Source of the DNA: an uncultured bacterium
Lineage (GTDB): Bacteria; Methylomirabilota; Methylomirabilia; Methylomirabilales; CSP1-5
Length of the DNA stretch: 64,000 nucleotides
Reading direction: 5' to 3'
Assembly: GCA_964558395.1 (NCBI GenBank)
Contig: CAZLDS010000006.1
Location: forward strand, 18,402-82,401
Every line of letters starts with the position of its first letter. The stretch's first letter is position 1. This document shows, one piece after another, positions 1 through 64,000 of the stretch. The translations under genes and the position numbers were made by a program. The notes beneath the pieces were generated by a model. It saw only the letters and a program-made list of their open reading frames with translations, searched no databases and was not told the DNA's origin.

Positions 1-620
1 GACATGCAGTCCATGTCATCTTTCTTGACGCGGATGATCAGGTTCTCGTCCGGCGGTTCAGTGAAAGCCGTCGGCCCCATCCGCTTGCCCCGCAGGGTGC
101 AATTCTTGGGGGGATTGGTCTGGAGCGACAACGGATGACCCAACTGAAGAGTGAGGCGGACAGGGTCATCGACACAAGCGGTCTTACTATCCATGACCTT
201 CGAAGGCTGTTGGTCAATACCTTCCGCGATCATCGACCGGGGAGCAAGACGACGATTAGCTTTGTTTCCTTCGGATATCGGCACGGCCTCCCGTCCGAGG
301 CGGACCTCGTCTTCGACCTCCGTTGTCTTCCCAATCCTCATTTTCAGGAGGAGTTGCGGCCCCTGACAGGGCAGCATCCCGCCGTTGCGAAGTTTCTCTT
401 GGAAGATCTGAACGTGACATCCTATCTGGACCAGCTGTGGGAGTTTCTCCATGTCACAATCCCTTACTATCTGCGCGAGGGAAGGGCCTATCTGATCGTT
501 GCCTTTGGCTGCACTGGCGGTCGACACCGATCGGTGTGCGTCGCCGAGTGCCTGAGCCGCCAGTTTCAGGCGAAGGGCCTGGAAGTGGGGGTGCGCCATC
601 GCGATATCGAAAAAGAATAA
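1..620 (+). CDS. rapZ: RapZ/YvcJ-family nucleotide-binding RNase adapter protein, 5' end cut by window edge
   Basis: Frame 3 is open from nt 3. The upstream translation HAVHVIFLDADDQVLVRRFSESRRPHPL runs into listed ORF 135..620 (VIDTSGLTIHDLR, FGYRHGLP, DLVFDLRCLPNPH, GCTGGRHRSV), matching the conserved RapZ C-terminal half. Confidence 0.8.
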   Translation, partial: HAVHVIFLDADDQVLVRRFSESRRPHPLAPQGAILGGIGLERQRMTQLKSEADRVIDTSGLTIHDLRRLLVNTFRDHRPGSKTTISFVSFGYRHGLPSEADLVFDLRCLPNPHFQEELRPLTGQHPAVAKFLLEDLNVTSYLDQLWEFLHVTIPYYLREGRAYLIVAFGCTGGRHRSVCVAECLSRQFQAKGLEVGVRHRDIEKE

Positions 621-624
621 TTGA

Positions 625-1443
625 ATGCCCGAAATTGCAAGCATCCCAGGGAAAGCACACTACGCTGGTCGATGGCGCCTTTTGCTCGACGAGCCGCGCG
701 ATGGCCCCACGAACATGGCCATCGACGAGGTGCTGGGGCTCGCGTGTGCGCGCGGCTGGAGTTCGCCCAGCCTGCGTCTGTACCGCTGGGCCGTCCCGAC
801 CGTCTCGCTGGGGTACAACCAGCCCATGCGCGGCGAGATAAACCATGATCTCTGCGTCGAGCAAGGGATTCCTCTGGTCCGCCGGCCGACGGGGGGCCGG
901 GCACTCCTGCACCACCACGAGCTGACGTACAGCCTTGCCGTCCCGATTCCGTACGGCAACCGGGGTGTTCTCCAAGATTACCGCTGGATCAGCCACTGCT
1001 TGCTCCTCGCCTTGAAAAGGTTAGGGGTGGTGGCGGCGTTGAGCCGAGGAACTCGGATAACGGATGAGGCCGGTGGTATGTGTTTTCTCTCGAGATCGCG
1101 GTATGAGTTGACCGTGAATGGGCGGAAAGTTTTGGGATCAGCGCAACGGCGGTTCAGCGGTGCCCTCCTGCAGCACGGATCCCTCTTGATCGATATAGAT
1201 CAGTCCGCCTGGACGACCCTCTTCCCCCAGGCGAGAGAGCTGAGAGCACGGGCAACGGCGCTCAAGAGTCTGCTGGGGCGATCGCCCGATTGGGAAGAGC
1301 TCGTGCAAGCCCTGCGGGGGGGATTTGAGGAGGGAGCCAAAGTTTCCCTCGAGCCGGGGGAACTGACCCTCCGAGAGCGATCCTTGGTGGAGGGGCTGGT
1401 GGCCAGCCGGTACGGAACCACCGAATGGACTTCTCGCCGCTAA
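625..1443 (+). CDS. lipoate-protein ligase / octanoyltransferase family protein (BPL/LPL catalytic domain)
   Basis: 272 aa ORF. VSLGYNQ, VRRPTGGRALLHHHELTYS and GRKVLGSAQRR resemble LplA/LipM-type ligase motifs. Starts 5 nt after the rapZ stop. Confidence 0.7.
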   Translation: MPEIASIPGKAHYAGRWRLLLDEPRDGPTNMAIDEVLGLACARGWSSPSLRLYRWAVPTVSLGYNQPMRGEINHDLCVEQGIPLVRRPTGGRALLHHHELTYSLAVPIPYGNRGVLQDYRWISHCLLLALKRLGVVAALSRGTRITDEAGGMCFLSRSRYELTVNGRKVLGSAQRRFSGALLQHGSLLIDIDQSAWTTLFPQARELRARATALKSLLGRSPDWEELVQALRGGFEEGAKVSLEPGELTLRERSLVEGLVASRYGTTEWTSRR

Positions 1444-1495
1444 AAACCCCTCCGCTAACGATCTTCTTTGGTGTGGTTGGCACGGAGTTGGCACC

Positions 1496-1524
1496 TTGAC
1501 AGTAAAACGGAGCTCTGGTACGCT
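1496..1524 (+). promoter_or_regulatory. sigma70-like promoter upstream of the TPR gene
   Basis: TTGACA (1496-1501), 17-bp spacer, TACGCT (1519-1524) preceded by TGG. A 6-bp hairpin AGCCCT-AGAG-AGGGCT lies in the predicted 5' UTR. Confidence 0.45.
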
Positions 1525-1585
1525 AAACACGGAAAATGTATGATTTTCTGAGCCCTAGAGAGGGCTGATCCAGGGTTAGGTCCAT

Positions 1586-3385
1586 ATGGAGACGAAGCGA
1601 CAACACCTCGAGAGCGCTTTGAGCTACGTTCAGCAGGGAAAGCTGGATCGAGCGATTGCTGAATACGAGGCGATCCTCCGGGGTGATCCCAACGACTCCA
1701 GTGTGCTGAACGCGCTGGGAGATCTGTGTGCCCGGACGGGGAGTAAGGCGGACGCCATCCGATATTTCTCACGCCTGGCCGAAGCCTATCGAATTGACGG
1801 CTTGTATGTACGCGCCGTGGCTGTTTACAAGAAAATGCTGAAGCTTGACCCCTTGAACGCGGAAGCCTCGCTGGCCTGTGGGGAGCTGTACGCCGAGCAG
1901 GGGCTGGTCGCGGAAGCCAAGCTGCAATTCCAGGGGCTGGCCGACCATTACCTGAGGCGGGGTAATATGAATGGCGTGGTGGGGATGTATGAAAAGATGA
2001 TCCGAATAGATCCGGGACACCGCCCAACTTTGCATAAGCTTGCGGGGATCCTCGTGAGACCCGGGCGGGTAGAGGAGGCCTTGAACAACCTCAATGGTTT
2101 GGGCGAACGTCTCGTCGGAGCCGGACAGGTAGAAGATGCTGGACAGATTTTCGAAAAGGCAGTGGAGCTCTTGCGATCTCAAGGGCGGGAGGCGGATGCG
2201 GTACGCTTCGCGCAGGGGCTCGATGCTCTGGGTTCTCCTGGGGCGGGACTCGAGGATGCAACAGCGGCCCTTTCTCCCGGGGAAGGAATTAACCTGGACG
2301 CGGAGCGAATACTCGCGGAGGAAACTTCCCCCCTGCAGATCTTCCCAGAGTCGCTTCTCGAAGAGGAAGGGGTATCGGCTCTGGAGGCGCCCGAGACGAT
2401 TGGGGAAAGATTGCAGCCCGATCTCGAGGACACGGCATCCCTTCATGATAAAGGCCTCTCCGTGGAGGATGCGGTGGAGGTCGATATCTCCATCGACGCA
2501 AGGACCGAATCCTTTGGGCGGATGGAGCCCGCGGCTATCGAGCTGGATCCCTCAAGGGAATCCGCAGAGCTGGTCCCCATTGCAGCAGAACCGTCAGAAA
2601 CTAGACGAGGGGTGGAGCCACAGACGCTGGAAGAGGAGCTACAAGAGGCGAACTTTTTCATGCAGCAGGGGATGCTCCAGGAGGCCCGGGCCATCTTCCA
2701 GCGGATTCTCCTACAGGATCCGGAACACCAGCTGGCTAAACAGCGCTTGGCGGAAATCGAGGGAGTAACACCAACGCCGACGAGTGAGGAAAGTCCTCGG
2801 CCGGATGTGAAAAAGCCGTCACTCTTTCGGGTGACTGACGCGAAAGCTCCTGAGGGGGAGTTTGTGGACCTTGCCGGCGAGTTGAATGCTGATCTGGGTC
2901 TGGCGGAGTCGTCTTCGTCGGCAGATCTCGAGCCCGAAGTGCAGGATCTGTTGTACCAACTCGATCAAGGGATCCGCGACCAACTCGACGTCGCGGACTA
3001 TGAGACACATTATAACTTAGGACTGGCTTATAGGGACTTGGAACTCTACGAGAAGGCCATTGAAGAATTTCGGCTGGCCGCCAAGGACGCTGCCCATCGG
3101 ATTCGGTGCGCAAGCCTTATCGGTCTCTGCTATTTAGCCAAGGGGGAGCCTGAACAGTCGGTACAGGAATTCCTCAAGGGGCTTGCGGTGGCACAGAGGG
3201 GCACCGAGGAACGGTGGGCGATCCTCTATGATCTCGGCACGGCGTATGAGGCATTCGGGGACCTAAGAAAGGCGCTTGAGACTCTGACGACCATCCATAG
3301 CGAGGCGCCGAAGTTTCGAGACATTCGCGTACGAATCCGGGACGTGAGGGCCCGTATAGCAAAGATCCGAGGGTCCTCGCGATAA
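1586..3385 (+). CDS. TPR-repeat protein with acidic, low-complexity central linker
   Basis: 599 aa. TPR-like helices at both ends (AIAEYEAILRGDPND, YNLGLAYRDLELYEKAIEEF) and a Glu/Asp/Pro-rich middle. Confidence 0.6.
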   Translation: METKRQHLESALSYVQQGKLDRAIAEYEAILRGDPNDSSVLNALGDLCARTGSKADAIRYFSRLAEAYRIDGLYVRAVAVYKKMLKLDPLNAEASLACGELYAEQGLVAEAKLQFQGLADHYLRRGNMNGVVGMYEKMIRIDPGHRPTLHKLAGILVRPGRVEEALNNLNGLGERLVGAGQVEDAGQIFEKAVELLRSQGREADAVRFAQGLDALGSPGAGLEDATAALSPGEGINLDAERILAEETSPLQIFPESLLEEEGVSALEAPETIGERLQPDLEDTASLHDKGLSVEDAVEVDISIDARTESFGRMEPAAIELDPSRESAELVPIAAEPSETRRGVEPQTLEEELQEANFFMQQGMLQEARAIFQRILLQDPEHQLAKQRLAEIEGVTPTPTSEESPRPDVKKPSLFRVTDAKAPEGEFVDLAGELNADLGLAESSSSADLEPEVQDLLYQLDQGIRDQLDVADYETHYNLGLAYRDLELYEKAIEEFRLAAKDAAHRIRCASLIGLCYLAKGEPEQSVQEFLKGLAVAQRGTEERWAILYDLGTAYEAFGDLRKALETLTTIHSEAPKFRDIRVRIRDVRARIAKIRGSSR

Positions 3386-3517
3386 GGGATGGTGAGCTGT
3401 GTTAGGTTGGACTCTCCGGGCACCAGATTTCCTTGATCAGAGGCAAGGTGCCGTCTTGGAGGATGCCCTCGGTTAAGGACGTGGTCCGCTCGCTCACATG
3501 ATGCCAGGTGGCCTCCA

Positions 3518-4087
3518 TTGAATCTGCCGAATACGCTTAGCCTGGTTCGAATCTTCCTTGTCCCCTTTCTTGTCGTTTTCCTGATCGCCACCGCTGAACC
3601 CCGGAATTATTTGGCGGCGGGCATCTTTGTTGCGGCGGTCTTTACCGATTGGCTGGACGGTCGGATCGCTCGGAGCCGCAGGCAGGTCACCACACTTGGG
3701 CAGCTGTTAGATCCCATCGCCGACAAGCTGTTGATTGCGGCGGCGCTTATCTCTCTGGTAGAGATCCGGCGGGTGGCGGCCTGGGTGGCCACAGTTATCA
3801 TTGGGCGAGATATTGCGATCACCGGACTCCGCAGCATTGCCGCGTCCCAGGGGCTCATCATTTCCGCCTCGCAGCTGGGAAAGTACAAGATGGGGGCGGA
3901 GGTGATTGCCGTGATTCTGCTCATCCTCGATCCCGGGGTCTCACGGGTTATCGGTCTCGCTCTTACCCTTGGAGGGTTGGCGCTCGGCGTGGCGCTCGTC
4001 TTGAGCGTTGCCTCCGGGATCGACTATTTTGTGCGCTTTTGGCGACAGCTCGGCCTTGGAGTAACGGTCCAATCCAAAGGGGATTGA
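3518..4087 (+). CDS. pgsA: CDP-diacylglycerol--glycerol-3-phosphate 3-phosphatidyltransferase
   Basis: 189 aa. CDP-alcohol phosphatidyltransferase motif DWLDGRIAR...[12 protein letters not shown]. Multiple TM segments. TTG start. Confidence 0.8.
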
Positions 4088-4088
4088 G

Positions 4089-5321
4089 TTGGGTCTGATC
4101 GTCCAGAAGTACGGGGGAACGTCAGTAGGAGACCTCGAGCGGCTGAAGCATGTCGCCAGACGGATCGTGGAGGCGAGAGGGGCCGGAAATGAGGTGGTGG
4201 TCGTCGTGTCGGCCATCGCCGGAGAGACGGATCGGCTTCTGCAGCTTGCTCATCAGGTCACCGAACATCCTGATTCCCGTGAGCTGGATGTTATCCTGGC
4301 GACGGGAGAACAGGTGGCCATCGGGCTCCTCTCCTTAGCTATCCAGGGCTGTGGGGCCAAGGCGCGCTCCTTTACCGGAACGCAGGTGCGGATTCTCACG
4401 GATAACGTGCATACCAGGGCCCGGATTCTCAATATCGACGTCGAGCGGATCCGGCAAGCGCTCGAGGAAGGGGAAATTGCCATTGTGGCTGGGTTTCAGG
4501 GGGTCAACGCCGAGGAAGAGGTGACGACCCTCGGCCGGGGAGGGTCAGATCTCACGGCTGTTGCCTTGGCCGCCGCCTTACAGGCCCACGTCTGCGAGAT
4601 CTATACCGATGTCGAGGGAGTGTATACGGCCGACCCCACTCTGGTTCCTACGGCGCGGAAACTTGCCCAGGTCACGTACGAGGAGATGATCGAGATCGCG
4701 AGCCTGGGGACCAAGGTACTCCAGACACGGGCCGTCGAGTATGCCAAGAACTACAACGTGTCGATTCATGTACGTTCGAGCTTCACCAAGAATCCAGGAA
4801 CCCTGCTGGTCCGGGAGGATCAAGCCATGGAGAAGGTTGTGGTCTCGGGAATTGCCTATAACAAGGATGAGGCGAAGATCACGATCACTCGTGTGGTCGA
4901 TCGTCCCGGAATCGCCGCCAAGCTTTTTGGCAAAGTAGCGGAGGCCGGGATTGTGGTAGACATGATCGTCCAAAACATCAGCCAGGACGGTCATACCGAT
5001 ATCTCTTTTACGGTTCCGAGGGCCGACTTTCGCAAGGCGATGGAGCTCGTCGATGGGTTGGCGAGAGAGATCGGAGCGGACCAGGTCCTTGGAGACGACC
5101 GGATTGCCAAGGTGTCCATGGTGGGGGTAGGCATGCGGACCCATTCGGGCGTGGCCGCGAGGATGTTTGCTGCGTTGGCAAAAGAAAGTATCAATATCAT
5201 GATGATTAGCACCTCAGAGATTAAGGTGTCATGCGTGATCGAGGCGAAGTACACAGAGCTCGCGGTGCGGGTCCTCCATGATGCGTTTGAGTTGGCAGGC
5301 CAGCCGACGGGGGACAGATGA
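4089..5321 (+). CDS. lysC: aspartate kinase (with C-terminal ACT domains)
   Basis: 410 aa. [11 protein letters not shown]-terminus, [16 protein letters not shown], two ACT-like repeats. TTG start 1 nt after the pgsA stop. Confidence 0.9.
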
Positions 5322-5710
5322 ATATTCGTTCCTTGGCGCCCGCCGATGTGGCCTTCGCCACACTGCTCTTGCTGATCCTCGTTCTCTTCACCTTCAGGGC
5401 ACCCACGATGGTGGAGGAGCCAGGTTTTACTGTCCGATCTGAGGTAAAGCCCGAACCGGATCTGCAACGTGACGGATCAGTCCTCGAGGGTCTTCGGGTG
5501 AATCCCAATCGGGCCGATGCGCAAGACTTGACCGCTCTACCGGGAGTGGGGCCAGCCCTGGCCGAGACGATTGTACAGTTTCGAGAGGTACACGGCCCTT
5601 TCGGGCGCCTCGGCGATCTTCGAGAGGTGCCGGGGATCGGCGCCAAGCGGCTGCAGAAGATGCGCCCGTATTTGACCCTGGAAGAGGAGGCGCGATGGTC
5701 TACCAAGTGA
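5318..5710 (+). CDS. comEA: ComEA-like helix-hairpin-helix DNA-binding protein
   Basis: 130 aa. N-terminal TM segment. VNPNRADAQDLTALPGVGPALAETIVQFRE..GPF..LGDLREVPGIGAKRL is the ComEA HhH signature. Confidence 0.7.
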   Translation: MNIRSLAPADVAFATLLLLILVLFTFRAPTMVEEPGFTVRSEVKPEPDLQRDGSVLEGLRVNPNRADAQDLTALPGVGPALAETIVQFREVHGPFGRLGDLREVPGIGAKRLQKMRPYLTLEEEARWSTK

Positions 5711-6402
5711 AGCTTCCAGCATTTGAGGGGCCGTTGGACTTGCTACTCCATCTCATCCGGGTCGACGAAGTCGACATCTACGATATTCCGATCGCACGGA
5801 TTACCGATGAGTACTTCCAATACCTTGCCTTGCTCCAAGAGTTGGATCTTGACGTCGCGGGAGAATTCCTCGTTATGGCAGCCACCTTGGTGTATATCAA
5901 GTCGAAAATGCTGTTACCGGCTGACCCATCTGCACCCGAGGAGCCACTCGCAGAGGACCCCCGGACCCCATTGGTCGATATGCTTTTGGAGTATCAGCGC
6001 TTTCGAGCGGCGGCCGAAACGTTGTCGGGGCGAGAGGATCAGCAACGACAGTTTTTCTTTCGTTCGATCCCCCTGGAAGTTCCTGCGGGGGGAGAGACAC
6101 TTGAGGTGAATCTTTTTGACCTCCTTGCGGCGTTTCGGGAAGTGCTCGAGCGTGCCAAGGATCAGCCGGTCCTGGACATCGTTGCTCGGCCGGTGACCAC
6201 GGGCGAGCGGATGGTGGCGATCCTAGATAGGGTTGCAGTGGAAGCTTCCGTCAGCTTCGGATCGCTGTTTCCACCAGGCGCGGATCGGCGCACCGTGATC
6301 ATAACCTTCCTGGCCCTCTTGGAGCTTCTGCGGCAGGGATCGATCCGTGTCCAGCAGCGGCTCGACTTCGGCGAGATTGTCGTCATGCGAGCCCTGGCAT
6401 GA
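5695..6402 (+). CDS. scpA: segregation and condensation protein A (kleisin)
   Basis: 235 aa. FEGPLDLLLHLIRVDEVDIYDIPIARITDEY is typical of the ScpA N-terminus. Overlaps scpB. Confidence 0.85.
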   Translation: MVYQVKLPAFEGPLDLLLHLIRVDEVDIYDIPIARITDEYFQYLALLQELDLDVAGEFLVMAATLVYIKSKMLLPADPSAPEEPLAEDPRTPLVDMLLEYQRFRAAAETLSGREDQQRQFFFRSIPLEVPAGGETLEVNLFDLLAAFREVLERAKDQPVLDIVARPVTTGERMVAILDRVAVEASVSFGSLFPPGADRRTVIITFLALLELLRQGSIRVQQRLDFGEIVVMRALA

Positions 6403-6971
6403 GCCAAGATCAGATGGCAATTTTGGAAGCGCTATTATTTGCCTCTCCTGATCCTCTCTCGATCGAGCACCTCCAGGTAATCCTGGGCGACGTAGAGAAA
6501 GAGAGGGTAGTCAGTCGCCTCAGTTCTCTTCAGGAAGCGTATGAAAAGAATGGTTCAGGGCTCACGATCGTTCAGGTCGCCGGTGGCTTTCGGATGTCGA
6601 CGCGCCCTGATCTCCACCCGTGGCTCGGTCGGCTGGCCAGGACGCGCCCCGCGCGGCTTTCGCGACCGGCCCTTGAAACGCTAGCCATCATTGCCTACCG
6701 GCAACCGATCACGAAGACTGAAATTGAGGCCGTCCGCGGCGTCTTGGTGGACGGGGTCCTCAAGACTCTCATGGAGCGAGATCTTATCCGGGTCCTCGGG
6801 CGAAAGCGGGAGGTCGGCAGGCCGCTTCTCTACGGAACCACGCGAAAATTTTTAGAATATTTTGGTTTCCACGATATTACCGAGCTTCCCTCCACTCAGG
6901 AGATCGAAGCCCTCATCCCGCCGCGACAGGACACAGATGAGACCATGAGGGCGGAGAGAGAAGATTCTTAA
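6399..6971 (+). CDS. scpB: segregation and condensation protein B
   Basis: 190 aa. LEALLFAS..PLS, ETLAIIAYRQPITKTEIEAVRGV, GRPLLYGTT..FLEYFG. Confidence 0.85.
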   Translation: MSQDQMAILEALLFASPDPLSIEHLQVILGDVEKERVVSRLSSLQEAYEKNGSGLTIVQVAGGFRMSTRPDLHPWLGRLARTRPARLSRPALETLAIIAYRQPITKTEIEAVRGVLVDGVLKTLMERDLIRVLGRKREVGRPLLYGTTRKFLEYFGFHDITELPSTQEIEALIPPRQDTDETMRAEREDS

Positions 6972-6986
6972 CCCAGGTGTGACCTC

Positions 6987-7003
6987 TTGACTGTGGCTAT
7001 AAT
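6987..7003 (+). promoter_or_regulatory. possible -10 element upstream of pheA
   Basis: Perfect TATAAT at 6998-7003. TTGACT at 6987-6992 is only 5 bp away, so there is no properly spaced -35. Confidence 0.3.
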
Positions 7004-7020
7004 GTGGCGTTCTTGGCGCT

Positions 7021-8133
7021 GTGACCGCAGACAAACAGCAGGTGAAAGAAGCCATGGGAATCGAAGAACTCCGTCGACAGATCGATGCCCTTGATAGCGA
7101 AGTCCTTGAGCTGCTAAATCGCCGGGCCGAAATCGTGGGAAAGATCGGGGAGGAGAAAAGCAAGGGGAATATTGCCTACCACTCCCCTGAGCGGGAGGAG
7201 GAAATCATCGGTCGCCTGACGCGGGAGAACCGGGGACCGTTCCCCAGCAGGGCAGTCAGAGGGGTCTACCGGGAGATCCTGTCTGCGTGCCTCTCTTTGG
7301 AGCAGACTCTCAAGGTGGGCTACCTTGGACCTCAGGCAACCTTCACCCATATGGCCTGCATGAAGCGATTTGGCCAGTTGGCCGAATATATCCCCCTGCG
7401 AGGGATTGGGGACGTCTTCAAAGAGGTGGAAAAGGGAAAGGCAGACTATGGGGTCGTGCCGGTCGAGAACTCGACCGAGGGGATGGTGAGTCACACCCTT
7501 GATATGTTTGTTGATTCCGACTTGAACATTTGCGGCGAGATCCTTATGGAGGTGTCGCACCACCTCCTGTCCAAGCACGGAGAGAAGGGGCGGATCGCGA
7601 AGATCTACTCCCACCCCCACGCAATCGCCCAGTCCCGAAATTGGCTGGACGCGAATATGGCACGAGTCGCGCTCTTCGAAGTTCCCTCTACGGCCGCAGC
7701 AGCGGAGATCGCGGCGAAGGACGAGACAGCAGCGGCCATCGCGTCGGAGCTGGCGAGTCGCCTGTACGACCTGAAAATGGTGGCATCCCGGATTGAAGAT
7801 AGCCCGTATAATTTTACGCGGTTCCTCATCATCGGACAGACATCGAGCCCCATGACGGGGAATGACAAAACCTCCATCCTCTTTGCGATCCGGGACCGGG
7901 TCGGGGCGCTCTTCCGGATGCTTGAGCCCTTTGCCCATCACCAAATCAACTTGACCAAGATCGAATCGCGCCCCTCGCGCTACCGCGTCTGGGAGTATAT
8001 CTTCTATGTGGATTTTGAGGGACACGCCGGGGAAACGCCGGTGAAGGCTGCGCTGGAGCGGCTCCGGGAGGAATGTCTCTTTCTCAAGGTCCTGGGCTCG
8101 TATGCCAGGGAGCCGCTTCGGGCCAAGAGCTGA
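7021..8133 (+). CDS. pheA: bifunctional chorismate mutase / prephenate dehydratase (P-protein, with ACT domain)
   Basis: 370 aa. CM helix LRRQIDALDSEVLELLNRRAEI, PDT core VGYLGPQATFTH..VPVENSTEGMV, ACT tail. ATG at 7054 (MGIEELRRQID, preceded by AGGTGA) is a plausible alternative start. Confidence 0.9.
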   Translation: MTADKQQVKEAMGIEELRRQIDALDSEVLELLNRRAEIVGKIGEEKSKGNIAYHSPEREEEIIGRLTRENRGPFPSRAVRGVYREILSACLSLEQTLKVGYLGPQATFTHMACMKRFGQLAEYIPLRGIGDVFKEVEKGKADYGVVPVENSTEGMVSHTLDMFVDSDLNICGEILMEVSHHLLSKHGEKGRIAKIYSHPHAIAQSRNWLDANMARVALFEVPSTAAAAEIAAKDETAAAIASELASRLYDLKMVASRIEDSPYNFTRFLIIGQTSSPMTGNDKTSILFAIRDRVGALFRMLEPFAHHQINLTKIESRPSRYRVWEYIFYVDFEGHAGETPVKAALERLREECLFLKVLGSYAREPLRAKS

Positions 8134-8196
8134 CGCGGCCCACAGCGACGCGTCCTCGCTGGGTCTCATCGGCGGTGGACGACGAAGGATGAAACG

Positions 8197-9321
8197 GTGA
8201 AGCGTAAGGACAAATCGCTTGCAGAGTTGGCACAGCCCCATGTTCTCGGGCTGATCCCATATGGCCCGGGGAGACCGATTGAGGAAGTGAAGCGAGAGCT
8301 CGGCCTTGACGAAGTGGTCAAGCTTGCCTCCAACGAAAATCCCCTGGGACCCTCCCCATTCGCCGTACAGGCCATTCGGGAGGCGCTTCAAGGGCTTCAC
8401 CGGTATCCGCATGGAGGCTGTCACAGCCTACGGCAGCGGCTGAGTCAGCACCTGGACGTGAGACCGGAAGAGCTCTGCTTCGGAAACGGAAGCAACGAGC
8501 TCTTGGAGCTCGTTACCCGCGCCTTTTTGGGACCGGAGGATGAGGCGGTCATGGGGGATCCGGCCTTTGTGGTGTATCGGCATGTATGTCAGGCTGTCGG
8601 ATCCAAGATCCGAGAGATCCCGCTCAAAGATTATACGCACGATTTGCGTGGGATGTTGCAGGCGGTCACTGCTCGGACGAAGCTCGTCTTTCTGGGAAAC
8701 CCGAATAATCCTACGGGAACGTGTGTCGCGCCGACGCAGTTGTATGCGTTTCTGGAAGCGCTTCCCGGGCATGTTATCCTCGTTGTGGATGAGGCATACC
8801 GGGAGTATGTGCCGCTGGATCTCCAACCAGACCTTCTTGGGTACATCCGGGATGGACGTTATCTCCTCACGCTGCGGACCTTTTCGAAAGCGTATGGTCT
8901 CGCGGGACTTCGGATCGGCTACGGAATTGGGCCTGCCGAGATGGTAGAAATTCTGAACCGGGTGCGACAACCCTTCAATGTCAATGCCTTAGCCCAGCAG
9001 GCGGCCTTGGCTGCGCTTGATGATACTGCCCACCTCGAGGAGACATTGCGAATCACTGAAGTAGGCCGAAGAAGCCTCCAGGGCCACTTGGACGAGATGG
9101 GACTTTCGTACGCTCCGAGTGTGACCAACTTCATTCTCGTCGACGTCGGCGTTGAGGGCAAGGTGTTGTCCCACAGCCTCCTTCGTAAGGGAGTTATTGT
9201 TCGGTCTATGGAAGGGTATGGTTTCCCCACACATATTCGGATAACGGTGGGGATACCGCAGGAGAATACGCGCGCGATCAAGGCGCTCGCCGACGCGCTC
9301 GACGAGGCGAGACAGCGGTGA
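8197..9321 (+). CDS. hisC: histidinol-phosphate / aromatic aminotransferase (class II PLP enzyme)
   Basis: 374 aa. KLASNENPLGPSP, NPNNPTG, LRTFSKAYGLAGLRIGY (PLP lysine motif). Confidence 0.8.
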   Translation: MKRKDKSLAELAQPHVLGLIPYGPGRPIEEVKRELGLDEVVKLASNENPLGPSPFAVQAIREALQGLHRYPHGGCHSLRQRLSQHLDVRPEELCFGNGSNELLELVTRAFLGPEDEAVMGDPAFVVYRHVCQAVGSKIREIPLKDYTHDLRGMLQAVTARTKLVFLGNPNNPTGTCVAPTQLYAFLEALPGHVILVVDEAYREYVPLDLQPDLLGYIRDGRYLLTLRTFSKAYGLAGLRIGYGIGPAEMVEILNRVRQPFNVNALAQQAALAALDDTAHLEETLRITEVGRRSLQGHLDEMGLSYAPSVTNFILVDVGVEGKVLSHSLLRKGVIVRSMEGYGFPTHIRITVGIPQENTRAIKALADALDEARQR

Positions 9322-9355
9322 GGTCATGGGGTTCCACAGGGACGGGGAGTGAACC

Positions 9356-10369
9356 ATGATCATCGTCATGCGATCCGGCGCCACTCAGGCAGACATTGAC
9401 CAGGTCGTGGAGCGCATTGCGCAGCACGGATTAAAGCCTCATATCTCGACAGGCGTGGAACGGACGATTATCGGGGCCATTGGAGATGAACGGGTCCTGC
9501 GCAATGTCCCGTTCCAAGCATTGCCCGGGGTCGAAGAAGTTCTTCCCATCCTGAAACCCTTCAAGCTTGCCAGCCGAGATTTTAAAGCCGAGCCAAGCGT
9601 GGTCGAAGTCAATGGCGTGGCCATAGGAGGGAAGCGACTGGCCGTGATTGGCGGCCCCTGCTCGGTGGAGGGGCGTCAGATGCTGTTGGATATGGCACGA
9701 GTGGTCAAGGAGGCGGGGGGCACGCTGCTGAGGGGCGGGGCTTTTAAACCGAGGACGTCCCCCTATTCGTTTCAAGGGCTAGGAGAGGAGGCCCTCAAGT
9801 ATCTAGCTGAAGTTCGGGAGGTCACCGGACTGCCGGTGGTCACTGAACTGATGGACCCTCGGGACGCAGAGCTCGTCATGAAGTATGCCGACATGATCCA
9901 GATTGGCGCCAGGAACATGCAAAACTTTCGACTCCTCAAAGAGGTGGGTATCCATCGCAAGCCGGTCTTCTTAAAACGAGGAATGAGCTCCACGATCAGC
10001 GAGCTCCTCATGTCGGCCGAGTACATCATGTCGGAGGGAAACTACAACATTGTCCTGTGCGAGAGGGGCATCCGGACATTCGAGGACTACACGCGGAACA
10101 CCCTGGATCTATCCGCGGTGCCGTCCCTCAAGCAGCTCTCTCACCTTCCAGTCATCGTCGACCCGAGTCACGCCGCGGGGAAGTGGGATCTGGTCGCCCC
10201 GCTTGCCTTGGGGGCCATCGCCGCCGGTGCCGATGGCCTGATGATCGAGGTGCATCCACAACCGGGGGAGGCCTTGTCGGATGGACCCCAGGCCCTGCTC
10301 CCCGAACGGTTCACGGTGCTCATGCAACAGATACGGGCCTTGGCGCCCATCGTGGGACGGACCCTGTAA
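9356..10369 (+). CDS. aroF: 3-deoxy-7-phosphoheptulonate (DAHP) synthase, type I-beta with N-terminal regulatory ferredoxin-like domain
   Basis: 337 aa. N-terminal [32 protein letters not shown] domain, then [31 protein letters not shown]. Confidence 0.85.
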
Positions 10370-10451
10370 ATACGATGAGAAACCTCCGACAACCGATCGC
10401 CCAATTCAGACCCTCATCGGACTTCGGTCATCGAACGATGGACAGTGCACT

Positions 10452-11339
10452 ATGAACGGTGAACCGATCTTTGAACGGATGGCGGTAATCGGCGTAGGCC
10501 TGATCGGTGGCAGTCTGGCTCAGGCGTGCCGGGGCGGGATCGCCCGTCGAGTCATTGGCCTCGATGTTGATCAGGAGCACTTGAAACAGGCGGTTGCCCT
10601 TGGTCTCGTGGATGACGTGGGCGACTTTCCTGGCGGGGTCGAGGGGGCCGATCTCGTTGTCGTCGCGGTCCCGGTCGGAGCCGTTGTGGATGTGGTCCGT
10701 GCTGTGGGGCCGCACCTGGCGGGTGGGTGTATCGTGACCGACGTGGGAAGCGTGAAGGGGGCTCTCGTCACCGAGGTAGAGGCCGGGATCCCGCCCGGTC
10801 GGGAGTTTGTCCCCGGTCATCCCATCGCGGGTACCGAACACTCTGGGCCCGGAGCCGCCGTATCTACCCTCTTTCAGGGCAGCTTGTGTGTTCTCACACC
10901 TACCTCGCGGAACGCGGAGGCCGCGGTCAAAAAAATTGTTCGTCTGTGGGAAAAGGTGGGGTCACATGTGGTCCTGATGGACCCTTTTCGGCACGATTAT
11001 ATCTTCGCCCTTGTGAGCCACCTGCCGCATGTGGTCGCCTACGCGCTCGTCGGAACGATTCTGAACCATGAGGACGGCGGGGAGGAGCTCTTGCGGTTCA
11101 GCGCTGGAGGGCTTCGGGATTTTACCCGGATCGCGGCCTCTCATCCGATCATGTGGCGCGATATCCTGATCCGAAATCGCGGCGAGGTGCTGAAATCCAT
11201 CGCCAGATTCCGCGCGGTCCTTGGGCAGATTGAGGAGATGATTGAAACAGAGGACGGAGCCTGTTTGGTCCAGGAGTTTCAGCGGGCTAAGGAGGTGCGT
11301 GAGCAACTTGGTTCGGCAGGCTCCCCACCGGTTCGGTGA
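10452..11339 (+). CDS. tyrA: prephenate/arogenate dehydrogenase
   Basis: Listed ORF starts at 10281, but the Rossmann motif MAVIGVGLIGGSLA follows the ATG at 10452. GHPIAGTEHSGP and SHLPH motifs. Confidence 0.85.
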   Translation: MNGEPIFERMAVIGVGLIGGSLAQACRGGIARRVIGLDVDQEHLKQAVALGLVDDVGDFPGGVEGADLVVVAVPVGAVVDVVRAVGPHLAGGCIVTDVGSVKGALVTEVEAGIPPGREFVPGHPIAGTEHSGPGAAVSTLFQGSLCVLTPTSRNAEAAVKKIVRLWEKVGSHVVLMDPFRHDYIFALVSHLPHVVAYALVGTILNHEDGGEELLRFSAGGLRDFTRIAASHPIMWRDILIRNRGEVLKSIARFRAVLGQIEEMIETEDGACLVQEFQRAKEVREQLGSAGSPPVR

Positions 11340-12472
11340 AGGCAATGCCCTTTTCTCGGCGTGAGGTGGCGCTCCTCGTGGGACTCAGACGACCTTATCA
11401 GTCTCGTTGGGAGGTGGAAGATTCCTTGGAGGAGCTCGTTCAACTGTCGGTCTCCGCAGGGGCCGATCCTGCCTTCTGCGTCGTCCAAGAGCGAGCCATG
11501 CCCAATCCTCGTACCCTGATCGGTCCGGGGAAAGCTCAGGAGGTCAGAGAAGTTTGTGAAGAGGGGGTCGATCTGGTCATCTTTGATGATGACCTGACCG
11601 GTTCCCAACAGCGGAATCTTGAGGCGACACTGCAGCGAAAGGTCATCGACCGGACGGGGCTCATCCTGGATATCTTTGCGCAGCGGGCCCGGTCAAAGGA
11701 GGGAAAGCTTCAGGTCGAGCTCGCCCAGCTCAAATATCTGCTTCCGCGCCTCACGGGCCATGGCAGTGACCTATCGCGGCTTGGCGGTGGAATTGGAACG
11801 CGGGGTCCAGGCGAGACCCAACTCGAAGTGGACCGTCGCCGGATTCGACGCCGCATCGTCAAGATTGAAGGGGAACTCGAGGGGGTCCGCCGCCATCGGG
11901 CGCTGTTGCGTCGACATCGACAGAAACAGGCCCTCGCGACGGTAGCCCTCGTGGGCTACACCAATGCAGGCAAGTCGTCACTCTTGAATGCGCTGACCCA
12001 CGCTACGCTTCCGGTGGCCGACAAGTTCTTTGCCACCGTGGATCCCACCTTGCGGAAGGTAATCCTCCCCGGCGGCCGGGTGGTTCTCTTGTCCGATACC
12101 GTCGGGTTTATCAAAAAACTTCCCCATCAGCTGGTGGCGGCATTCAAAGCGACCTTGGAAGAGGTCCGGAACGCGGACCTCCTGCTCCACGTGATCGATA
12201 TTTCCCATCCCCAGTGGCAAAGCCAGGAGCAAGGGGTGATCGCGGTTTTGGAGGAGCTGGGAGTTGCGACAAAGCCACTGATCAACGTTCACAACAAGGT
12301 GGATAAACTCCCCTACCCGGAGGGGGTGACATTTCTTTCCCGGAGGCCCCAATCGGTGGTGACGTCAGCGAGGACCGGTGCAGGACTGACGGAGCTTAAG
12401 ACTGCCATTGCAGAGAGCCTGAACACCCTCGACGAGGCGCGGGCTCGCTCCGAAGCGAGGGGCCGGGGCTGA
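11336..12472 (+). CDS. hflX: GTPase HflX
   Basis: 378 aa. QLAQLKYLLPRL, GIGTRGPGETQLEVDRR, G1 motif GYTNAGKSSLLNAL, DTVGFI. Start overlaps the tyrA stop. Confidence 0.9.
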   Translation: MKAMPFSRREVALLVGLRRPYQSRWEVEDSLEELVQLSVSAGADPAFCVVQERAMPNPRTLIGPGKAQEVREVCEEGVDLVIFDDDLTGSQQRNLEATLQRKVIDRTGLILDIFAQRARSKEGKLQVELAQLKYLLPRLTGHGSDLSRLGGGIGTRGPGETQLEVDRRRIRRRIVKIEGELEGVRRHRALLRRHRQKQALATVALVGYTNAGKSSLLNALTHATLPVADKFFATVDPTLRKVILPGGRVVLLSDTVGFIKKLPHQLVAAFKATLEEVRNADLLLHVIDISHPQWQSQEQGVIAVLEELGVATKPLINVHNKVDKLPYPEGVTFLSRRPQSVVTSARTGAGLTELKTAIAESLNTLDEARARSEARGRG

Positions 12473-12476
12473 GACG

Positions 12477-12818
12477 TCACAACCGGTGATCGAGTGCCGC
12501 CTGAGCCTCACGATCAAGCGAACCCTCAAGGTCCCGAAAGCCGCTCAGCTTCTCTATAGAATCCAGAACATCCAAAATCTCGTGTAAAATAGCTGCCATT
12601 AAGCGAAGCTGCAAAAACCACCGCCCGGCAGCCAGTGTCAGGGCCGCGGGGTTGACGGGTATCCGTTTGTGCGTGTCTGCCCAGGCGACTATATAGGCTA
12701 GGTCGTTATACCCAGCCATTAGTCGCAAGAGATCGACTGCCAATGGATCAGAAGATGGAAATACCTTTGCAACGGGAAAGGTGTAAACACCCCGTCTCTT
12801 ATGTGGTTTTTTCGACAT
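12477..12818 (-). CDS. hypothetical protein (orphan)
   Basis: Listed ORF is 12477..12824 with a GTG start. The ATG at 12818 has GAAGGTG about 10 nt upstream. No recognisable motif. Convergent with hflX. Confidence 0.4.
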   Translation of the reverse strand: MSKKPHKRRGVYTFPVAKVFPSSDPLAVDLLRLMAGYNDLAYIVAWADTHKRIPVNPAALTLAAGRWFLQLRLMAAILHEILDVLDSIEKLSGFRDLEGSLDREAQAALDHRL

Positions 12819-13152
12819 AAGCACCTTACACCTTCGGGCAAGATGTTCAGGGCGGACCCAGGTCCCGCCTGAGTATACCGAGGACTATCTATCACCCGCA
12901 AGGATCTGTGTGAACCTTACTACTCGGGCGCAGAACCCGTGACCTGCTGATTACCTATCAGGATCGTCTCAAAAATTCCAAGAACATCATGCCCTTCCAA
13001 GGTCCTGCTACCACGCTGCTACCGGCATTACCCCGCCCAAGGCCGCCAAAAGGGCCCGCCTGCTGAGCGATGTACCCTCCATTAGATCTTGCTCCTGCCT
13101 CGACCTACTTCGAAGAATGTCTCACGGCCCCACCCCGTGATTCCGATTGGCA

Positions 13153-13182
13153 TTGACAAAGACGGGCGAAAAAAGCTAGATT
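13153..13182 (+). promoter_or_regulatory. orphan sigma70-like promoter
   Basis: TTGACA (13153-13158), 18-bp spacer, TAGATT (13177-13182). Same TTGACA / TAGnnT style as promoters in front of core operons in this window. Confidence 0.5.
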
Positions 13183-13188
13183 CTGGGC

Positions 13189-13259
13189 GAAGTTATTAGG
13201 ATCTTTGGACCTACCAGATAGGGGGCACGGGGAGAGCCAGTATTGCTCCCCGGTTTTTT
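13189..13259 (+). ncRNA. candidate ~70-nt small RNA (promoter-to-terminator unit, no ORF)
   Basis: Predicted TSS is about 7 nt after the -10. No ATG lies in the interval. Ends in a 7-bp GC-rich hairpin (13228-13234 / 13246-13252) followed by T6 (13254-13259). Confidence 0.4.
13228..13259 (+). terminator. rho-independent terminator of the sRNA candidate
   Basis: CGGGGAG...CTCCCCG stem, 11-nt loop, then GTTTTTT. Confidence 0.55.
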
Positions 13260-13595
13260 ATTTCTAGGGGCGAGCGTAAGCGCAGGCCCTGAGGTACCCT
13301 GAACCGTCTGTGGAATGGCCTTTGCGCCGCCGACTTACATCCCAGTCGACCTGCCCTGAGCCCAGCCGAATGGGCCTACCCTGAGCGAGAGCGCCATGGG
13401 CTTCGCCCCGAATGGGCGGCTCTGGCGAGTCCATATACATAATGGTGATGTTGGCTGTCGGAGGGCCCTAATCCCTCAACTCTGCCCCCTCCGCTTGTCC
13501 TAAGCTTGTCGAAGGGCTCGACTATCGGAATTGAGGTCGTGGTGGGCGGTCGTCGGTCATCGGTCAGCGACATCATAGTGCCGAACATCAATGAG

Positions 13596-13636
13596 GCACC
13601 GGAAGGGGCGTAGGGCCCCCGGTGCTTTTTGGTTTT
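13596..13636 (+). terminator. rho-independent terminator-like hairpin 54 nt upstream of the HD-UDG gene
   Basis: GCACCGG (13596-13602) pairs with CCGGTGC (13619-13625). Inner GGG/CCC pairs. Followed by TTTTTGGTTTT. The 3' arm and T-run form part of the 24-bp direct repeat. Confidence 0.5.
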
Positions 13637-13639
13637 GTG
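13616..13639 (+). repeat. direct repeat copy 1 (CCCCCGGTGCTTTTTGGTTTTGTG)
   Basis: Perfect 24/24 match to 14788-14811. Read directly from the sequence. Confidence 0.9.
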
Positions 13640-13689
13640 CCCCTTATCCCCCCCGGCCTTGAGATAAGGCCCGCTCACTTGGTACTAGG

Positions 13690-14769
13690 ATGCTCAAACT
13701 GACGCATAAGTTTGACGAGGCACTGCAGTACGCGAGCGATCTACACAGGGACCAACCTAGGAAGGGCACCAAGATCCCCTATGTTGCGCATCTCCTGGGT
13801 GTAACCGCGCTGGTCCTGGAAGAGGGAGGGGACGAAGATGAGGCGATTGCGGCCCTATTGCACGACGCCGTAGAGGACCAAGGCGGGCAGGCAACCTTGA
13901 CGGAAATTCGTAAGCGATTTGGTGCACGCGTAGCCCTGATTGTGGAGTCGTGTAGCGACAGCGACACGATACCCAAGCCGCCGTGGCGTGAGCGCAAGGA
14001 AGGGTACCTCGCGCGCATCCGGCACGAGCCCGCAGGCGTGCGGCGCGTATCTATCGCCGATAAGCTTCACAATGTACGCGCGATCCTCACTGATTTCCGA
14101 ACCATGGGAGACGCGGTCTGGAATCGGTTCAACGCGCCAAGGGAGGACATCCTTTGGTACTATGAGAAGCTAGTCGCGGCCTTTCAAGAGGCGGGATCGA
14201 GTCCCATGGTCGTGGAGCTGGATCGGGTCGTCACCGAACTCAAGCGCCTCGTGTCTACCCCAGATCTAGAGCAACTACGGGTGAGGTTCAAGCCCGACAA
14301 GATCAAGGTCCTCTTCGTCGGCGAATCCCCGCCAGCTGACGGCACCTTCTTCTACAAGGCGAACTCGAATCTTTACCGCTACACTCGGGAAGCCTTTCTC
14401 TCAGTCTTCGACTGTGCATGCGATGCTGGGGAGGACCTTCTGAATTTTTTCAAGAATCGTGGGTGCTACCTTGACGACCTGTGCCTCGAGCCAGTCAACC
14501 ACCTAGCGAAGATTGCGCGTCAGCGTAAACGCGATGAAGGTGTCCCGATTCTCGCGGGCCGAATTTACGAGAACAGGCCTGAGGCTATCGTCGTTGTGAT
14601 GTCGGCGATCAGAGACGAAGTTGCGCGATCAGCCCCAAGTGCCGGACTTGGATCTGTTCCTTTTCATGCTGTCCCGTTTCCCGCACAAGGGAATCAAAAA
14701 AAGTATGTTGCGCAGTTGGTCAAGGTTCTTCAAGAACTGAAGGATAAAGGGATAATCGAAAGCAGCTAA
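13690..14769 (+). CDS. fusion protein: N-terminal SpoT/RelA-type HD hydrolase domain (small-alarmone-hydrolase-like) + C-terminal MUG/TDG-like uracil-DNA-glycosylase-fold domain
   Basis: 359 aa. N-terminal half has DLHRDQPRKGTKIPYVAHLLGV, AALLHDAVED and VSIADKLHNVRAIL, the (p)ppGpp-hydrolase HD pattern. C-terminal half has KVLFVGESPPADGTFFY (compare GINPG/GEAPG motif A) and FHAVPFPAQGNQ (compare xPNPSG motif B). Confidence 0.7.
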   Translation: MLKLTHKFDEALQYASDLHRDQPRKGTKIPYVAHLLGVTALVLEEGGDEDEAIAALLHDAVEDQGGQATLTEIRKRFGARVALIVESCSDSDTIPKPPWRERKEGYLARIRHEPAGVRRVSIADKLHNVRAILTDFRTMGDAVWNRFNAPREDILWYYEKLVAAFQEAGSSPMVVELDRVVTELKRLVSTPDLEQLRVRFKPDKIKVLFVGESPPADGTFFYKANSNLYRYTREAFLSVFDCACDAGEDLLNFFKNRGCYLDDLCLEPVNHLAKIARQRKRDEGVPILAGRIYENRPEAIVVVMSAIRDEVARSAPSAGLGSVPFHAVPFPAQGNQKKYVAQLVKVLQELKDKGIIESS

Positions 14770-14787
14770 TAGGCTGGGCCCATCCGC

Positions 14788-14811
14788 CCCCCGGTGCTTT
14801 TTGGTTTTGTG
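14788..14811 (+). repeat. direct repeat copy 2 (CCCCCGGTGCTTTTTGGTTTTGTG)
   Basis: Perfect copy of 13616-13639. Lies 19 nt after the HD-UDG stop and 12 nt before the ATG at 14823. Confidence 0.9.
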
Positions 14812-14822
14812 GGGCATAGGCA

Positions 14823-15230
14823 ATGGCTCGTCTTGAAGACCTAACACGAGGCGCACAGGTCCACGGCCTCCGCCCAGACGGTCCGGCTGCCATTGTGGAC
14901 GTGCAGTGGCACGGATCCACCTGTGTTGAACTCACCTACAAAGATGCCAGCGCTCGCCCCCACACCGAGCTCGTCTTCAGAGACCGGGAACCAACCCTCG
15001 ATCTTGTTGCCGCTGGTCAGGTTTGGTCCTTCGATGCCGACGGCCCCTCCACACATATAAGACCGTTTCTTCGAAAGTATCGTGGTCTTACAAATTTCAC
15101 GCGGAATGATGATCAGGGATGGAAGGCAGTACGCGCACGCATGGCGGCGCATACTTGGTCTAAGGGAAACCGCGAAGGAGGCATTCTGTCGCAGGAAGCG
15201 GAGAAAGAATACTGCTTAAGCGTCCGCTGA
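14823..15230 (+). pseudogene. stub of a large helicase-type gene (only ~77 N-terminal codons look native)
   Basis: MARLEDLTRGAQVHGLRPDGPAAIVDVQWHGSTCVELTYKDASARPHTELVFRDREPTLDLVAAGQVWSFDADG resembles, from memory, the conserved N-terminal domain of big SNF2/DEAD-type helicases found in defence islands. After about nt 15055 the composition drops and the remaining 58 codons look non-native. Confidence 0.35.
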
Positions 15231-15387
15231 GGCTCCACGTGCGGTTACCGAGTTATCATTCCCCTCGCAATCCCTACCGGTGTGGCAGGGGTTAAATCTT
15301 GCTTCCCGCTGACACAATTGACTCCTTCTTGGGCGCAGCTAGGCCCATCAAGGCCGTTTTGCGTCGAATAGACAAAGGTGGAATAGG

Positions 15388-15853
15388 ATGCTTTACTTCG
15401 CATATGCCTCAAATATGCACTGGAAGCAGATGCGCGGACGATGTCCCTCTGCACGATTTCTTTGTGTGGCTAAATTGAAGGACCATCGCCTCGCTTTCAC
15501 ACGTAAATCCGAAACCAGAGGCGGCGGAGTTGCGGATGCCGTTTCAGAGCCTGGTGATGAAGAGTGGCGTGTCGTCTATGAAATAGATGAACGCGACGTC
15601 GGACGGCTAGACCAGACAGAGGGTTTCACACTCGGCAGATCGCGAAATCCGTACAACAGAGAAGAACGTCACGTGTATGCCGATGGCGAAGAGGGAAAAC
15701 CTTTGGCGGTTTCAATTTATATTGCAGTGCAACAGGATAACCCTCCCCCCCCCGAACGCGGCATACAAGAAACTTATTGTCGGGGGGGCAAAATTCTGGC
15801 ATCTTCCGCCAGATTACATCAAGAAACTAGAACAGATACACGTTGGACCTTGA
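15388..15853 (+). pseudogene. gamma-glutamylcyclotransferase-like (GGCT/AIG2 family) gene with frameshift in a C9 run
   Basis: MLYFAYASNMHWKQMRGRCP..A..LKDHRLAF...VVYEIDERDVGRLDQTEG is the GGCT pattern. Removing one C from 15745-15753 restores ...NPPPPNAAYKKLIVGGAKFWHLPPDYIKKLEQIHVGP, with a stop at 15851-15853. The tail of the listed 196-aa ORF (to 15978) is out of frame. Confidence 0.7.
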
Positions 15854-16025
15854 ATCTTGACATTTCCCCTTCAGCGATGGTGGCGTGGAGACGAGATCGT
15901 CGCTCGTCGTCGTCCACTACCCCCTACGTTTTCGGAATTGCGAAAATGTCACGTGTACGGGGTCAGAGACAGGAATAGAGTGAGACGCTGATATTTTTGT
16001 CTTGTAAAGAGGGGCAGATCACCCG

Positions 16026-16481
16026 ATGTCTAATAAAGGGGGTTTTGGGGTGAAACATTGTTTTTGCAAAGTTGTGTCTGGGATGCTTCTTGGATACCTT
16101 GCAATCGGGGCAATGGTTGTTGAGGCGGGTAGCGTATACAAAAACGTCGACAATGCTTCACAGGAGATGGCCGAATATCTTACAACGCATTCTCCTTTCT
16201 CTGGCTATTGGTACTTACACAATAAGCAGGGTAAGCTAACAGTCAAGTTTGAGATCACAAAGGGAGAGTTAGCGGGTGAAATTCTAGACACGACTGGCAC
16301 GACTTTTAGCTTCGAGGGTCCTGTTGCAAATCTGAAGATAGAAAACCAAGTCCTCACCTTCAATAGTGTGACGGGTTCTTTCTACCAGCTAGAACTCGAC
16401 GAAGGTGAAGGAAAACTGCATGGAACAGCTTTAAGTGGACGAGCTGAAGTAATAACCCATGCAAAAAGTGCCAAAAAATAG
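16026..16481 (+). CDS. hypothetical secreted/membrane-anchored protein (AT-rich orphan)
   Basis: 151 aa. Hydrophobic N-terminal segment VVSGMLLGYLAIGAMVV. Beta-rich remainder with no recognisable motif. Markedly AT-richer than flanking DNA. Confidence 0.5.
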   Translation: MSNKGGFGVKHCFCKVVSGMLLGYLAIGAMVVEAGSVYKNVDNASQEMAEYLTTHSPFSGYWYLHNKQGKLTVKFEITKGELAGEILDTTGTTFSFEGPVANLKIENQVLTFNSVTGSFYQLELDEGEGKLHGTALSGRAEVITHAKSAKK

Positions 16482-16556
16482 CCACCCGGGGAGAGGTCGG
16501 GTCGTGAATTGTGATATTCCCCACCCTTCAAAAGGGAGACAGGCTGCTGTTGTGAG

Positions 16557-17090
16557 ATGAAGCTTGAGTGTTATGGGGCGACGAGGCCGCAGGAGGGGCG
16601 GACGGCGAACGAGGACGCCTTTCTGATAGTGCGAGAGGGGACTGCGGTTGCAGCGGTCTGTGACGGCGCGGGGGCCGCCGAGCAAGTTGCCAAAAGAGTA
16701 CTGAGGCTCTTCGAGTTATGGGTCCGCGAGGCCACTCTCGGTCAGATCCTTGCCCCCAAGACGTGGGTCAGCTGAGTCAAAAAGCTGGACTCAGCATTAC
16801 TCGGAGGTTCAGAAAGCACGTTCCTGGCAGCCGCCGTAGCGGGTAATCAAGTTGTCGGTGTCTCGGCCGGCGACTCGCAGGCGTATCTGGTCGGCGCTGA
16901 GGGCGGCTTTGAGTTTCTAACCACCCCTACCGATAAGTCCAGGCTCGGTAGCGGCAAGGTCCAACCATTCACCTTTAACCTGACCCTGAAGCCCCGCGAC
17001 ATCCTCCTCCTCATGACCGACGGCGCCTGGACCCCCTCAGTCCTTATCACATCGAAAAGGCCGTCCGCAGGGCCGCGAAGGGCGTTTCTT
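16557..17090 (+). pseudogene. PP2C-family Ser/Thr phosphatase-like gene with in-frame TGA (16773-16775)
   Basis: ANEDAFLI, AAVCDGAGAAE, then after the TGA STFLAAAVAGNQVVGVSAGDSQAYLV and ILLLMTDGAW, all in one frame (frame 3). The C-terminal end is uncertain. A possible extra frameshift lies near the C5 run at 17032-17036. Confidence 0.6.
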
Positions 17091-17453
17091 CTGCCCCGCT
17101 CTGGCGGCACCCGGATGGCCGACCCGTGCGGGACTTCTCTCGGGCCTGGGGGGGGCTGTAAGCGAGGAGGGGTGGCCGGGCTATGGGTGCACGATCTCCG
17201 GCGTACCTTCGGCACCCGGGCGCTTGAAAGCGGGGTTGATCTGGTGACCATCCGTGATATTCTTGGGCATGCCAACCTCCGCACCACGGAGCGGTATCTG
17301 TGGCCGGAGGCGAAGCGGCAACGAGAGGCCAGCGAACGGGTGTCAGCGTGGATCGATCGGGCCGCAGCCTCCGGCAGATGGTTCTGTCGAGTCCATGCAA
17401 GTTGGCGAAATAGAAGCCATTTCAGGGATGACGGAAGAGTGAAGCCCAGGTAG
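17091..17453 (+). pseudogene. tyrosine recombinase (phage-integrase family) C-terminal remnant
   Basis: WVHDLRRTFGTRALESGVDLVTIRDILGHANLRTTERYL carries the R-H-R-Y catalytic-box residues. The upstream part LWRHPDGRPVRDFSRAWGG is in another frame, switching at the G8 run 17148-17155. The N-terminal two thirds are absent. Confidence 0.7.
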
Positions 17454-17497
17454 TTGGGAATTATCATGGCATGCCTCGGGCGTAAGGAGCAGGGACG

Positions 17498-18046
17498 GTG
17501 GTCTTCAATGTCCCTAATGGGTTGACGTTCCTTCGCTTAATTCTGGCGCCGTTGATCGTCGTGCTTCTCGTCAACGACGCACACACGTCGGCCCTGATCA
17601 TCTTTCTCCTGGCCGGCATCACGGATGGCCTTGACGGATACTTCGCCCGATCCTTGCGCGAGCGAACAGAGGTCGGGCGGGTCCTTGACCCGATCGCCGA
17701 CAAGATCCTTTTGTGCTCGACTCTCGTTACCTTAGGCTTCCTAGGTCATCTCCCCTTGTGGCTTGTTCTCATTGCCGTGGGCCGTGACGTCATTTTGGTC
17801 CTGGGGTCTTGCCTTCTCTATGCCGTGAGTGGCCGCCTCGGTTATCCGCCCTCAGCGATGGGAAAGCTTGCCACGCTGCTCCAGATCCTCACAGTTGTGG
17901 CGGCCATGATGGTTGGAGGCGGGGATCTCCTGCTGGTACTTCTCGTGTGGGGGACAGCAGCCGTGACCATCCTGTCTGGACTCGACTACATGTACCGGGG
18001 GGCAGTTGAGTTGATCTTCGGCTCGCGGAACGCCTCGCCTGCCTGA
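17498..18046 (+). CDS. CDP-alcohol phosphatidyltransferase family protein (second pgsA-like paralog)
   Basis: 182 aa. GITDGLDGYFAR..GRVLDPIADKIL motif. Multiple TM segments. GTG start. Confidence 0.75.
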   Translation: MVFNVPNGLTFLRLILAPLIVVLLVNDAHTSALIIFLLAGITDGLDGYFARSLRERTEVGRVLDPIADKILLCSTLVTLGFLGHLPLWLVLIAVGRDVILVLGSCLLYAVSGRLGYPPSAMGKLATLLQILTVVAAMMVGGGDLLLVLLVWGTAAVTILSGLDYMYRGAVELIFGSRNASPA

Positions 18047-18149
18047 CCTGCCGACAAAAAGCAGCCCCTTCGATCCGCTCTTTGCCTCGCCTGTCTGCTT
18101 TTGTCTTCGCGCAGGGGCCTCCCTGTCAGTGCCGGTCCTTTTCCTCTCG

Positions 18150-18178
18150 TTGCGTGCTTCTTGCCGATACAGTATGCT
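18150..18178 (+). promoter_or_regulatory. sigma70-like promoter upstream of der
   Basis: TTGCGT (18150-18155), 17-bp spacer, TATGCT (18173-18178). Confidence 0.4.
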
Positions 18179-18212
18179 TGTCGTGTGTTCGGGGGAAGGA
18201 TAATAGGAGCAT

Positions 18213-19571
18213 ATGGCGATGAAAAACTTGGCTACGGTTGCCATTGTCGGTCGTCCCAACGTTGGAAAATCGACGCTGTTTAACCGGCTGGTCGGCGGGC
18301 GCCGTGCCATCGTCGAGGCGACCCCAGGGATCACCAGGGATCGCAACTATGGAACCGTCGCGTGGCAGGGGCGGTCCTTCCTCCTCGTGGATACCGGTGG
18401 GTTTGAGCCGAAAAGGCCCACACCGATTGCTGAGCGGGTGGTTGAGCAAGCCCACTTGGCGATGGAGGACGCAGACCTTATTCTCTTTCTGGTAGACACG
18501 CGGGAAGGACTGACACCTTTGGATGAGGAGATTGCGCTGCTCCTTCGCCAGAGAACAGAGAAGCGGGTTCTCCTCGTCGCCAACAAAGTGGATACAGAGA
18601 AGAGGATTTCCCATGGTATGGAGTTTTACCGTCTAGGGTTTTCCAAAGTCGTGCCCATTTCGGCGGAGCATGGGACTGGAGTTGGAGAACTCCTGGATGA
18701 CGTGCTGGGGCTTCTTCCTACCCGGGAGGAAGAGCAAGCCCCGTTGGACGCTGTGACGATCGCCGTGGTGGGGCGGCCCAATGTAGGAAAGTCGTCACTG
18801 GTGAACCGGATCCTCGGTGAGCGCCGGCTCATCGTCAGTCCCGAGCCCGGCACGACTCGAGATGCCATCGATACGCCATTTACGTACCAAGGGCAACAGT
18901 ATGTTCTGGTGGACACCGCGGGAATCCGGGCCAAAAGGCGGATGAGCTATCGATTTGAGTACTACAGCGTCCTGCGGGCGATTAAGAGCGTCGAACGTTG
19001 CGATGTAGCCCTCGTGCTCCTCGATGCGACGAGTGATGTGGTGCGTCAGGACGCCCGCATCGCCGGCATTACCCACGAGGCAGGATGTGCCTCCATCCTG
19101 GTCATAAACAAATGGGACCTGGTAGAGAAGGAGACACGGGTGGCCGACCAGTACATCGTCCGCCTTCGAGAAAAACTGGGACATCTCGACTATGCCCCGG
19201 TCTTGTTCGTCTCGGCCCGCACTGGGCAGCGCGTCTTCAAGATCTTCGGCGCTGTAGAGCGTGTGTTGAAGGAGCGGAATCGCCGCATTCCGTCCAAGGA
19301 ACTCAACCGCTTTCTCGAGAAGGTTGTCACACAACACCCGCCCCCGTCGCCCAAGGGGCGGCAGATAAAGATTCGCTACGCGACCCAGCTGCGATGCCAG
19401 TCTCCTGTCTTTGCTCTCTTCACGAATGCCCCCAAAGGTATTTCCCCGTCCTATGGCCGGTACCTGGTGAATCGGTTTCGGGAGCACTACGGATTTGAAG
19501 GAAACCCGATCCGCCTGCGCTTTCGGGGAGGGCGTTCCCGCCGGGACGGCCACTGCAGGGGCCGACCTTGA
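18213..19571 (+). CDS. der: ribosome-associated GTPase Der (EngA), two tandem GTPase domains + KH-like domain
   Basis: 452 aa. GRPNVGKSTLFN and a second GRPNVGKSSLVN P-loop, DTGG / DTAG, NKVD / NKWD. Confidence 0.9.
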   Translation: MAMKNLATVAIVGRPNVGKSTLFNRLVGGRRAIVEATPGITRDRNYGTVAWQGRSFLLVDTGGFEPKRPTPIAERVVEQAHLAMEDADLILFLVDTREGLTPLDEEIALLLRQRTEKRVLLVANKVDTEKRISHGMEFYRLGFSKVVPISAEHGTGVGELLDDVLGLLPTREEEQAPLDAVTIAVVGRPNVGKSSLVNRILGERRLIVSPEPGTTRDAIDTPFTYQGQQYVLVDTAGIRAKRRMSYRFEYYSVLRAIKSVERCDVALVLLDATSDVVRQDARIAGITHEAGCASILVINKWDLVEKETRVADQYIVRLREKLGHLDYAPVLFVSARTGQRVFKIFGAVERVLKERNRRIPSKELNRFLEKVVTQHPPPSPKGRQIKIRYATQLRCQSPVFALFTNAPKGISPSYGRYLVNRFREHYGFEGNPIRLRFRGGRSRRDGHCRGRP

Positions 19572-19596
19572 CAGGTGCACCGCGTCATGGTATATC
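19568..19596 (+). promoter_or_regulatory. sigma70-like promoter overlapping the der stop codon, facing the sdh operon
   Basis: TTGACA (19568-19573), 17-bp spacer, TATATC (19591-19596). Would give a roughly 235-nt leader before sdhC. Confidence 0.45.
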
Positions 19597-19702
19597 CATG
19601 TGGAAATTCTGCCGTATAAATCCCCAAGTGGCACTGCTCGTTCAATGAACAGTCCACGTTTCTTTTCTTAATCCGTCACGAATAAGTGAGAAGGAGGGCG
19701 TC

Positions 19703-19852
19703 GTGGGTAAGGCACTGACGGGTCGTCGGATTCAGTCCAGAGGTGGCCAACTCTACGTCCGCGACGACCCCATGGTTCGCGAACTGCTGGATAGGTTGAA
19801 TCTGTGTACCATCCCTCGTTGCGCGAGGAAAAGGCATGGCATTCTTTCTTGA
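19703..19852 (+). CDS. possible small upstream ORF (49 codons) overlapping the sdhC start
   Basis: GTG at 19703 with GGAGG ending 5 nt upstream. Translation VGKALTGRRIQSRGGQLYVRDDPMVRELLDRLNLCTIPRCARKRHGILS. The TGA at 19850-19852 overlaps the sdhC ATG (19836) by 17 nt. Too short for the ORF track. Confidence 0.3.
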   Translation: MGKALTGRRIQSRGGQLYVRDDPMVRELLDRLNLCTIPRCARKRHGILS

Positions 19853-20513
19853 GTTTTATCGGTCCGCCGTGGGGAAGAAAGTTGTCATGGCGGTGACCGG
19901 CATCGTGCTTTACGGGTACGTCCTGGTGCACATGTTGGGGAACTTGAAACTCTACCTGGGCAGGGAGAGTCTGAACCACTACGCGGAGTTCCTCAGGGTC
20001 ATGGGCGAACCCTTTTTCCCGCACGGCACGGTGCTCTGGATCGCTCGGTTTATTTTGCTGATTTCGGTCGGCTTGCATATCCTCGCTGCTGTCCAGCTGA
20101 CCTGGATGAATTGGCAGGCCAGGCCAACGGGTTACGAGGAGAAACAATTCGTTGCAGCGACGTATGCCTCGCGCACCATGCGCTGGGGCGGGGTGATCAT
20201 CGGGCTGTTCATCATATACCACCTGTTGGACCTGACGTGGGGGACGGCAAACCCGAGTTTCGTCCCGAATGATGTCTATCACAACGTCGTGGCGAGCTTC
20301 CGGGTGTGGTGGGTTGCAGCCTTTTACATCCTGACGCAGGTGTTCCTCGGTCTTCACCTCTATCACGGCCTCTGGAGCCTTTTCCAATCCCTGGGCTGGA
20401 ACCACCCCAAATTCAACAGTTGGCGCCGCAATTTCGCGATCGCCTTCGCGTGGATTATTGCGGTCGGGAACATTTCTTTCCCGCTGGCGGTGCTGACCGG
20501 CTGGGTATTTTAG
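19836..20513 (+). CDS. sdhC: succinate dehydrogenase / fumarate reductase cytochrome b subunit (single large membrane anchor)
   Basis: 225 aa. About five hydrophobic helices with conserved His residues (YVLVHMLGNLK, GLHILAA, GLHLYHGLWS). Directly precedes sdhA. Confidence 0.75.
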   Translation: MAFFLEFYRSAVGKKVVMAVTGIVLYGYVLVHMLGNLKLYLGRESLNHYAEFLRVMGEPFFPHGTVLWIARFILLISVGLHILAAVQLTWMNWQARPTGYEEKQFVAATYASRTMRWGGVIIGLFIIYHLLDLTWGTANPSFVPNDVYHNVVASFRVWWVAAFYILTQVFLGLHLYHGLWSLFQSLGWNHPKFNSWRRNFAIAFAWIIAVGNISFPLAVLTGWVF

Positions 20514-20526
20514 GGGGTAGCTCAAT

Positions 20527-22443
20527 ATGGAGCTGAATGCCAGAATCCCTGCTGGGGTCCTCAAGGACAAGTGGAAAAATCACGAGTTTGCACTGAAGCT
20601 GGTCAGTCCGGCAAACAAACCGAAATTCAGGGTGATCGTGGTGGGTTCGGGGCTGGCGGGGGGGGCTGCGGCCGCTACCCTGGCCGAACTCGGATATAAC
20701 GTCGACTGCTTCTGCTACCAAGACACACCACGGCGAGCCCACAGCATCGCGGCCCAGGGCGGGATCAATGCGCCCAAGAACTATCGGAACGACGGCGACA
20801 GTATCGAGCGGCTCTTTTACGACACCATCAAGGGGGGCGATTTTCGCTCGCGGGAAGCAAACGTCTATCGCCTGGCCCAGCTGAGTCTCAATCTCATCGA
20901 CCAGTGCGTGGCGCAGGGAGTTCCCTTTGCGCGAGAGTATAGTGGTCTCCTCACGACGCGGTCCTTTGGAGGAGCGCAGGTGGCTCGAACCTTTTACGCG
21001 CAGGGTCAGACGGGCCAGCAGTTGCTGCTCGGGGTCTACCAGGCGCTTTCTCGGCAGATTGCCCTCGGCAAGGTCAAGATGTACTCGCGGACCGAGATGC
21101 TGGACCTGGTCGTGGTGGACGGGCACGCACGGGGCATCGTGACTCGCGACATGGGCACGGGTACAATCCGGTCGCACGCCGCGGATGCGGTCGTGCTGGC
21201 CACGGGTGGCTACAGCAACGTTTTCTTCCTGTCCACGAACGCCATGGGCTGCAACGTCACCGCTATCTGGCGCGCCCACCGTCGAGGGGCGTTTTTCGCG
21301 AATCCGTGCTTTACCCAGATCCATCCGACCAGCATTCCTCCGAGCGAGGAGTACCAGTCCAAGCTCACCCTGATGAGTGAATCGCTGCGGAACGACGGCC
21401 GTATCTGGGTTCCGAAGCACAAAGGAGACAACCGCCCCCCAACCCAGATTCCGGAAGAAGAGCGCGACTACTTTCTTGAGCGCAAGTACCCGGCTTTTGG
21501 AAACCTGACACCACGCGACGTCGCGTCACGGAACGCCAAGGAGGTCGTGGACGAGGGACGGGGCGTGGGACCGACCGGGATCGGCGTCTACCTCGATCTC
21601 ACGGATGCGATTCGACGCCTCGGAGGCAAAGTCATCGAGGAACGCTACGGCAACCTGTTAGATATGTATGAAAAAATCACCGGGGAGAACCCCCGCGAAC
21701 TTCCGATGCGGATCTACCCGGCGCCGCATTACACGATGGGTGGACTGTGGGTCGATTACAATCTGATGAGTACGATCCCCGGAGTCTACGTGATTGGCGA
21801 GGCGAACTTCTCTGATCACGGAGCCAACCGGCTGGGGGCCAGTGCCCTCATGCAGTGTCTGGCGGATGGATACTTTATCCTTCCCGTCACCATCGGCGAC
21901 TACCTCGCGCGATTTCTCGGCCAACCCAAAGTTGATATTGACCATCCGGTGTTCAAACAGGTGGAGTCCGAGGTCGCCGACCGGATCCGGCGCCTCCTGG
22001 CGGTTCAAGGCACGCGGACGGTGGATTCCTTCCATCGAGAGCTGGGCCGCATCTGTTGGGAGTACTGCGGCATGTCGCGCAGTGCAGAGCGGCTCAAGAA
22101 AGCCCTGGACCTATTGCTGGCCTTACGCGAAGAGTTTTGGAGGAACGTGAAGGTCATTGGTGGGAATGAGGAATTGAACCAATCATTGGAGAAGGCGGGA
22201 CGGGTGGCCGATTTCTTTGAACTCGCCGAGGCGATGGTCCACGACGCGCTCCACAGAAAAGAATCATGCGGGACGCACTTCCGGGTCGAGTTCCAGACAC
22301 CGGAGGGGGAGGCGCGACGTGACGACGACCACTTCGCATATGTGGCAGCGTGGGAATTTAAGGGAATTGGCGAGGCGCCAGTCCTCCACCGGGAGCCGTT
22401 GAACTTCGAGAGGGTCCAATTGGCCCACAGGAGCTACAAGTAG
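20527..22443 (+). CDS. sdhA: succinate dehydrogenase / fumarate reductase flavoprotein subunit
   Basis: 638 aa. FAD fold [27 protein letters not shown] (covalent FAD His), [17 protein letters not shown]. Confidence 0.9.
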
Positions 22444-23207
22444 TGAATTTCACACTACGGATTTGGCGCCAGTCAAACGCGCGTGCACAGGGACGGATCG
22501 TCAGGTACGAAGTGACGGACATCAGTCCGGACATCTCGTTTCTGGACATGCTGGATGTCCTCAACGAGCGACTCATCGAAAAAGGCGAAGACCCTGTCGC
22601 CTTCGATCACGATTGTCGCGAGGGGATATGTGGGACCTGCGGAATCATTATTAACGGAAGGGCCCACGGACCTCTCCCCCGCACGACCGCCTGCCAGCTG
22701 CATATGCGGGTCTTCAACGACGGCGAAACGATCACGATCGAACCCTGGCGCGCGAAAGCGTTTCCGGTTCTCAAGGACCTCATCGTGGACCGCAGTGCCT
22801 TCGACCGAATTATCCAAGCCGGAGGTTTCATCTCGGTAGACACGGGGAGTGCTCCCGAAGCGAACGAGATTCTGATTCCGAAGGCAGTCGCCGACCTTGC
22901 CTTTGATTCCGCCGCGTGCATCGGGTGCGGTGCTTGCGTAGCCCAGTGTCCGAACGGGGCGGCCCAGCTTTTCACCGCGGCGAAGATTTCCCACCTCGGG
23001 CTCCTCCCACAAGGACAGTCCGAGCGGGGGCAGCGAGCTATGCAGATGGTCGCCAGAATGGAAGAGGAGAAATTTGGGAGCTGCACCAATTATGGAGAGT
23101 GTGAAGCTGTCTGCCCGAAGGGGATCAGCATCGATTTTATTGCGCGGATGAATCGGGATTACCTAAAGGCCAAATTGTTCAGTCGAAATGGATCAGGACG
23201 GGGATAG
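22443..23207 (+). CDS. sdhB: succinate dehydrogenase / fumarate reductase iron-sulfur subunit
   Basis: 254 aa. [34 protein letters not shown] cluster motifs. GTG start overlaps the sdhA stop by 1 nt. Confidence 0.9.
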
Positions 23208-23246
23208 ACCTTTTCCTGGTGCTGACCGCCGACTGCGGGTCGCTCA

Positions 23247-24419
23247 ATGAAGATTCACGAGTTTCAGGCAAAGACAGTCCTCGCCGAGTTCGGCGTGCCG
23301 GTGCCGCGGGGCCGCGTGGCCGGAACGCCTGGCGAGGCCGGCGACATCGCACGAGAGCTCGGCGGGACCGTGGTGGTCAAGGCACAGATCCATGCCGGCG
23401 GCCGAGGCAAGGGGGGCGGTGTGAAGCTCGCGAAGTCTCCGGAGGAGGCGACGCAGGTTGCATCTCACATTCTGGGGATGATGCTCAAAACACATCAGAC
23501 TGGGCCGGAAGGCCAGCGGGTGAAGCGCGTGCTGGTCGAGGAGGCCATGGATATCCGCCAGGAGCTATACCTCGGGATCGTGATTGACCGCTCGGTCGAC
23601 CTGCCAGTAATTATGGCTTCCAGCGCCGGGGGGATGGACATTGAAGAGGTAGCCCGGACCCGACCAGAGGCTATCACAAAGGTCCATGTGGACCCGGCCG
23701 CAGGTGTTCAGGGTTACCACACCCGCAAGTTGGGGTTTGGGCTTGGCCTCATGGGGGAGACGCTCAAGGGGATGGGCGATTTCGTGATCAAGCTCTACCA
23801 CGCCTTTGAGGCCAAAGACTGCTCCCTGGCCGAGATTAACCCGCTGGTAATTACGGGCGATGGCCGCCTGCTCGCCTTGGATGCGAAAATGACTTTCGAC
23901 GACAACGCGATCTCCCGGCACCCGACAGTGCTGGCACTTCGGGATGTAGACGAGGAGTCACCCCTGGAGGTGGAGGCATCAAAACACAATCTGAGCTACA
24001 TCAAGCTGGATGGGAACGTTGGGTGTATGGTCAACGGGGCTGGTCTGGCAATGGCCACCATGGACATCATCAAGTTGGCTGGGGGCGAACCAGCCAACTT
24101 TCTGGATGTCGGGGGTGGCGCCAGCGCCGAGCAGATCGAGAACGCCTTCCGTATCCTCATCTCGGACCGGAATGTCAAGGTTGTCCTGATCAACATCTTC
24201 GGCGGGATCCTGCGGTGTGACCGATTGGCAGAGGGGGTCATCAAAGCCGTCAGGACCCTCGGTGTCACCCTCCCCATCGTGATACGGATGGAGGGGACTA
24301 ACGTGGAGATCGGGAGGCAAATGCTCAAGGAGTCCGGGTTGAACTTTGCAAATGCGGAAACCATGGCTGATGCCGCGGCGTTGGCCGCCCAAGCCGCCAA
24401 AGGAGTTGAGGGTTCGTAG
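23247..24419 (+). CDS. sucC: succinyl-CoA synthetase beta subunit
   Basis: 390 aa. MKIHEFQAKTVLAEFGVPVP, VVKAQIHAGGRGKGGGVK, NIFGGILRCD. Confidence 0.92.
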   Translation: MKIHEFQAKTVLAEFGVPVPRGRVAGTPGEAGDIARELGGTVVVKAQIHAGGRGKGGGVKLAKSPEEATQVASHILGMMLKTHQTGPEGQRVKRVLVEEAMDIRQELYLGIVIDRSVDLPVIMASSAGGMDIEEVARTRPEAITKVHVDPAAGVQGYHTRKLGFGLGLMGETLKGMGDFVIKLYHAFEAKDCSLAEINPLVITGDGRLLALDAKMTFDDNAISRHPTVLALRDVDEESPLEVEASKHNLSYIKLDGNVGCMVNGAGLAMATMDIIKLAGGEPANFLDVGGGASAEQIENAFRILISDRNVKVVLINIFGGILRCDRLAEGVIKAVRTLGVTLPIVIRMEGTNVEIGRQMLKESGLNFANAETMADAAALAAQAAKGVEGS

Positions 24420-24491
24420 TTCAGGGTTCAGGACAGAAATGTCAGCGGATGTTTTTCCATGAACCATACACCATGAACGAGAAAGTGGGGC

Positions 24492-25367
24492 ATGAGTATT
24501 TTCGTCGATGAGCAGACGCGGGTTGTCGTGCAGGGAATTACGGGGAGAGAGGGGAGTTTCCACGCCAAAGGGTGTCTGGAATATGGGACCAAGGTGGTAG
24601 CGGGAGTCACTCCTGGGAAAGGAGGGATACTCCACGACGGAATTCCCGTCTTCAATACGGTTGCGCATGCGGTTACGGAGGCCGCTGTTAATACCTCCCT
24701 GATATTTGTGCCGCCTGCATTTGCCGGTGACGCCATTCTCGAGGCGGCTGATGCGGGCATCGGGCTGATCGTGTGTATTACTGAAGGCATTCCCGCATTG
24801 GATATGGTAAGGGTCTCACGCGTTTTGCAGGGGCAACCCTCACGTTTGATCGGCCCGAACTGTCCGGGCGTGATCTCCCCCGGCAAGGCCAAAGTAGGGA
24901 TCATGCCCGGCCACATCCACATGCCAGGGCCAGTCGGCGTGGTCTCCCGGAGTGGCACCCTGACTTATGAGGCCGTCGGACAGCTGACGCAGCGCGGAAT
25001 CGGACAATCGACGTGTGTCGGGATTGGGGGCGATCCGATCATTGGAACAAGCTTTGTCGACTGCCTGGACCTTTTCGAAAAGGATTCAGGGACCGAAGCG
25101 ATTCTTCTCATTGGAGAGATTGGGGGAACTGCCGAGGAAGATGGGGCGGCGTTCGCCAAAGCCCACATGAAAAAGCCGGTCGTCGGGTATGTGGCGGGTA
25201 TGACGGCCCCGCCGGGGCGACGAATGGGACATGCCGGGGCGATCATCGCGGGGGGCAAGGGGACGGCGGCTGAAAAGGTGAGGGCGATGGACGCGGCGGG
25301 GATGCACGTGTGTCGGTCCCCGGCGGAGATGGGGATGAACGTCGAAAGCGTCCTTCGGCGTCGCTAG
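24492..25367 (+). CDS. sucD: succinyl-CoA synthetase alpha subunit
   Basis: 291 aa. [37 protein letters not shown] (phosphohistidine loop). Confidence 0.92.
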
Positions 25368-25449
25368 TCCTTTGTGTACAGGTTCGGCGATAAACCAACC
25401 CCTCAGGATTCAGTACTGAGTGAGAACATATCATGTATTCTTGGATAGG

Positions 25450-25481
25450 ATTCGCAGGAATACGTGATCGTATTTGCGAAT
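25450..25481. other. 13-bp imperfect palindrome / hairpin in the sucD-ndk spacer
   Basis: ATTCGCA-GG-AATACG TGAT CGTATT-TGCGAAT. Outer stem 7 bp and inner stem 6 bp with a 2-nt bulge. No T-run follows. Confidence 0.5.
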
Positions 25482-25547
25482 CGAAGCACTTGTCAGGTAA
25501 GAGATGTCGTGGGGCTCAGCCGTGAAGGTTGCGACGCTCCCGGATGA

Positions 25548-25578
25548 GGCCACCTGCGCCCCAGGTGGTCTTTGTTTC
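25548..25578 (+). terminator. rho-independent terminator-like hairpin just upstream of ndk
   Basis: CCACCTG (25550-25556) / CAGGTGG (25562-25568), 5-nt loop, followed by TCTTTGTTTC. Ends 17 nt before the ndk ATG. Confidence 0.45.
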
Positions 25579-25594
25579 ACAAGGGGGGGCAGGC

Positions 25595-26038
25595 ATGCAG
25601 CGCACATTGGCTATTGTAAAGCCGGACGCCGTGGCCCGCGGTAAGATCGGCGAAATCATCCGCCGTTTCGAGGAGGCAGGGATCCGTGTCTCGGGCCTCC
25701 GCATGATCCGTCTCGAGAAAAATGAGGCGGCAAAATTTTACCATGTCCACCGGGAACGTCCTTTTTTCGAAAGCTTGATCACCTTTATGAGCTCCGGCCC
25801 CTCAGTGGTTATGGTCTTGGAAGGGGACGCAGTTATTGAGACCGTACGCGCCATCATGGGGGCGACGGACCCAGCCCAAGCGGGTCCGGGGAGCATTCGG
25901 CGAGACCTCGGTACGAGTATTGAACACAACGCCGTCCACGGCTCCGACTCGGCAGAGTCTGCTGCCTTCGAGGTACCCTATTTCTTCACAGAGGGTGAGA
26001 CTTTTGATTACATTCGAGTGGATCGTTCTGCTGACTAG
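25595..26038 (+). CDS. ndk: nucleoside diphosphate kinase
   Basis: Listed ORF begins at 25529, but the canonical N-terminus MQRTLAIVKPDAV starts at 25595, preceded by a G-rich SD. NAVHGSDS active-site motif. Confidence 0.9.
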   Translation: MQRTLAIVKPDAVARGKIGEIIRRFEEAGIRVSGLRMIRLEKNEAAKFYHVHRERPFFESLITFMSSGPSVVMVLEGDAVIETVRAIMGATDPAQAGPGSIRRDLGTSIEHNAVHGSDSAESAAFEVPYFFTEGETFDYIRVDRSAD

Positions 26039-26115
26039 ACCACCAAGCTAAGGCGGGGCACGATGTGGAATGCTGTTCCATTGCGGGTTTATCCACCAAT
26101 TGGTCCGGTTTTTGC

Positions 26116-26144
26116 TTGACATCCCGAGGTCCCCTCAGTATAAT
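26116..26144 (+). promoter_or_regulatory. consensus sigma70 promoter for the yceD-rpmF-plsX-fab operon
   Basis: TTGACA (26116-26121), 17-bp spacer, TATAAT (26139-26144), both at full consensus. Confidence 0.7.
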
Positions 26145-26171
26145 CCGCCAACTTTCGTAAGGTGGGGTTGA

Positions 26172-26684
26172 ATGTTCGTTGACATAGCCCTGATCCCTGC
26201 AGAGGGTCTGGACCTCCAGTTTCGTGTTGGGGAGGATTTTCTGGATCCCTCAGGGCAGAGGGTTCATCTTCTCCGGCCGGTTGAGGCCACCCTGAATTTC
26301 TGTCGGACTCCGACCGGGGTCTGGGTGCGGGGGCAGATCTCCTCTGACCTCCAGCTCCACTGCAGTCGATGCTCTGAACTCTTTCACCTCCCGGTAAGCG
26401 AGGGTTTTGAGGTGAGATACCGTGGCCCTCTGGGGGAGAGCGTGGAGGAGGAGCACGAGCTGGGACGCGACGAACTCGATGTAAGCTTCCTCAACGGGGT
26501 GACAATCAACGTGGGGGGGCTCGTCCGAGAAAATCTCTTGCTGGCATTACCGGTCCAACCACTGTGTAATAAGGGATGTCGGGGACTCTGTCCGCGTTGC
26601 GGGGTCAACTGGAACGGCGGGACATGTCGCTGTTCCTCCACTGGCCACGATCCTCGCTGGAAAAAATTAGAGTCCTTGTTGTAG
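26172..26684 (+). CDS. yceD: YceD/DUF177 family 23S rRNA accumulation protein
   Basis: 170 aa. Conserved position before rpmF. C-terminal Cys pairs CSRC...CRGLCPRCG. Confidence 0.8.
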   Translation: MFVDIALIPAEGLDLQFRVGEDFLDPSGQRVHLLRPVEATLNFCRTPTGVWVRGQISSDLQLHCSRCSELFHLPVSEGFEVRYRGPLGESVEEEHELGRDELDVSFLNGVTINVGGLVRENLLLALPVQPLCNKGCRGLCPRCGVNWNGGTCRCSSTGHDPRWKKLESLL

Positions 26685-26699
26685 GGGAAAAGAGGAATC

Positions 26700-26882
26700 G
26701 TGGGGCTTCCGAAACGTCGTCATTCGAATGCGCGAACCCGAAAGCGAAGGACACATGATGCCCTTGAGCTGCCTGCATTGGCGGTTTGCCCTCAATGTCG
26801 GGAGAAGATGCTCCCTCATAGGGCCTGCCCCGGGTGTGGCTATTACCGGGGTCGCGAGGTGGTAAAGCGGGAAGAAAAGTAG
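26700..26882 (+). CDS. rpmF: 50S ribosomal protein L32
   Basis: 60 aa. GLPKRRHSNARTRKRRTHDAL, C-x2-C...C-x2-C zinc ribbon. Confidence 0.9.
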   Translation: MGLPKRRHSNARTRKRRTHDALELPALAVCPQCREKMLPHRACPGCGYYRGREVVKREEK

Positions 26883-26918
26883 GAAAGGGGCCGTCGCCCT
26901 CCTGGACGGCCAGGGAGG

Positions 26919-27950
26919 ATGGAAAAGACACCCTTATGGCTGTCCCATCCCGATCGAGTGACTGTAGCCCTTGATGCCATGGGCGGGGACGGCGGAGTTC
27001 GCGTCACCGTGGCGGGAGCAGTTGCGGCGAGCCGGGACGTGGGGCATTCGGTCGTCCTAGTTGGGATCGAAGAGGAGATCGTTCGAGAACTTTCCCAGTT
27101 TGACACGGGGGGGCTGGACGTCCGGATCCGCCATGCTCCGGAGGTCGTAGAAATGGATGAATCCCCTTCGGTGGCGCTCCGGAAGAAGAAAGACTCATCG
27201 ATTCGCGTGGCCGTAGACCTGGTCAGGGAGGGAGAAGCGGATGCCATGGTCAGTGCGGGAAATACGGGAGCGGTCATGGCCACCGGGTTAGTCAACCTTG
27301 GTTCTATAGCCGGGGTGGAGCGTCCCGCCATTGCGGCGCAGGTGCCGACCCTGCGTGACTATGCGATTCTCGTGGATGTAGGGGCGAACGTGGATTGTAA
27401 GCCTCGCCACCTGGTTCAATTTGCCATTATGGGAACGGTGTATGCCCGAAAGATCTTAGGAAAACCAGGGCCCCGCGTCGGCCTCCTGAGCATCGGAGAA
27501 GAAGAAAGCAAGGGGAACGAGTTGACGAAGGAGGCTTTCCGCGCGTTGGAAGATGTCGCCGGAGTGGACTTCATCGGGAATGTGGAGGGAGTGGATGTCT
27601 TCAACGGGAAGGCCGACGTGGTGGTTTGTGACGGATTCACGGGCAATATCGCCCTCAAGATCGGCGAGAGCGCGGCGTGGACTGTCCTCACCCTCTTCAA
27701 AGAGGAACTAACCCGAGGTATGGCGGGGAGGGCAGGCCTGTTGCTGCTTCGAAGATCGCTGGAACGTTTCCAGCGACGGATCGATTACACAGAGTATGGA
27801 GGAGCACCGCTGCTGGGTGTCAATGGGGTGGTCGTGATTGGCCACGGGCGATCCACGGCCAAGGCCATCAAGAACGGGGTTCGGGTAGCAGCGGAATGCG
27901 TCACGAATCGGGTGATCGAGAGCATCCGAGACGGGATCGCCCAAGGCTAG
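26919..27950 (+). CDS. plsX: phosphate acyltransferase PlsX
   Basis: 343 aa. VALDAMGGDGG, SAGNTGA, GFTGNIALK. Confidence 0.9.
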   Translation: MEKTPLWLSHPDRVTVALDAMGGDGGVRVTVAGAVAASRDVGHSVVLVGIEEEIVRELSQFDTGGLDVRIRHAPEVVEMDESPSVALRKKKDSSIRVAVDLVREGEADAMVSAGNTGAVMATGLVNLGSIAGVERPAIAAQVPTLRDYAILVDVGANVDCKPRHLVQFAIMGTVYARKILGKPGPRVGLLSIGEEESKGNELTKEAFRALEDVAGVDFIGNVEGVDVFNGKADVVVCDGFTGNIALKIGESAAWTVLTLFKEELTRGMAGRAGLLLLRRSLERFQRRIDYTEYGGAPLLGVNGVVVIGHGRSTAKAIKNGVRVAAECVTNRVIESIRDGIAQG

Positions 27951-27963
27951 GTAGGGGGAAGTC

Positions 27964-28947
27964 ATGCAACGGAGCCGAATCATTGGCACTGGGTCGGCGG
28001 TGCCAGCTCGGATTATGACCAATGCAGACCTGGAAAAGTTGGTTGACACGAGCGATGAGTGGGTGACGACGCGGACGGGAATTTCTGAGCGCCGCATCTG
28101 TAGTGTGGGGGAAGATACCGCCACATTGGCGGAGAAAGCTTCACTCCAGGCTTTGGAGGCTGCGAGGCTCGATCCGATGGACCTGGATCTCATTCTCGTG
28201 GCAACAATCACGCCCTCGCTACCTTTTCCGGCTACCGCCTGTTTACTCCAAGAGCGCCTAGATGCCCGACGAGCGGCGGCATTGGATGTCTCTGCTGCGT
28301 GTTCGGGATTTATTTATGGTCTCGCTGTAGCGGATAATTTTATCCGGACAGGAATGTATCGGAACATTCTTCTAGTCGGGTCCGAAACTCTCTCTATTCT
28401 GACGGATTGGAATGACCGGAACACCTGCGTTCTCTTTGCCGACGGGGCAGGGGCGGTGGTCTTACAGAGTCAGGAAGGGGAACGGGGGATTCTCTCGACC
28501 CACCTGTACTCAGATGGATCACAATGGGAGCTGCTCATGGCGCCAGGGGGAGGAGCCCGCTGTCCCGTGACCCCCGAGGTTCTCGAGAAGCGTCTGAATA
28601 AGATCAAGATGGCGAATGGCAATGAGGTCTTTCGTATTGCCGTCCGGGCGATGGAGGACGCGTGTGTCGCGTCCTTGAAACAGAATCATCTTGAGGTCGC
28701 CGAAGTCGATGTACTGGTCCCTCATCAGGCAAATGCGCGGATCATCCAGGCACTTACCCATCGTCTTTCCATTCCGCCAGAGAAGGTTATCGCCAATATT
28801 GCTCGGTACGGGAATACCTCGGCCGCCTCCGTTCCGCTTGCCCTCGATGAGGCAGTGCGCATGGGAAAAATTTACGAAGGGAATTTGGTCCTGCTCGTGG
28901 CGTTTGGAGGTGGTCTCACTTGGGGATCCGCGGTGGTCCGGTGGTGA
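27964..28947 (+). CDS. fabH: 3-oxoacyl-ACP synthase III
   Basis: 327 aa. DTSDEWVTTRTGI, AACSGF active-site Cys, HQANARI, GNTSAAS. Confidence 0.9.
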   Translation: MQRSRIIGTGSAVPARIMTNADLEKLVDTSDEWVTTRTGISERRICSVGEDTATLAEKASLQALEAARLDPMDLDLILVATITPSLPFPATACLLQERLDARRAAALDVSAACSGFIYGLAVADNFIRTGMYRNILLVGSETLSILTDWNDRNTCVLFADGAGAVVLQSQEGERGILSTHLYSDGSQWELLMAPGGGARCPVTPEVLEKRLNKIKMANGNEVFRIAVRAMEDACVASLKQNHLEVAEVDVLVPHQANARIIQALTHRLSIPPEKVIANIARYGNTSAASVPLALDEAVRMGKIYEGNLVLLVAFGGGLTWGSAVVRW

Positions 28948-29009
28948 GAGAGGACCTCCGCAGGTCACCGGGAGAAAAGAGGCCGAGCACTCACAGCACG
29001 TAGGGGTTG

Positions 29010-29951
29010 ATGCAGGGAAAGACCGCATTTGTTTTCCCGGGACAGGGGTCGCAGTATGTTGGCATGGGGTGGGAGCTGGCGGAGACCTTTCCGTCAGCCA
29101 AGGCCCTTATGGCGCAGGGAAGTGAGGTTCTCGGGCTCAACTTAGAGCGGCTTTGCTTCTCTGGACCAGAGGGGGATCTCAGCCTCACTGCTAACACGCA
29201 AGCCGCGGTGCTCACTGTAGGTGCCATGGCATGGGTCGTTGTACACGCGCATGGAATCCATCCAGACTTTGTTGCGGGGCACAGTCTAGGAGAGTACACG
29301 GCCCTCGTGGCCGCCGGATCGCTCACCTATGCAGATGCGCTGCGCGCGGTTCGGCGCCGTGGGGAGTTGATGCAGGAAGCGGTCGCCGTCGGTGCCGGAG
29401 CGATGGCGGCCATCCTTGGTCTCAGTCCTGAAGCGGTGGAAGAAATATGCCGGGAAGCCGCCCAGGGTGAGGTGGTACAGGTGGCGAACCTGAATGCGCC
29501 AATGCAGACCGTGGTGTCAGGGCACGTGGCCGCTGTGAATGGGGCGGCCGCGGCCGCACGGGCCAGGGGTGCAAAGAGAGTCCAGCTACTCTCTGTGAGT
29601 GCGCCCTTTCATTCGAGTCTCATGCGACCCATCGCCGAGGAATTTACAGGCGTCCTCAGGGGCCTCGAAATCCGTGATCCCCACGTTCCGTTCATTGCCA
29701 ACCGTGATGCGGAACCCAAATGGACCGCGGCCGACGTCATCCAGAGCCTCATCGAGCAGCTTGACCATCCCGTGCGCTGGGTCGAGGTCATTCAGTACCT
29801 TATTGGGGATGGGGCGAAGATCTTTATCGAGTTGGGGCCCGGGAAGGTCCTCTCGGGCTTGATCAAGCGGATCGATGGGAAAGTGCAAGTCTACCACGTG
29901 GAGGACCGGAAGAGCCTGGAAGAGACCCTCGCCGCGGCAGCAAAGGCATGA
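29010..29951 (+). CDS. fabD: malonyl CoA-ACP transacylase
   Basis: FVFPGQGSQYVGMG, GHSLGEYTAL (active Ser). The ATG at 29010 has AGGGG upstream, whereas the listed ORF starts one codon earlier at a TTG. Confidence 0.9.
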   Translation: MQGKTAFVFPGQGSQYVGMGWELAETFPSAKALMAQGSEVLGLNLERLCFSGPEGDLSLTANTQAAVLTVGAMAWVVVHAHGIHPDFVAGHSLGEYTALVAAGSLTYADALRAVRRRGELMQEAVAVGAGAMAAILGLSPEAVEEICREAAQGEVVQVANLNAPMQTVVSGHVAAVNGAAAAARARGAKRVQLLSVSAPFHSSLMRPIAEEFTGVLRGLEIRDPHVPFIANRDAEPKWTAADVIQSLIEQLDHPVRWVEVIQYLIGDGAKIFIELGPGKVLSGLIKRIDGKVQVYHVEDRKSLEETLAAAAKA

Positions 29952-30688
29952 GCTTGCAGGGAAAGGTGGCCGTCGTCACTGGAGGATCTCGGGGGATCGG
30001 CCACGCGGTGGCCTCAGCATTGGTCCGAGAGGGGGCGGGTTTAACCCTGTGTGCTCGGGATCGTGTAGCCCTGGAGAAGGTTGCAGCAGAACTTGAATCC
30101 TCAGGGGCTCAGGTTTTGATCGTCAAGGCCGATGTGACACAAACCTCTGAGGTCGAGCGAGTGGTCGAGGCGTGTCTTGACCGGTTTGGGGCGCTCAATA
30201 TCTTAATCAACAATGCCGGAATCACACGGGACAATTTGTTGCTTCGGATGAAGGACGAAGAGTGGGACGCGGTGTTGGATACGAACCTGAAGGGAGTTTT
30301 TCACTGTACCCGGGCTGCCTTGCGACCCATGTTCAAGCAGCGAGGAGGGCGCATCATCAATCTCACCTCAGTAATAGGAGTCATGGGGAATCTCGGGCAA
30401 GCCAACTATGCGGCCGCGAAGGCCGGAATCATTGGCTTGACCAAGGCGACTGCAAAGGAGGTGGCCTCGCGGGGTATTACCGTCAATACCGTGGCCCCCG
30501 GCTTCGTCGAAACAGATATGACGCACGCTTTGGACCCGGAAATTCAGGAGCGGATACGTTCCCAGATTCCTCTGGGGAGATTCGCAACCCCCGAAGAAGT
30601 GGCGGAACTCGTGGTGTTCCTCGCTTCGGATCGAGCGGCCTACATCACGGGCCAAGTTATCCATATCAATGGGGGCTTATGGATGTGA
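29948..30688 (+). CDS. fabG: 3-oxoacyl-ACP reductase
   Basis: 246 aa. [21 protein letters not shown] catalytic YxxxK. Confidence 0.9.
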
Positions 30689-30737
30689 CACGCAGCGTGT
30701 GCTCATTTTCACTGGGAGGTGGGAGGTGGGCGAGACG

Positions 30738-30968
30738 GTGGATGTCGAAACGAAGGTAAAGAAGATTATCATTGAACAGCTCGGAGTTGACGAAGGGGAG
30801 GTGACGCCCGATGCTTCCTTCGTCGAGGATCTGGGAGCCGACTCGCTGGATACCGTGGAGTTAATCATGGTTCTGGAGGAGGAGTTCGGCATTGAGATCC
30901 CGGATGAGGATGCGGAGAAGATCGTTCACGTGAAAGATGCTGTTCAATATATCAAGGATCGTATCTGA
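30738..30968 (+). CDS. acpP: acyl carrier protein
   Basis: GTG at 30738 preceded by [30 protein letters not shown] phosphopantetheine-Ser motif. The listed ORF start at 30669 overlaps the fabG end and is unlikely. Confidence 0.9.
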
Positions 30969-31004
30969 GCCTGGGGAAAGGGACCCAGCTCGTAGGGAGA
31001 TCTC

Positions 31005-32243
31005 ATGAGGCGTGTGGTCATAACGGGATTAGGGGTCGTTTCCCCTATCGGTATTGGCGTTGATCTGTTTTGGAAGGCCCTCGTGAGCGGGACCCCGGGG
31101 GCCGCACGGATCACGCGCTATGACCCGACGGGTCACGACTGCCAGATCGCGGCGGAAGTCAAGGGTTTTGATCCCATGTGTTGGATCGACAAGAAAGAAA
31201 TCCGCAAAATGGACACGTTCGTGCAGTACGCTTTGGCAGCCGGCATCCTGGCAGTTGAGGATGCACAATTGAAGGTGACTGATGGGAGGCGGGATCGGGT
31301 TGGAGTTCTCGTGGGGACGGGGATGGGTGGAATCCCAATGCTCGTAGAGCAGCACACAGTGCTCTTGGAAAAGGGGCCGGATCGGGTGAGCCCGTTCTTC
31401 ATCCCTGGGATCATTCCGAACATGGCATCCGGACGCATCTCTATGCTCCTCGGCGCCAAAGGTCCGAACTCGTGTGTCTCCACCGCTTGCGCCACGGGGA
31501 ATCACGCCATCGGGGATTCGTTTCACATCATTCAGCGGGGAGAAGCGGACATTATGCTGGCCGGAGGAACTGAGGCAGTCATTGCTCCCTTATGTATCGC
31601 CGGTTTTACTAACTGCAAGGCCCTCTCTCTGCGGAACCACGAACCGGAACGGGCCAGTCGCCCCTTCGATAAGGAGCGAGACGGCTTCGTCATGGGTGAT
31701 GGGGCGGCGGTTCTCATCTTAGAGGCGTTGGAGCATGCCCTGGATCGTGGGGCGACGATCTATGCCGAAATGATCGGCTACGGAATGAGTGGCGATGCCT
31801 ATCACATCACTGCACCGGCTCCCGAAGGGGAGGGGGCTGCCCAGTCCATGCAGGAAGCGCTTCGAGAGGCCGGCCTCCGCCCGGAGATGGTCGATTACAT
31901 CAATGCACACGGGACCTCTACTCCGTACAATGATGCGAATGAGACGTGGGCCATCAAACGCATCTTTGGCGACCATGCGTATCGTCTGATGGTAAGCTCC
32001 ATCAAGTCGATGGTGGGCCATACACTAGGGGCTGCGGGGGCAATCGAGGCAGCGGCTACCGTTTTGTCGCTGAAACATGGTATCGTGCCCCCGACGATCA
32101 ACTATGAATATCCCGACCCCGAGTGTGACTTGGACTATGTTCCGAACACGGCGAGGGAGGTCCCGATCCAGATTGCGCTAAACAACTCCTTTGGCTTCGG
32201 GGGAACCAACGCCACGACGGTCTTTCGCCGCTACAGCGGATAG
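31005..32243 (+). CDS. fabF: 3-oxoacyl-ACP synthase II
   Basis: 412 aa. VSTACATG active Cys, INAHGTSTP, GHTLGAAG, FGFGGTN. Confidence 0.9.
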   Translation: MRRVVITGLGVVSPIGIGVDLFWKALVSGTPGAARITRYDPTGHDCQIAAEVKGFDPMCWIDKKEIRKMDTFVQYALAAGILAVEDAQLKVTDGRRDRVGVLVGTGMGGIPMLVEQHTVLLEKGPDRVSPFFIPGIIPNMASGRISMLLGAKGPNSCVSTACATGNHAIGDSFHIIQRGEADIMLAGGTEAVIAPLCIAGFTNCKALSLRNHEPERASRPFDKERDGFVMGDGAAVLILEALEHALDRGATIYAEMIGYGMSGDAYHITAPAPEGEGAAQSMQEALREAGLRPEMVDYINAHGTSTPYNDANETWAIKRIFGDHAYRLMVSSIKSMVGHTLGAAGAIEAAATVLSLKHGIVPPTINYEYPDPECDLDYVPNTAREVPIQIALNNSFGFGGTNATTVFRRYSG

Positions 32244-32263
32244 AGATATTGCGCATCCTCTGT

Positions 32264-32304
32264 CCCACCCGACATCACGCGATCTGCGTGGGTTTTTTCT
32301 TTTT
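32264..32304. terminator. terminator between convergent fabF and nusB
   Basis: CACGC (32276-80) GATCT GCGTG (32286-90), extendable using CCCAC upstream and GTGGG. Followed by GGTTTTTTCTTTTT. Confidence 0.55.
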
Positions 32305-32365
32305 GATCATCCTTGCGTGACCTTCACTCGCGGAGCTGTTTCTCACGGCGGGGGTACAGGAAAGA

Positions 32366-32797
32366 TTATCGTTCCGCAGGTTCAAAAAGGGGCGGGCGGG
32401 TGATGGTTCGAACCTTATCGAGGATGCCGTTCACGAAGCGACCGGAATCCTCACTCCCGTACTGCTTGGCGATCTCGATCGCCTCGTTGATAATGACCTT
32501 CTCAGGAATCTCCCTATGGAAGAGGAACTCGTACGTCGCTAGCCGAAGGATATTCCGGTCAACGAGGGCGATACGGGTGAAGCGCCAGTGCTCTGTATGA
32601 CGGGTGATGAGGGCGTCAATTTCTTCCCGATGTGCGACCGTTCCCGCCACCAGGTCCTCAGCAAAGGCCTGCACCTCGGGTGGAAGGGGGTGATCCGCCC
32701 AGAACGCGCGGAAGACCTCTTCGAGTTTGCCCGCGTGAAACTCGAGCTGATAGAGAATACTTAAGGCCGCTTCGCGGGCGCGCCGGCGTTTACCCAT
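32366..32797 (-). CDS. nusB: transcription antitermination factor NusB
   Basis: Real start [17 protein letters not shown] at 32797. The listed ORF extends to 33001 through rib[17 protein letters not shown] motif. Confidence 0.85.
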
Positions 32798-33302
32798 GCC
32801 GCGTCCTTCGGCTGCCTGGATCGTTTCCGTGCTTCTTGTCCAGTTGGGAAAACAGGTGGGCCATTTCGATAGCGGCCAAGGCTGCCTCGAACCCTTTGTT
32901 CCCCAGCTTGGTCCCAGCCCGCTCAATGGCTTGCTCAATCGTCTCAGCCGCCACAACGCCGAAGATCGTTGGGACACCGGTCTTGAGGGCCGTTGCGGCA
33001 ACCCCCCTGGCGGCTTCTCCCGCGACGTAGTCGAAGTGAGGGGTTGCCCCCCGGATGACGGTCCCCAAGCAGATCACCGCATCATAGCGGTGACTCGAGG
33101 CCAGCCGGTCCGCGGTTACGGGGATCTCAAAGGCACCCGGCACTTTGACGACCTCGACTTTGTCCGGGTCTGCTCCGTGGCGGATGAGGGCATCCAAGGC
33201 GCCCTCGAGCAGTTTTGTCGTTATGAACTCATTGAAACGGCTGAGGACGATGGCGAACGAAAACCCCTGGGCCGACATGTGTCCTTCGCGATACTGGGGC
33301 AT
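32790..33302 (-). CDS. ribH: 6,7-dimethyl-8-ribityllumazine synthase
   Basis: ATG at 33302 preceded by [43 protein letters not shown]. Overlaps the nusB start by 8 nt. Confidence 0.9.
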
Positions 33303-33315
33303 AGTTCCTCCGTCG

Positions 33316-34533
33316 TTACCTGTGCCCCTCGCTGATCCCGTGCAACAGGTGCCCGAGTTTTTCTTGTTTCGTCGCCAAGTAGCCTCGGTTCTCTGGGAGG
33401 GGCTGGATCTCAAGCGGAACACGCCCGACGATTCGGAGCCCGTACCCCTCAAGGCCCACGATTTTTCGAGGATTGTTGGTGAGGAGGCGCATCCTGCTCA
33501 GCCCCAAATCGACGAGGACTTGAGCGCCAATCCCGTAGTCGCGGAGATCGGCCTTGAACCCGAGCTTTTCGTTTGCCTCCACCGTATCATAGCCCTCGTC
33601 CTGCAGTTCGTAGGCCCGGAACTTGTCGACGAGGCCGATGCCCCGTCCCTCCTGCCGCATGTAGAGAAGCACCCCCCTGCCTTCCTCGGCAATTAAAGCA
33701 AGGGCCCGATCCATTTGGAGCCCGCAATCACAGCGGAAGGAACCAAACACGTCACCCGTCAGACACTCGGAATGCACGCGGACCAACACCTCGTCGGCTG
33801 GCGTGATATCCCCAAGGGTGAGGGCTAAGTGCTGGTCGCTGCCAACGCGACTCTGGTAGAGTAACGCCCGGAACGTCCCGTGGCGGGTAGGGATAGTGGC
33901 CTCCGCAACACGGCGGACCAACTTCTCGCGGCGCATCCGGAACGTAATTAAATCCTTGACGGTGATAATGCGAAGATTGTGGCGCCTCGCAAACTCGACG
34001 AGCTGGGGAACCCGGGCCATACGCCCGTCCTCGTCCATAACCTCGCAGATCACCCCGGCCGGGTATAGACCCGCAAGGCGGCTGAGGTCGAGGGCTGCTT
34101 CGGTCTGGCCCGCCCGGGCGAGGGTCCCGCCTTCCTTGGCTCGGAGCGGAAAGATGTGGCCGGGACGCATGAGGTCTTCCGGTTTCGTCTTGGGGTCCAC
34201 AAGCGCTTGAATGGTTGTAGCCCGGTCTTGGGTCGATATGCCGGTCGTGACCCCGTGTCGTGCCTCGACCGAAACGCAGAAGGCGGTCTCATATGGGGAG
34301 GTGTTCTCTGAAACCATCATGGGTATTTGGAGCGCATCGCACCGCTGGCCTGGCAGGGAGACGCAGATGAGCCCTCGCCCGTGCTTCGCCATAAAGTTGA
34401 CGGCCTCTGGCGTCACGCGCTCGGCGGCCATGGTCAGATCGCCCTCGTTTTCTCGGTCCTCGTCATCGACGACGATAAGCATCCTTCCGTCTCGGATTTC
34501 CTTGATGGCATCTTCGATGCTTTCGAAGGGCAT
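33316..34533 (-). CDS. ribBA: bifunctional 3,4-dihydroxy-2-butanone-4-phosphate synthase / GTP cyclohydrolase II
   Basis: 405 aa. [39 protein letters not shown]. Confidence 0.9.
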
Positions 34534-34565
34534 TACGCCTCCTGCCTCTTGTCGTTATCCTCTGG

Positions 34566-35213
34566 TTAGGCGAACCCTTGCTCGTGGAGGAGTTCGCCTG
34601 TGAGGGGCTTGGTGCCGCGCGTCCTTTGCTCGCCAAGGAGTCGTTCGAGATAGCGGCTCAAGAGATCCACTTCTAGATTCACGAAACTGCCGTGCCCTTT
34701 CCAGCCTAGCGTGGTACTCGCCAGGGTGTGGGGTATGAGGCAGACGGAAAAGGCTTCCTTTGAGACGTCGACGAGGGTGAGACTGACCCCGTCGACGGCG
34801 ATGGAGCCCTTGGGTACCATGTGGTTTGCCAGAAAAACGGGAAAGTCGATCCACATCTCTGTAGAGTTCCCTGTAGATTCGAGTCCGATAATCCGGCCTA
34901 CGCCGTCCACATGCCCGGTGACAAAATGTCCCCCAAAGCGATCACCAACTTTCAGTGGGCGCTCCAGATTGACTCGCGCCTGAGGTTTCAGGTTGCCGAG
35001 CGTGGTTCGCTGGAGAGTCTCGGCGGACAGGTCGGTGGTGAAGGTTGTTGCGTTCCCGTGGACAACCGTGAGACAGACCCCATCAACAGCAATGCTCTGT
35101 CCAATGCTCAGATCTGACATATGAGTCCCCCCCTGGATGGCCAACTGGGCACCCCCTTGACCTCGCGTCAGGGTGAGGACGGCTCCCTGCTCTTCAACAA
35201 TACCAGTAAACAT
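34566..35213 (-). CDS. ribE: riboflavin synthase alpha chain
   Basis: 215 aa. MFTGIVEE, SIAVDGVCLTV and a second SIAVDGVSLTL internal-repeat motif. Confidence 0.9.
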   Translation of the reverse strand: MFTGIVEEQGAVLTLTRGQGGAQLAIQGGTHMSDLSIGQSIAVDGVCLTVVHGNATTFTTDLSAETLQRTTLGNLKPQARVNLERPLKVGDRFGGHFVTGHVDGVGRIIGLESTGNSTEMWIDFPVFLANHMVPKGSIAVDGVSLTLVDVSKEAFSVCLIPHTLASTTLGWKGHGSFVNLEVDLLSRYLERLLGEQRTRGTKPLTGELLHEQGFA

Positions 35214-35217
35214 CTCC

Positions 35218-36351
35218 TTAGGCGTCTCCCGATGGCGTCCAGGGGCTGACAGGCTCAGTCACGTACCCTTCGAGCAAAAGGTCATCGCCGATGTCCTCGA
35301 CCTTGAGTTGCTTAACGTGGAGTGCTTCTATGAGCTTTTCCACACCCTCCCCCTGGAGGAGCGTTGGGGCCTTCTTTCCTCCGATCAGGATGGGGGCGAA
35401 CATCAGGACGAGCTTGTCCACAATGCCCGCCTGGAGCGCGGCCGTTGCCAATCTTCCTCCTCCTTCAATCATGACGGAGGTGATCGCGCGGCGCCCTAGC
35501 TCGCGGATCAGATGGGGGAGAGAAACCCCGCCTGCACCTTCGGGAAGCACGATCACATCGGTTACCCGCTCTCGGAGTTGTCGGAGCCGAGCCTGAGAGA
35601 CCCGCGGTCCGACGGCGACGAGCGGCGACTGGGACCCGCTCCGTAAGAGCCGTGCGCTCGCCGGAAGCCGGCCCCGTGTGTCCACCACCACGCGCAACGG
35701 GTCACGGGCCTCCGTTCCGCGCAAGCGGGTGGTGAGCATGGGGTCATCTTTCAGGACCGTTCCGATGCCGACCATAACCGCGTCTAATGAATCGCGCATC
35801 TCGTGGACCCGGTGCCGGGCCAGATCGCCCGTAATCCATTGTGAATCGCCGGTCCGCGTAGCCAACTTGCCGTCCAGACTTAAAGCAGCCTTGAGGAGGA
35901 CGTAGGGTTCTCCGGTTCGAATATACTTAAAATAGGGCTCGTTCAGCCGAACCACCTCCTCTTCAAGGAGGCCTACCTCGACGGCAATCCCCGCCTTCCG
36001 GAGGCGGTGCACCCCCCTCCCTGCCACGACCGGATTAGGGTCGTACGCGGCGACGACCACCTTGCTGATTCCGGCCTCGATAAGTGCATCCACACACGGA
36101 GGGGTTCTCCCATAATGCACACATGGCTCGAGGGTGACGTAACAGGCGGCTCCCGGTGCTGATCCCCCTGCCGCTTTGAGAGCGACTACTTCGGCATGAT
36201 CCCCGCCTGCAGACGCGTGATATCCTTCGCCAACGACCGTTCCTTGCTGAGCGAGTACGGCTCCCACCAGCGGGTTCGGGCTGGTCCGCCCCCTGCCTTG
36301 AGCGGCGAGATGTAAGGCCCGCTCCATGTATGTCCGGTCGCCCTCGATCAT
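35218..36351 (-). CDS. ribD: bifunctional riboflavin biosynthesis deaminase/reductase RibD
   Basis: 377 aa. HAEVVAL...TLEPCVHYGRTPPC zinc deaminase motif, plus a C-terminal reductase domain. Confidence 0.9.
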   Translation of the reverse strand: MIEGDRTYMERALHLAAQGRGRTSPNPLVGAVLAQQGTVVGEGYHASAGGDHAEVVALKAAGGSAPGAACYVTLEPCVHYGRTPPCVDALIEAGISKVVVAAYDPNPVVAGRGVHRLRKAGIAVEVGLLEEEVVRLNEPYFKYIRTGEPYVLLKAALSLDGKLATRTGDSQWITGDLARHRVHEMRDSLDAVMVGIGTVLKDDPMLTTRLRGTEARDPLRVVVDTRGRLPASARLLRSGSQSPLVAVGPRVSQARLRQLRERVTDVIVLPEGAGGVSLPHLIRELGRRAITSVMIEGGGRLATAALQAGIVDKLVLMFAPILIGGKKAPTLLQGEGVEKLIEALHVKQLKVEDIGDDLLLEGYVTEPVSPWTPSGDA

Positions 36352-36395
36352 CCTGTTGCTCCGTTGGAGCCTTATTTCTCAATAACTTTCCGCCC

Positions 36396-36424
36396 AAGCT
36401 ATCACCCGGACTGAAAGGTGTCAA
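36396..36424 (-). promoter_or_regulatory. sigma70-like promoter for the rib operon (minus strand)
   Basis: On the minus strand: TTGACA (36424-36419), 17-bp spacer, TAGCTT (36401-36396). This leaves only a roughly 38-nt leader, so there is no room for an FMN riboswitch. Confidence 0.5.
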
Positions 36425-36458
36425 GGTCAATTGGTGTCATGAGAGGCCTTGGCAGGCG

Positions 36459-37364
36459 TCAGACTTCTCTCGTGAAAAGGGCCGCGGCGAATGCCGCGGC
36501 GGAAAAGGACTGAAGATCCCCAATGCCTTCCCCCAGCCCCACGTACCGCACTGGAAGTTGGAGTTCAGCCACAATCCCCACGACGGAGCCCCCCTTGGCC
36601 GTTCCGTCGAGTTTCGTGATGATCAGCCCAGAAATTCCGATGGCTTCATGGAACTCTCGCGCCTGCAGCGCCGCGTTGAGACCGGTCGTCCCGTCCAGGA
36701 TCAGGAGGGTTTCGTGGGGGGCACCCGGAATGTTGCGCCCTACCACGCGGCGGATTTTCTTCAGCTCCTCCATTAGATTTTTTTTCGTGTGCAGGCGACC
36801 CGCCGTGTCGATGAAGACGAGATCTACCTCCCGAGCCTGTGCCGCCTGGAGTGCATCGAAGACCACCGCAGCCGGATCACCCCCTTGCTGATGCGCGATG
36901 ACCTCTGCTCCCGCTCTTTGCCCCCAGACCTGGAGCTGTTCGATGGCGGCGGCCCGAAACGTGTCGGCAGCGGCGAGGAGGACCCGTTTCCTCTGGCGGG
37001 TTGCTCGAAAGGCGAGCTTGCCGATGGTGGTCGTCTTCCCGACCCCGTTTGCCCCGAGGACCAAAGCCACGTGGGGACGTACCTCCGGAATGGTTTCCTG
37101 GGGACCGGAAAGGATGGCGGTGATTTGGCGTTTGAGGGCCTCCAGAACCTTCTCGGGCTCACTTCCTCCGGGAGAGAGGGCATCTAAGAGCAGGCGGGTG
37201 GTCGGCATTCCCACGTCAGCGGTAATCAGGATCTCCTCCAGTTCCTCGCGGAGATTCGCGTCCACGCGGGGGCGGGTCAGGAGCCGCGTTATCCGGTCGA
37301 AAAATGTCTCTCGAGTCTTCTGGAGCCCGGTGCCGAGAAGAGAGAAGGGGATGGGGTCTACCAT
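36459..37364 (-). CDS. ftsY: signal recognition particle receptor FtsY (short form, NG domain only)
   Basis: 301 aa. GANGVGKTTTIGKLA, DTAGR, TKLDGTAKGG. Confidence 0.9.
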   Translation of the reverse strand: MVDPIPFSLLGTGLQKTRETFFDRITRLLTRPRVDANLREELEEILITADVGMPTTRLLLDALSPGGSEPEKVLEALKRQITAILSGPQETIPEVRPHVALVLGANGVGKTTTIGKLAFRATRQRKRVLLAAADTFRAAAIEQLQVWGQRAGAEVIAHQQGGDPAAVVFDALQAAQAREVDLVFIDTAGRLHTKKNLMEELKKIRRVVGRNIPGAPHETLLILDGTTGLNAALQAREFHEAIGISGLIITKLDGTAKGGSVVGIVAELQLPVRYVGLGEGIGDLQSFSAAAFAAALFTREV

Positions 37365-37385
37365 CGTCCGATTGCGCAGTCGCGA

Positions 37386-40300
37386 TCAGGAAGCGGTTGT
37401 GGTGGCCGCTTGCTCTACCTGTTGGCCGAACCGAACCGAGATCATACGCGAGACGCCCGGCTCCTCCATCGTGACTCCGTAGAGCAGATCGGCCATTTCG
37501 ATGGTCCGAGGATGGTGCGTGACCAGAATGAACTGGGAGGTGGTGGCGAGCTCGCGGAGCAAAGAGGAAAAACGATCGACGTTGATATCGTCCAGGGCCG
37601 CATCGACCTCGTCGAGTACGACAAACGGGCTCGGTCTTGTGGCCCACAGCGCCATGAGGAGTGAGATGGCCCCGAGAGTTTTCTCACCGCCGGAGAGGAG
37701 TGACAGCGTGGTGGTCCGCTTTCCCGGAATCCGCACGCGGATCTCGACTCCGGGCTCTTCGGTGTCTCCTCCCTCGGTCGGCACAAGCTCTGCCTCACCG
37801 CCACCAAAGAGGCGCTGCCAAAAGCGGTTCAACTGCTCGTTGACGGCAGTGAGGGTTTCAGCGAAGAGGGTTTTGATCGTCCGGTTGATCTCGGCAATTG
37901 TGGCCCTCAGCGAGGTGACAGAAGCCTTGAGATCTTCCGCCTGATCCGTCAGGAAGCGATACCGCTCCGAGAGGGCTTCGTACTCCTCGAGCGCCGCCAT
38001 ATTGATCGGACCCATCGTTGCGATCTTTTGGCGAATCTCTTCGCTTTCGTGCGCGAGCACCTCGGGGGCCTGGGAGGGATCTTCCCCGTCCAGCGCCTCC
38101 GGGAGTCTGTCGCTGTCGGGAAACTCCTCCTGCAACCGCTTCTGCAGTAACGCACGTTCTGTGTTGAGCGTGGCCTGCCTCGTGGTGGCCGAAGCCTGCT
38201 GCTGCTGAATGTCGGTGAGCTCTTTTCTGCTCGCCTTGAGAGCCTCCTCTCGGGCGAGGACGCTTTGCCGGAGGTCATCCCGCTCTCGGTGAAGTTTCTG
38301 GACCGCCTGGGCCTCCTGGGTCTCTTGCTGACTTATGGCTCCAAGGGAGTCGTGGAGACCAGCGATCTCTTGGTTGAGCTTCGCTTCTCGGGAGCGTCCC
38401 TCTGCTGTCTCCTGGCGAATCTCCGCCTCGCGGATGCGCTCTCTCGCTCTATCAGCCTCTAGGCGCTCTATGGAGCGCGTTAAGGCCTCCCTTCGTTCCT
38501 GGAGGGAGGTCGATCGGATCCGGAGCTCCGCGACTTCTCCGTGAAGCTCCTGCTGCCGGGCCCGGAGCAGGCTCACCTGGCGGTCACACCCGGCGGCCTC
38601 TTCCCTGAGGGTATCCTCCTCCCGACCCCATATCTCCACGTCGCTCTGCGCGCTCTTGAGCGCCACCCCTAGTTCGTCGAGTTCCTGTTCGACGCGCGCC
38701 CGCTCAGCGGTGAGGAATGTGACATGGGTGCCGATCCGGGAGGCCACGGTGTGTACCTCGGCGAGAGAACGCTCGATCTCATGGCAAGCCGCTTCTGTCT
38801 CCTTGAGGGTATGCTCTTGCACGGTTAAGGCCTGTCGACGGTCGGCGAGTATCTCCTGAAGTCTCTCCCATTCGGTGTCGACCTCCTGAAGCTGTTCGGT
38901 TGTCCGAGCAATGACCTGAGGAAACTCCTCAAGTTCCCTCCGTCGACTCAGCAAGCTGAGAGAGGTGGTATTTCCCCCTTGGATGGGGCCGCGGGAGCTA
39001 AGGACGGTGCCAGAGGCAGTGGCCACGCGGATCGGAGACGGGATCCGCTCAAGGAGGACCAGGGCGGTCGGGAGATCTTGGACGATCAGGGCATCCTCCA
39101 AGAGGGCATGAAGCAACGGTTGGAGGTCCTTGGGTGCCTTCACAAGTCGCACAGCTGGACCGACGATCCGCTCGGCGACCTTGGGGTCGAGCGAGGCTTG
39201 CACCGCGTGCAACGCCTCATCAAGCGAAGATACCTTTCGATCTCCGGCAAGCCATGCCCGCTTGCGAGGCAGCAGGGTGGCCCATCCAGTCCCGCCCTGC
39301 TCTAGACAGTGGATCAGGGAAAGAGCATCGGCGGCGGTCGGGGTGAGAAGTCCCTGCTGGAGGTCGCCAAGAAGGGCTTCGACTGCCTTCTCCCAGGTCG
39401 CCTCAACCCGAATCAGGCTAGAGAGAGGACCTTCGATTGCCTGACAGGCTGCCACCCCAGCCGCCTTGCCGTTGAGAAGGAACTGCTGCCCTTCATTGAG
39501 GCCTGCCAGACTTGCCTCGAGTTCTCGCAGGGAGTCAAGACGACTCTCGAGCCCACTCAGTTCTGCACGCAGCGCCGTTCGCCGGTCGGCCAGCGTTTCT
39601 TGGCGGCCCTGCAGCGCGGTGAGTTCCTCAGCGATGGTGTCCCGTTCCTCGTCGAGATTCTTCATCTTGAATTGCAGTTCTTGTAAGCGGTCCGTCAGTT
39701 CCCGTCCGCGGGTTCCGACGGCTTCCGATTCTGTCCAGGACGCGGTGAGCTGGCGATTGAGGGTCTCCCGCTCTTGCTCAAGGAGCCGATGTCGTTCCAT
39801 CAGAGAGGCCACCTCATTCCGGCGGCTTACCAGTCGCTCGGTGAGGCCCAGGATCTCTTGCTTCTGTTGCTGAAGGAGTTCCTCACTTTGCCGGAGTTCC
39901 CCCTCCAGGCTTATCACAGCTTCATTGGCGTCCCGAAGCCGCCGGGAGACCTCAGCGAGTTCCTCACCGGTCAGATCCCGCATCTTCGTATCGGCGTCGC
40001 AGTCTTGCTGGAGGCGATCGAGCCGGTCCGCGGTTACGGTCAGCTCTTGTTCTTGTTCTTCATTACGCCGCCGCAGGTCGTGGAGCTGGCTCTCCCGAGA
40101 GCGCACCTCGGTCTCCTCACGCTCCCGTTGGCTTCGCAACGTATACAGAAGCTCTTGGGCCGCCGTGATCCGTTTCTCCAGGTCCAGGTCCTGAAGGCGG
40201 CCGGTCTCCAAGGCAGTTTCTTCTTTTGAAACACGGAGCTGGCAGATTTCGTAAGCCTCCGTGATTTGCCTTGCCTGGTCGGTGACTCGATGGAGTTCCT

Positions 40301-41015
40301 CCTGGAGACGGCCGTCTTCCTGAAGGAGGAGCAGCGCCTGGATCTCTTTCAATCGGCGGGTCAGACGCTGGTAGCGTTCCGCCTTCTTGGCCTGGCGATG
40401 GAGGGAGTTGCGTTGCCGCTCGATCTCGGCGAGGACATCCCTGACCCTGAGCAGATTATGCTCCGCAGCTTGGAGCCGCGACAGGGCGGTATTTCGATTC
40501 ACCTTGTACGACATGATCCCTGCCGCCTCCTCCAGGAGGGCCCGGCGGTCGGCGGGTTTTGAATTCAACAGGGATCCGACCCTCCCTTGCTCGATCAGCG
40601 CGTAGGGCTCTCGGCCAAGCCCGGTATCGAGGAAGAGGCGGGTGATGTCCTTGAGGCGACAGGGGGTATGATTCAGGAGATACTCGCTCTCGCCAGATCG
40701 GTAGAGGCGGCGGGTAATAGTCACTTCCTCATAGGGGACCGCCAGTTGGCCGTTAACATCCGAGAGGGTGAGGGAGACTTCAGCCATACCCACCCCTTTC
40801 CGATGGGTGTTTCCCGCGAAGATCATGTCTTCCATACGGTCGCCTCGGAGGGCCTTCGCGCTCTGCTCCCCCAACACCCACCGGATGGCGTCGAGGATAT
40901 TGCTCTTGCCGCAGCCGTTGGGGCCCACAACGGCGGTCATCCCTGGTTGGAAGTCGATATGTAACCGATCAATGAAGGACTTAAACCCGAAGAGGGTCAG
41001 ATTGCTGAGGTACAT
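37386..41015 (-). CDS. smc: chromosome partition protein Smc
   Basis: 1209 aa. Walker A GPNGCGKSNILDAI, long coiled coils, hinge region, signature LSGGEKTL, Walker B FVVLDEVDAALD. Confidence 0.92.
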   Translation of the reverse strand: MYLSNLTLFGFKSFIDRLHIDFQPGMTAVVGPNGCGKSNILDAIRWVLGEQSAKALRGDRMEDMIFAGNTHRKGVGMAEVSLTLSDVNGQLAVPYEEVTITRRLYRSGESEYLLNHTPCRLKDITRLFLDTGLGREPYALIEQGRVGSLLNSKPADRRALLEEAAGIMSYKVNRNTALSRLQAAEHNLLRVRDVLAEIERQRNSLHRQAKKAERYQRLTRRLKEIQALLLLQEDGRLQEELHRVTDQARQITEAYEICQLRVSKEETALETGRLQDLDLEKRITAAQELLYTLRSQREREETEVRSRESQLHDLRRRNEEQEQELTVTADRLDRLQQDCDADTKMRDLTGEELAEVSRRLRDANEAVISLEGELRQSEELLQQQKQEILGLTERLVSRRNEVASLMERHRLLEQERETLNRQLTASWTESEAVGTRGRELTDRLQELQFKMKNLDEERDTIAEELTALQGRQETLADRRTALRAELSGLESRLDSLRELEASLAGLNEGQQFLLNGKAAGVAACQAIEGPLSSLIRVEATWEKAVEALLGDLQQGLLTPTAADALSLIHCLEQGGTGWATLLPRKRAWLAGDRKVSSLDEALHAVQASLDPKVAERIVGPAVRLVKAPKDLQPLLHALLEDALIVQDLPTALVLLERIPSPIRVATASGTVLSSRGPIQGGNTTSLSLLSRRRELEEFPQVIARTTEQLQEVDTEWERLQEILADRRQALTVQEHTLKETEAACHEIERSLAEVHTVASRIGTHVTFLTAERARVEQELDELGVALKSAQSDVEIWGREEDTLREEAAGCDRQVSLLRARQQELHGEVAELRIRSTSLQERREALTRSIERLEADRARERIREAEIRQETAEGRSREAKLNQEIAGLHDSLGAISQQETQEAQAVQKLHRERDDLRQSVLAREEALKASRKELTDIQQQQASATTRQATLNTERALLQKRLQEEFPDSDRLPEALDGEDPSQAPEVLAHESEEIRQKIATMGPINMAALEEYEALSERYRFLTDQAEDLKASVTSLRATIAEINRTIKTLFAETLTAVNEQLNRFWQRLFGGGEAELVPTEGGDTEEPGVEIRVRIPGKRTTTLSLLSGGEKTLGAISLLMALWATRPSPFVVLDEVDAALDDINVDRFSSLLRELATTSQFILVTHHPRTIEMADLLYGVTMEEPGVSRMISVRFGQQVEQAATTTAS

Positions 41016-41115
41016 GTATCTCCTCTGAGTTCGAGCCCCGATGTCCAGACGGAAAGTCCTTTAGACATAATAAGTTGGAGGCTGGACTTCGGGCAAACCT
41101 TTACAAATTGTGGGG

Positions 41116-41144
41116 AGGCTACCATAGGGCAAAACCCCTGTCAA
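41116..41144 (-). promoter_or_regulatory. sigma70-like promoter for smc-ftsY (minus strand)
   Basis: On the minus strand: TTGACA (41144-41139), 17-bp spacer, TAGCCT (41121-41116) preceded by TGG. Confidence 0.5.
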
Positions 41145-41167
41145 GGGAAATCCGCAAAATAGTGTGG

Positions 41168-41947
41168 TTACGCCCGAGAGGAACTCAAAATGTTGTGGTT
41201 GTCCTCCCAGTAGGCGAGGGCAACCCGGGCTGCGGCCTGTTCGGCGGCACGTCGGCTTTCTCCCTCGGCCCGTCCGAGTATCTCTCCTTTTACCATCACT
41301 TCTACCTCGAACCGCCGCGCATGAGCGGGGCCCCACTGCTGGACGAGACGGTAACGTGGGGACGCCTTGAGCGCCCCCTGGAGCAGATTTTGAAGTTGAG
41401 ATTTTGGATCAAGCGATACGTCAGGGTCGAACAGCGGCGCGAGATGTCGCTCGAGAAACTTCGTCACAGAACCGAGGTCGCGATCGAGAAAAAGAGCGGC
41501 GACGACCGCCTCAAAACTTTCCGCAAGGAGCGCAGGCCGCCCCCGACCGCCCGGCTCCACGCTCTTTCCCAACCGCAGCATGGTGTAGAAGCCCAGTCGA
41601 GTTGCGGCCTCGGCTAACGTCGTGCGATTGACCATGCTGGCGCGCAGGCGAGTGAGTCCGCCGGGGGAAAAATTGGGGTACCTGTGATACATATGCAGGC
41701 TCATGAGGAGGGTGAGGATTGCGTCACCCAAAAAGGCCAATCGTTCAAACGCCTGCTCCTCTCCTCCAGCCGAAGGGTGCGTGAGCGCTGCCCGAAGCAG
41801 GGCCCGGTTGCGGAAGCGATGGCCGAGCTTCTGCTCACTCTCCCTGAGCCACGCATCCTTCTCTGGCACTTTCCTGCGCTGCCGCACGGGCGTTGTGTCC
41901 TCCTGAGGAGCAAAATTCGTTCCATGTGGTCGAATGATGTATCTCAT
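41168..41947 (-). CDS. rnc: ribonuclease III
   Basis: 259 aa. LGHRFRNRALLRAALTHPS, ERLAFLGDAIL catalytic motif, C-terminal dsRBD. About 35-aa N-terminal extension. Confidence 0.85.
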   Translation of the reverse strand: MRYIIRPHGTNFAPQEDTTPVRQRRKVPEKDAWLRESEQKLGHRFRNRALLRAALTHPSAGGEEQAFERLAFLGDAILTLLMSLHMYHRYPNFSPGGLTRLRASMVNRTTLAEAATRLGFYTMLRLGKSVEPGGRGRPALLAESFEAVVAALFLDRDLGSVTKFLERHLAPLFDPDVSLDPKSQLQNLLQGALKASPRYRLVQQWGPAHARRFEVEVMVKGEILGRAEGESRRAAEQAAARVALAYWEDNHNILSSSRA

Positions 41948-42018
41948 AGTATACGACCTCTCGTGCTGGGGACAGGAGACATTTATGTGGGCACACGGCG
42001 CGAGACGACTTGGGGGAC

Positions 42019-42047
42019 TTGACAGAGAAGAAGGGCGCGGGTAGCAT
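42019..42047 (+). promoter_or_regulatory. sigma70-like promoter for trxA
   Basis: TTGACA (42019-42024), 17-bp spacer, TAGCAT (42042-42047). trxA SD AAGGGGAGGA lies downstream. Confidence 0.55.
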
Positions 42048-42087
42048 GAAATATCCTGAAACCTGAATACCGACGCAAGGGGAGGAC

Positions 42088-42420
42088 ATGGCTGCGGAGC
42101 ACATTGTCCAGGTGAGCGATGCCGATTTCGATCAAAAGGTCATCAACGGCCAGGGACTGACCATCGTGGATTTCTGGGCAGAGTGGTGCGCTCCCTGCCG
42201 CGTGATTGCGCCTATCCTGGAAGAGTTGGCCCAGGAATATGCGGGAAAGGTGACGGTCGCCAAGCTCAATGTGGATGAGAATCCTCAGGCGGCGGCCCGT
42301 TTTGGCATTCGGAGTATCCCCACGCTCCTCTTCTTCAAGGGGGGGGAGCGGGTAGATCAGGTGATTGGGGCGGTTCCCCGGGGTGTTATCCAATCCAAGC
42401 TCGGTCCCTACCTCGACTAG
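42088..42420 (+). CDS. trxA: thioredoxin
   Basis: 110 aa. DFWAEWCAPCR (WCxPC active site), GIRSIPTLLFFKGG. Confidence 0.9.
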   Translation: MAAEHIVQVSDADFDQKVINGQGLTIVDFWAEWCAPCRVIAPILEELAQEYAGKVTVAKLNVDENPQAAARFGIRSIPTLLFFKGGERVDQVIGAVPRGVIQSKLGPYLD

Positions 42421-42525
42421 GACCCCCTTCCTCAGGTGAGTCGCAGACCGGCCTGCCGCGTTCGCGCTTCTCCCTGGTTTCGGTATACACTCCCGTCACT
42501 CCCCTGAAAGGTCAGACGAGGTTCC

Positions 42526-42554
42526 TTGACCTTCTCGTTTGTTCATGCTAGGTT
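42526..42554 (+). promoter_or_regulatory. sigma70-like promoter for the trp operon
   Basis: TTGACC (42526-42531), 17-bp spacer, TAGGTT (42549-42554) with TGC immediately upstream (extended -10-like). Confidence 0.45.
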
Positions 42555-42580
42555 ATCGTCTCTATTTCTAGAGGTCTTTC

Positions 42581-44086
42581 ATGTATTACCCGTCCCGTGA
42601 AGTGTTTAAAGCGAAGACCCGTCTCGGGAACCTGATCCCTGTCTACCGCGAAGTGCTGGCCGATACCGAGACGGCGGTCTCGGCCTTCTTGAAGATTGGG
42701 GGAGGGGACTACGCCTTTCTGCTGGAAAGCGTTCAGGGAGGGGAGAAATGGGCCCGCTACAGCTTCTTGGGGCGCAATCCTTCATTGGTAATCCGGACCA
42801 AGGGAAGGGAGGCCGAGCTCTTCCGATCGGGCGCACCGCCGGAACGACGCCGAATTACCGATCCCCTGCACGTAGTCAGGGAAGCGCTCAGTGTATATCG
42901 ACCGGTGAAAGTAGAGGGCTTGCCGCGCTTTTTTGGCGGCATGGTCGGGTACTTGTCCTATGACGCTGTCCGCTTTTTCGAGACCTTGCCAAACCAGACC
43001 GAGGACGATCTCGGACTGCCCGACGCCGTGTTTCTGCTCACCGATACGCTGCTCATTTTTGACAACCTGAGCCAGCGGATCCAGGTGGTCTCCAATGCTT
43101 TTGTCCCTGACACGACCGAACGCGCAATGAAGGCCGCCTATGATCTTGCTGTGTCAAAGATCGAGGCCGTCGTCGCCGAGCTGTACAAGCCGTTGGATCC
43201 ACCGGGGGTCGCTCCACTCCCCTCCTGCCCGTCCGAGGTGAAGTCAACCTTTTCTCGTGAGGGGTTCTGTCGAGCGGTCCTGGCGTGTAAGGACTATGTG
43301 GCAGCGGGTGATATTATCCAAGCAGTGCTTTCGCAGCGGCTCGAGCTCAAGACGGGCGCCGATCCCTTTAATGTATACCGAGCCCTCAGGATCATTAACC
43401 CATCCCCGTATATGTTTTTCCTTCGGTTGGGAGATCTCTCGCTGGCTGGGAGTTCTCCGGAGGTCCTGGTACGATTAGAAGAAGGACAGATCGACCTCCG
43501 GCCTATCGCCGGCACCAGGCCCCGGGGCCGAAATGAGATAGAAGACCGCGCGCTCGCAATGGAACTCTTGGATGACCCGAAGGAGCGGGCCGAGCACATC
43601 ATGCTTGTCGATCTCGGTCGGAATGATGTCGGGCGGGTCGCCACGCCGGGGAGTGTAGAAGTGAATGAGCTCATGGTGATCGAGCGTTACTCACACGTGA
43701 TGCACATCGTCTCGAATGTGCGGGGACGACTTCAGGAAGGACGAGACGCCTTTGATCTCCTCCGGGCGACGTTCCCGGCTGGGACCGTCAGTGGGGCGCC
43801 GAAGATCCGGGCGATGGAGATTATCGAAGAGTTGGAACCGGCCAAGCGCGGTCCATATGCGGGAGCGATCGGCTACGTCAGCTTCTCGGGCAATATGGAC
43901 ACGTGCATCACCATTCGAACCATTCTGTTCGCCAAGGAGCGGGCCTGGGTGCAGGTGGGAGCGGGGATCGTAGTGGACTCGGACCCCGACCGAGAGTATC
44001 AGGAAACCCTGAGCAAGGCGGCAGCCATGCTCCGGGCCATCGAAATAACCGCGAGGGGCCTCGAAAAGTTGCCGATTCGCCCATGA
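42581..44086 (+). CDS. trpE: anthranilate synthase component I
   Basis: 501 aa. [47 protein letters not shown]. Confidence 0.92.
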
Positions 44087-44100
44087 CCGGCCGGCAACCA

Positions 44101-44134
44101 ATTTCGAAATTCGAATTTCGAAATTCGAAATTTT
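44101..44134. repeat. AT-rich tandem heptad TTCGAAW x4 forming overlapping perfect 16-bp palindromes (trpE-trpG spacer)
   Basis: TTCGAA at 44103, 44110, 44117 and 44124. CGAAATTCGAATTTCG (44105-44120) and CGAATTTCGAAATTCG (44112-44127) each equal their own reverse complement. Confidence 0.9.
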
Positions 44135-44158
44135 GAGTCCCGTGAATGGTGAATTACG

Positions 44159-44722
44159 ATGGTGCTGGTCATCGACAATTACGACTCTTTTACCTACAAC
44201 CTTGTCCAATACCTCGCGGAGCTCGGCGAAGAGGTCCAGGTGGCGCGAAATGACAAGATTACGCTGGGAGAGGTGGAAACCTTGGAACCGGCGCGGATTG
44301 TCATTTCGCCGGGCCCGTGCACACCCAGAGAAGCAGGGATCTCGTGTGATCTGATCTCCCAGTTCGCTGGTGGCATTCCCATTTTGGGGGTCTGTCTGGG
44401 GCACCAGTGTATCGGAGCCGCGTTCGGCGGGAGGATTGTTCGAGCCGGACGGCTCATGCATGGGAAAACGTCACTGATCCAGCATGACGGCCACACCCTC
44501 TTTCGAGATTTGCCGAATCCTTTTGAGGCAACTCGCTATCACAGTCTCTTGGTCGAGCGAGAGAGTTTGCCCGCCTGTCTCGAGGTATCGGCACAGACGG
44601 ACGATGGAGAAATCATGGGTCTCCGGCACCGGGACTATGCGGTGGAAGGCGTCCAGTTTCACCCGGAGTCGATTCTGACCGTGGTGGGGAAGGACCTTCT
44701 GAGGAATTTCCTCACACAATAA
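44159..44722 (+). CDS. trpG: anthranilate synthase component II (glutamine amidotransferase)
   Basis: 187 aa. [21 protein letters not shown] (catalytic Cys), GVQFHPES. Confidence 0.92.
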
Positions 44723-44778
44723 CACCATCGCTGTCAGTATGCGCAGTGGCTCTTGAGGACAAATGAGGAGGGGAACGG

Positions 44779-45813
44779 GTGATCGTCGAGGCCCTTTCCA
44801 AGGTGGTCGAAGGGCAGGATCTCAGTCGGCAAGAAGCGTCGCGAGTCATGGAAATTCTCATGTCTGGCCAGGCCACCGATGCGCAAATCGGGGCCTTTCT
44901 AACCGCCATGCGGCTGAAAGGCGAAACGGTGGAAGAGCTGTGTGGCTTTGCCACGGTCATGCGGGAGAAGGCAGCCGTCGTTCCCACCCAGCATGCGCTG
45001 ATTTCCCGCCCCGGACAAAGCATGCTGGTGGATACGTGCGGGACGGGGGGAGATGCGCAGGGGACCTTTAATATCTCCACGGCAGCCGCGTTTGTGGTGG
45101 CGGGGGCGGGCGTTCCGGTGGCGAAACATGGTAACCGTTCTGCGTCCGGAATGTGCGGCAGCGCAGACGTCATCGAGGCGCTCGGGATTCCTCTCGATCT
45201 CCCCCCTGAGCGGGTGGGCCGGTGCATCGACGAAGTCGGGATCGGTTTTCTCTTCGCGCCCCTCCTTCATCCGGCGATGATGCACGTGGCTCCGGCCCGT
45301 CGCCAGATCCGACTCCGGACACTCTTCAATCTGCTGGGTCCTCTGGTCAACCCTGCGCGCGCTTCGGCCCAGGTGATCGGGGTGTATGATGGGGCCTTGA
45401 CCGAAGTCTTGGCCCGCGCCTTAAACCGGTTGGGATGCCATCGCGCCTTTGTCGTGCATGGCATGGATGGCCTCGATGAGATCTCTACGATCGGCGAGAC
45501 GAAGATCTCGGAGGTTCGCGAGGGAAACGTACGCACCTATTTTGCTCACCCAGAGGATTTCGGCGTGTCCCAAACGACCTTAACTGAGTTGAAGGGGGGC
45601 GACGCGGTCGCCAATGCCGAGATGATCCGGCAGATCCTTCAGGGGACCAAGGGTCCGCCGCGGGACATCGTGCTGGTAAACGCGAGTGCCGCCATAGTGG
45701 CCAGCAAAGGCGCCCAACATATCCAGGATGCAATGGCGGCGGCGGAGCGCTCGATCGAGAGCGGGACGGCATGGGAAAAATTGGAGAAGGTGCTGGCCTG
45801 GTGTAAACAATAG
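44779..45813 (+). CDS. trpD: anthranilate phosphoribosyltransferase
   Basis: 344 aa. DTCGTGGDAQGTFNISTAAAFV, VAKHGNRS, LLGPLVNPA. Confidence 0.92.
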   Translation: MIVEALSKVVEGQDLSRQEASRVMEILMSGQATDAQIGAFLTAMRLKGETVEELCGFATVMREKAAVVPTQHALISRPGQSMLVDTCGTGGDAQGTFNISTAAAFVVAGAGVPVAKHGNRSASGMCGSADVIEALGIPLDLPPERVGRCIDEVGIGFLFAPLLHPAMMHVAPARRQIRLRTLFNLLGPLVNPARASAQVIGVYDGALTEVLARALNRLGCHRAFVVHGMDGLDEISTIGETKISEVREGNVRTYFAHPEDFGVSQTTLTELKGGDAVANAEMIRQILQGTKGPPRDIVLVNASAAIVASKGAQHIQDAMAAAERSIESGTAWEKLEKVLAWCKQ

Positions 45814-45854
45814 GGAGTCATCGTCGGCGGCCCGCGGTGAACTGAAGGCGAAAA

Positions 45855-46646
45855 ATGATCTTGGACAAAATCGTGCAGACGAAGCGAGAGGAAGTCACTG
45901 CCCGGAAAATGGGAGTTCCCCTTCGAGACCTGAAGGCTCGAATTCGAGATCTGCCATCCCCGCGAGACTTCCACCGAGCCCTAGACCGTCGGTGGCACGG
46001 GGGAAGAATTCGGCTCATTGCTGAGGTGAAGCGGGCATCTCCTTCGCAAGGAGTGATCCGGGAGCCATTCGACCTCGACCAGGTGACCCACGCCTACGTC
46101 GCGGCAGGAGCGGCGGCGATTTCGGTTCTGACCGATAAACCTTTTTTTCAAGGGAGCCTTGATGACCTGGCTCGGGTGCAGGCGAGCGTCTCGGTTCCGG
46201 TCCTCCGAAAGGACTTCATTGTTGATCCCTATCAAGTGTACGAGACGCGGGCATCCGGGGGCGATGCGGTCCTCCTGATTATTGCTGCCTTGGAGAGGCA
46301 ATTCTTGCAGGACCTCCTGGCACTCTCACACGAGGTAGGCCTGTATCCCCTGACAGAGGTCCACACCCGAGAAGAGCTGCAGACAGCCCTCGGTGTGAAA
46401 GCTCCCATCGTGGGGATAAACAACCGGGATCTGAAAAGTTTCCAGGTGTCCCTGGAAACGACGTTTTCCTTGCTTGCAGAGATTCCACCAGAGCGGATCG
46501 TGGTCAGTGAAAGCGGAATAACCGATCGCGCAGAGGTTGCCCGTCTGGAGGCGGCCGGGGTGGATGCCATTCTGGTGGGAGAGGGGCTGCTTCGGGCTCA
46601 GGACGTGGAACAAAAGGTCCGAGACCTCTTTGGGGATGGGGCATGA
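45855..46646 (+). CDS. trpC: indole-3-glycerol phosphate synthase
   Basis: 263 aa. LIAEVKRASPSQG, LRKDFIVDPYQV, INNRDL. Confidence 0.92.
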   Translation: MILDKIVQTKREEVTARKMGVPLRDLKARIRDLPSPRDFHRALDRRWHGGRIRLIAEVKRASPSQGVIREPFDLDQVTHAYVAAGAAAISVLTDKPFFQGSLDDLARVQASVSVPVLRKDFIVDPYQVYETRASGGDAVLLIIAALERQFLQDLLALSHEVGLYPLTEVHTREELQTALGVKAPIVGINNRDLKSFQVSLETTFSLLAEIPPERIVVSESGITDRAEVARLEAAGVDAILVGEGLLRAQDVEQKVRDLFGDGA

Positions 46647-47260
46647 CGGTTCGCGTTAAGGTCTGTGGGATCACAAACGCAAAGGACGCGGAGTTGGCGG
46701 CTGACGCCGGTGTCGATGCGCTCGGCTTCATCTTCGTTCCGCGGACGCCGCGATATATTGACCTAGAGACGGCCCGCGGGATCATTCACGATCTGCCACC
46801 CTTTATCACTCCCGTGGGAGTCTTTGCCGATCACCCTGTCGCAGAGGTTGATCAAATCATGGCGCGGTGTGGACTTCGCACGGCCCAGCTTCATGGGTCC
46901 GAGGCTCCAGCATATTGTGAGGAGATCACAGCATCCGTGATCAAAGCCTTTCGCGTGGGGCGTGAGCGAGTCTTTCCGCAACTGGGGGCCTACCGCGTGC
47001 ACGCCTATCTCCTCGATAGCTTCGTTGAGGGGAAATTGGGTGGGACGGGCAACACTTTTCCGCTCGAGCTGGCATCGCGTGCTAAGAGCTTTGGGCGGGT
47101 GATCATCGCGGGAGGACTGACCCCGGAGAATGTGGCTCAGGTGATTAATGCAGTGCAGCCGTACGGGGTGGATGTGTCGAGCGGTGTGGAAGCGAAGCCG
47201 GGTCGGAAGGACCCCCTCAAGCTGCATGACTTCTTGGGGGCGGTGAGGGGAGCAGCGTGA
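46643..47260 (+). CDS. trpF: phosphoribosylanthranilate isomerase
   Basis: 205 aa. [31 protein letters not shown]. Confidence 0.9.
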
Positions 47261-48465
47261 CCTGGGATTTTCCAAATCGAGGGGGTCATTTTGGGCGATA
47301 TGGAGGACAGTATGTCCCCGAGACGCTGATGACCGCGCTGCAGGAACTCGAACGGGTGTTTCTCGAAGCGAGACAAGACCCCGGGTTTCAAGCGGAACTG
47401 GATTATTACTTGCATAGATACGCCGGGAGACCGACCCCCCTCTATTTTGCCCAGCGTCTTACTGACAAGCTCGGTGGAGCAAGGATCTATCTCAAGCGAG
47501 AAGATCTCTGTCATACGGGGGCCCACAAGATCAATAATACCTTGGGACAGGTGCTGCTGACCCGCCGCATGGGGAAGCGGAGGGTCATCGCAGAAACCGG
47601 GGCAGGACAACATGGAGTGGCCACGGCCACCGCGGCGGCCCTCTTCGGCCTTGAGTGTGAAGTTTACATGGGCACAGAGGATATGCGGCGGCAAGCCCTC
47701 AACGTGTTTCGGATGCGACTCTTGGGGGCCAAGGTGACGCCGGTGGATGCCGGGAGCCGAACGCTGAAAGACGCGATCAATGAGGCGATGCGGGACTGGG
47801 TCACAAATGTTGATGATACGCACTATGTTCTCGGCTCTGCCCTGGGGGGTCATCCGTTTCCCATGATGGTCCGTGATTTCCAATCAGTCATTGGGCGGGA
47901 GGCCCGCGCAGACATTCTCGAAGCGGAGGGCCGGCTTCCCGATGTCTTGCTTGCGTGCGTGGGGGGCGGCTCGAACGCTATTGGCCTCTTCTACCCGTTT
48001 ATCGATGATGTCGACGTCCGAATGATTGGCGTAGAGGCAGGAGGCTTGGGGATCGAGTCCGGCAAGCATGCGGCGCGCTTCGCCGCTGGCGCGCCAGGCG
48101 TCCTTCACGGGACACTGAGCTACATCCTGCAAGACGCCGACGGCCAAATTCAGACCACCCACTCGGTGTCGGCGGGGCTCGACTATCCCGGCGTGGGACC
48201 GGAGCATACGTACCTTCGGGAGGTCGGCCGCGCCACATATGTGTGGGTCACCGATGAAGAGGCCATTCGGGGCTTCCAGCTCCTAGCAGCCTACGAAGGC
48301 ATTATCCCGGCCCTCGAATGTGCCCACGCGGTTGCCTATGCGACGACGCTGGCTCCTGAAATGGGACGGAATGGTGTCCTACTGATTAACCTGTCTGGCC
48401 GCGGGGACAAAGACGTTGAACTTGTGGCGCAGATCATTGAGGGATATAGCCGACCCACGGAGTAG
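47257..48465 (+). CDS. trpB: tryptophan synthase beta chain
   Basis: 402 aa. [21 protein letters not shown] (PLP Lys), [11 protein letters not shown] start overlaps the trpF stop. Confidence 0.92.
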
Positions 48466-48480
48466 AGACGTACAGGTTCG

Positions 48481-49284
48481 ATGGGGGCGATGAATCGGAT
48501 CGACCACTGTTTTGCGGAACTCCGCGCAGCCAACGGGAAGGTCTTGATCCCCTTCATCACTGCGGGGGACCCGGACCTTACGACCACCAGGGATCTGGGG
48601 TGGGCTTTTGAAGAGGCGGGGGGAGATCTCCTGGAGCTCGGCGTTCCCTTTTCCGATCCCCTGGCCGATGGGACGACCATTCAGCGCGCGAGTCAACGGG
48701 CGCTCGAAAACGGGGTCACCTTAAAGGGCGTCATCGGGATTGTCGAGCAGATTCGTGCCCGATCCCAAATGCCGATTGTGCTCATGAGTTATGTGAATCC
48801 GATCCTTCGCATGGGGGTACGCGAGTTCGTCGCTCGGGCGAGTGGCGCCGGGGTGGACGGGGTCATCATGCCGGACCTGCCCCCTGAGGAGGCCCAAGAC
48901 CTACAGAACTGCTGCGCAGACTCTGCGATTCATACGATCTTTCTGGCCGCGCCCACGAGCAGCGACGCTCGCCTCGCCCGGATCGTGGAGTCTTCTCAAG
49001 GATACATTTACTATGTTTCGTTAAAGGGGGTAACGGGCGCCAGGGAGTCGGTTCAAGCCAACCTTGAAGTGTCCCTCAATCGCTTGCGGCGGTTGACTGA
49101 GAAGCCCATTGCCGTTGGATTTGGTATCAGTACGCCTACCCAGGTGTCACAAATCGCGAGGCTCGTCGACGGCATCATCGTCGGATCAGCCATCGTTGAC
49201 CGTATTGAGCAACGGAGAGGCCATCCGGGAATGACGGGGGAAGTGGCGAAATTTGTCCAAAGCTTGAAGCAGGCGACGCGATAG
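48481..49284 (+). CDS. trpA: tryptophan synthase alpha chain
   Basis: 267 aa. IPFITAGDP, LELGVPFSDPLADGTTIQ, GFGIS. The ATG at 48490 is an alternative start. Confidence 0.9.
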   Translation: MGAMNRIDHCFAELRAANGKVLIPFITAGDPDLTTTRDLGWAFEEAGGDLLELGVPFSDPLADGTTIQRASQRALENGVTLKGVIGIVEQIRARSQMPIVLMSYVNPILRMGVREFVARASGAGVDGVIMPDLPPEEAQDLQNCCADSAIHTIFLAAPTSSDARLARIVESSQGYIYYVSLKGVTGARESVQANLEVSLNRLRRLTEKPIAVGFGISTPTQVSQIARLVDGIIVGSAIVDRIEQRRGHPGMTGEVAKFVQSLKQATR

Positions 49285-49292
49285 GGCCAGCG

Positions 49293-51089
49293 GTGGGAAG
49301 ACAGCGACAGACACGGCCAACCAAAGAGGAATCTCGAGCAGAGGTGCGACGGCTTCTCGCTCGTTATCAGAAGGAGCTCGACCGCAAGAAGGCGCGGATC
49401 GCCGCCCTGGAGATGGAGCTCAAGACACAACATCTTCGGGTCAAACTTCTCCAGGCGATACGCCGAGCTTCCACCGCCACTCTGCACCTCGACTCGCTGT
49501 TCCATGGCATCTTGCGGGTCGTTTTGCAGACGATGGTCGCTGATTACGGGATGCTCGTACAAATCGATCCCGACAAAAGGACGGTCCTCTTTGGGGTGCA
49601 GCGGGGAAAGGATGGATCCTTAATCCCACGCAGGGGAGCCTCTTTCAACCGGGAATATCGCCAACGACTCTTTAGGGCCAACGAGGCCGCACGCGTCCGA
49701 AACCTCGAGGGGACACCGCCCGGCTGGAGCATCCCGCGATCTAAGGGGCGACGAGTTTCCCTCCTCATCGTGCCGTTACGGGCTTCTGGCCGCACAGTCG
49801 GAGTGCTAGAACTGCTCCGCCTTCCGCCTTCGCCTCCCTTCAAATCGGAAGATGCCGACTTGGTGGCTACGATGGAACACCAGCTCGGAATGGCGATGGA
49901 GAATACCCGTCTCTACTCCGAGTCCGCCAAACGGGTCAAGCAGTCCTCAACCTTAATGGAGCTGAGCGCCATCCTCAACTCCACCCTCCAAATCTCAGAG
50001 GTGTTGCGGCTAGCCGTTGAAGCTGCCACGCGTCTTATGGAGTGTGAAGTCGGGTCGCTCCTCCTGCTGAACGAGCAGTGCGACGAGCTGGTGTTTGAGG
50101 TCGCCTTAGGGGAGCGGGGGAGAGAGGTGAAGGAGGTCCGGCTGAAGGTGGGAGAGGGGATTGCCGGATGGGTAGCCAAGACGGGGAGACCAACACTTGT
50201 GGACGATGTCCGTGGAGATTCCCGCTTTTCGCGTCGGGTTGACGCCCGAACCCATTTCGTGACCCGTAATATGATTTGCGTTCCTGTAAGGAGTCGGGGG
50301 CGGATCATCGGGGTCCTGCAAGCCATCAACCGACGCACCGATCGTCCCTTTGATACAGAAGACCAATGCTTATTCGAGTCTTTGGCACGTCAGGTGGGAA
50401 TCGCGATTGAGAATGCGCGGCTGTACGAACAGGTGAAGGAAACCTTCTTTAGCACGGCGGCGACCTTAGCGGAAGCGATCGAAAAGCGGGATCCATACAC
50501 CGGGGGCCATGTCCGGCGCGTTGTGGAGATCTCGTTGGCCGTGGGGAGGGAATTGGGCCTCAGTCCAGAAGAGAAGGAGACGCTCCATCTCGCCGCCATT
50601 TTGCACGATGTGGGCAAAATCGGCATCCGGGACGTCATCCTCCTCAAACAGGGCCCCTTGACCCCCGAAGAATTGGATCAGATTCGCGAGCATCCACAGC
50701 TTGGGGCAGAGATTCTCGCCCCAATCAAGCAGCTCGAGGCAGTGATCCCGGCGGTGCGATATCACCAGGAACGGTGCGATGGCCAGGGGTATCCGGAGGG
50801 GCTAAAGGGGGAAGAGATTCCCCTGGCCTCCCGGATCATCGCTGTGGCCGACACCTTCGACGCGATGACCACGGACCGCCCCTACCGACCGCGGATAAGC
50901 GATGAAGCAGCCATCGAGGAAATCGGACGATGCACCGGCTCCCAATTCGACCCGGAGGTGGTTGAGGCGTTCATGCGCGCCTGTCGGGCGGGTCGAATCA
51001 ATTCAGAGGCGTTGCAGGCCGCGGAAAAAGAGGCAGGGCAGCAAGTGGTCGATCTGTCGGTTTCGCCGGTGTCTGGAGGCGCCCTATGA
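49293..51089 (+). CDS. GAF-GAF-HD-GYP domain protein (probable c-di-GMP phosphodiesterase / signalling protein)
   Basis: 598 aa. N-terminal coiled coil, two GAF-like domains (GIAGWVAKTGRP..), HD-GYP domain (AAILHDVGKIG, YHQERCDGQGYPEGL, VADTFDAMTTDRPYR). Confidence 0.8.
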   Translation: MGRQRQTRPTKEESRAEVRRLLARYQKELDRKKARIAALEMELKTQHLRVKLLQAIRRASTATLHLDSLFHGILRVVLQTMVADYGMLVQIDPDKRTVLFGVQRGKDGSLIPRRGASFNREYRQRLFRANEAARVRNLEGTPPGWSIPRSKGRRVSLLIVPLRASGRTVGVLELLRLPPSPPFKSEDADLVATMEHQLGMAMENTRLYSESAKRVKQSSTLMELSAILNSTLQISEVLRLAVEAATRLMECEVGSLLLLNEQCDELVFEVALGERGREVKEVRLKVGEGIAGWVAKTGRPTLVDDVRGDSRFSRRVDARTHFVTRNMICVPVRSRGRIIGVLQAINRRTDRPFDTEDQCLFESLARQVGIAIENARLYEQVKETFFSTAATLAEAIEKRDPYTGGHVRRVVEISLAVGRELGLSPEEKETLHLAAILHDVGKIGIRDVILLKQGPLTPEELDQIREHPQLGAEILAPIKQLEAVIPAVRYHQERCDGQGYPEGLKGEEIPLASRIIAVADTFDAMTTDRPYRPRISDEAAIEEIGRCTGSQFDPEVVEAFMRACRAGRINSEALQAAEKEAGQQVVDLSVSPVSGGAL

Positions 51090-51856
51090 AGTATCGGGTT
51101 CTGGGTTGCTTTGGCGGCGAGGCCCCACGGTTTCACCTGTCGAGCTTCCTCTTGGATGACACCCTGCTCATCGATGCCGGCTCGGTGACGTCGATTCTGG
51201 AAATTCCTGCGCAGGCCCGGATCGAAAACGTCCTCTTGACGCATTCCCACCTGGATCACGTGCGTGGACTTTGTCACCTGGCCGATAACATGTTTGGGCG
51301 TCGCGACTGGCCCATCCTTGTGTACAGTATCGAACCGATTCTGGAATCACTCAAGCATTCTCTCCTGAATAATGTGTTGTGGCCCGATTTCACAGAGATC
51401 CCCGATTCCAACTTGCCCATCCTCGATTTTCGGGCCCTCCCTGAAGGGAAACCGAGCGTCCTCGGCACGTTCCGCGTGACGCCCGTCCGTCTCTCGCATA
51501 CGGTGGTCAGCGTGGGCTACCTCCTCGAAGGTGAGTTTGGTGCTTTGCTCCACCTTGGAGACACCGGTCCTACGGAGGCTGTCTGGCACGCCGCTAAGGA
51601 GGTGCCAAATCTAAAAGCCGTAACGATCGGGGTGACCTTCCCCAACCGGCTGCAACATCTCGCAGACCTGAGCGGGCATCTCACTCCCCAGGGTCTCAAG
51701 GCAGAGCTTGTCAAACTCTCTGGCAAAGTCAGCGTGTATGTGTATCATATGAAGCCACAGTTTGCGCCGGAGATCATTAGGGAGCTCGAAGAGTTCGTTC
51801 CAGAGTGTCAAATCTTGGAGCAGGGAAAGGAGTACCGGTTCGCACCGGTCTCTTGA
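51086..51856 (+). CDS. class-II 3',5'-cyclic-nucleotide phosphodiesterase-like metallo-beta-lactamase-fold protein
   Basis: 256 aa. LLTHSHLDHVRGL matches the class-II PDE HxHLDH signature. Start overlaps the stop of the HD-GYP gene (ATGA). Confidence 0.7.
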   Translation: MKYRVLGCFGGEAPRFHLSSFLLDDTLLIDAGSVTSILEIPAQARIENVLLTHSHLDHVRGLCHLADNMFGRRDWPILVYSIEPILESLKHSLLNNVLWPDFTEIPDSNLPILDFRALPEGKPSVLGTFRVTPVRLSHTVVSVGYLLEGEFGALLHLGDTGPTEAVWHAAKEVPNLKAVTIGVTFPNRLQHLADLSGHLTPQGLKAELVKLSGKVSVYVYHMKPQFAPEIIRELEEFVPECQILEQGKEYRFAPVS

Positions 51857-51866
51857 GGGCCGTCTG

Positions 51867-52346
51867 ATGATCACGGACCGACAGGGGATCACCGTCATGG
51901 AGATTTTGATAGTCCTCACTGTGGCGGCAATCTTGGCGGCGCTGGCAACGCCGTGGATCCTCGGAGCCATCGAGTCCTACAGGCTCAGGACGGCTGCCTG
52001 GGAGGTGGCAGGGGACTTGCGCCTGGCTCGACAGAGGGCGGTGAGCACGCAGGTTCGCCACCGGTTCTGCATTTCAAACTGCGACAGTCCGGTCCCCACG
52101 GGAGGGTACATCTTGGAGCGAGAAGGGACGCCCCGCTGGACTCTAGATCTGGCGCGGGCCGATCTCCCCAATGGAGTCGCCCTCTTTCCCGCAACCCTCA
52201 CAGACGGTAAGCTTACTTTCGAGGCAAAGGGTGAGGTTGACGGAGCATGGGGCTGCATAGAGGTGACCAACGGAACGAGAGGTTACCAGATAGTCACTGC
52301 TTCCTCGGGTCGTGTTCGGGTGGACAAGGGAGCTTGTCCACCATGA
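51867..52346 (+). CDS. fimT: type IV minor pilin, GspH/FimT-like
   Basis: The start at 51867 gives MITDRQG|ITVMEILIVLTVAAILAALA, a prepilin leader with Gly-1 and Glu+5. The listed ORF start at 51762 overlaps the preceding gene. GspH-like C-terminus ...SGRVRV. Confidence 0.7.
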   Translation: MITDRQGITVMEILIVLTVAAILAALATPWILGAIESYRLRTAAWEVAGDLRLARQRAVSTQVRHRFCISNCDSPVPTGGYILEREGTPRWTLDLARADLPNGVALFPATLTDGKLTFEAKGEVDGAWGCIEVTNGTRGYQIVTASSGRVRVDKGACPP

Positions 52347-52843
52347 GGAGGCTTTTTGGAGCAGAGGGGGGCCTCACTCTCCCCGAAGTTCTTATCTCGG
52401 CCGTCATTATCACCGTGGCGGTCCTGGCAGTCGTGGGTCTCTTTCCCACAGCCCTGCAGAATGTCCAATACGGGGGACATATGAGCCAGGCTTTGTCCTT
52501 AGGGCAGGAAATGATCGAGATGATCCGAACCCAGCCGTTCCTCACGGTTTCCAGCTATAATGGTCTGGACACGGAAACCACCCCAGGGGTCCTTCCCCCA
52601 GTCGTCCAGAGTCACTATGGCCAGTGGAAGGCTGACATCGCCCCGGCGAATCCGGCTGGAGCCCTCCCTCAAGGATTAGGGACCATTACCATAACACCAG
52701 TGGGGGTAAATCCAGATGGATCACTGGAGATACCCCCAAGTGATGGAGTGACCGACCTTTTCCAAGTTACCATCACAATCAGTTGGCGCGAGAGAGGAAC
52801 CCAAACGATTACTTTGTTAACCTATGTGGCTCCACATGACTGA
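52343..52843 (+). CDS. pilV: type IV minor pilin, PilV-like
   Basis: The start at 52343 (ATGA overlap) gives MRRLFGAEGG|LTLPEVLISAVIITVAVLAVV, with Glu+5. Confidence 0.65.
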   Translation: MRRLFGAEGGLTLPEVLISAVIITVAVLAVVGLFPTALQNVQYGGHMSQALSLGQEMIEMIRTQPFLTVSSYNGLDTETTPGVLPPVVQSHYGQWKADIAPANPAGALPQGLGTITITPVGVNPDGSLEIPPSDGVTDLFQVTITISWRERGTQTITLLTYVAPHD

Positions 52844-53513
52844 CGGCAAACGTAGAACTATCTATGTAAGCAGGGAGGGGGGCTTTTCTCTTGCGGAGGT
52901 CCTCGTTGCAGCCACCGTGGGCAGTATCGTGCTCCTCGGCCTCTACCTGCTGTACGATGTAAACCAAGTCACTTTTATCAGGGGCGAGCAGCAGACCGAT
53001 CTGCAGCAAAACGCCCGGATCGGCATGGACCGGATTGTGCGAGAACTGCGGCTGGCGGGTAGTGATCCGTCCGGCGTCCTGACGGGCGGTCCAGCAATTC
53101 CTGGAGGGAAAGACGAGTGCGAAGGTGACCCCGTTCCTGGAAAAGCTGTTGAAAATGCAGAGGCGACGTGTATTCGGTTCTATGCCGATGTGGATTCGGG
53201 CTCCCCCCCCGACACCGAGCGGGTCGAGTATAGCTACGATGCTGCCGCGGGGGTACTGCAGCGGCGACAGTGGAAGGTGGACGGGACATCAAATGGAGCC
53301 CAGCCTCTGGCGGAGCGAGTGACGGCCCTCACCCTGACGTACTACGATGAGATGGGCAATGTGCTGCCAACGCCGGTCGCGGCCGGCAGTCTCGACGTCA
53401 TCCGACGCATCTCGCTGTTAATACAAACAGAGGATACTCAGACCGGAAGAGTTCCCAATCCTTTTATCCTGCGGGGGGAAGTCCGTCCAAGGAATCTGGG
53501 ATTGAGTCCATGA
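52836..53513 (+). CDS. pilW: type IV minor pilin, PilW-like
   Basis: MTDGKRRTIYVSREGG|FSLAEVLVAATVGSIVLLGLYLL, with Glu+5. About 225 aa. Overlaps the pilV-like stop. Confidence 0.65.
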   Translation: MTDGKRRTIYVSREGGFSLAEVLVAATVGSIVLLGLYLLYDVNQVTFIRGEQQTDLQQNARIGMDRIVRELRLAGSDPSGVLTGGPAIPGGKDECEGDPVPGKAVENAEATCIRFYADVDSGSPPDTERVEYSYDAAAGVLQRRQWKVDGTSNGAQPLAERVTALTLTYYDEMGNVLPTPVAAGSLDVIRRISLLIQTEDTQTGRVPNPFILRGEVRPRNLGLSP

Positions 53514-53589
53514 GTATTCTGAGGGATTAGCTAGGAACTGCCGTCCAAGGGGGTGGAGAAGTTCATCTCGCCCTTACAGGGAGAGCACT

Positions 53590-54855
53590 GTGAAGACGCA
53601 TTGGACAGGCGAACAGGGAATCACGCTCGTCATCACGCTCTTGGTAATCACTCTCCTTTTGGTGATGGGAAGTGCTTTCATGAGTATCTCCTCCACAGAA
53701 ACCCTGATCGCAATCAACGAGCGGAATCGTGTCCAGGCGTTCCACCTCGCCGAAGCCGGGGTTGACCACGCCATCGCGGCGTTGAACGCCGATCCGTTGA
53801 ATGCCGATCCAACGTATGCGGGGACATCGGGAGAGCAGGGCCTGGGACCCGTCGGGACGTATGATGTGGATGTCTGTCCCCCCACGTGCAATCCGCCCAT
53901 TGTCGCGCCTTGTAATCCAGGCCAGCGAATCATTTCAGGAATAGGCTATGTCCCCAATGGGGGGGTGCTCACCAGGGCGATGGCTCAAGTGGAAGTCCTC
54001 GTGCAGCGGGGTTCACCGTTCCAGTTTGGCCTGTTCGGGATAAACACATTTGGACTTGAATCGTCGGGGACTGGCGTGGTGGTGGACAGTTACGACTCGA
54101 GTAAAGGATATTATGGCGAAGAAATCGCGCCTGGCATATTCAACAAAGGGTCTGAGGGAGATATTCACAGTAATGGGAATATCAATATCGGGGACAATAG
54201 TACTGTGAAGGGCAACGCCCAAGCGGTAGGCACTGTACAGGAAGGAGCAGGCGTTACCATAACGGGCACGCGGACTGAGGGTGTCCCGAGCATCGGGGTC
54301 GCCACGAGTATCAGCCCTCCGGCGTGTACCGGTGATGTTGGGATCTCGCCGGGCGGGAGCTATGTCTACGATTCTGGAGATTGTAGCCTCATTGTGAGCG
54401 CGAACGAGACGGTGACCTTCGACCAGGGGACCCATTCCTTTGGTAAAATTACCGTGGAGTCGGGTGCAAAGCTCGCCGTAAACGGCCCAGTGACGCTTTG
54501 TATGACTGACCAATTCAAGGCCCAGAAAAATACGGTGATCAATACCAGTCACATCCCGGGGAACCTGATGATCTTTTCCTCATACAACGGGACCGATGGG
54601 AATGGAACAGACGCCATGGTGATGGCGTCTTTGGCGGCGGGTGAAACGGGTGAGTTTTACGCGGGGATTTACGCCTTGAATGGCGAGGTGAAATTCAATA
54701 ACGGTGGATGGCAGATCTATGGGGCTATCGTCGCGAAAGAGCTTGACATCGAGGATAAAAGCCAATTCCATTACGATTTGGCCCTGGCCAGTTCGACGAG
54801 TCCTGCCGGCAAATTCAGACCCACGGCCGGAACCTGGCGCGAGATATTTTATTAA
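53590..54855 (+). CDS. pilX: PilX-N-domain protein, unusually long (421 aa) with repetitive beta-rich C-terminal region
   Basis: N-terminus GEQGITLVITLLVITLLLVMGSAFMSISSTETLIAINERNRVQAFHLAEAGVDHAIAAL is PilX_N-like. The C-terminal roughly 280 aa are Gly/Asn/Val-rich (GDIHSNGNINIGDNSTVKGNAQAVGTV). Confidence 0.6.
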   Translation: MKTHWTGEQGITLVITLLVITLLLVMGSAFMSISSTETLIAINERNRVQAFHLAEAGVDHAIAALNADPLNADPTYAGTSGEQGLGPVGTYDVDVCPPTCNPPIVAPCNPGQRIISGIGYVPNGGVLTRAMAQVEVLVQRGSPFQFGLFGINTFGLESSGTGVVVDSYDSSKGYYGEEIAPGIFNKGSEGDIHSNGNINIGDNSTVKGNAQAVGTVQEGAGVTITGTRTEGVPSIGVATSISPPACTGDVGISPGGSYVYDSGDCSLIVSANETVTFDQGTHSFGKITVESGAKLAVNGPVTLCMTDQFKAQKNTVINTSHIPGNLMIFSSYNGTDGNGTDAMVMASLAAGETGEFYAGIYALNGEVKFNNGGWQIYGAIVAKELDIEDKSQFHYDLALASSTSPAGKFRPTAGTWREIFY

Positions 54856-55263
54856 CAAATTACTCCAGAACATTCGCCGCATCACGATTAACCTCACCGC
54901 GCAATGCCGCAGGAATGGTCAATGGCCTTCCCTCAGCGGATCTCTGTTCGTGGTTTCTTGACGAAGTCTCAAGGAAATGATGTGCTGACGGGGAGCCTCC
55001 CTGGGCCGGGAAACCTCGCGCCGGTAGCGACGTCCACAGTGGAAATTGCCGCCAGGAAATCCGAATGTCGTACGGAGGCACGGTCGGGCAATTCGCCAGA
55101 ATCATGCATTCGCCTGCGGCCGGCCAAACGCCGATATATGCTGTTTTTGCCAGAAAGACAGCATGAAAGGGAATTGGCCCATTTTTTGCTTGACAAATTG
55201 GCGTACCGAGATTAACGGTTTCAAGTGATTCAAGTCATCTATGGATAAGGAAAGGGTTTTCTG

Positions 55264-56325
55264 ATGCTGGGTCGTTTTCAGCGCGGCAAGGGGCTTCTGG
55301 GACTCGATATTGGAACGAGCTCGGTGAAGACTGTGCAGCTCAGGGCGTCTGGAAAGAAGCACGAGCTGGTCCATCTAGGTATTGCACCGCTGCCTCCAGA
55401 GGCCATTGTTGATGGAGCGATCATGGATGGCGGTGCGGTGATCGCGGCACTGCAGCAGATCTTTGACGAGCACAAGATAACCGTCAAGGATGTCGCCGTC
55501 GGAGTCTCTGGGCATTCGGTTATTATTAAACCAGTCAAGATGCCCTTGATGAAACCGCAGGAGCTGGCCGAATCGATCCAGTGGGAGGCGGAACAGCACA
55601 TCCCCTTTGCGATTGAGGATGTGAACGTCGATTACGAAATTCTGCGGAGCCCCCCCGGGGCGGTAGAAATGGACGTGCTCCTCGTGGCGGTAAAGAAAGA
55701 CATCATCAGTGAGTACCTGACCGTGGCGTCCTCGGCGGGCCTGCACGTCTCCATTGTGGACGTGGATGCTTTTGCCGTGGCGAATGCGTATGAAGCAGCG
55801 TATGAGGTAACCCCAGAGGAGGTCGTCGCCTTGCTGCATGTGGGGGCCGCCGTCACAACCGTGAGTATTCTGCGCGGTGGAACCGTCCTCTTTACCCGGG
55901 ACAGCGTCCTTGGGGGAAACCGGTACAACGAATCGATCCAGAAGATGCTGGGTGTAAGCTACGAGCAGGCGGAGACGTTAAAGCTGGGGGGCCAGGTGGA
56001 AGGATACACGGCAGCGGACGCTCAGCCAGCCATCGATCTCGTCAACGCAGAGCTGGCCGGCGACGTCCGGCGTTCGATCGATTTCTTTCGCTCAGCAGCG
56101 CCGTCGGGAATGATCCACCGAATGATGGTGAGCGGCGGGGTGGCGCGCCTTCCGCGCTTCGTACCCTTCCTGAGCGAGTCTCTGGACCTCCGATTAGAAA
56201 TCGCCAACCCGCTGCGCCATGTAAAGGCGGACTCCAAGCAGTTTGATCCTGAGTATCTGGAGTATATCGGGCCACAGCTATCCGTCGGAGTTGGGCTTGC
56301 ACTACGGGAGGTAGGGGACAAATGA
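55264..56325 (+). CDS. pilM: type IV pilus assembly protein PilM (actin-like ATPase fold)
   Basis: 353 aa. GLDIGTSSVKTVQL, VDVDAFAVANAY, conserved operon position. Confidence 0.9.
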   Translation: MLGRFQRGKGLLGLDIGTSSVKTVQLRASGKKHELVHLGIAPLPPEAIVDGAIMDGGAVIAALQQIFDEHKITVKDVAVGVSGHSVIIKPVKMPLMKPQELAESIQWEAEQHIPFAIEDVNVDYEILRSPPGAVEMDVLLVAVKKDIISEYLTVASSAGLHVSIVDVDAFAVANAYEAAYEVTPEEVVALLHVGAAVTTVSILRGGTVLFTRDSVLGGNRYNESIQKMLGVSYEQAETLKLGGQVEGYTAADAQPAIDLVNAELAGDVRRSIDFFRSAAPSGMIHRMMVSGGVARLPRFVPFLSESLDLRLEIANPLRHVKADSKQFDPEYLEYIGPQLSVGVGLALREVGDK

Positions 56326-56861
56326 TCAGAGTAAACCTCCTGCCCAGGGTTGGCCGCACCACGGCTTCCCGCGACTGGCAGTCGATGGCCGGTGGGGCGG
56401 GCGCGGCCTTCCTAGTGGTGGCAATGCTGTATATGTGGTGGAGTGTCTCCGGCCAGGCACGGACCCTTGAGGGACGAATCATAACAATGCAAGCAGAGAT
56501 CAAGAAGCTGGAGTCAGTGGCGCAAAAGGTTGATCAGTATAAAGCCGACAAGAAGAAATTGGAGGAGCGCCTCAAGGTAATCCAAAGACTGCTGGCCTCC
56601 CAGAGTGTCCCGGTGCACCTCCTCCAGGCGCTCAACGATGAACTCCCGGACGAGGTGTGGCTGAACGCGGTGACCAAGACTGGCGGCAGGCTTGTGATAC
56701 GCGGGTATTCCTTCACCGATTTTGGGATCGCCAATTTTATGACCCGCCTAGGTCAGGCTGCCCCGCTCTTTACAAATGTGGAACTTGTCGTCTCGGAGCA
56801 GGCCGAGGTTCAAAAGGTACCGCTAAAGAAGTTTGAGATTGTCTGCAGGGTAGTGGGTTGA
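56322..56861 (+). CDS. pilN: type IV pilus assembly protein PilN
   Basis: 179 aa. MIRVNLLP N-terminus, single TM segment, coiled coil. Confidence 0.85.
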   Translation: MIRVNLLPRVGRTTASRDWQSMAGGAGAAFLVVAMLYMWWSVSGQARTLEGRIITMQAEIKKLESVAQKVDQYKADKKKLEERLKVIQRLLASQSVPVHLLQALNDELPDEVWLNAVTKTGGRLVIRGYSFTDFGIANFMTRLGQAAPLFTNVELVVSEQAEVQKVPLKKFEIVCRVVG

Positions 56862-56873
56862 TCCGTTAGGGAG

Positions 56874-57524
56874 ATGGCGATGGATGTGAAAGGGCTGTTT
56901 GCCAATACGCCAAAGCCGCAGTTATACTTGCTGCTCGGGCTCGTGGGGCTGGGTGTTGCGGCCGGGTGGTGGTATTATCTGTATACGCCCGCCCGTGCGC
57001 GCCGGGACCAGCTCATGGGGGAAGTAGCGCGCCTTCAGCAGGACCTCTTTCAGAAGCAGCGAATTGCGCAGGAGCTTCCGAAGCTAGAAGCCGCCCGGGC
57101 GGCCCTGAACAAAGACCTCCAGGAGGCCCTGCGTCGCCTTCCCGAACAGAAGGAGATTCCGCACCTCCTCACACAGATCAACCGTCTCGGGCAAGATGCG
57201 GGTCTGGCGTTTAGTCTATTCAAACCTGAGAAGCCCAGTGAAGATGAATTCTATACGCGGGTTCCCATTCGGATTAGGGCAGCGGGGACCTACCACTCAT
57301 TAGGACGGTTTTTTGAAGAGTTGGGTCGGATGGAGCGTATCGTCAATATAACCGATCTGAAGCTCGACCCGGCTTCGAGTAAGATCCGAAATCAACAAAT
57401 GCCAACAGACGCGACTATCACTGGAGAATTCACCGCCATGACCTTCACCTTTGGGGGGTTGGCAGATAGACCCCCAGAGGAGCGGGCCAAAGGGTCACAA
57501 AGGGGTAAAGGGTCGCAAAGATGA
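56874..57524 (+). CDS. pilO: type IV pilus assembly protein PilO
   Basis: 216 aa. TM segment, then coiled coil, then a ferredoxin-like domain (RVPIRIRAAGTYHSLGRFFEEL). Confidence 0.85.
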   Translation: MAMDVKGLFANTPKPQLYLLLGLVGLGVAAGWWYYLYTPARARRDQLMGEVARLQQDLFQKQRIAQELPKLEAARAALNKDLQEALRRLPEQKEIPHLLTQINRLGQDAGLAFSLFKPEKPSEDEFYTRVPIRIRAAGTYHSLGRFFEELGRMERIVNITDLKLDPASSKIRNQQMPTDATITGEFTAMTFTFGGLADRPPEERAKGSQRGKGSQR

Positions 57525-58015
57525 GGCGTCTTGCCCGCGGTTGCCTCCTTGTCAGTCTGGTGTGGGCAGGTTGCTCTTCGGAGGCTCCCGCTCCGTCGCA
57601 AACTCCGCGCCAACCACCTCAGCAGCAGGTGGCGAAGGCGCCGGCCCCAGGGCAGAAGGCTGCCGCACCCGAGGGGCCCCCGGTCAATCTTGGCCCCACA
57701 AAGTATGATCCAGAAGGGCGGCGGGACCCCTTTCACCCGCTTGTGGAGCCCCCGAAGGAAGAGACGGCGCTGGACGTCGCCGGCTATAAGCTTTCGGGAA
57801 TTGTCTGGCAACAGAAACAGTATTTTGCACTGCTTGAGACGCCCGACGGTATCGGACATATCATGAAGGTAAACGATAAGCTAGGCCCCAACGCCCGAGT
57901 GAAGTCGATTACCAAGAATGCCGTCGTCATTGAGATGAAGGAAACGGGACCGGTGGACCAAGGGAAGTTCCGGACCATTCGACTTGAGCTGCAGACAAAA
58001 GATGACAAAAGATAA
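57521..58015 (+). CDS. pilP: type IV pilus assembly lipoprotein PilP
   Basis: 164 aa. Lipobox LVWAGCS, Pro-rich linker, RDPFHP motif, beta domain. Confidence 0.8.
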   Translation: MRRLARGCLLVSLVWAGCSSEAPAPSQTPRQPPQQQVAKAPAPGQKAAAPEGPPVNLGPTKYDPEGRRDPFHPLVEPPKEETALDVAGYKLSGIVWQQKQYFALLETPDGIGHIMKVNDKLGPNARVKSITKNAVVIEMKETGPVDQGKFRTIRLELQTKDDKR

Positions 58016-58030
58016 AGATAAGGAGGGGAG

Positions 58031-60382
58031 ATGATGGGGCGGGCAAGAACCTCCGTGATTCCGCGGTGGGCCGCAGGGGTTTTGGCGGGAGTAGTTGCGG
58101 TTTCATGGATAATGCTGTTGACCGTATGGGTCCCGCCCGCGAGAGCGGCAACGGATGCCTCTTTACCGGGATCGGGTGCGCCCGGAGTTGCACCAGCGGC
58201 CGCTGCTGGCATCGCATCTGCCGAGCCCAATCGGGTGACGGGGGTCGAGCTGAGCGGTGTCGGTCCGATGTCGGCCACGGTTGTTGTCAAGACAGACCTC
58301 CCCGTGGAAAGCTACGATTCGTTTCTCTTGCCGGATCCCCCCCGACTGGTGATCGACATTCCGAATGCGGTACACGCCGCCCCCAAGGCATTGGAAGCCC
58401 AGGGCCCGATCACGGGAATCCGGACATCCCAGTACAAGACTACACCCGTGAAGGTGGTTCGGATTGTCCTCGATCTGAGCTCTACATTGCCGTATCAGGT
58501 ACAGGCTGCTCCCGATCGGTTGCAGGTTTTGATCGGTGAGGCAGCGGCCGAGGCTCCGACCGTGGCAGCCCCGCCCAAGACCGGAGAGACACCAACCCAG
58601 GCGCCGGCACCCTTACCGGCGGCCGCCATCCAAACACAGGTCGAGAGCGTCGATTATCGACCCCATGATGGGCAACCAGAGATTTTTATTCGAACCAGCG
58701 GGGGGCGGGTCACGGTTAACGTATCGGAAGTGAGCACCCCGCCCGGCCTCATCCTGGATGTGAGCGGGGCGGTGATCAGCCCGGAGGCGGCCAAGATTCT
58801 CGACGTCAGGCAAGTCCCCGGGCCAGTCGAACGGATTCGGGCAGCCCAGCATCGTCTGGAACCCGATAAGGTCGTGCGTATCGTGGCGGATCTTAAAGGG
58901 AAGGTCCTTTTCGACGTGTCTCAGGCTCCGGACGGGATTCACTTGGCCCTCAAGACCGCGCCTGCCGTCGCTGCGGCTCCCGCAGCGCCGGCCGGGCCCC
59001 AACCCCAGGAGAAACCCATTGTGCCGGTGGCGCCGCCAGCGGCGGCCCCCCCGCCTCCGGAGGCACGAACGCCGAAGCCCGTCCTGAAAAAAGAAGTCCC
59101 ACGGCTCTCCATGGACTTCAAGGATGCGGACATCAATAATCTCCTGCGCATTATTGCAGAGGTGAGCGGGCAGAACATTGTGTCGGGAGAGCAGGTCAAG
59201 GGGAAGGTCACCGTGCGTCTGGTGGATGTTCCCTGGGATGTTGCACTCGACAATATCCTCCGGATCAATGGGTTTGGTTTCGTCCGGGAGGCCAACATCA
59301 TCCGCGTGGCCAAACTCGATGAAATTCGCAAGGAGCAGGAGAGCCGTCGGAAAGAGCAACAGCTGATAGAGGAAGGATCATTAGAGCCCCTCACGACCGC
59401 TGTGCTCAAGGTCAATTACGCAGATCCCAAAGCGGTCGTGCAAAATCTGACCAAGGTGCAGAGTAAGCGGGGTTCCATTTCAGTCGATGAGCGGACGGCG
59501 TCGCTTCTCGTCCGGGATACGGCATCCAACATTGCGCAGATGCGGAAGATTTTGGAGGACCTGGACCGGGCGACTGCCCAGGTGATGATTGAGGGCCGGA
59601 TCGTTACGGTTTCGACGAGGCACAGCCGTTCACTTGGCATTCAGTGGGGCTTCCAAAAGTCGAACACCAGCGCGGACCCTGGGAGCAAATTCATTGTCTC
59701 GGATATCTTCGGCACCACGGGAGCGGGACTTCCCCAACCGAGTGAGCCGACAGGCCCCATAAATGGCTCCATCCCGGCTGCAGTCAACCTGCCAGTCGCC
59801 GGGCCGGCTGGGGCCATCGGGATCATTTTTGGGAGCGTGGCCGACCAGCTGCGGTTCAATGCCTCGCTGACGGCACTCGAGAATCAATCGCTGGCCCGTA
59901 CGCTCTCGACGCCACGGATCGTGGCCCTCGATAATCAAGAGGCGGAAATCAAGCAAGGGGAAGATGTGCCCTTTACCACTGTCGACTCCTCGGGCCGGAC
60001 AACGGTCACATTCGAAGAAGCCGTCCTCAGTCTGAAGGTGACACCCCACGTCACTAACGACAGGCGAATCTCGCTGAAAGTCAGAGCCACCGATGACTCC
60101 AGGGGAGAGCGCATCGATTTTGCCGGAGGCTTTGCCTTTCCCTTCAATCGAAATGAGGCGACGAGCAGCCTTTTGATTGATAACGGCGCGACCGTGGTCA
60201 TCGGCGGGGTGCGAAAGAGGACCGAGACCATTACCGAAGAAAGGGTACCCTTCCTCGGCACGATCCCGGTCCTGGGATGGCTCTTCAAGAGGCGAAGCGA
60301 GACTCTTCAGCCGGATACTACGGAGCTATTGATCTTCGTCACACCGACGATCATCGAAGGGGTCCCTCAGGCCCAGCGCTAG
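58031..60382 (+). CDS. pilQ: type IV pilus secretin PilQ (with N-terminal AMIN domains)
   Basis: 783 aa. Two AMIN-like repeats (PPRLVIDIPNA / PPGLILDVSGA), Ala/Pro linkers, secretin core (VPFLGTIPVLGWLF..LLIFVTP). Confidence 0.9.
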   Translation: MMGRARTSVIPRWAAGVLAGVVAVSWIMLLTVWVPPARAATDASLPGSGAPGVAPAAAAGIASAEPNRVTGVELSGVGPMSATVVVKTDLPVESYDSFLLPDPPRLVIDIPNAVHAAPKALEAQGPITGIRTSQYKTTPVKVVRIVLDLSSTLPYQVQAAPDRLQVLIGEAAAEAPTVAAPPKTGETPTQAPAPLPAAAIQTQVESVDYRPHDGQPEIFIRTSGGRVTVNVSEVSTPPGLILDVSGAVISPEAAKILDVRQVPGPVERIRAAQHRLEPDKVVRIVADLKGKVLFDVSQAPDGIHLALKTAPAVAAAPAAPAGPQPQEKPIVPVAPPAAAPPPPEARTPKPVLKKEVPRLSMDFKDADINNLLRIIAEVSGQNIVSGEQVKGKVTVRLVDVPWDVALDNILRINGFGFVREANIIRVAKLDEIRKEQESRRKEQQLIEEGSLEPLTTAVLKVNYADPKAVVQNLTKVQSKRGSISVDERTASLLVRDTASNIAQMRKILEDLDRATAQVMIEGRIVTVSTRHSRSLGIQWGFQKSNTSADPGSKFIVSDIFGTTGAGLPQPSEPTGPINGSIPAAVNLPVAGPAGAIGIIFGSVADQLRFNASLTALENQSLARTLSTPRIVALDNQEAEIKQGEDVPFTTVDSSGRTTVTFEEAVLSLKVTPHVTNDRRISLKVRATDDSRGERIDFAGGFAFPFNRNEATSSLLIDNGATVVIGGVRKRTETITEERVPFLGTIPVLGWLFKRRSETLQPDTTELLIFVTPTIIEGVPQAQR

Positions 60383-60405
60383 TGAGGCATCTGTTCCTTC
60401 CACCG

Positions 60406-60440
60406 AGAAACGCACCCCCGCCGGGTGCGTTTCTGCTTTT
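60406..60440 (+). terminator. strong rho-independent terminator after pilQ
   Basis: Perfect 12-bp stem AGAAACGCACCC (60406-60417) / GGGTGCGTTTCT (60423-60434), 5-nt loop, then GCTTTT. Confidence 0.8.
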
Positions 60441-60486
60441 CCTACCGGCATTTTTCCGCTACCATACCGAGAAGGAGGTATAAGAA

Positions 60487-61239
60487 ATGTCGTCTATCCG
60501 TCCTATTCGAATGCTGACGATCCTGGTCCTCGGGCTGAGCCTGACGCTGCGACCAGGGACGGCCATCGCTTCCAAGCTTATCCTGGCTCTGGGAGATGCT
60601 TCCTACCTTTCTCCTGCAAGCGTCAAGGACTGGACCGGGGCTGACGTCGAATTGGTGCTCGGGGAGTATGAGGTCAACGAGTTTGCGGTCGTCATCTTCT
60701 CGAACATTTCCTACGCTGCAATACCCGAGCCCGCGCGGCAGGGCCTCGCCGACTTCCTCGGCAGTGGGGGGTCTCTTTTGATCACCGGTGGGCCGAACGC
60801 GTACGGGAGTGGAGCATACCAGCCGATTGCGGATATCCTCCCCTTTAAGATCTACGCCGAGCAAGACTGGCGCGCCCACCCCTTCAAAGCGGTGATCCCC
60901 CTTCAGCCGGAAAATCCGATCCTGCAGGGGGTGACCTTTCGGACCATCGGGAACTTCAATGATCTCAATCCAAAGGCAGGCGCAGTGGAACTTGGCCGGT
61001 ACGCTGGCGGGCGGGTTGTCGGAGGCTTCGGTGCGGGGGCGGTCTACCAATCCCCGCTGATCGCCGAACAGACGGTCGGATCGGGAACCGTGGTCGGCAT
61101 TGCCTTCGACCTGGGGCAAGAACTGCAGAGCGGCTGGGCTGACGGGAACCTATTTCTCCAGAACCTTCTCACGTATCTGGTGTCCCGCTCCCCGCTCGAA
61201 CCTCACCCGAAAGAGGAAGGGAAAGGGGGGAGAAGGTAG
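60487..61239 (+). CDS. secreted hypothetical protein, possibly class-I glutamine-amidotransferase-like (ThuA/DUF1355-like) fold
   Basis: 250 aa. Strong SD GAAGGAGG. Signal peptide MLTILVLGLSLTLRPGTAIA. FAVVIFSNISY..LADFLGSGGSLLITGG pattern. The fold call is from memory only. Confidence 0.5.
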   Translation: MSSIRPIRMLTILVLGLSLTLRPGTAIASKLILALGDASYLSPASVKDWTGADVELVLGEYEVNEFAVVIFSNISYAAIPEPARQGLADFLGSGGSLLITGGPNAYGSGAYQPIADILPFKIYAEQDWRAHPFKAVIPLQPENPILQGVTFRTIGNFNDLNPKAGAVELGRYAGGRVVGGFGAGAVYQSPLIAEQTVGSGTVVGIAFDLGQELQSGWADGNLFLQNLLTYLVSRSPLEPHPKEEGKGGRR

Positions 61240-61249
61240 GAGATTGGAC

Positions 61250-62434
61250 GTGTTGCGGTATCTCACAGCAGGCGAGTCCCATGGCCCTTCCCTCACGGCG
61301 ATTTTGGAGGGGATTCCGGCCCGTTTGCCGCTGAACCCCAAGGATATCGACGCTGAACTCAGCCGACGGCAGATGGGATACGGGCGTGGCGGGCGCATGA
61401 AGATCGAACAGGACCGGGTCCTGATCACGGCGGGCGTCCGACACGGCTTCACCTTGGGTTCCCCCATTGCCCTCGTCATCACCAATCGGGACTTTGCCAA
61501 TTGGCAGGAGACGATGGCGCTTGAGGCGGAGGCGAGAGCCCGAGATACCCGCCCACCCCTCACACGGCCCCGGCCGGGTCATGCGGACCTTGTGGGTGCC
61601 ATCAAGTATGGACATCGGGATATTCGCAACGTCCTGGAACGTGCGAGCGCTCGGGAAACCACCGCTCGCGTGGCTGTCGGAGCGGTGTGTAAGAGCCTCC
61701 TTCGGGAATTCGGCATCTCGGTGCTGAGCCATGTGGTGGAGATCGGTGAGGTCCAGGCGAGGGTGGGCGGTCTCTCCCCCGAGCAGATCCGTGCGGCAGC
61801 CGAGGCCTCCCCCGTTCGGTGCGCGGACCGGGAGGCCACCGAGGCGATGGTCGCGCGTATCGACGAAGCCAGACGGCACAAGACGACGTTGGGCGGGGTT
61901 TTCGAGGTTATCGTCGAAAGGGTCCCCGTCGGTATAGGAAGCTACATCCAGTGGGACCAAAAGCTTGACGCGCGGCTGGCACGGGCCGTGATGAGTATCC
62001 AAGCCATTAAGGGGGTGGAGGTGGGCCTCGGCTTTACGGTGGCGAGACGCTTCGGGTTCGAGGCCCACGATGAGATCTTTTACGACCGTGAACGGCAGGG
62101 ACCCCATGGACTGAAGTTTTATCGAAAGACCAATCACGCTGGGGGGTTGGAGGGGGGAGTGACCAACGGCGAGCCGATTCTCGTCCGCGCAGCCATGAAG
62201 CCCCTCTCAACCCAGTATGCCCCCCTGCGCTCCGTGGACCTGGAGACGAAGGAGCCGTTCGAGGCCAGCGTGGAACGCTCGGACGTCTGCGCCGTGCCGG
62301 CCGCCGGGGTCATTGGAGAGGCCGTGGTGGCCTTCGAAGTAACAGCTGCGCTGCGCGAGAAGTTCGGCGGCGATAGTCTCGAAGAAATGCGGCGGAACTT
62401 TGATGCCTATACGCGGTATGTTCAGGACCTCTGA
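61250..62434 (+). CDS. aroC: chorismate synthase
   Basis: GTG at 61250 after AGGTAGGAG gives VLRYLTAGESHGPSLTAILEG. The listed ORF start at 61100 overlaps the previous gene. GRSSARET-like RASARETTARVA motif. Confidence 0.9.
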   Translation: MLRYLTAGESHGPSLTAILEGIPARLPLNPKDIDAELSRRQMGYGRGGRMKIEQDRVLITAGVRHGFTLGSPIALVITNRDFANWQETMALEAEARARDTRPPLTRPRPGHADLVGAIKYGHRDIRNVLERASARETTARVAVGAVCKSLLREFGISVLSHVVEIGEVQARVGGLSPEQIRAAAEASPVRCADREATEAMVARIDEARRHKTTLGGVFEVIVERVPVGIGSYIQWDQKLDARLARAVMSIQAIKGVEVGLGFTVARRFGFEAHDEIFYDRERQGPHGLKFYRKTNHAGGLEGGVTNGEPILVRAAMKPLSTQYAPLRSVDLETKEPFEASVERSDVCAVPAAGVIGEAVVAFEVTAALREKFGGDSLEEMRRNFDAYTRYVQDL

Positions 62435-62460
62435 AGGGTCGAGAAGGTGGAGGGGCCAGC

Positions 62461-62982
62461 GTGGGAAACATTGTGCTCACCGGCATGATGGGGACCGGAA
62501 AGACAGTGGTGGGCCGCTACCTGGCGGAGCAGCTCAAGATCGCGTTTTACGATCTCGATGAGCTGATCGAACAAGAATCCGGTCTCGACATCCCCACGAT
62601 CTTTCGCGAGCAAGGTGAGGCGGTCTTTCGGGCACTCGAACGAGAGACGGTCGCCCGTCTCTGCGAGATCCAAGGATGTGTCATCGCAACTGGCGGCGGG
62701 ACGATTGTGAACCCTGAAAACCTCCGCCGTCTCCGCAAGCACGGGGAGATCATTTGTCTGACAGCGGCACCGGAACGCATTTTGGAGCGCGTAGAGAGAA
62801 TGGAGCACCGTCCCCTGCTGTGGCACAGAGACAGACTGGAACGGATCCGGGAAGTGACGCAAGGGCGGGCTGCGGTATATGCCCAAGTCGGCGAACCCAT
62901 TGACACCACCGATTTGAGTGTTGAACAGGTTGCTGCGAGAGTCCTGTCGCGCGTCGATCTCCACGAGGTCCTCAGTAGGTAG
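62461..62982 (+). CDS. aroK: shikimate kinase
   Basis: 173 aa. LTGMMGTGKTVVGR P-loop, FRALERE, ATGGG. Confidence 0.88.
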   Translation: MGNIVLTGMMGTGKTVVGRYLAEQLKIAFYDLDELIEQESGLDIPTIFREQGEAVFRALERETVARLCEIQGCVIATGGGTIVNPENLRRLRKHGEIICLTAAPERILERVERMEHRPLLWHRDRLERIREVTQGRAAVYAQVGEPIDTTDLSVEQVAARVLSRVDLHEVLSR

Positions 62983-62985
62983 GCG

Positions 62986-64000
62986 ATGGAGAAGGTGACG
63001 GTCCATCTGCAAGAACGGAGCTACCCGATCTATATCGGAGCGGAGGTCCTCCCGGCGATCGGGGACCTGAGTCGATCACTCGGCCTCTCAGGGCGAGGCG
63101 CACTGATCACCAACCCTGTTGTGGGTTCCTTATACAGTCAGTATATCCTCTCTTCCTTTGAAGAAAACGGTATCGCGTTGTCACTCCTCGAGGTCCCGGA
63201 TGGCGAGGAGTGCAAGACCCTCCAAGAGGCGGGAGCCCTGTACGACAGGCTCCTCCCTCTGGGGCTCGACCGCCGCTCGCCGATCGTGGCCCTCGGGGGA
63301 GGGGTGATTGGGGATCTGGCCGGGTTTGTAGCTGCCACCTTCATGAGAGGCCTCCCCTTGATTCAGGTTCCCACCAGTGTGGTGGCGCAGGTCGATAGCA
63401 GCGTCGGGGGAAAGGTAGGGGTCAACCTGCCTCAGGCGAAAAACATGCTGGGGGCCTTCTACCAACCGTGCGTCGTGTTCAGCGATGTCACACTGCTTCG
63501 AACTCTCCCGGCACGGGAGTTCCGAGCGGGTTTGGCGGAGGTCGTGAAGTATGGCGTGATCGCGGATAAGGCATTCTTTGCTTGGCTCGAGGCAAATGTC
63601 GCTCCAATTTTGGCGAGGGAAGAGGGAGCGGTGATTCACAGCGTGAAGACTTCCTGCCAGATCAAGGCGACTGTCGTAGAGCGCGACGAACGGGACGAGG
63701 AGGTCCGCGCCATTTTGAACTTTGGGCATACGATAGGCCATGCCCTGGAGGCTGCCACAGGGTACAGTCGGTTCAGTCACGGTGAAGCGGTGGCCATTGG
63801 TATGGCGGCGGCGGCTCAGATCTCATACCAAATGGGATTGTGCTCGGATGAAGTCCCGATGCGGCTTCACCGCCTTCTTGGGAAGTTCGGCCTACCAACC
63901 GAACTTCCCATCGATCCAGAAATAATTGTAAAAACCTTGCGTTACGATAAGAAAGCAAGAAAAGACTTGAAGCATTTTATCTTGACAAAGGAGTTAGGGA
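62986..64000 (+). CDS. aroB: 3-dehydroquinate synthase, 3' end cut by window edge
   Basis: Absent from the ORF track because no stop falls in the window. Frame 1 from the ATG at 62986 gives MEKVTVHLQERSYPIYIG...ALGGGVIGDLAGFVAATFMRG..QVPTSVVAQVDSSVGGKVGVN...NFGHTIGHALE. Confidence 0.88.
   Translation, partial: MEKVTVHLQERSYPIYIGAEVLPAIGDLSRSLGLSGRGALITNPVVGSLYSQYILSSFEENGIALSLLEVPDGEECKTLQEAGALYDRLLPLGLDRRSPIVALGGGVIGDLAGFVAATFMRGLPLIQVPTSVVAQVDSSVGGKVGVNLPQAKNMLGAFYQPCVVFSDVTLLRTLPAREFRAGLAEVVKYGVIADKAFFAWLEANVAPILAREEGAVIHSVKTSCQIKATVVERDERDEEVRAILNFGHTIGHALEAATGYSRFSHGEAVAIGMAAAAQISYQMGLCSDEVPMRLHRLLGKFGLPTELPIDPEIIVKTLRYDKKARKDLKHFILTKELG

Follow-up and report, generated by a model that had tools for sequence, protein, structure and literature searches.

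A rare gene fusing a RelH-type small alarmone hydrolase to a domain with the predicted fold of the uracil-DNA glycosylases

RESULTS

The fusion gene and the island around it

The window, by which we mean the whole stretch of 64 000 nucleotides of DNA that was analysed, contains a degraded island of ~5 kb (12473–17497) lying between hflX (11336–12472) and pgsA (17498–18046). The island is delineated by its map of open reading frames, its GC content and the gene fragments that it holds. The GC fraction is 0.54–0.575 inside, compared with 0.58–0.61 in the flanks, and no tRNA gene was found at the island. Within it is an intact gene on the forward strand (13690–14769), running from ATG to stop codon and encoding a protein of 359 amino acids. 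There can be no earlier start codon because there is an in-frame stop at 13660–13662. The protein comprises a small alarmone hydrolase (SAH) domain of the RelH type (residues 1–185; 13690–14244) followed by a domain with a predicted uracil-DNA glycosylase (UDG) fold (residues 193–359; 14266–14766). All the motifs quoted in an earlier, sequence-only reading of this DNA are found in the translation: LHRDQPRKGTKIPYVAHLLGV at residues 18–38, LLHDAVED at 56–63, IADKLHN at 122–128, VLFVGESPPADGTFFY at 207–222 and HAVPFPAQGNQ at 326–336. That reading described an intact gene in which a SpoT/RelA-type HD domain is joined to a UDG-fold domain, and the description is upheld by matches to Pfam HD_4 and PDB 7QOE, and by AlphaFold and Foldseek.

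The gene is bracketed by a perfect 24-nt direct repeat, for which zero matches are expected by chance. The first copy (13616–13639) lies inside a complete GC-rich hairpin with a U-tract (13593–13639, forward strand, −26 kcal/mol), located 50 nt upstream of the start codon. The second (14788–14811, forward strand) is 19 nt past the stop codon. At this position only the 3′ arm of the hairpin and the U-tract are left, which suggests that the second copy marks a deletion breakpoint. Homologous hairpins are found in two related loci, L001 and L002, between the UDG-like gene and radC. A search of the island against Rfam gave nothing above noise, and the hairpin motif had no match among viral contigs.

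Directly downstream of the fusion gene is an open reading frame for 135 amino acids (14823–15230, forward strand). Its first 75 residues (14823–15047) match positions 1–75 of the 1176 in the PADLOC profile for HmaA (E = 2.4e-14), and thus correspond to the N-terminus of an SNF2/DEAD helicase of the HmaA type, the rest of which is missing. The earlier suggestion that the fusion gene sits upstream of what used to be a large helicase gene is therefore well founded. No Pfam domain was found in this reading frame, and short stubs were all that came up when a complete ancestor of the helicase was sought. Hma (helicase–methylase–ATPase) is a candidate defence system in PADLOC, whose described components do not include the fusion gene. 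An intact Hma system in the window was rejected, given that there is only the HmaA stub and that no methylase or ATPase reading frame was found in the 12.4–17.5 kb region.

A gene for a GGACT/AIG2-like gamma-glutamyl(amine) cyclotransferase (15388–15853, forward strand; Pfam GGACT, 5e-7) lies 620 bp downstream of the fusion gene, and is interrupted by a single frameshift, which falls in a C9 tract near 15742–15753. When repaired, its product of 154 amino acids can be aligned over its whole length (E = 1e-26) to the GGACT domain of a protein that we designate P0302, in which that domain is fused to a UDG-like domain. The right edge of the island, adjoining pgsA, is formed by the C-terminal fragment of a tyrosine recombinase (integrase; 17013–17453, forward strand; Pfam Phage_integrase, 1.7e-9) that covers only positions 129–166 of the 172 in the profile. 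With the integrase fragment and other broken genes in the surrounding 5 kb, the view of this region as a decaying island stands. The fusion gene had also been regarded as the only clearly intact enzyme of the island. Intact it is, but it is not clearly the only one that could be salvaged, since the cyclotransferase gene is one homopolymer frameshift away from being intact.

The fusion gene is kept by purifying selection. Comparison with the 74%-identical orthologue in locus L001 gives a dN/dS of 0.27 overall; the values by segment are 0.22 (N-terminal half), 0.11 (junction) and 0.34 (C-terminal half). In the AlphaFold model of the full-length protein (pLDDT 94.8, pTM 0.76) the last helix of the SAH domain continues into the first helix of the UDG-like domain (pLDDT 84–92), essentially without a linker.

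The architecture is very rare, undescribed and unannotated. The combination of SAH and UDG-like domains occurs in only three clusters at 90% identity in a collection of ~15 billion proteins, and no paper that brings the two terms together came up in a search of the literature. The fusion does recur, and its flanks in L001 and L144 are of mobile or defence type.

The N-terminal domain is a canonical small alarmone hydrolase

Residues 1–185 match Pfam HD_4 (PF13328) at 1.2e-24 with a score of 87.2 bits, where the cut-off is 27.2, and TIGR00691 also matches this half. Among PDB entries it matches 7QOE (E = 4.4e-56, 49% identity over residues 3–184), with further matches to 7QOC, 4YF1 and MESH1. 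The assignment thus lies well outside the reach of chance. 7QOE is RelH of Leptospira levettii, a ppGpp hydrolase (PMC9293644). All the catalytic and metal-binding residues are kept: R24, H34, H58-D59, E62-D63, D124 and N128. The residues mutated in RelHCg of Corynebacterium glutamicum are R24, E62, D63 and N126 (PMC9293644), and they correspond to R24, E62, D63 and N128 in the fusion. Thus the fold, the domain length and the metal-binding and catalytic residues are common to the fusion and to the RelH-type enzymes of C. glutamicum and L. levettii (7QOC, 7QOD and 7QOE), while MESH1, Lmo0812 and PaSAH/Aph1 are more distant kin. Thousands of standalone SAHs are 65–76% identical to the HD domain. 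Of the 79 positions conserved to 90% or more in standalone SAHs the domain retains 74, including all the catalytic ones. The ordered (p)ppGpp-hydrolase motifs recognised earlier in residues 1–190 are thereby substantiated, and the N-terminal half is a canonical RelH-type SAH of the RelA/SpoT-homologue superfamily, with hydrolytic activity predicted from its sequence.

In contrast, the fusion departs from known SAHs in its overall construction. Those are proteins of one domain with ~200 amino acids (about 180–210), and most of the 120 top-scoring relatives listed have 197–224. The fusion adds a second folded domain of 167 residues at the C-terminus. The nearest standalone SAHs occupy housekeeping contexts. 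Two other kinds of SAH fusion were met in passing, a tandem HD-HD form and an HD-CYTH form.

The C-terminal domain has a UDG fold and belongs to a large family

The C-terminal half is modelled by AlphaFold with high confidence (pLDDT 95.4, pTM 0.92). When the model was compared with the PDB using Foldseek, the top 47 matches were all members of the UDG superfamily (TDG, MUG, SMUG1, UdgX and UNG), the best being TDG (4.4e-6) and MUG (4e-5). The first match outside the superfamily has a TM score of 0.38. Viral UDGs were recovered as well. A non-UDG fold, which would have undone the earlier assignment, is thus not what the structural comparison indicates.

The domain belongs to a family of ~170-amino acid proteins that form about 2200 clusters at 50% identity and carry no annotation. 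By sequence the relationship to UDGs is remote. PF03167 scores only 14.5–17.1 bits on the fusion protein, under the cut-off of 24.3, but it matches 41 of 65 members of the family at E ≤ 0.1, the best at 8.9e-8. A search of PDB sequences with the family profile found no UDG chain, none of the 65 members matched any NCBIfam UDG family, and PADLOC models gave no match to the fusion or to the family. Comparison of the C-terminal half with PHROGs yielded no match beyond weak noise. The assignment is therefore weak by sequence for the fusion protein alone, but solid at the level of the family and the modelled fold. The fold shows the C-terminal half to be a member of an uncharacterised clade of the UDG superfamily, with a putative glycosylase activity.

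The clade has a distinct pocket signature, GESPP..FFY, YLDDLC..N and PFPAxGxQ. In the fusion, motif A (G211-E212-S213-P-P215, then F220-F221-Y222) follows β1 in the model. The sequence Y260-L-D-D263-L-C265, then N270, lies at the end of strand β2, and a motif B-like stretch (P331-F-P-A-Q-G-N-Q) comes after β4. The residues at motifs A and B are non-canonical. The motif B-like stretch is without the His or Asn that known UDGs have; hhalign places the LPFPAxG of the family on the LPNPSG of MUG, albeit weakly (E = 0.057). The same program aligns D263, which is invariant in the family, to the position of K68 in MUG and N191 in TDG. C259 and C265 are the only positions conserved as cysteine.

Other fusions in the family join the domain to small modules, HTH-like, RHH and others, that putatively bind DNA. 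The recurrent partners of the clade are GGACT, HNH_2, GmrSD and a 75-amino acid HTH-like module.

Comparison with known glycosylases

How does the domain relate to the established families of UDG? The family 2 enzymes, human TDG and Escherichia coli MUG, are the best Foldseek matches (E from 4e-6 to 1e-4, TM scores of 0.58–0.68). They have in common with the C-terminal half the four-strand α/β/α topology and, apparently, the places of motifs A and B, but the sequence identity is only 9–17%. Moreover, motif A has Glu212 (GESPP) where MUG and TDG have the catalytic Asn (GINPG), and at the base-reading position there is Asp in place of Asn or Lys. With the replacement of that Asn by Glu212, and no match to NCBIfam or to PDB sequences, membership of family 2 was rejected. 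Of the MUG/TDG-like character originally proposed for residues 195–359, the structural resemblance is thus retained but the catalytic residue of motif A is not.

Motif A is GEAPG in family 4, GLAPG in family 5 and GEQPG in UdgX. Family 4 and UdgX therefore share with the C-terminal half a Glu as the second residue, and UdgX is among the fold matches. Unlike family 4, family 5 and UdgX, the domain lacks a four-cysteine Fe-S motif and the His of motif B, is smaller, and has no profile match. On the basis of two conserved cysteines rather than four, no conserved His in motif B and no NCBIfam match, families 4 and 5 were rejected.

Brig1, Brig2 and Brig3 are members of the UDG superfamily that defend by excising modified phage bases; BapA, the accessory hydrolase of Brig3, de-glucosylates the DNA so that Brig3 can act. 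They are small single proteins of defence islands and share the superfamily fold with the C-terminal half. The invariant Asp of the new family lies at the position of Brig1 E147 and Brig3 D127, acidic base-reading residues that are essential in those enzymes. Motif A is different, GESPP compared with GLNPG in Brig1 and N50-P51-S52 in Brig3, and both Brig1 (~260 amino acids) and Brig3 (>230) are longer than the domain. Sequence comparison covered Brig1, using the sequence from the supplement of PMC11078745; hhalign of the family profile with Brig1 gave a probability of 0.1% and a single aligned column, and membership was rejected. The residues described for Brig3 (N50-P51-S52, D127 and N225) imply that it exceeds the domain in length and that its motif A is not the same.

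Genomic neighbourhoods of the relatives

In L001 and L144 the gene order is HNH_2, MazG-like, fusion gene, RadC and methylase, and in L001 the MazG-like gene is directly upstream of the fusion. L002 contains GmrSD, UDG-like, RadC, N6_N4 methylase, SNF2 helicase and SMODS genes, and L003 has SIR2_2, HEPN_AbiV and UDG-like genes. In L065 DUF499, DUF1156 and PLD-SNF2 genes, a set comparable to the Hma system, directly precede a UDG-GGACT fusion, which is followed by GmrSD and GIY-YIG, while in L077–L079 UDG-like genes are paired with HNH_2 genes. All three known contexts of the fusion or of a 75%-identical standalone relative are mobile or of defence type. When the island was searched by tblastn against all gene neighbours in L001–L003, the fusion or UDG-like gene itself was the only match; the window therefore lacks the MazG, HNH, RadC and methylase genes of the relatives.

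For the wider family, ordinary chromosomal surroundings are the rule. The genes directly adjoining it in 59 species-representative genomes are mostly of housekeeping type, among them FtsZ-like genes, SHMT, purL/purM, UvrC and UvrD. One copy lies within a purine biosynthesis operon, and for most members there is lineage-specific synteny consistent with vertical inheritance. An association of the family as a whole with defence was rejected on this evidence and kept for the nearest subclade alone; it thus rests on a handful of loci. The possibility had been left open in the sequence-only reading that the architecture would prove to be common, with a housekeeping role and no association with islands. 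The fusion is rare and its nearest subclade is island-associated, but the C-terminal family as a whole is not. No SAH gene was found within 10 kb at about 130 other UDG-like loci. A widespread operon pairing of the two was accordingly rejected, and these loci give no independent sign of a functional link between the two activities. The family was not found in 50 697 phage genomes and occurs in only one plasmid, where the context is uninformative.

DISCUSSION

Our analysis leads us to favour, tentatively, an enzyme of two activities, a predicted alarmone hydrolase and a putative base-excising module, that may act in defence. By homology the first domain would be a metal-dependent HD enzyme that takes the 3′-pyrophosphate off (p)ppGpp and may do likewise with (p)ppApp. 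In the second, a base would be flipped from the DNA into the pocket, and the N-glycosidic bond then cleaved. Glu212 of motif A could activate the water, with Phe220 and Phe221 stacking on the base and Asp263 reading it. The reading position is occupied by Asn in UNG and TDG, by Glu147 in Brig1 and by Asp127 in Brig3, and an acidic residue there suggests that the target is an amino-bearing base, such as a modified cytosine, rather than uracil. The nearest relatives lie beside GmrSD, HNH_2, RadC–methylase–SNF2, SIR2/AbiV and Hma-like genes, and the copy in the window lies in a degraded integrated island next to the HmaA stub; from this we infer a role in defence for the fusion. The defence or counter-defence module put forward in the sequence-only reading stays conjectural. 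Like Brig1, Brig2 and Brig3, the glycosylase-like domain may target foreign DNA that is modified, with the SAH domain as a recently captured, unchanged alarmone hydrolase working alongside. The least supported step is the reason for attaching an SAH. It might detoxify alarmones that come from toxSAS-type toxins or arise in the course of infection, or alternatively release the cell from stringent arrest.

The fusion could instead be incidental, two housekeeping neighbours (a stringent-response hydrolase and a DNA-repair glycosylase) having been joined by intergenic loss, with separate roles and no part in defence. We regard this as unlikely, though it deserves to be taken seriously. It would account for an SAH domain that is unchanged from the standalone enzymes, for the ordinary contexts of the nearest of these, and for the location of most members of the C-terminal family among housekeeping genes with a synteny that fits vertical inheritance; even the missing linker is as expected once a stop codon and an intergenic spacer are lost. 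It is harder to reconcile with the mobile or defence-type character of all three known contexts of the fusion or its close standalone relative, with a low-GC island containing an integrase remnant and the stub of a defence helicase, or with the finding that none of the ~130 loci provides an SAH–UDG gene neighbourhood as a possible source. Improbable, in our view, is action of the UDG-fold domain on a free nucleotide, either as a sensor gating the HD hydrolase or as a nucleosidase, creating a two-step enzyme for degrading nucleotides or alarmones, possibly together with a MazG-like pyrophosphatase. The MazG-like gene directly upstream in L001 fits such a role, as does a small domain without the His or Asn of motif B, and the moderately confident packing of the domains (pTM 0.76) could reflect a functional interface. 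Yet the significant structural matches are all DNA glycosylases, and members of the family are fused to putative DNA-binding modules and adjoin DNA-targeting nucleases.

The partner domains, HD here and GGACT in relatives, might alternatively strip a blocking group from a hypermodified phage base that the UDG-like domain then excises, placing the logic of Brig3 and BapA in one polypeptide or operon. The group could be, for example, a pyrophosphate carried by a 5-hydroxymethyl pyrimidine intermediate, or an adduct of the gamma-glutamyl-amine kind. The precedent of BapA, the fusion of the UDG-like domain to differing small hydrolase-type partners (HD here, GGACT/AIG2 in P0302) and the nearby gene homologous to the fused GGACT domain all speak for this idea. 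Against it, a change of substrate is unlikely in an HD domain so close to thousands of standalone SAHs and with its conserved positions kept, and there is no evidence of any SAH acting on DNA-linked pyrophosphate; the chance that it is correct is slim. A slightly smaller chance still attaches to counter-defence cargo, in which a module of UDG-like protein, RadC, orphan methylase and helicase shields the DNA of an integrative or conjugative element while the SAH blunts alarmone-mediated abortive responses of the host. Phages and plasmids carry SAH, MazG, RadC and orphan methylases, RadC, methylase and SNF2 helicase genes come after the gene in L001 and L002, and the island in the window has its integrase remnant. 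In opposition to this, the family is absent from the phage genomes, found in just the one plasmid and without a PHROG match, and it occurs next to genuine defence nucleases, GmrSD, SIR2 and AbiV.

Returning to the two-activity enzyme that we favour, the accepted picture of SAHs is of stringent-response enzymes with one domain. A selected fusion of an SAH to a glycosylase fold, borne by defence-type islands, would connect the turnover of alarmones with the surveillance of DNA bases; no such link has been described. If decoration stripping were to prove correct, an enzyme with the SAH fold would have gained a nucleic acid-linked substrate.

UDG-fold enzymes are recent arrivals as antiviral effectors, in the form of Brig1, Brig2 and Brig3, and the C-terminal domain defines a large unannotated clade of the same superfamily. 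A bolder conjecture, to which we give little weight, is that this ~170-amino acid family is a new class of base-excising immune enzymes directed against hypermodified phage DNA, whose fusion partners (SAH-type HD, GGACT and HTH-like modules) uncover the target base. The two-protein strategy of Brig3 and BapA would then be generalised into modular single polypeptides. The partners of the clade, GGACT, HNH_2, GmrSD and the 75-amino acid HTH-like module, lead to testable hypotheses on the modified bases that it may recognise.

The fusion gene

The reading frame at 13690-14769 on the forward strand is complete from ATG to stop codon (by ORF calling and translation) and encodes 359 residues. It joins a small alarmone hydrolase (SAH) to a domain of uracil-DNA glycosylase (UDG) type. 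A longer N-terminus is excluded, because an in-frame stop lies at 13660-13662, upstream of the ATG. The sequence-only reading had described an intact gene carrying HD and UDG motifs; the frame is indeed uninterrupted, and all of the motifs quoted were found in the order and positions given there. Comparison with the orthologue in locus L001, from a relative, gives dN/dS = 0.27 overall, with 0.22 for the N-terminal half, 0.11 for the junction and 0.34 for the C-terminal half. Thus both domains and the join between them are under purifying selection, and the fusion gene is real. About five residues separate the last helix of the SAH from the helix with which standalone UDG-like proteins begin, and the AlphaFold model of the full-length protein has pLDDT 94.8 and pTM 0.76.

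How general is this architecture? A full-length search, proposed earlier as a check, shows that the fusion does recur, confined to three clusters at 90% identity: the window protein itself, P0002 with P0383 (74% identity; partial members P0381 and P0382), and P0003 (71% identity). No SAH gene lies within 10 kb of any of ~130 other loci of the UDG-like family, and the fusion is therefore a rare, lineage-restricted event. The same loci rule out the idea that it mirrors a common pairing of SAH and UDG genes. A full-text literature search found no paper joining a small alarmone hydrolase with a glycosylase. Each domain comes from a known superfamily; their SAH-UDG combination is very rare and previously undescribed.

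The alarmone hydrolase domain

Residues 11-154 match Pfam HD_4 (1.2e-24, 87 bits against a cut-off of 27) and also the hydrolase end of TIGR00691 RelA/SpoT. Among solved structures the best match of the N-terminal half is 7QOE (E = 4.4e-56, residues 3-184, 49% identity), with 7QOC/7QOD, Lmo0812, MESH1 of human and fly, and hydrolase domains from long Rel enzymes ranking next. 7QOE is RelH of Leptospira levettii and 7QOC/7QOD that of Corynebacterium glutamicum, both SAHs for which ppGpp hydrolysis has been reported (PMC9293644). The residues mutated in the latter enzyme, R24, E62, D63 and N126 (PMC9293644), correspond to R24, E62, D63 and N128 of the window protein. Standalone relatives number in the thousands, at ~198 aa and 60-76% identity. 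Aligning the fusion proteins with 38 of these gives 79 positions with conservation of at least 90%. The fusions share 74 of them, and the changes at the other five are conservative and non-catalytic; thus the N-terminal half looks like an unmodified SAH. Judged by sequence the domain is canonical, and its predicted substrates are most likely alarmones of the (p)ppGpp type.

The same SAH clade has other multi-domain forms (among P0004-P0007, P0093, P0022 and P0075): tandem HD-HD proteins of 380-440 aa, a fusion of SAH to CYTH (P0093), and proteins extended at the C- or N-terminus by unassigned sequence.

The UDG-fold domain

Pfam PF03167 matches the window protein below threshold (E = 0.006-0.037, 14.5-17.1 bits against a cut-off of 24.3). 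With residues 189-359 as query we found 196 relatives, nearly all standalone 'hypothetical' proteins of ~170 aa, two of them 75% identical. Among representatives of clusters at 50% identity, a profile built from 65 members matches 2223 at E ≤ 1e-3 and 1356 at E ≤ 1e-10. The family is thus large and unannotated. PF03167 is matched by 41 of the 65 members (best 8.9e-8); none matches a curated NCBIfam UDG family, and a search of PDB sequences with the profile recovers no UDG.

The AlphaFold model of this half, built from the family alignment, has pLDDT 95.4 and pTM 0.92. The top 47 matches in the PDB by Foldseek all belong to the UDG superfamily (TM 0.5-0.68, 9-17% identity), and include TDG (4.4e-6), MUG, SMUG1, UdgX, vaccinia D4 and UNG; the first match outside it has a TM of 0.38. 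A structure search of BFVD recovered viral UDGs. The UDG fold suspected from motifs is thereby upheld on the predicted structure, and we regard the assignment as robust.

The model also points to a conserved pocket. Three family-invariant segments fall at the pocket-building sites of UDGs: G211-E212-S213-x-P215 with F220-F221-Y222 directly after β1, Y260-L-D-D263-L-C265 at the end of β2 with N270 after it, and P331-F-P-A-x-G-x-Q after β4. A weak hhalign alignment with E. coli MUG (E = 0.057) places PFPA-G on PNPSG and D263 on K68, which is the position of TDG N191 and UNG N204. Like the family 4 and UdgX enzymes, the family has Glu in motif A, in place of the Asn that defines MUG/TDG; neither the four-cysteine cluster motif nor the motif-B His was found in it. 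D263 recalls the acidic base-reading residues of the antiviral DNA glycosylases Brig1 (E147) and Brig3 (D127); the family has no detectable relationship to the Brig1 sequence. The family is most aptly viewed as an uncharacterised clade of its own within the UDG superfamily.

Other additions to the domain were observed. A module of ~75 aa (consensus RPGxPLRxLLRxGxIPHAYQ..WxIPHS) is fused at either end in at least nine clusters, carriers being P0170, P0248, P0249, P0259, P0263, P0281, P0350 and P0367; it has no Pfam model and gives only a faint hint of HTH_17. A second small recurrent module occurs in P0313, P0335 and P0349, and there are additions of an RHH/UPF0175 module and of DUF6946.

The degraded island

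The fusion gene lies within a stretch of ~5 kb (12473-17497) between hflX and pgsA, with hisC, DAHP synthase, prephenate dehydrogenase, der and sdh as the surrounding housekeeping genes. Its GC content is 0.54-0.575, against 0.58-0.61 in the flanks, and it contains no tRNA gene. Downstream of the fusion gene is a 135-aa frame with a helicase stub (14823-15047, forward strand), whose residues 1-75 match the start of PADLOC HmaA (E = 2.4e-14), the SNF2/DEAD helicase of the Hma candidate defence system with a profile of 1176 positions. A GGACT/AIG2-like (gamma-glutamyl(amine) cyclotransferase) gene with one frameshift follows (15388-15853, forward strand; Pfam 5e-7). The stretch also holds a weak PP2C fragment and the last ~40 residues of a tyrosine integrase. 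From this content, the decaying island and former helicase proposed on first reading are both borne out. Two frames have no Pfam or PADLOC match: one of 115 aa (12477-12824, reverse strand), for which PHROGs gave nothing, and one of 151 aa with a hydrophobic N-terminus (16026-16481, forward strand), for which PHROGs gave a single insignificant match (E = 0.035).

As a query, the 78-aa N-terminal helicase stub gave 41 matches (P0388-P0428), all of 47-133 aa, and no full-length helicase. One stub, of 67 aa, is followed directly by a NOV_C (helicase C-terminal) frame in locus L141 (10001-10819), where the pair lies at a defence-island edge. Such recurrent stubs could arise from internal deletions or integration at the site, or reflect search bias.

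Neighbourhoods of the relatives

Where the fusion recurs (L001 and L144), HNH_2 and MazG-like genes precede it, and RadC and a methylase follow it, which answers the earlier question of its neighbours. In L002 a 75%-identical standalone UDG-like gene comes after GmrSD_N and before, in this order, RadC, an N6_N4 methylase, a ResIII/SNF2 helicase and SMODS, and in L003 a 56%-identical member follows SIR2_2 and HEPN_AbiV. L065 has a DUF499, DUF1156 and PLD-SNF2 system, then a UDG-GGACT fusion, then GmrSD_N and GIY-YIG. On three further contigs (L077, L078 and L079) the UDG-like gene is paired with an HNH_2 protein. The nuclease neighbours include HNH_2 at 716-1636 of L001 and GmrSD_N at 1905-3608 of L002 and 9209-11179 of L065.

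The frameshift in the window GGACT gene lies in a C9 run (~15742-15753). The repaired product of 154 aa matches the GGACT domain of P0302 over its whole length (E = 1e-26); P0302 and P0386 represent the L065 UDG-GGACT fusion. UDG-like and GGACT proteins are thus linked in two ways, by fusion and by proximity of their genes. The frameshift itself could be an error of assembly, in which case the gene may be intact, or it could mark a phase-variable tract or a recently formed pseudogene.

A 185-aa protein with weak similarity to GDSL/SGNH hydrolases (L065, 7182-7739) is encoded immediately before the UDG-GGACT fusion, and two UDG-like family members have weak Lipase_GDSL_2 matches. An odd housekeeping context, in contrast to the defence islands, is found in Armatimonadota (CP070648.1; L004, 6001-6528), where a purine biosynthesis operon carries a standalone UDG-like gene between purL and purF-purM.

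Possible function

By analogy with Brig1, Brig2 and Brig3, the UDG-like domain would excise a base, possibly modified and amino-bearing, from foreign DNA, and the SAH domain would still degrade alarmones, the two activities working side by side. The components are recognisable, and any coupling between them is hypothetical. Less probably, the fusion is incidental, two housekeeping enzymes having been joined. The nearest standalone SAHs lie in ordinary genomic contexts, and in 59 species-representative genomes the immediate neighbours of UDG-like genes are heterogeneous and mostly housekeeping (FtsZ-like in nine Clostridia, SHMT in Acidobacteriaceae, purL/purM, UvrC and UvrD among them); the window gene itself lies in the decayed island described above, and defence-type neighbourhoods surround its nearest relatives.

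The C-terminal domain could instead be directed at a nucleotide and not at DNA. Repeated adjacency to nucleases of the modification-dependent restriction type (HNH_2, GmrSD) hints at a role of the family in handling modified DNA. Partner domains such as GGACT might strip decorations, following the logic of Brig3 and its accessory hydrolase BapA. The gene might also be counter-defence cargo of a mobile element; the family is found in none of 50 697 phage genomes and once on a plasmid. The fusion offers concrete and timely experimental questions in the young field of antiviral DNA glycosylases.

A repeat and hairpin around the fusion gene

The fusion gene is bracketed by a perfect 24-nt direct repeat (13616-13639 and 14788-14811), with zero expected by chance. 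A GC-rich 14-bp hairpin (13593-13639, -26 kcal/mol) has the upstream copy as its 3′ arm plus U-tract; at the downstream copy the 5′ arm is missing. No match to the hairpin was found in Rfam. In L001 (3286-3348) and L002 (4243-4310), related hairpins with different apical stems lie in the interval that separates the UDG-like gene from radC. There each hairpin follows a sigma70-like promoter (TTGACA-17-TATATT) and precedes the start of radC, within an intergenic region of ~290 nt that is highly conserved between the two loci. This placement and conservation suggest that the hairpin is a leader or attenuator, not a simple terminator.
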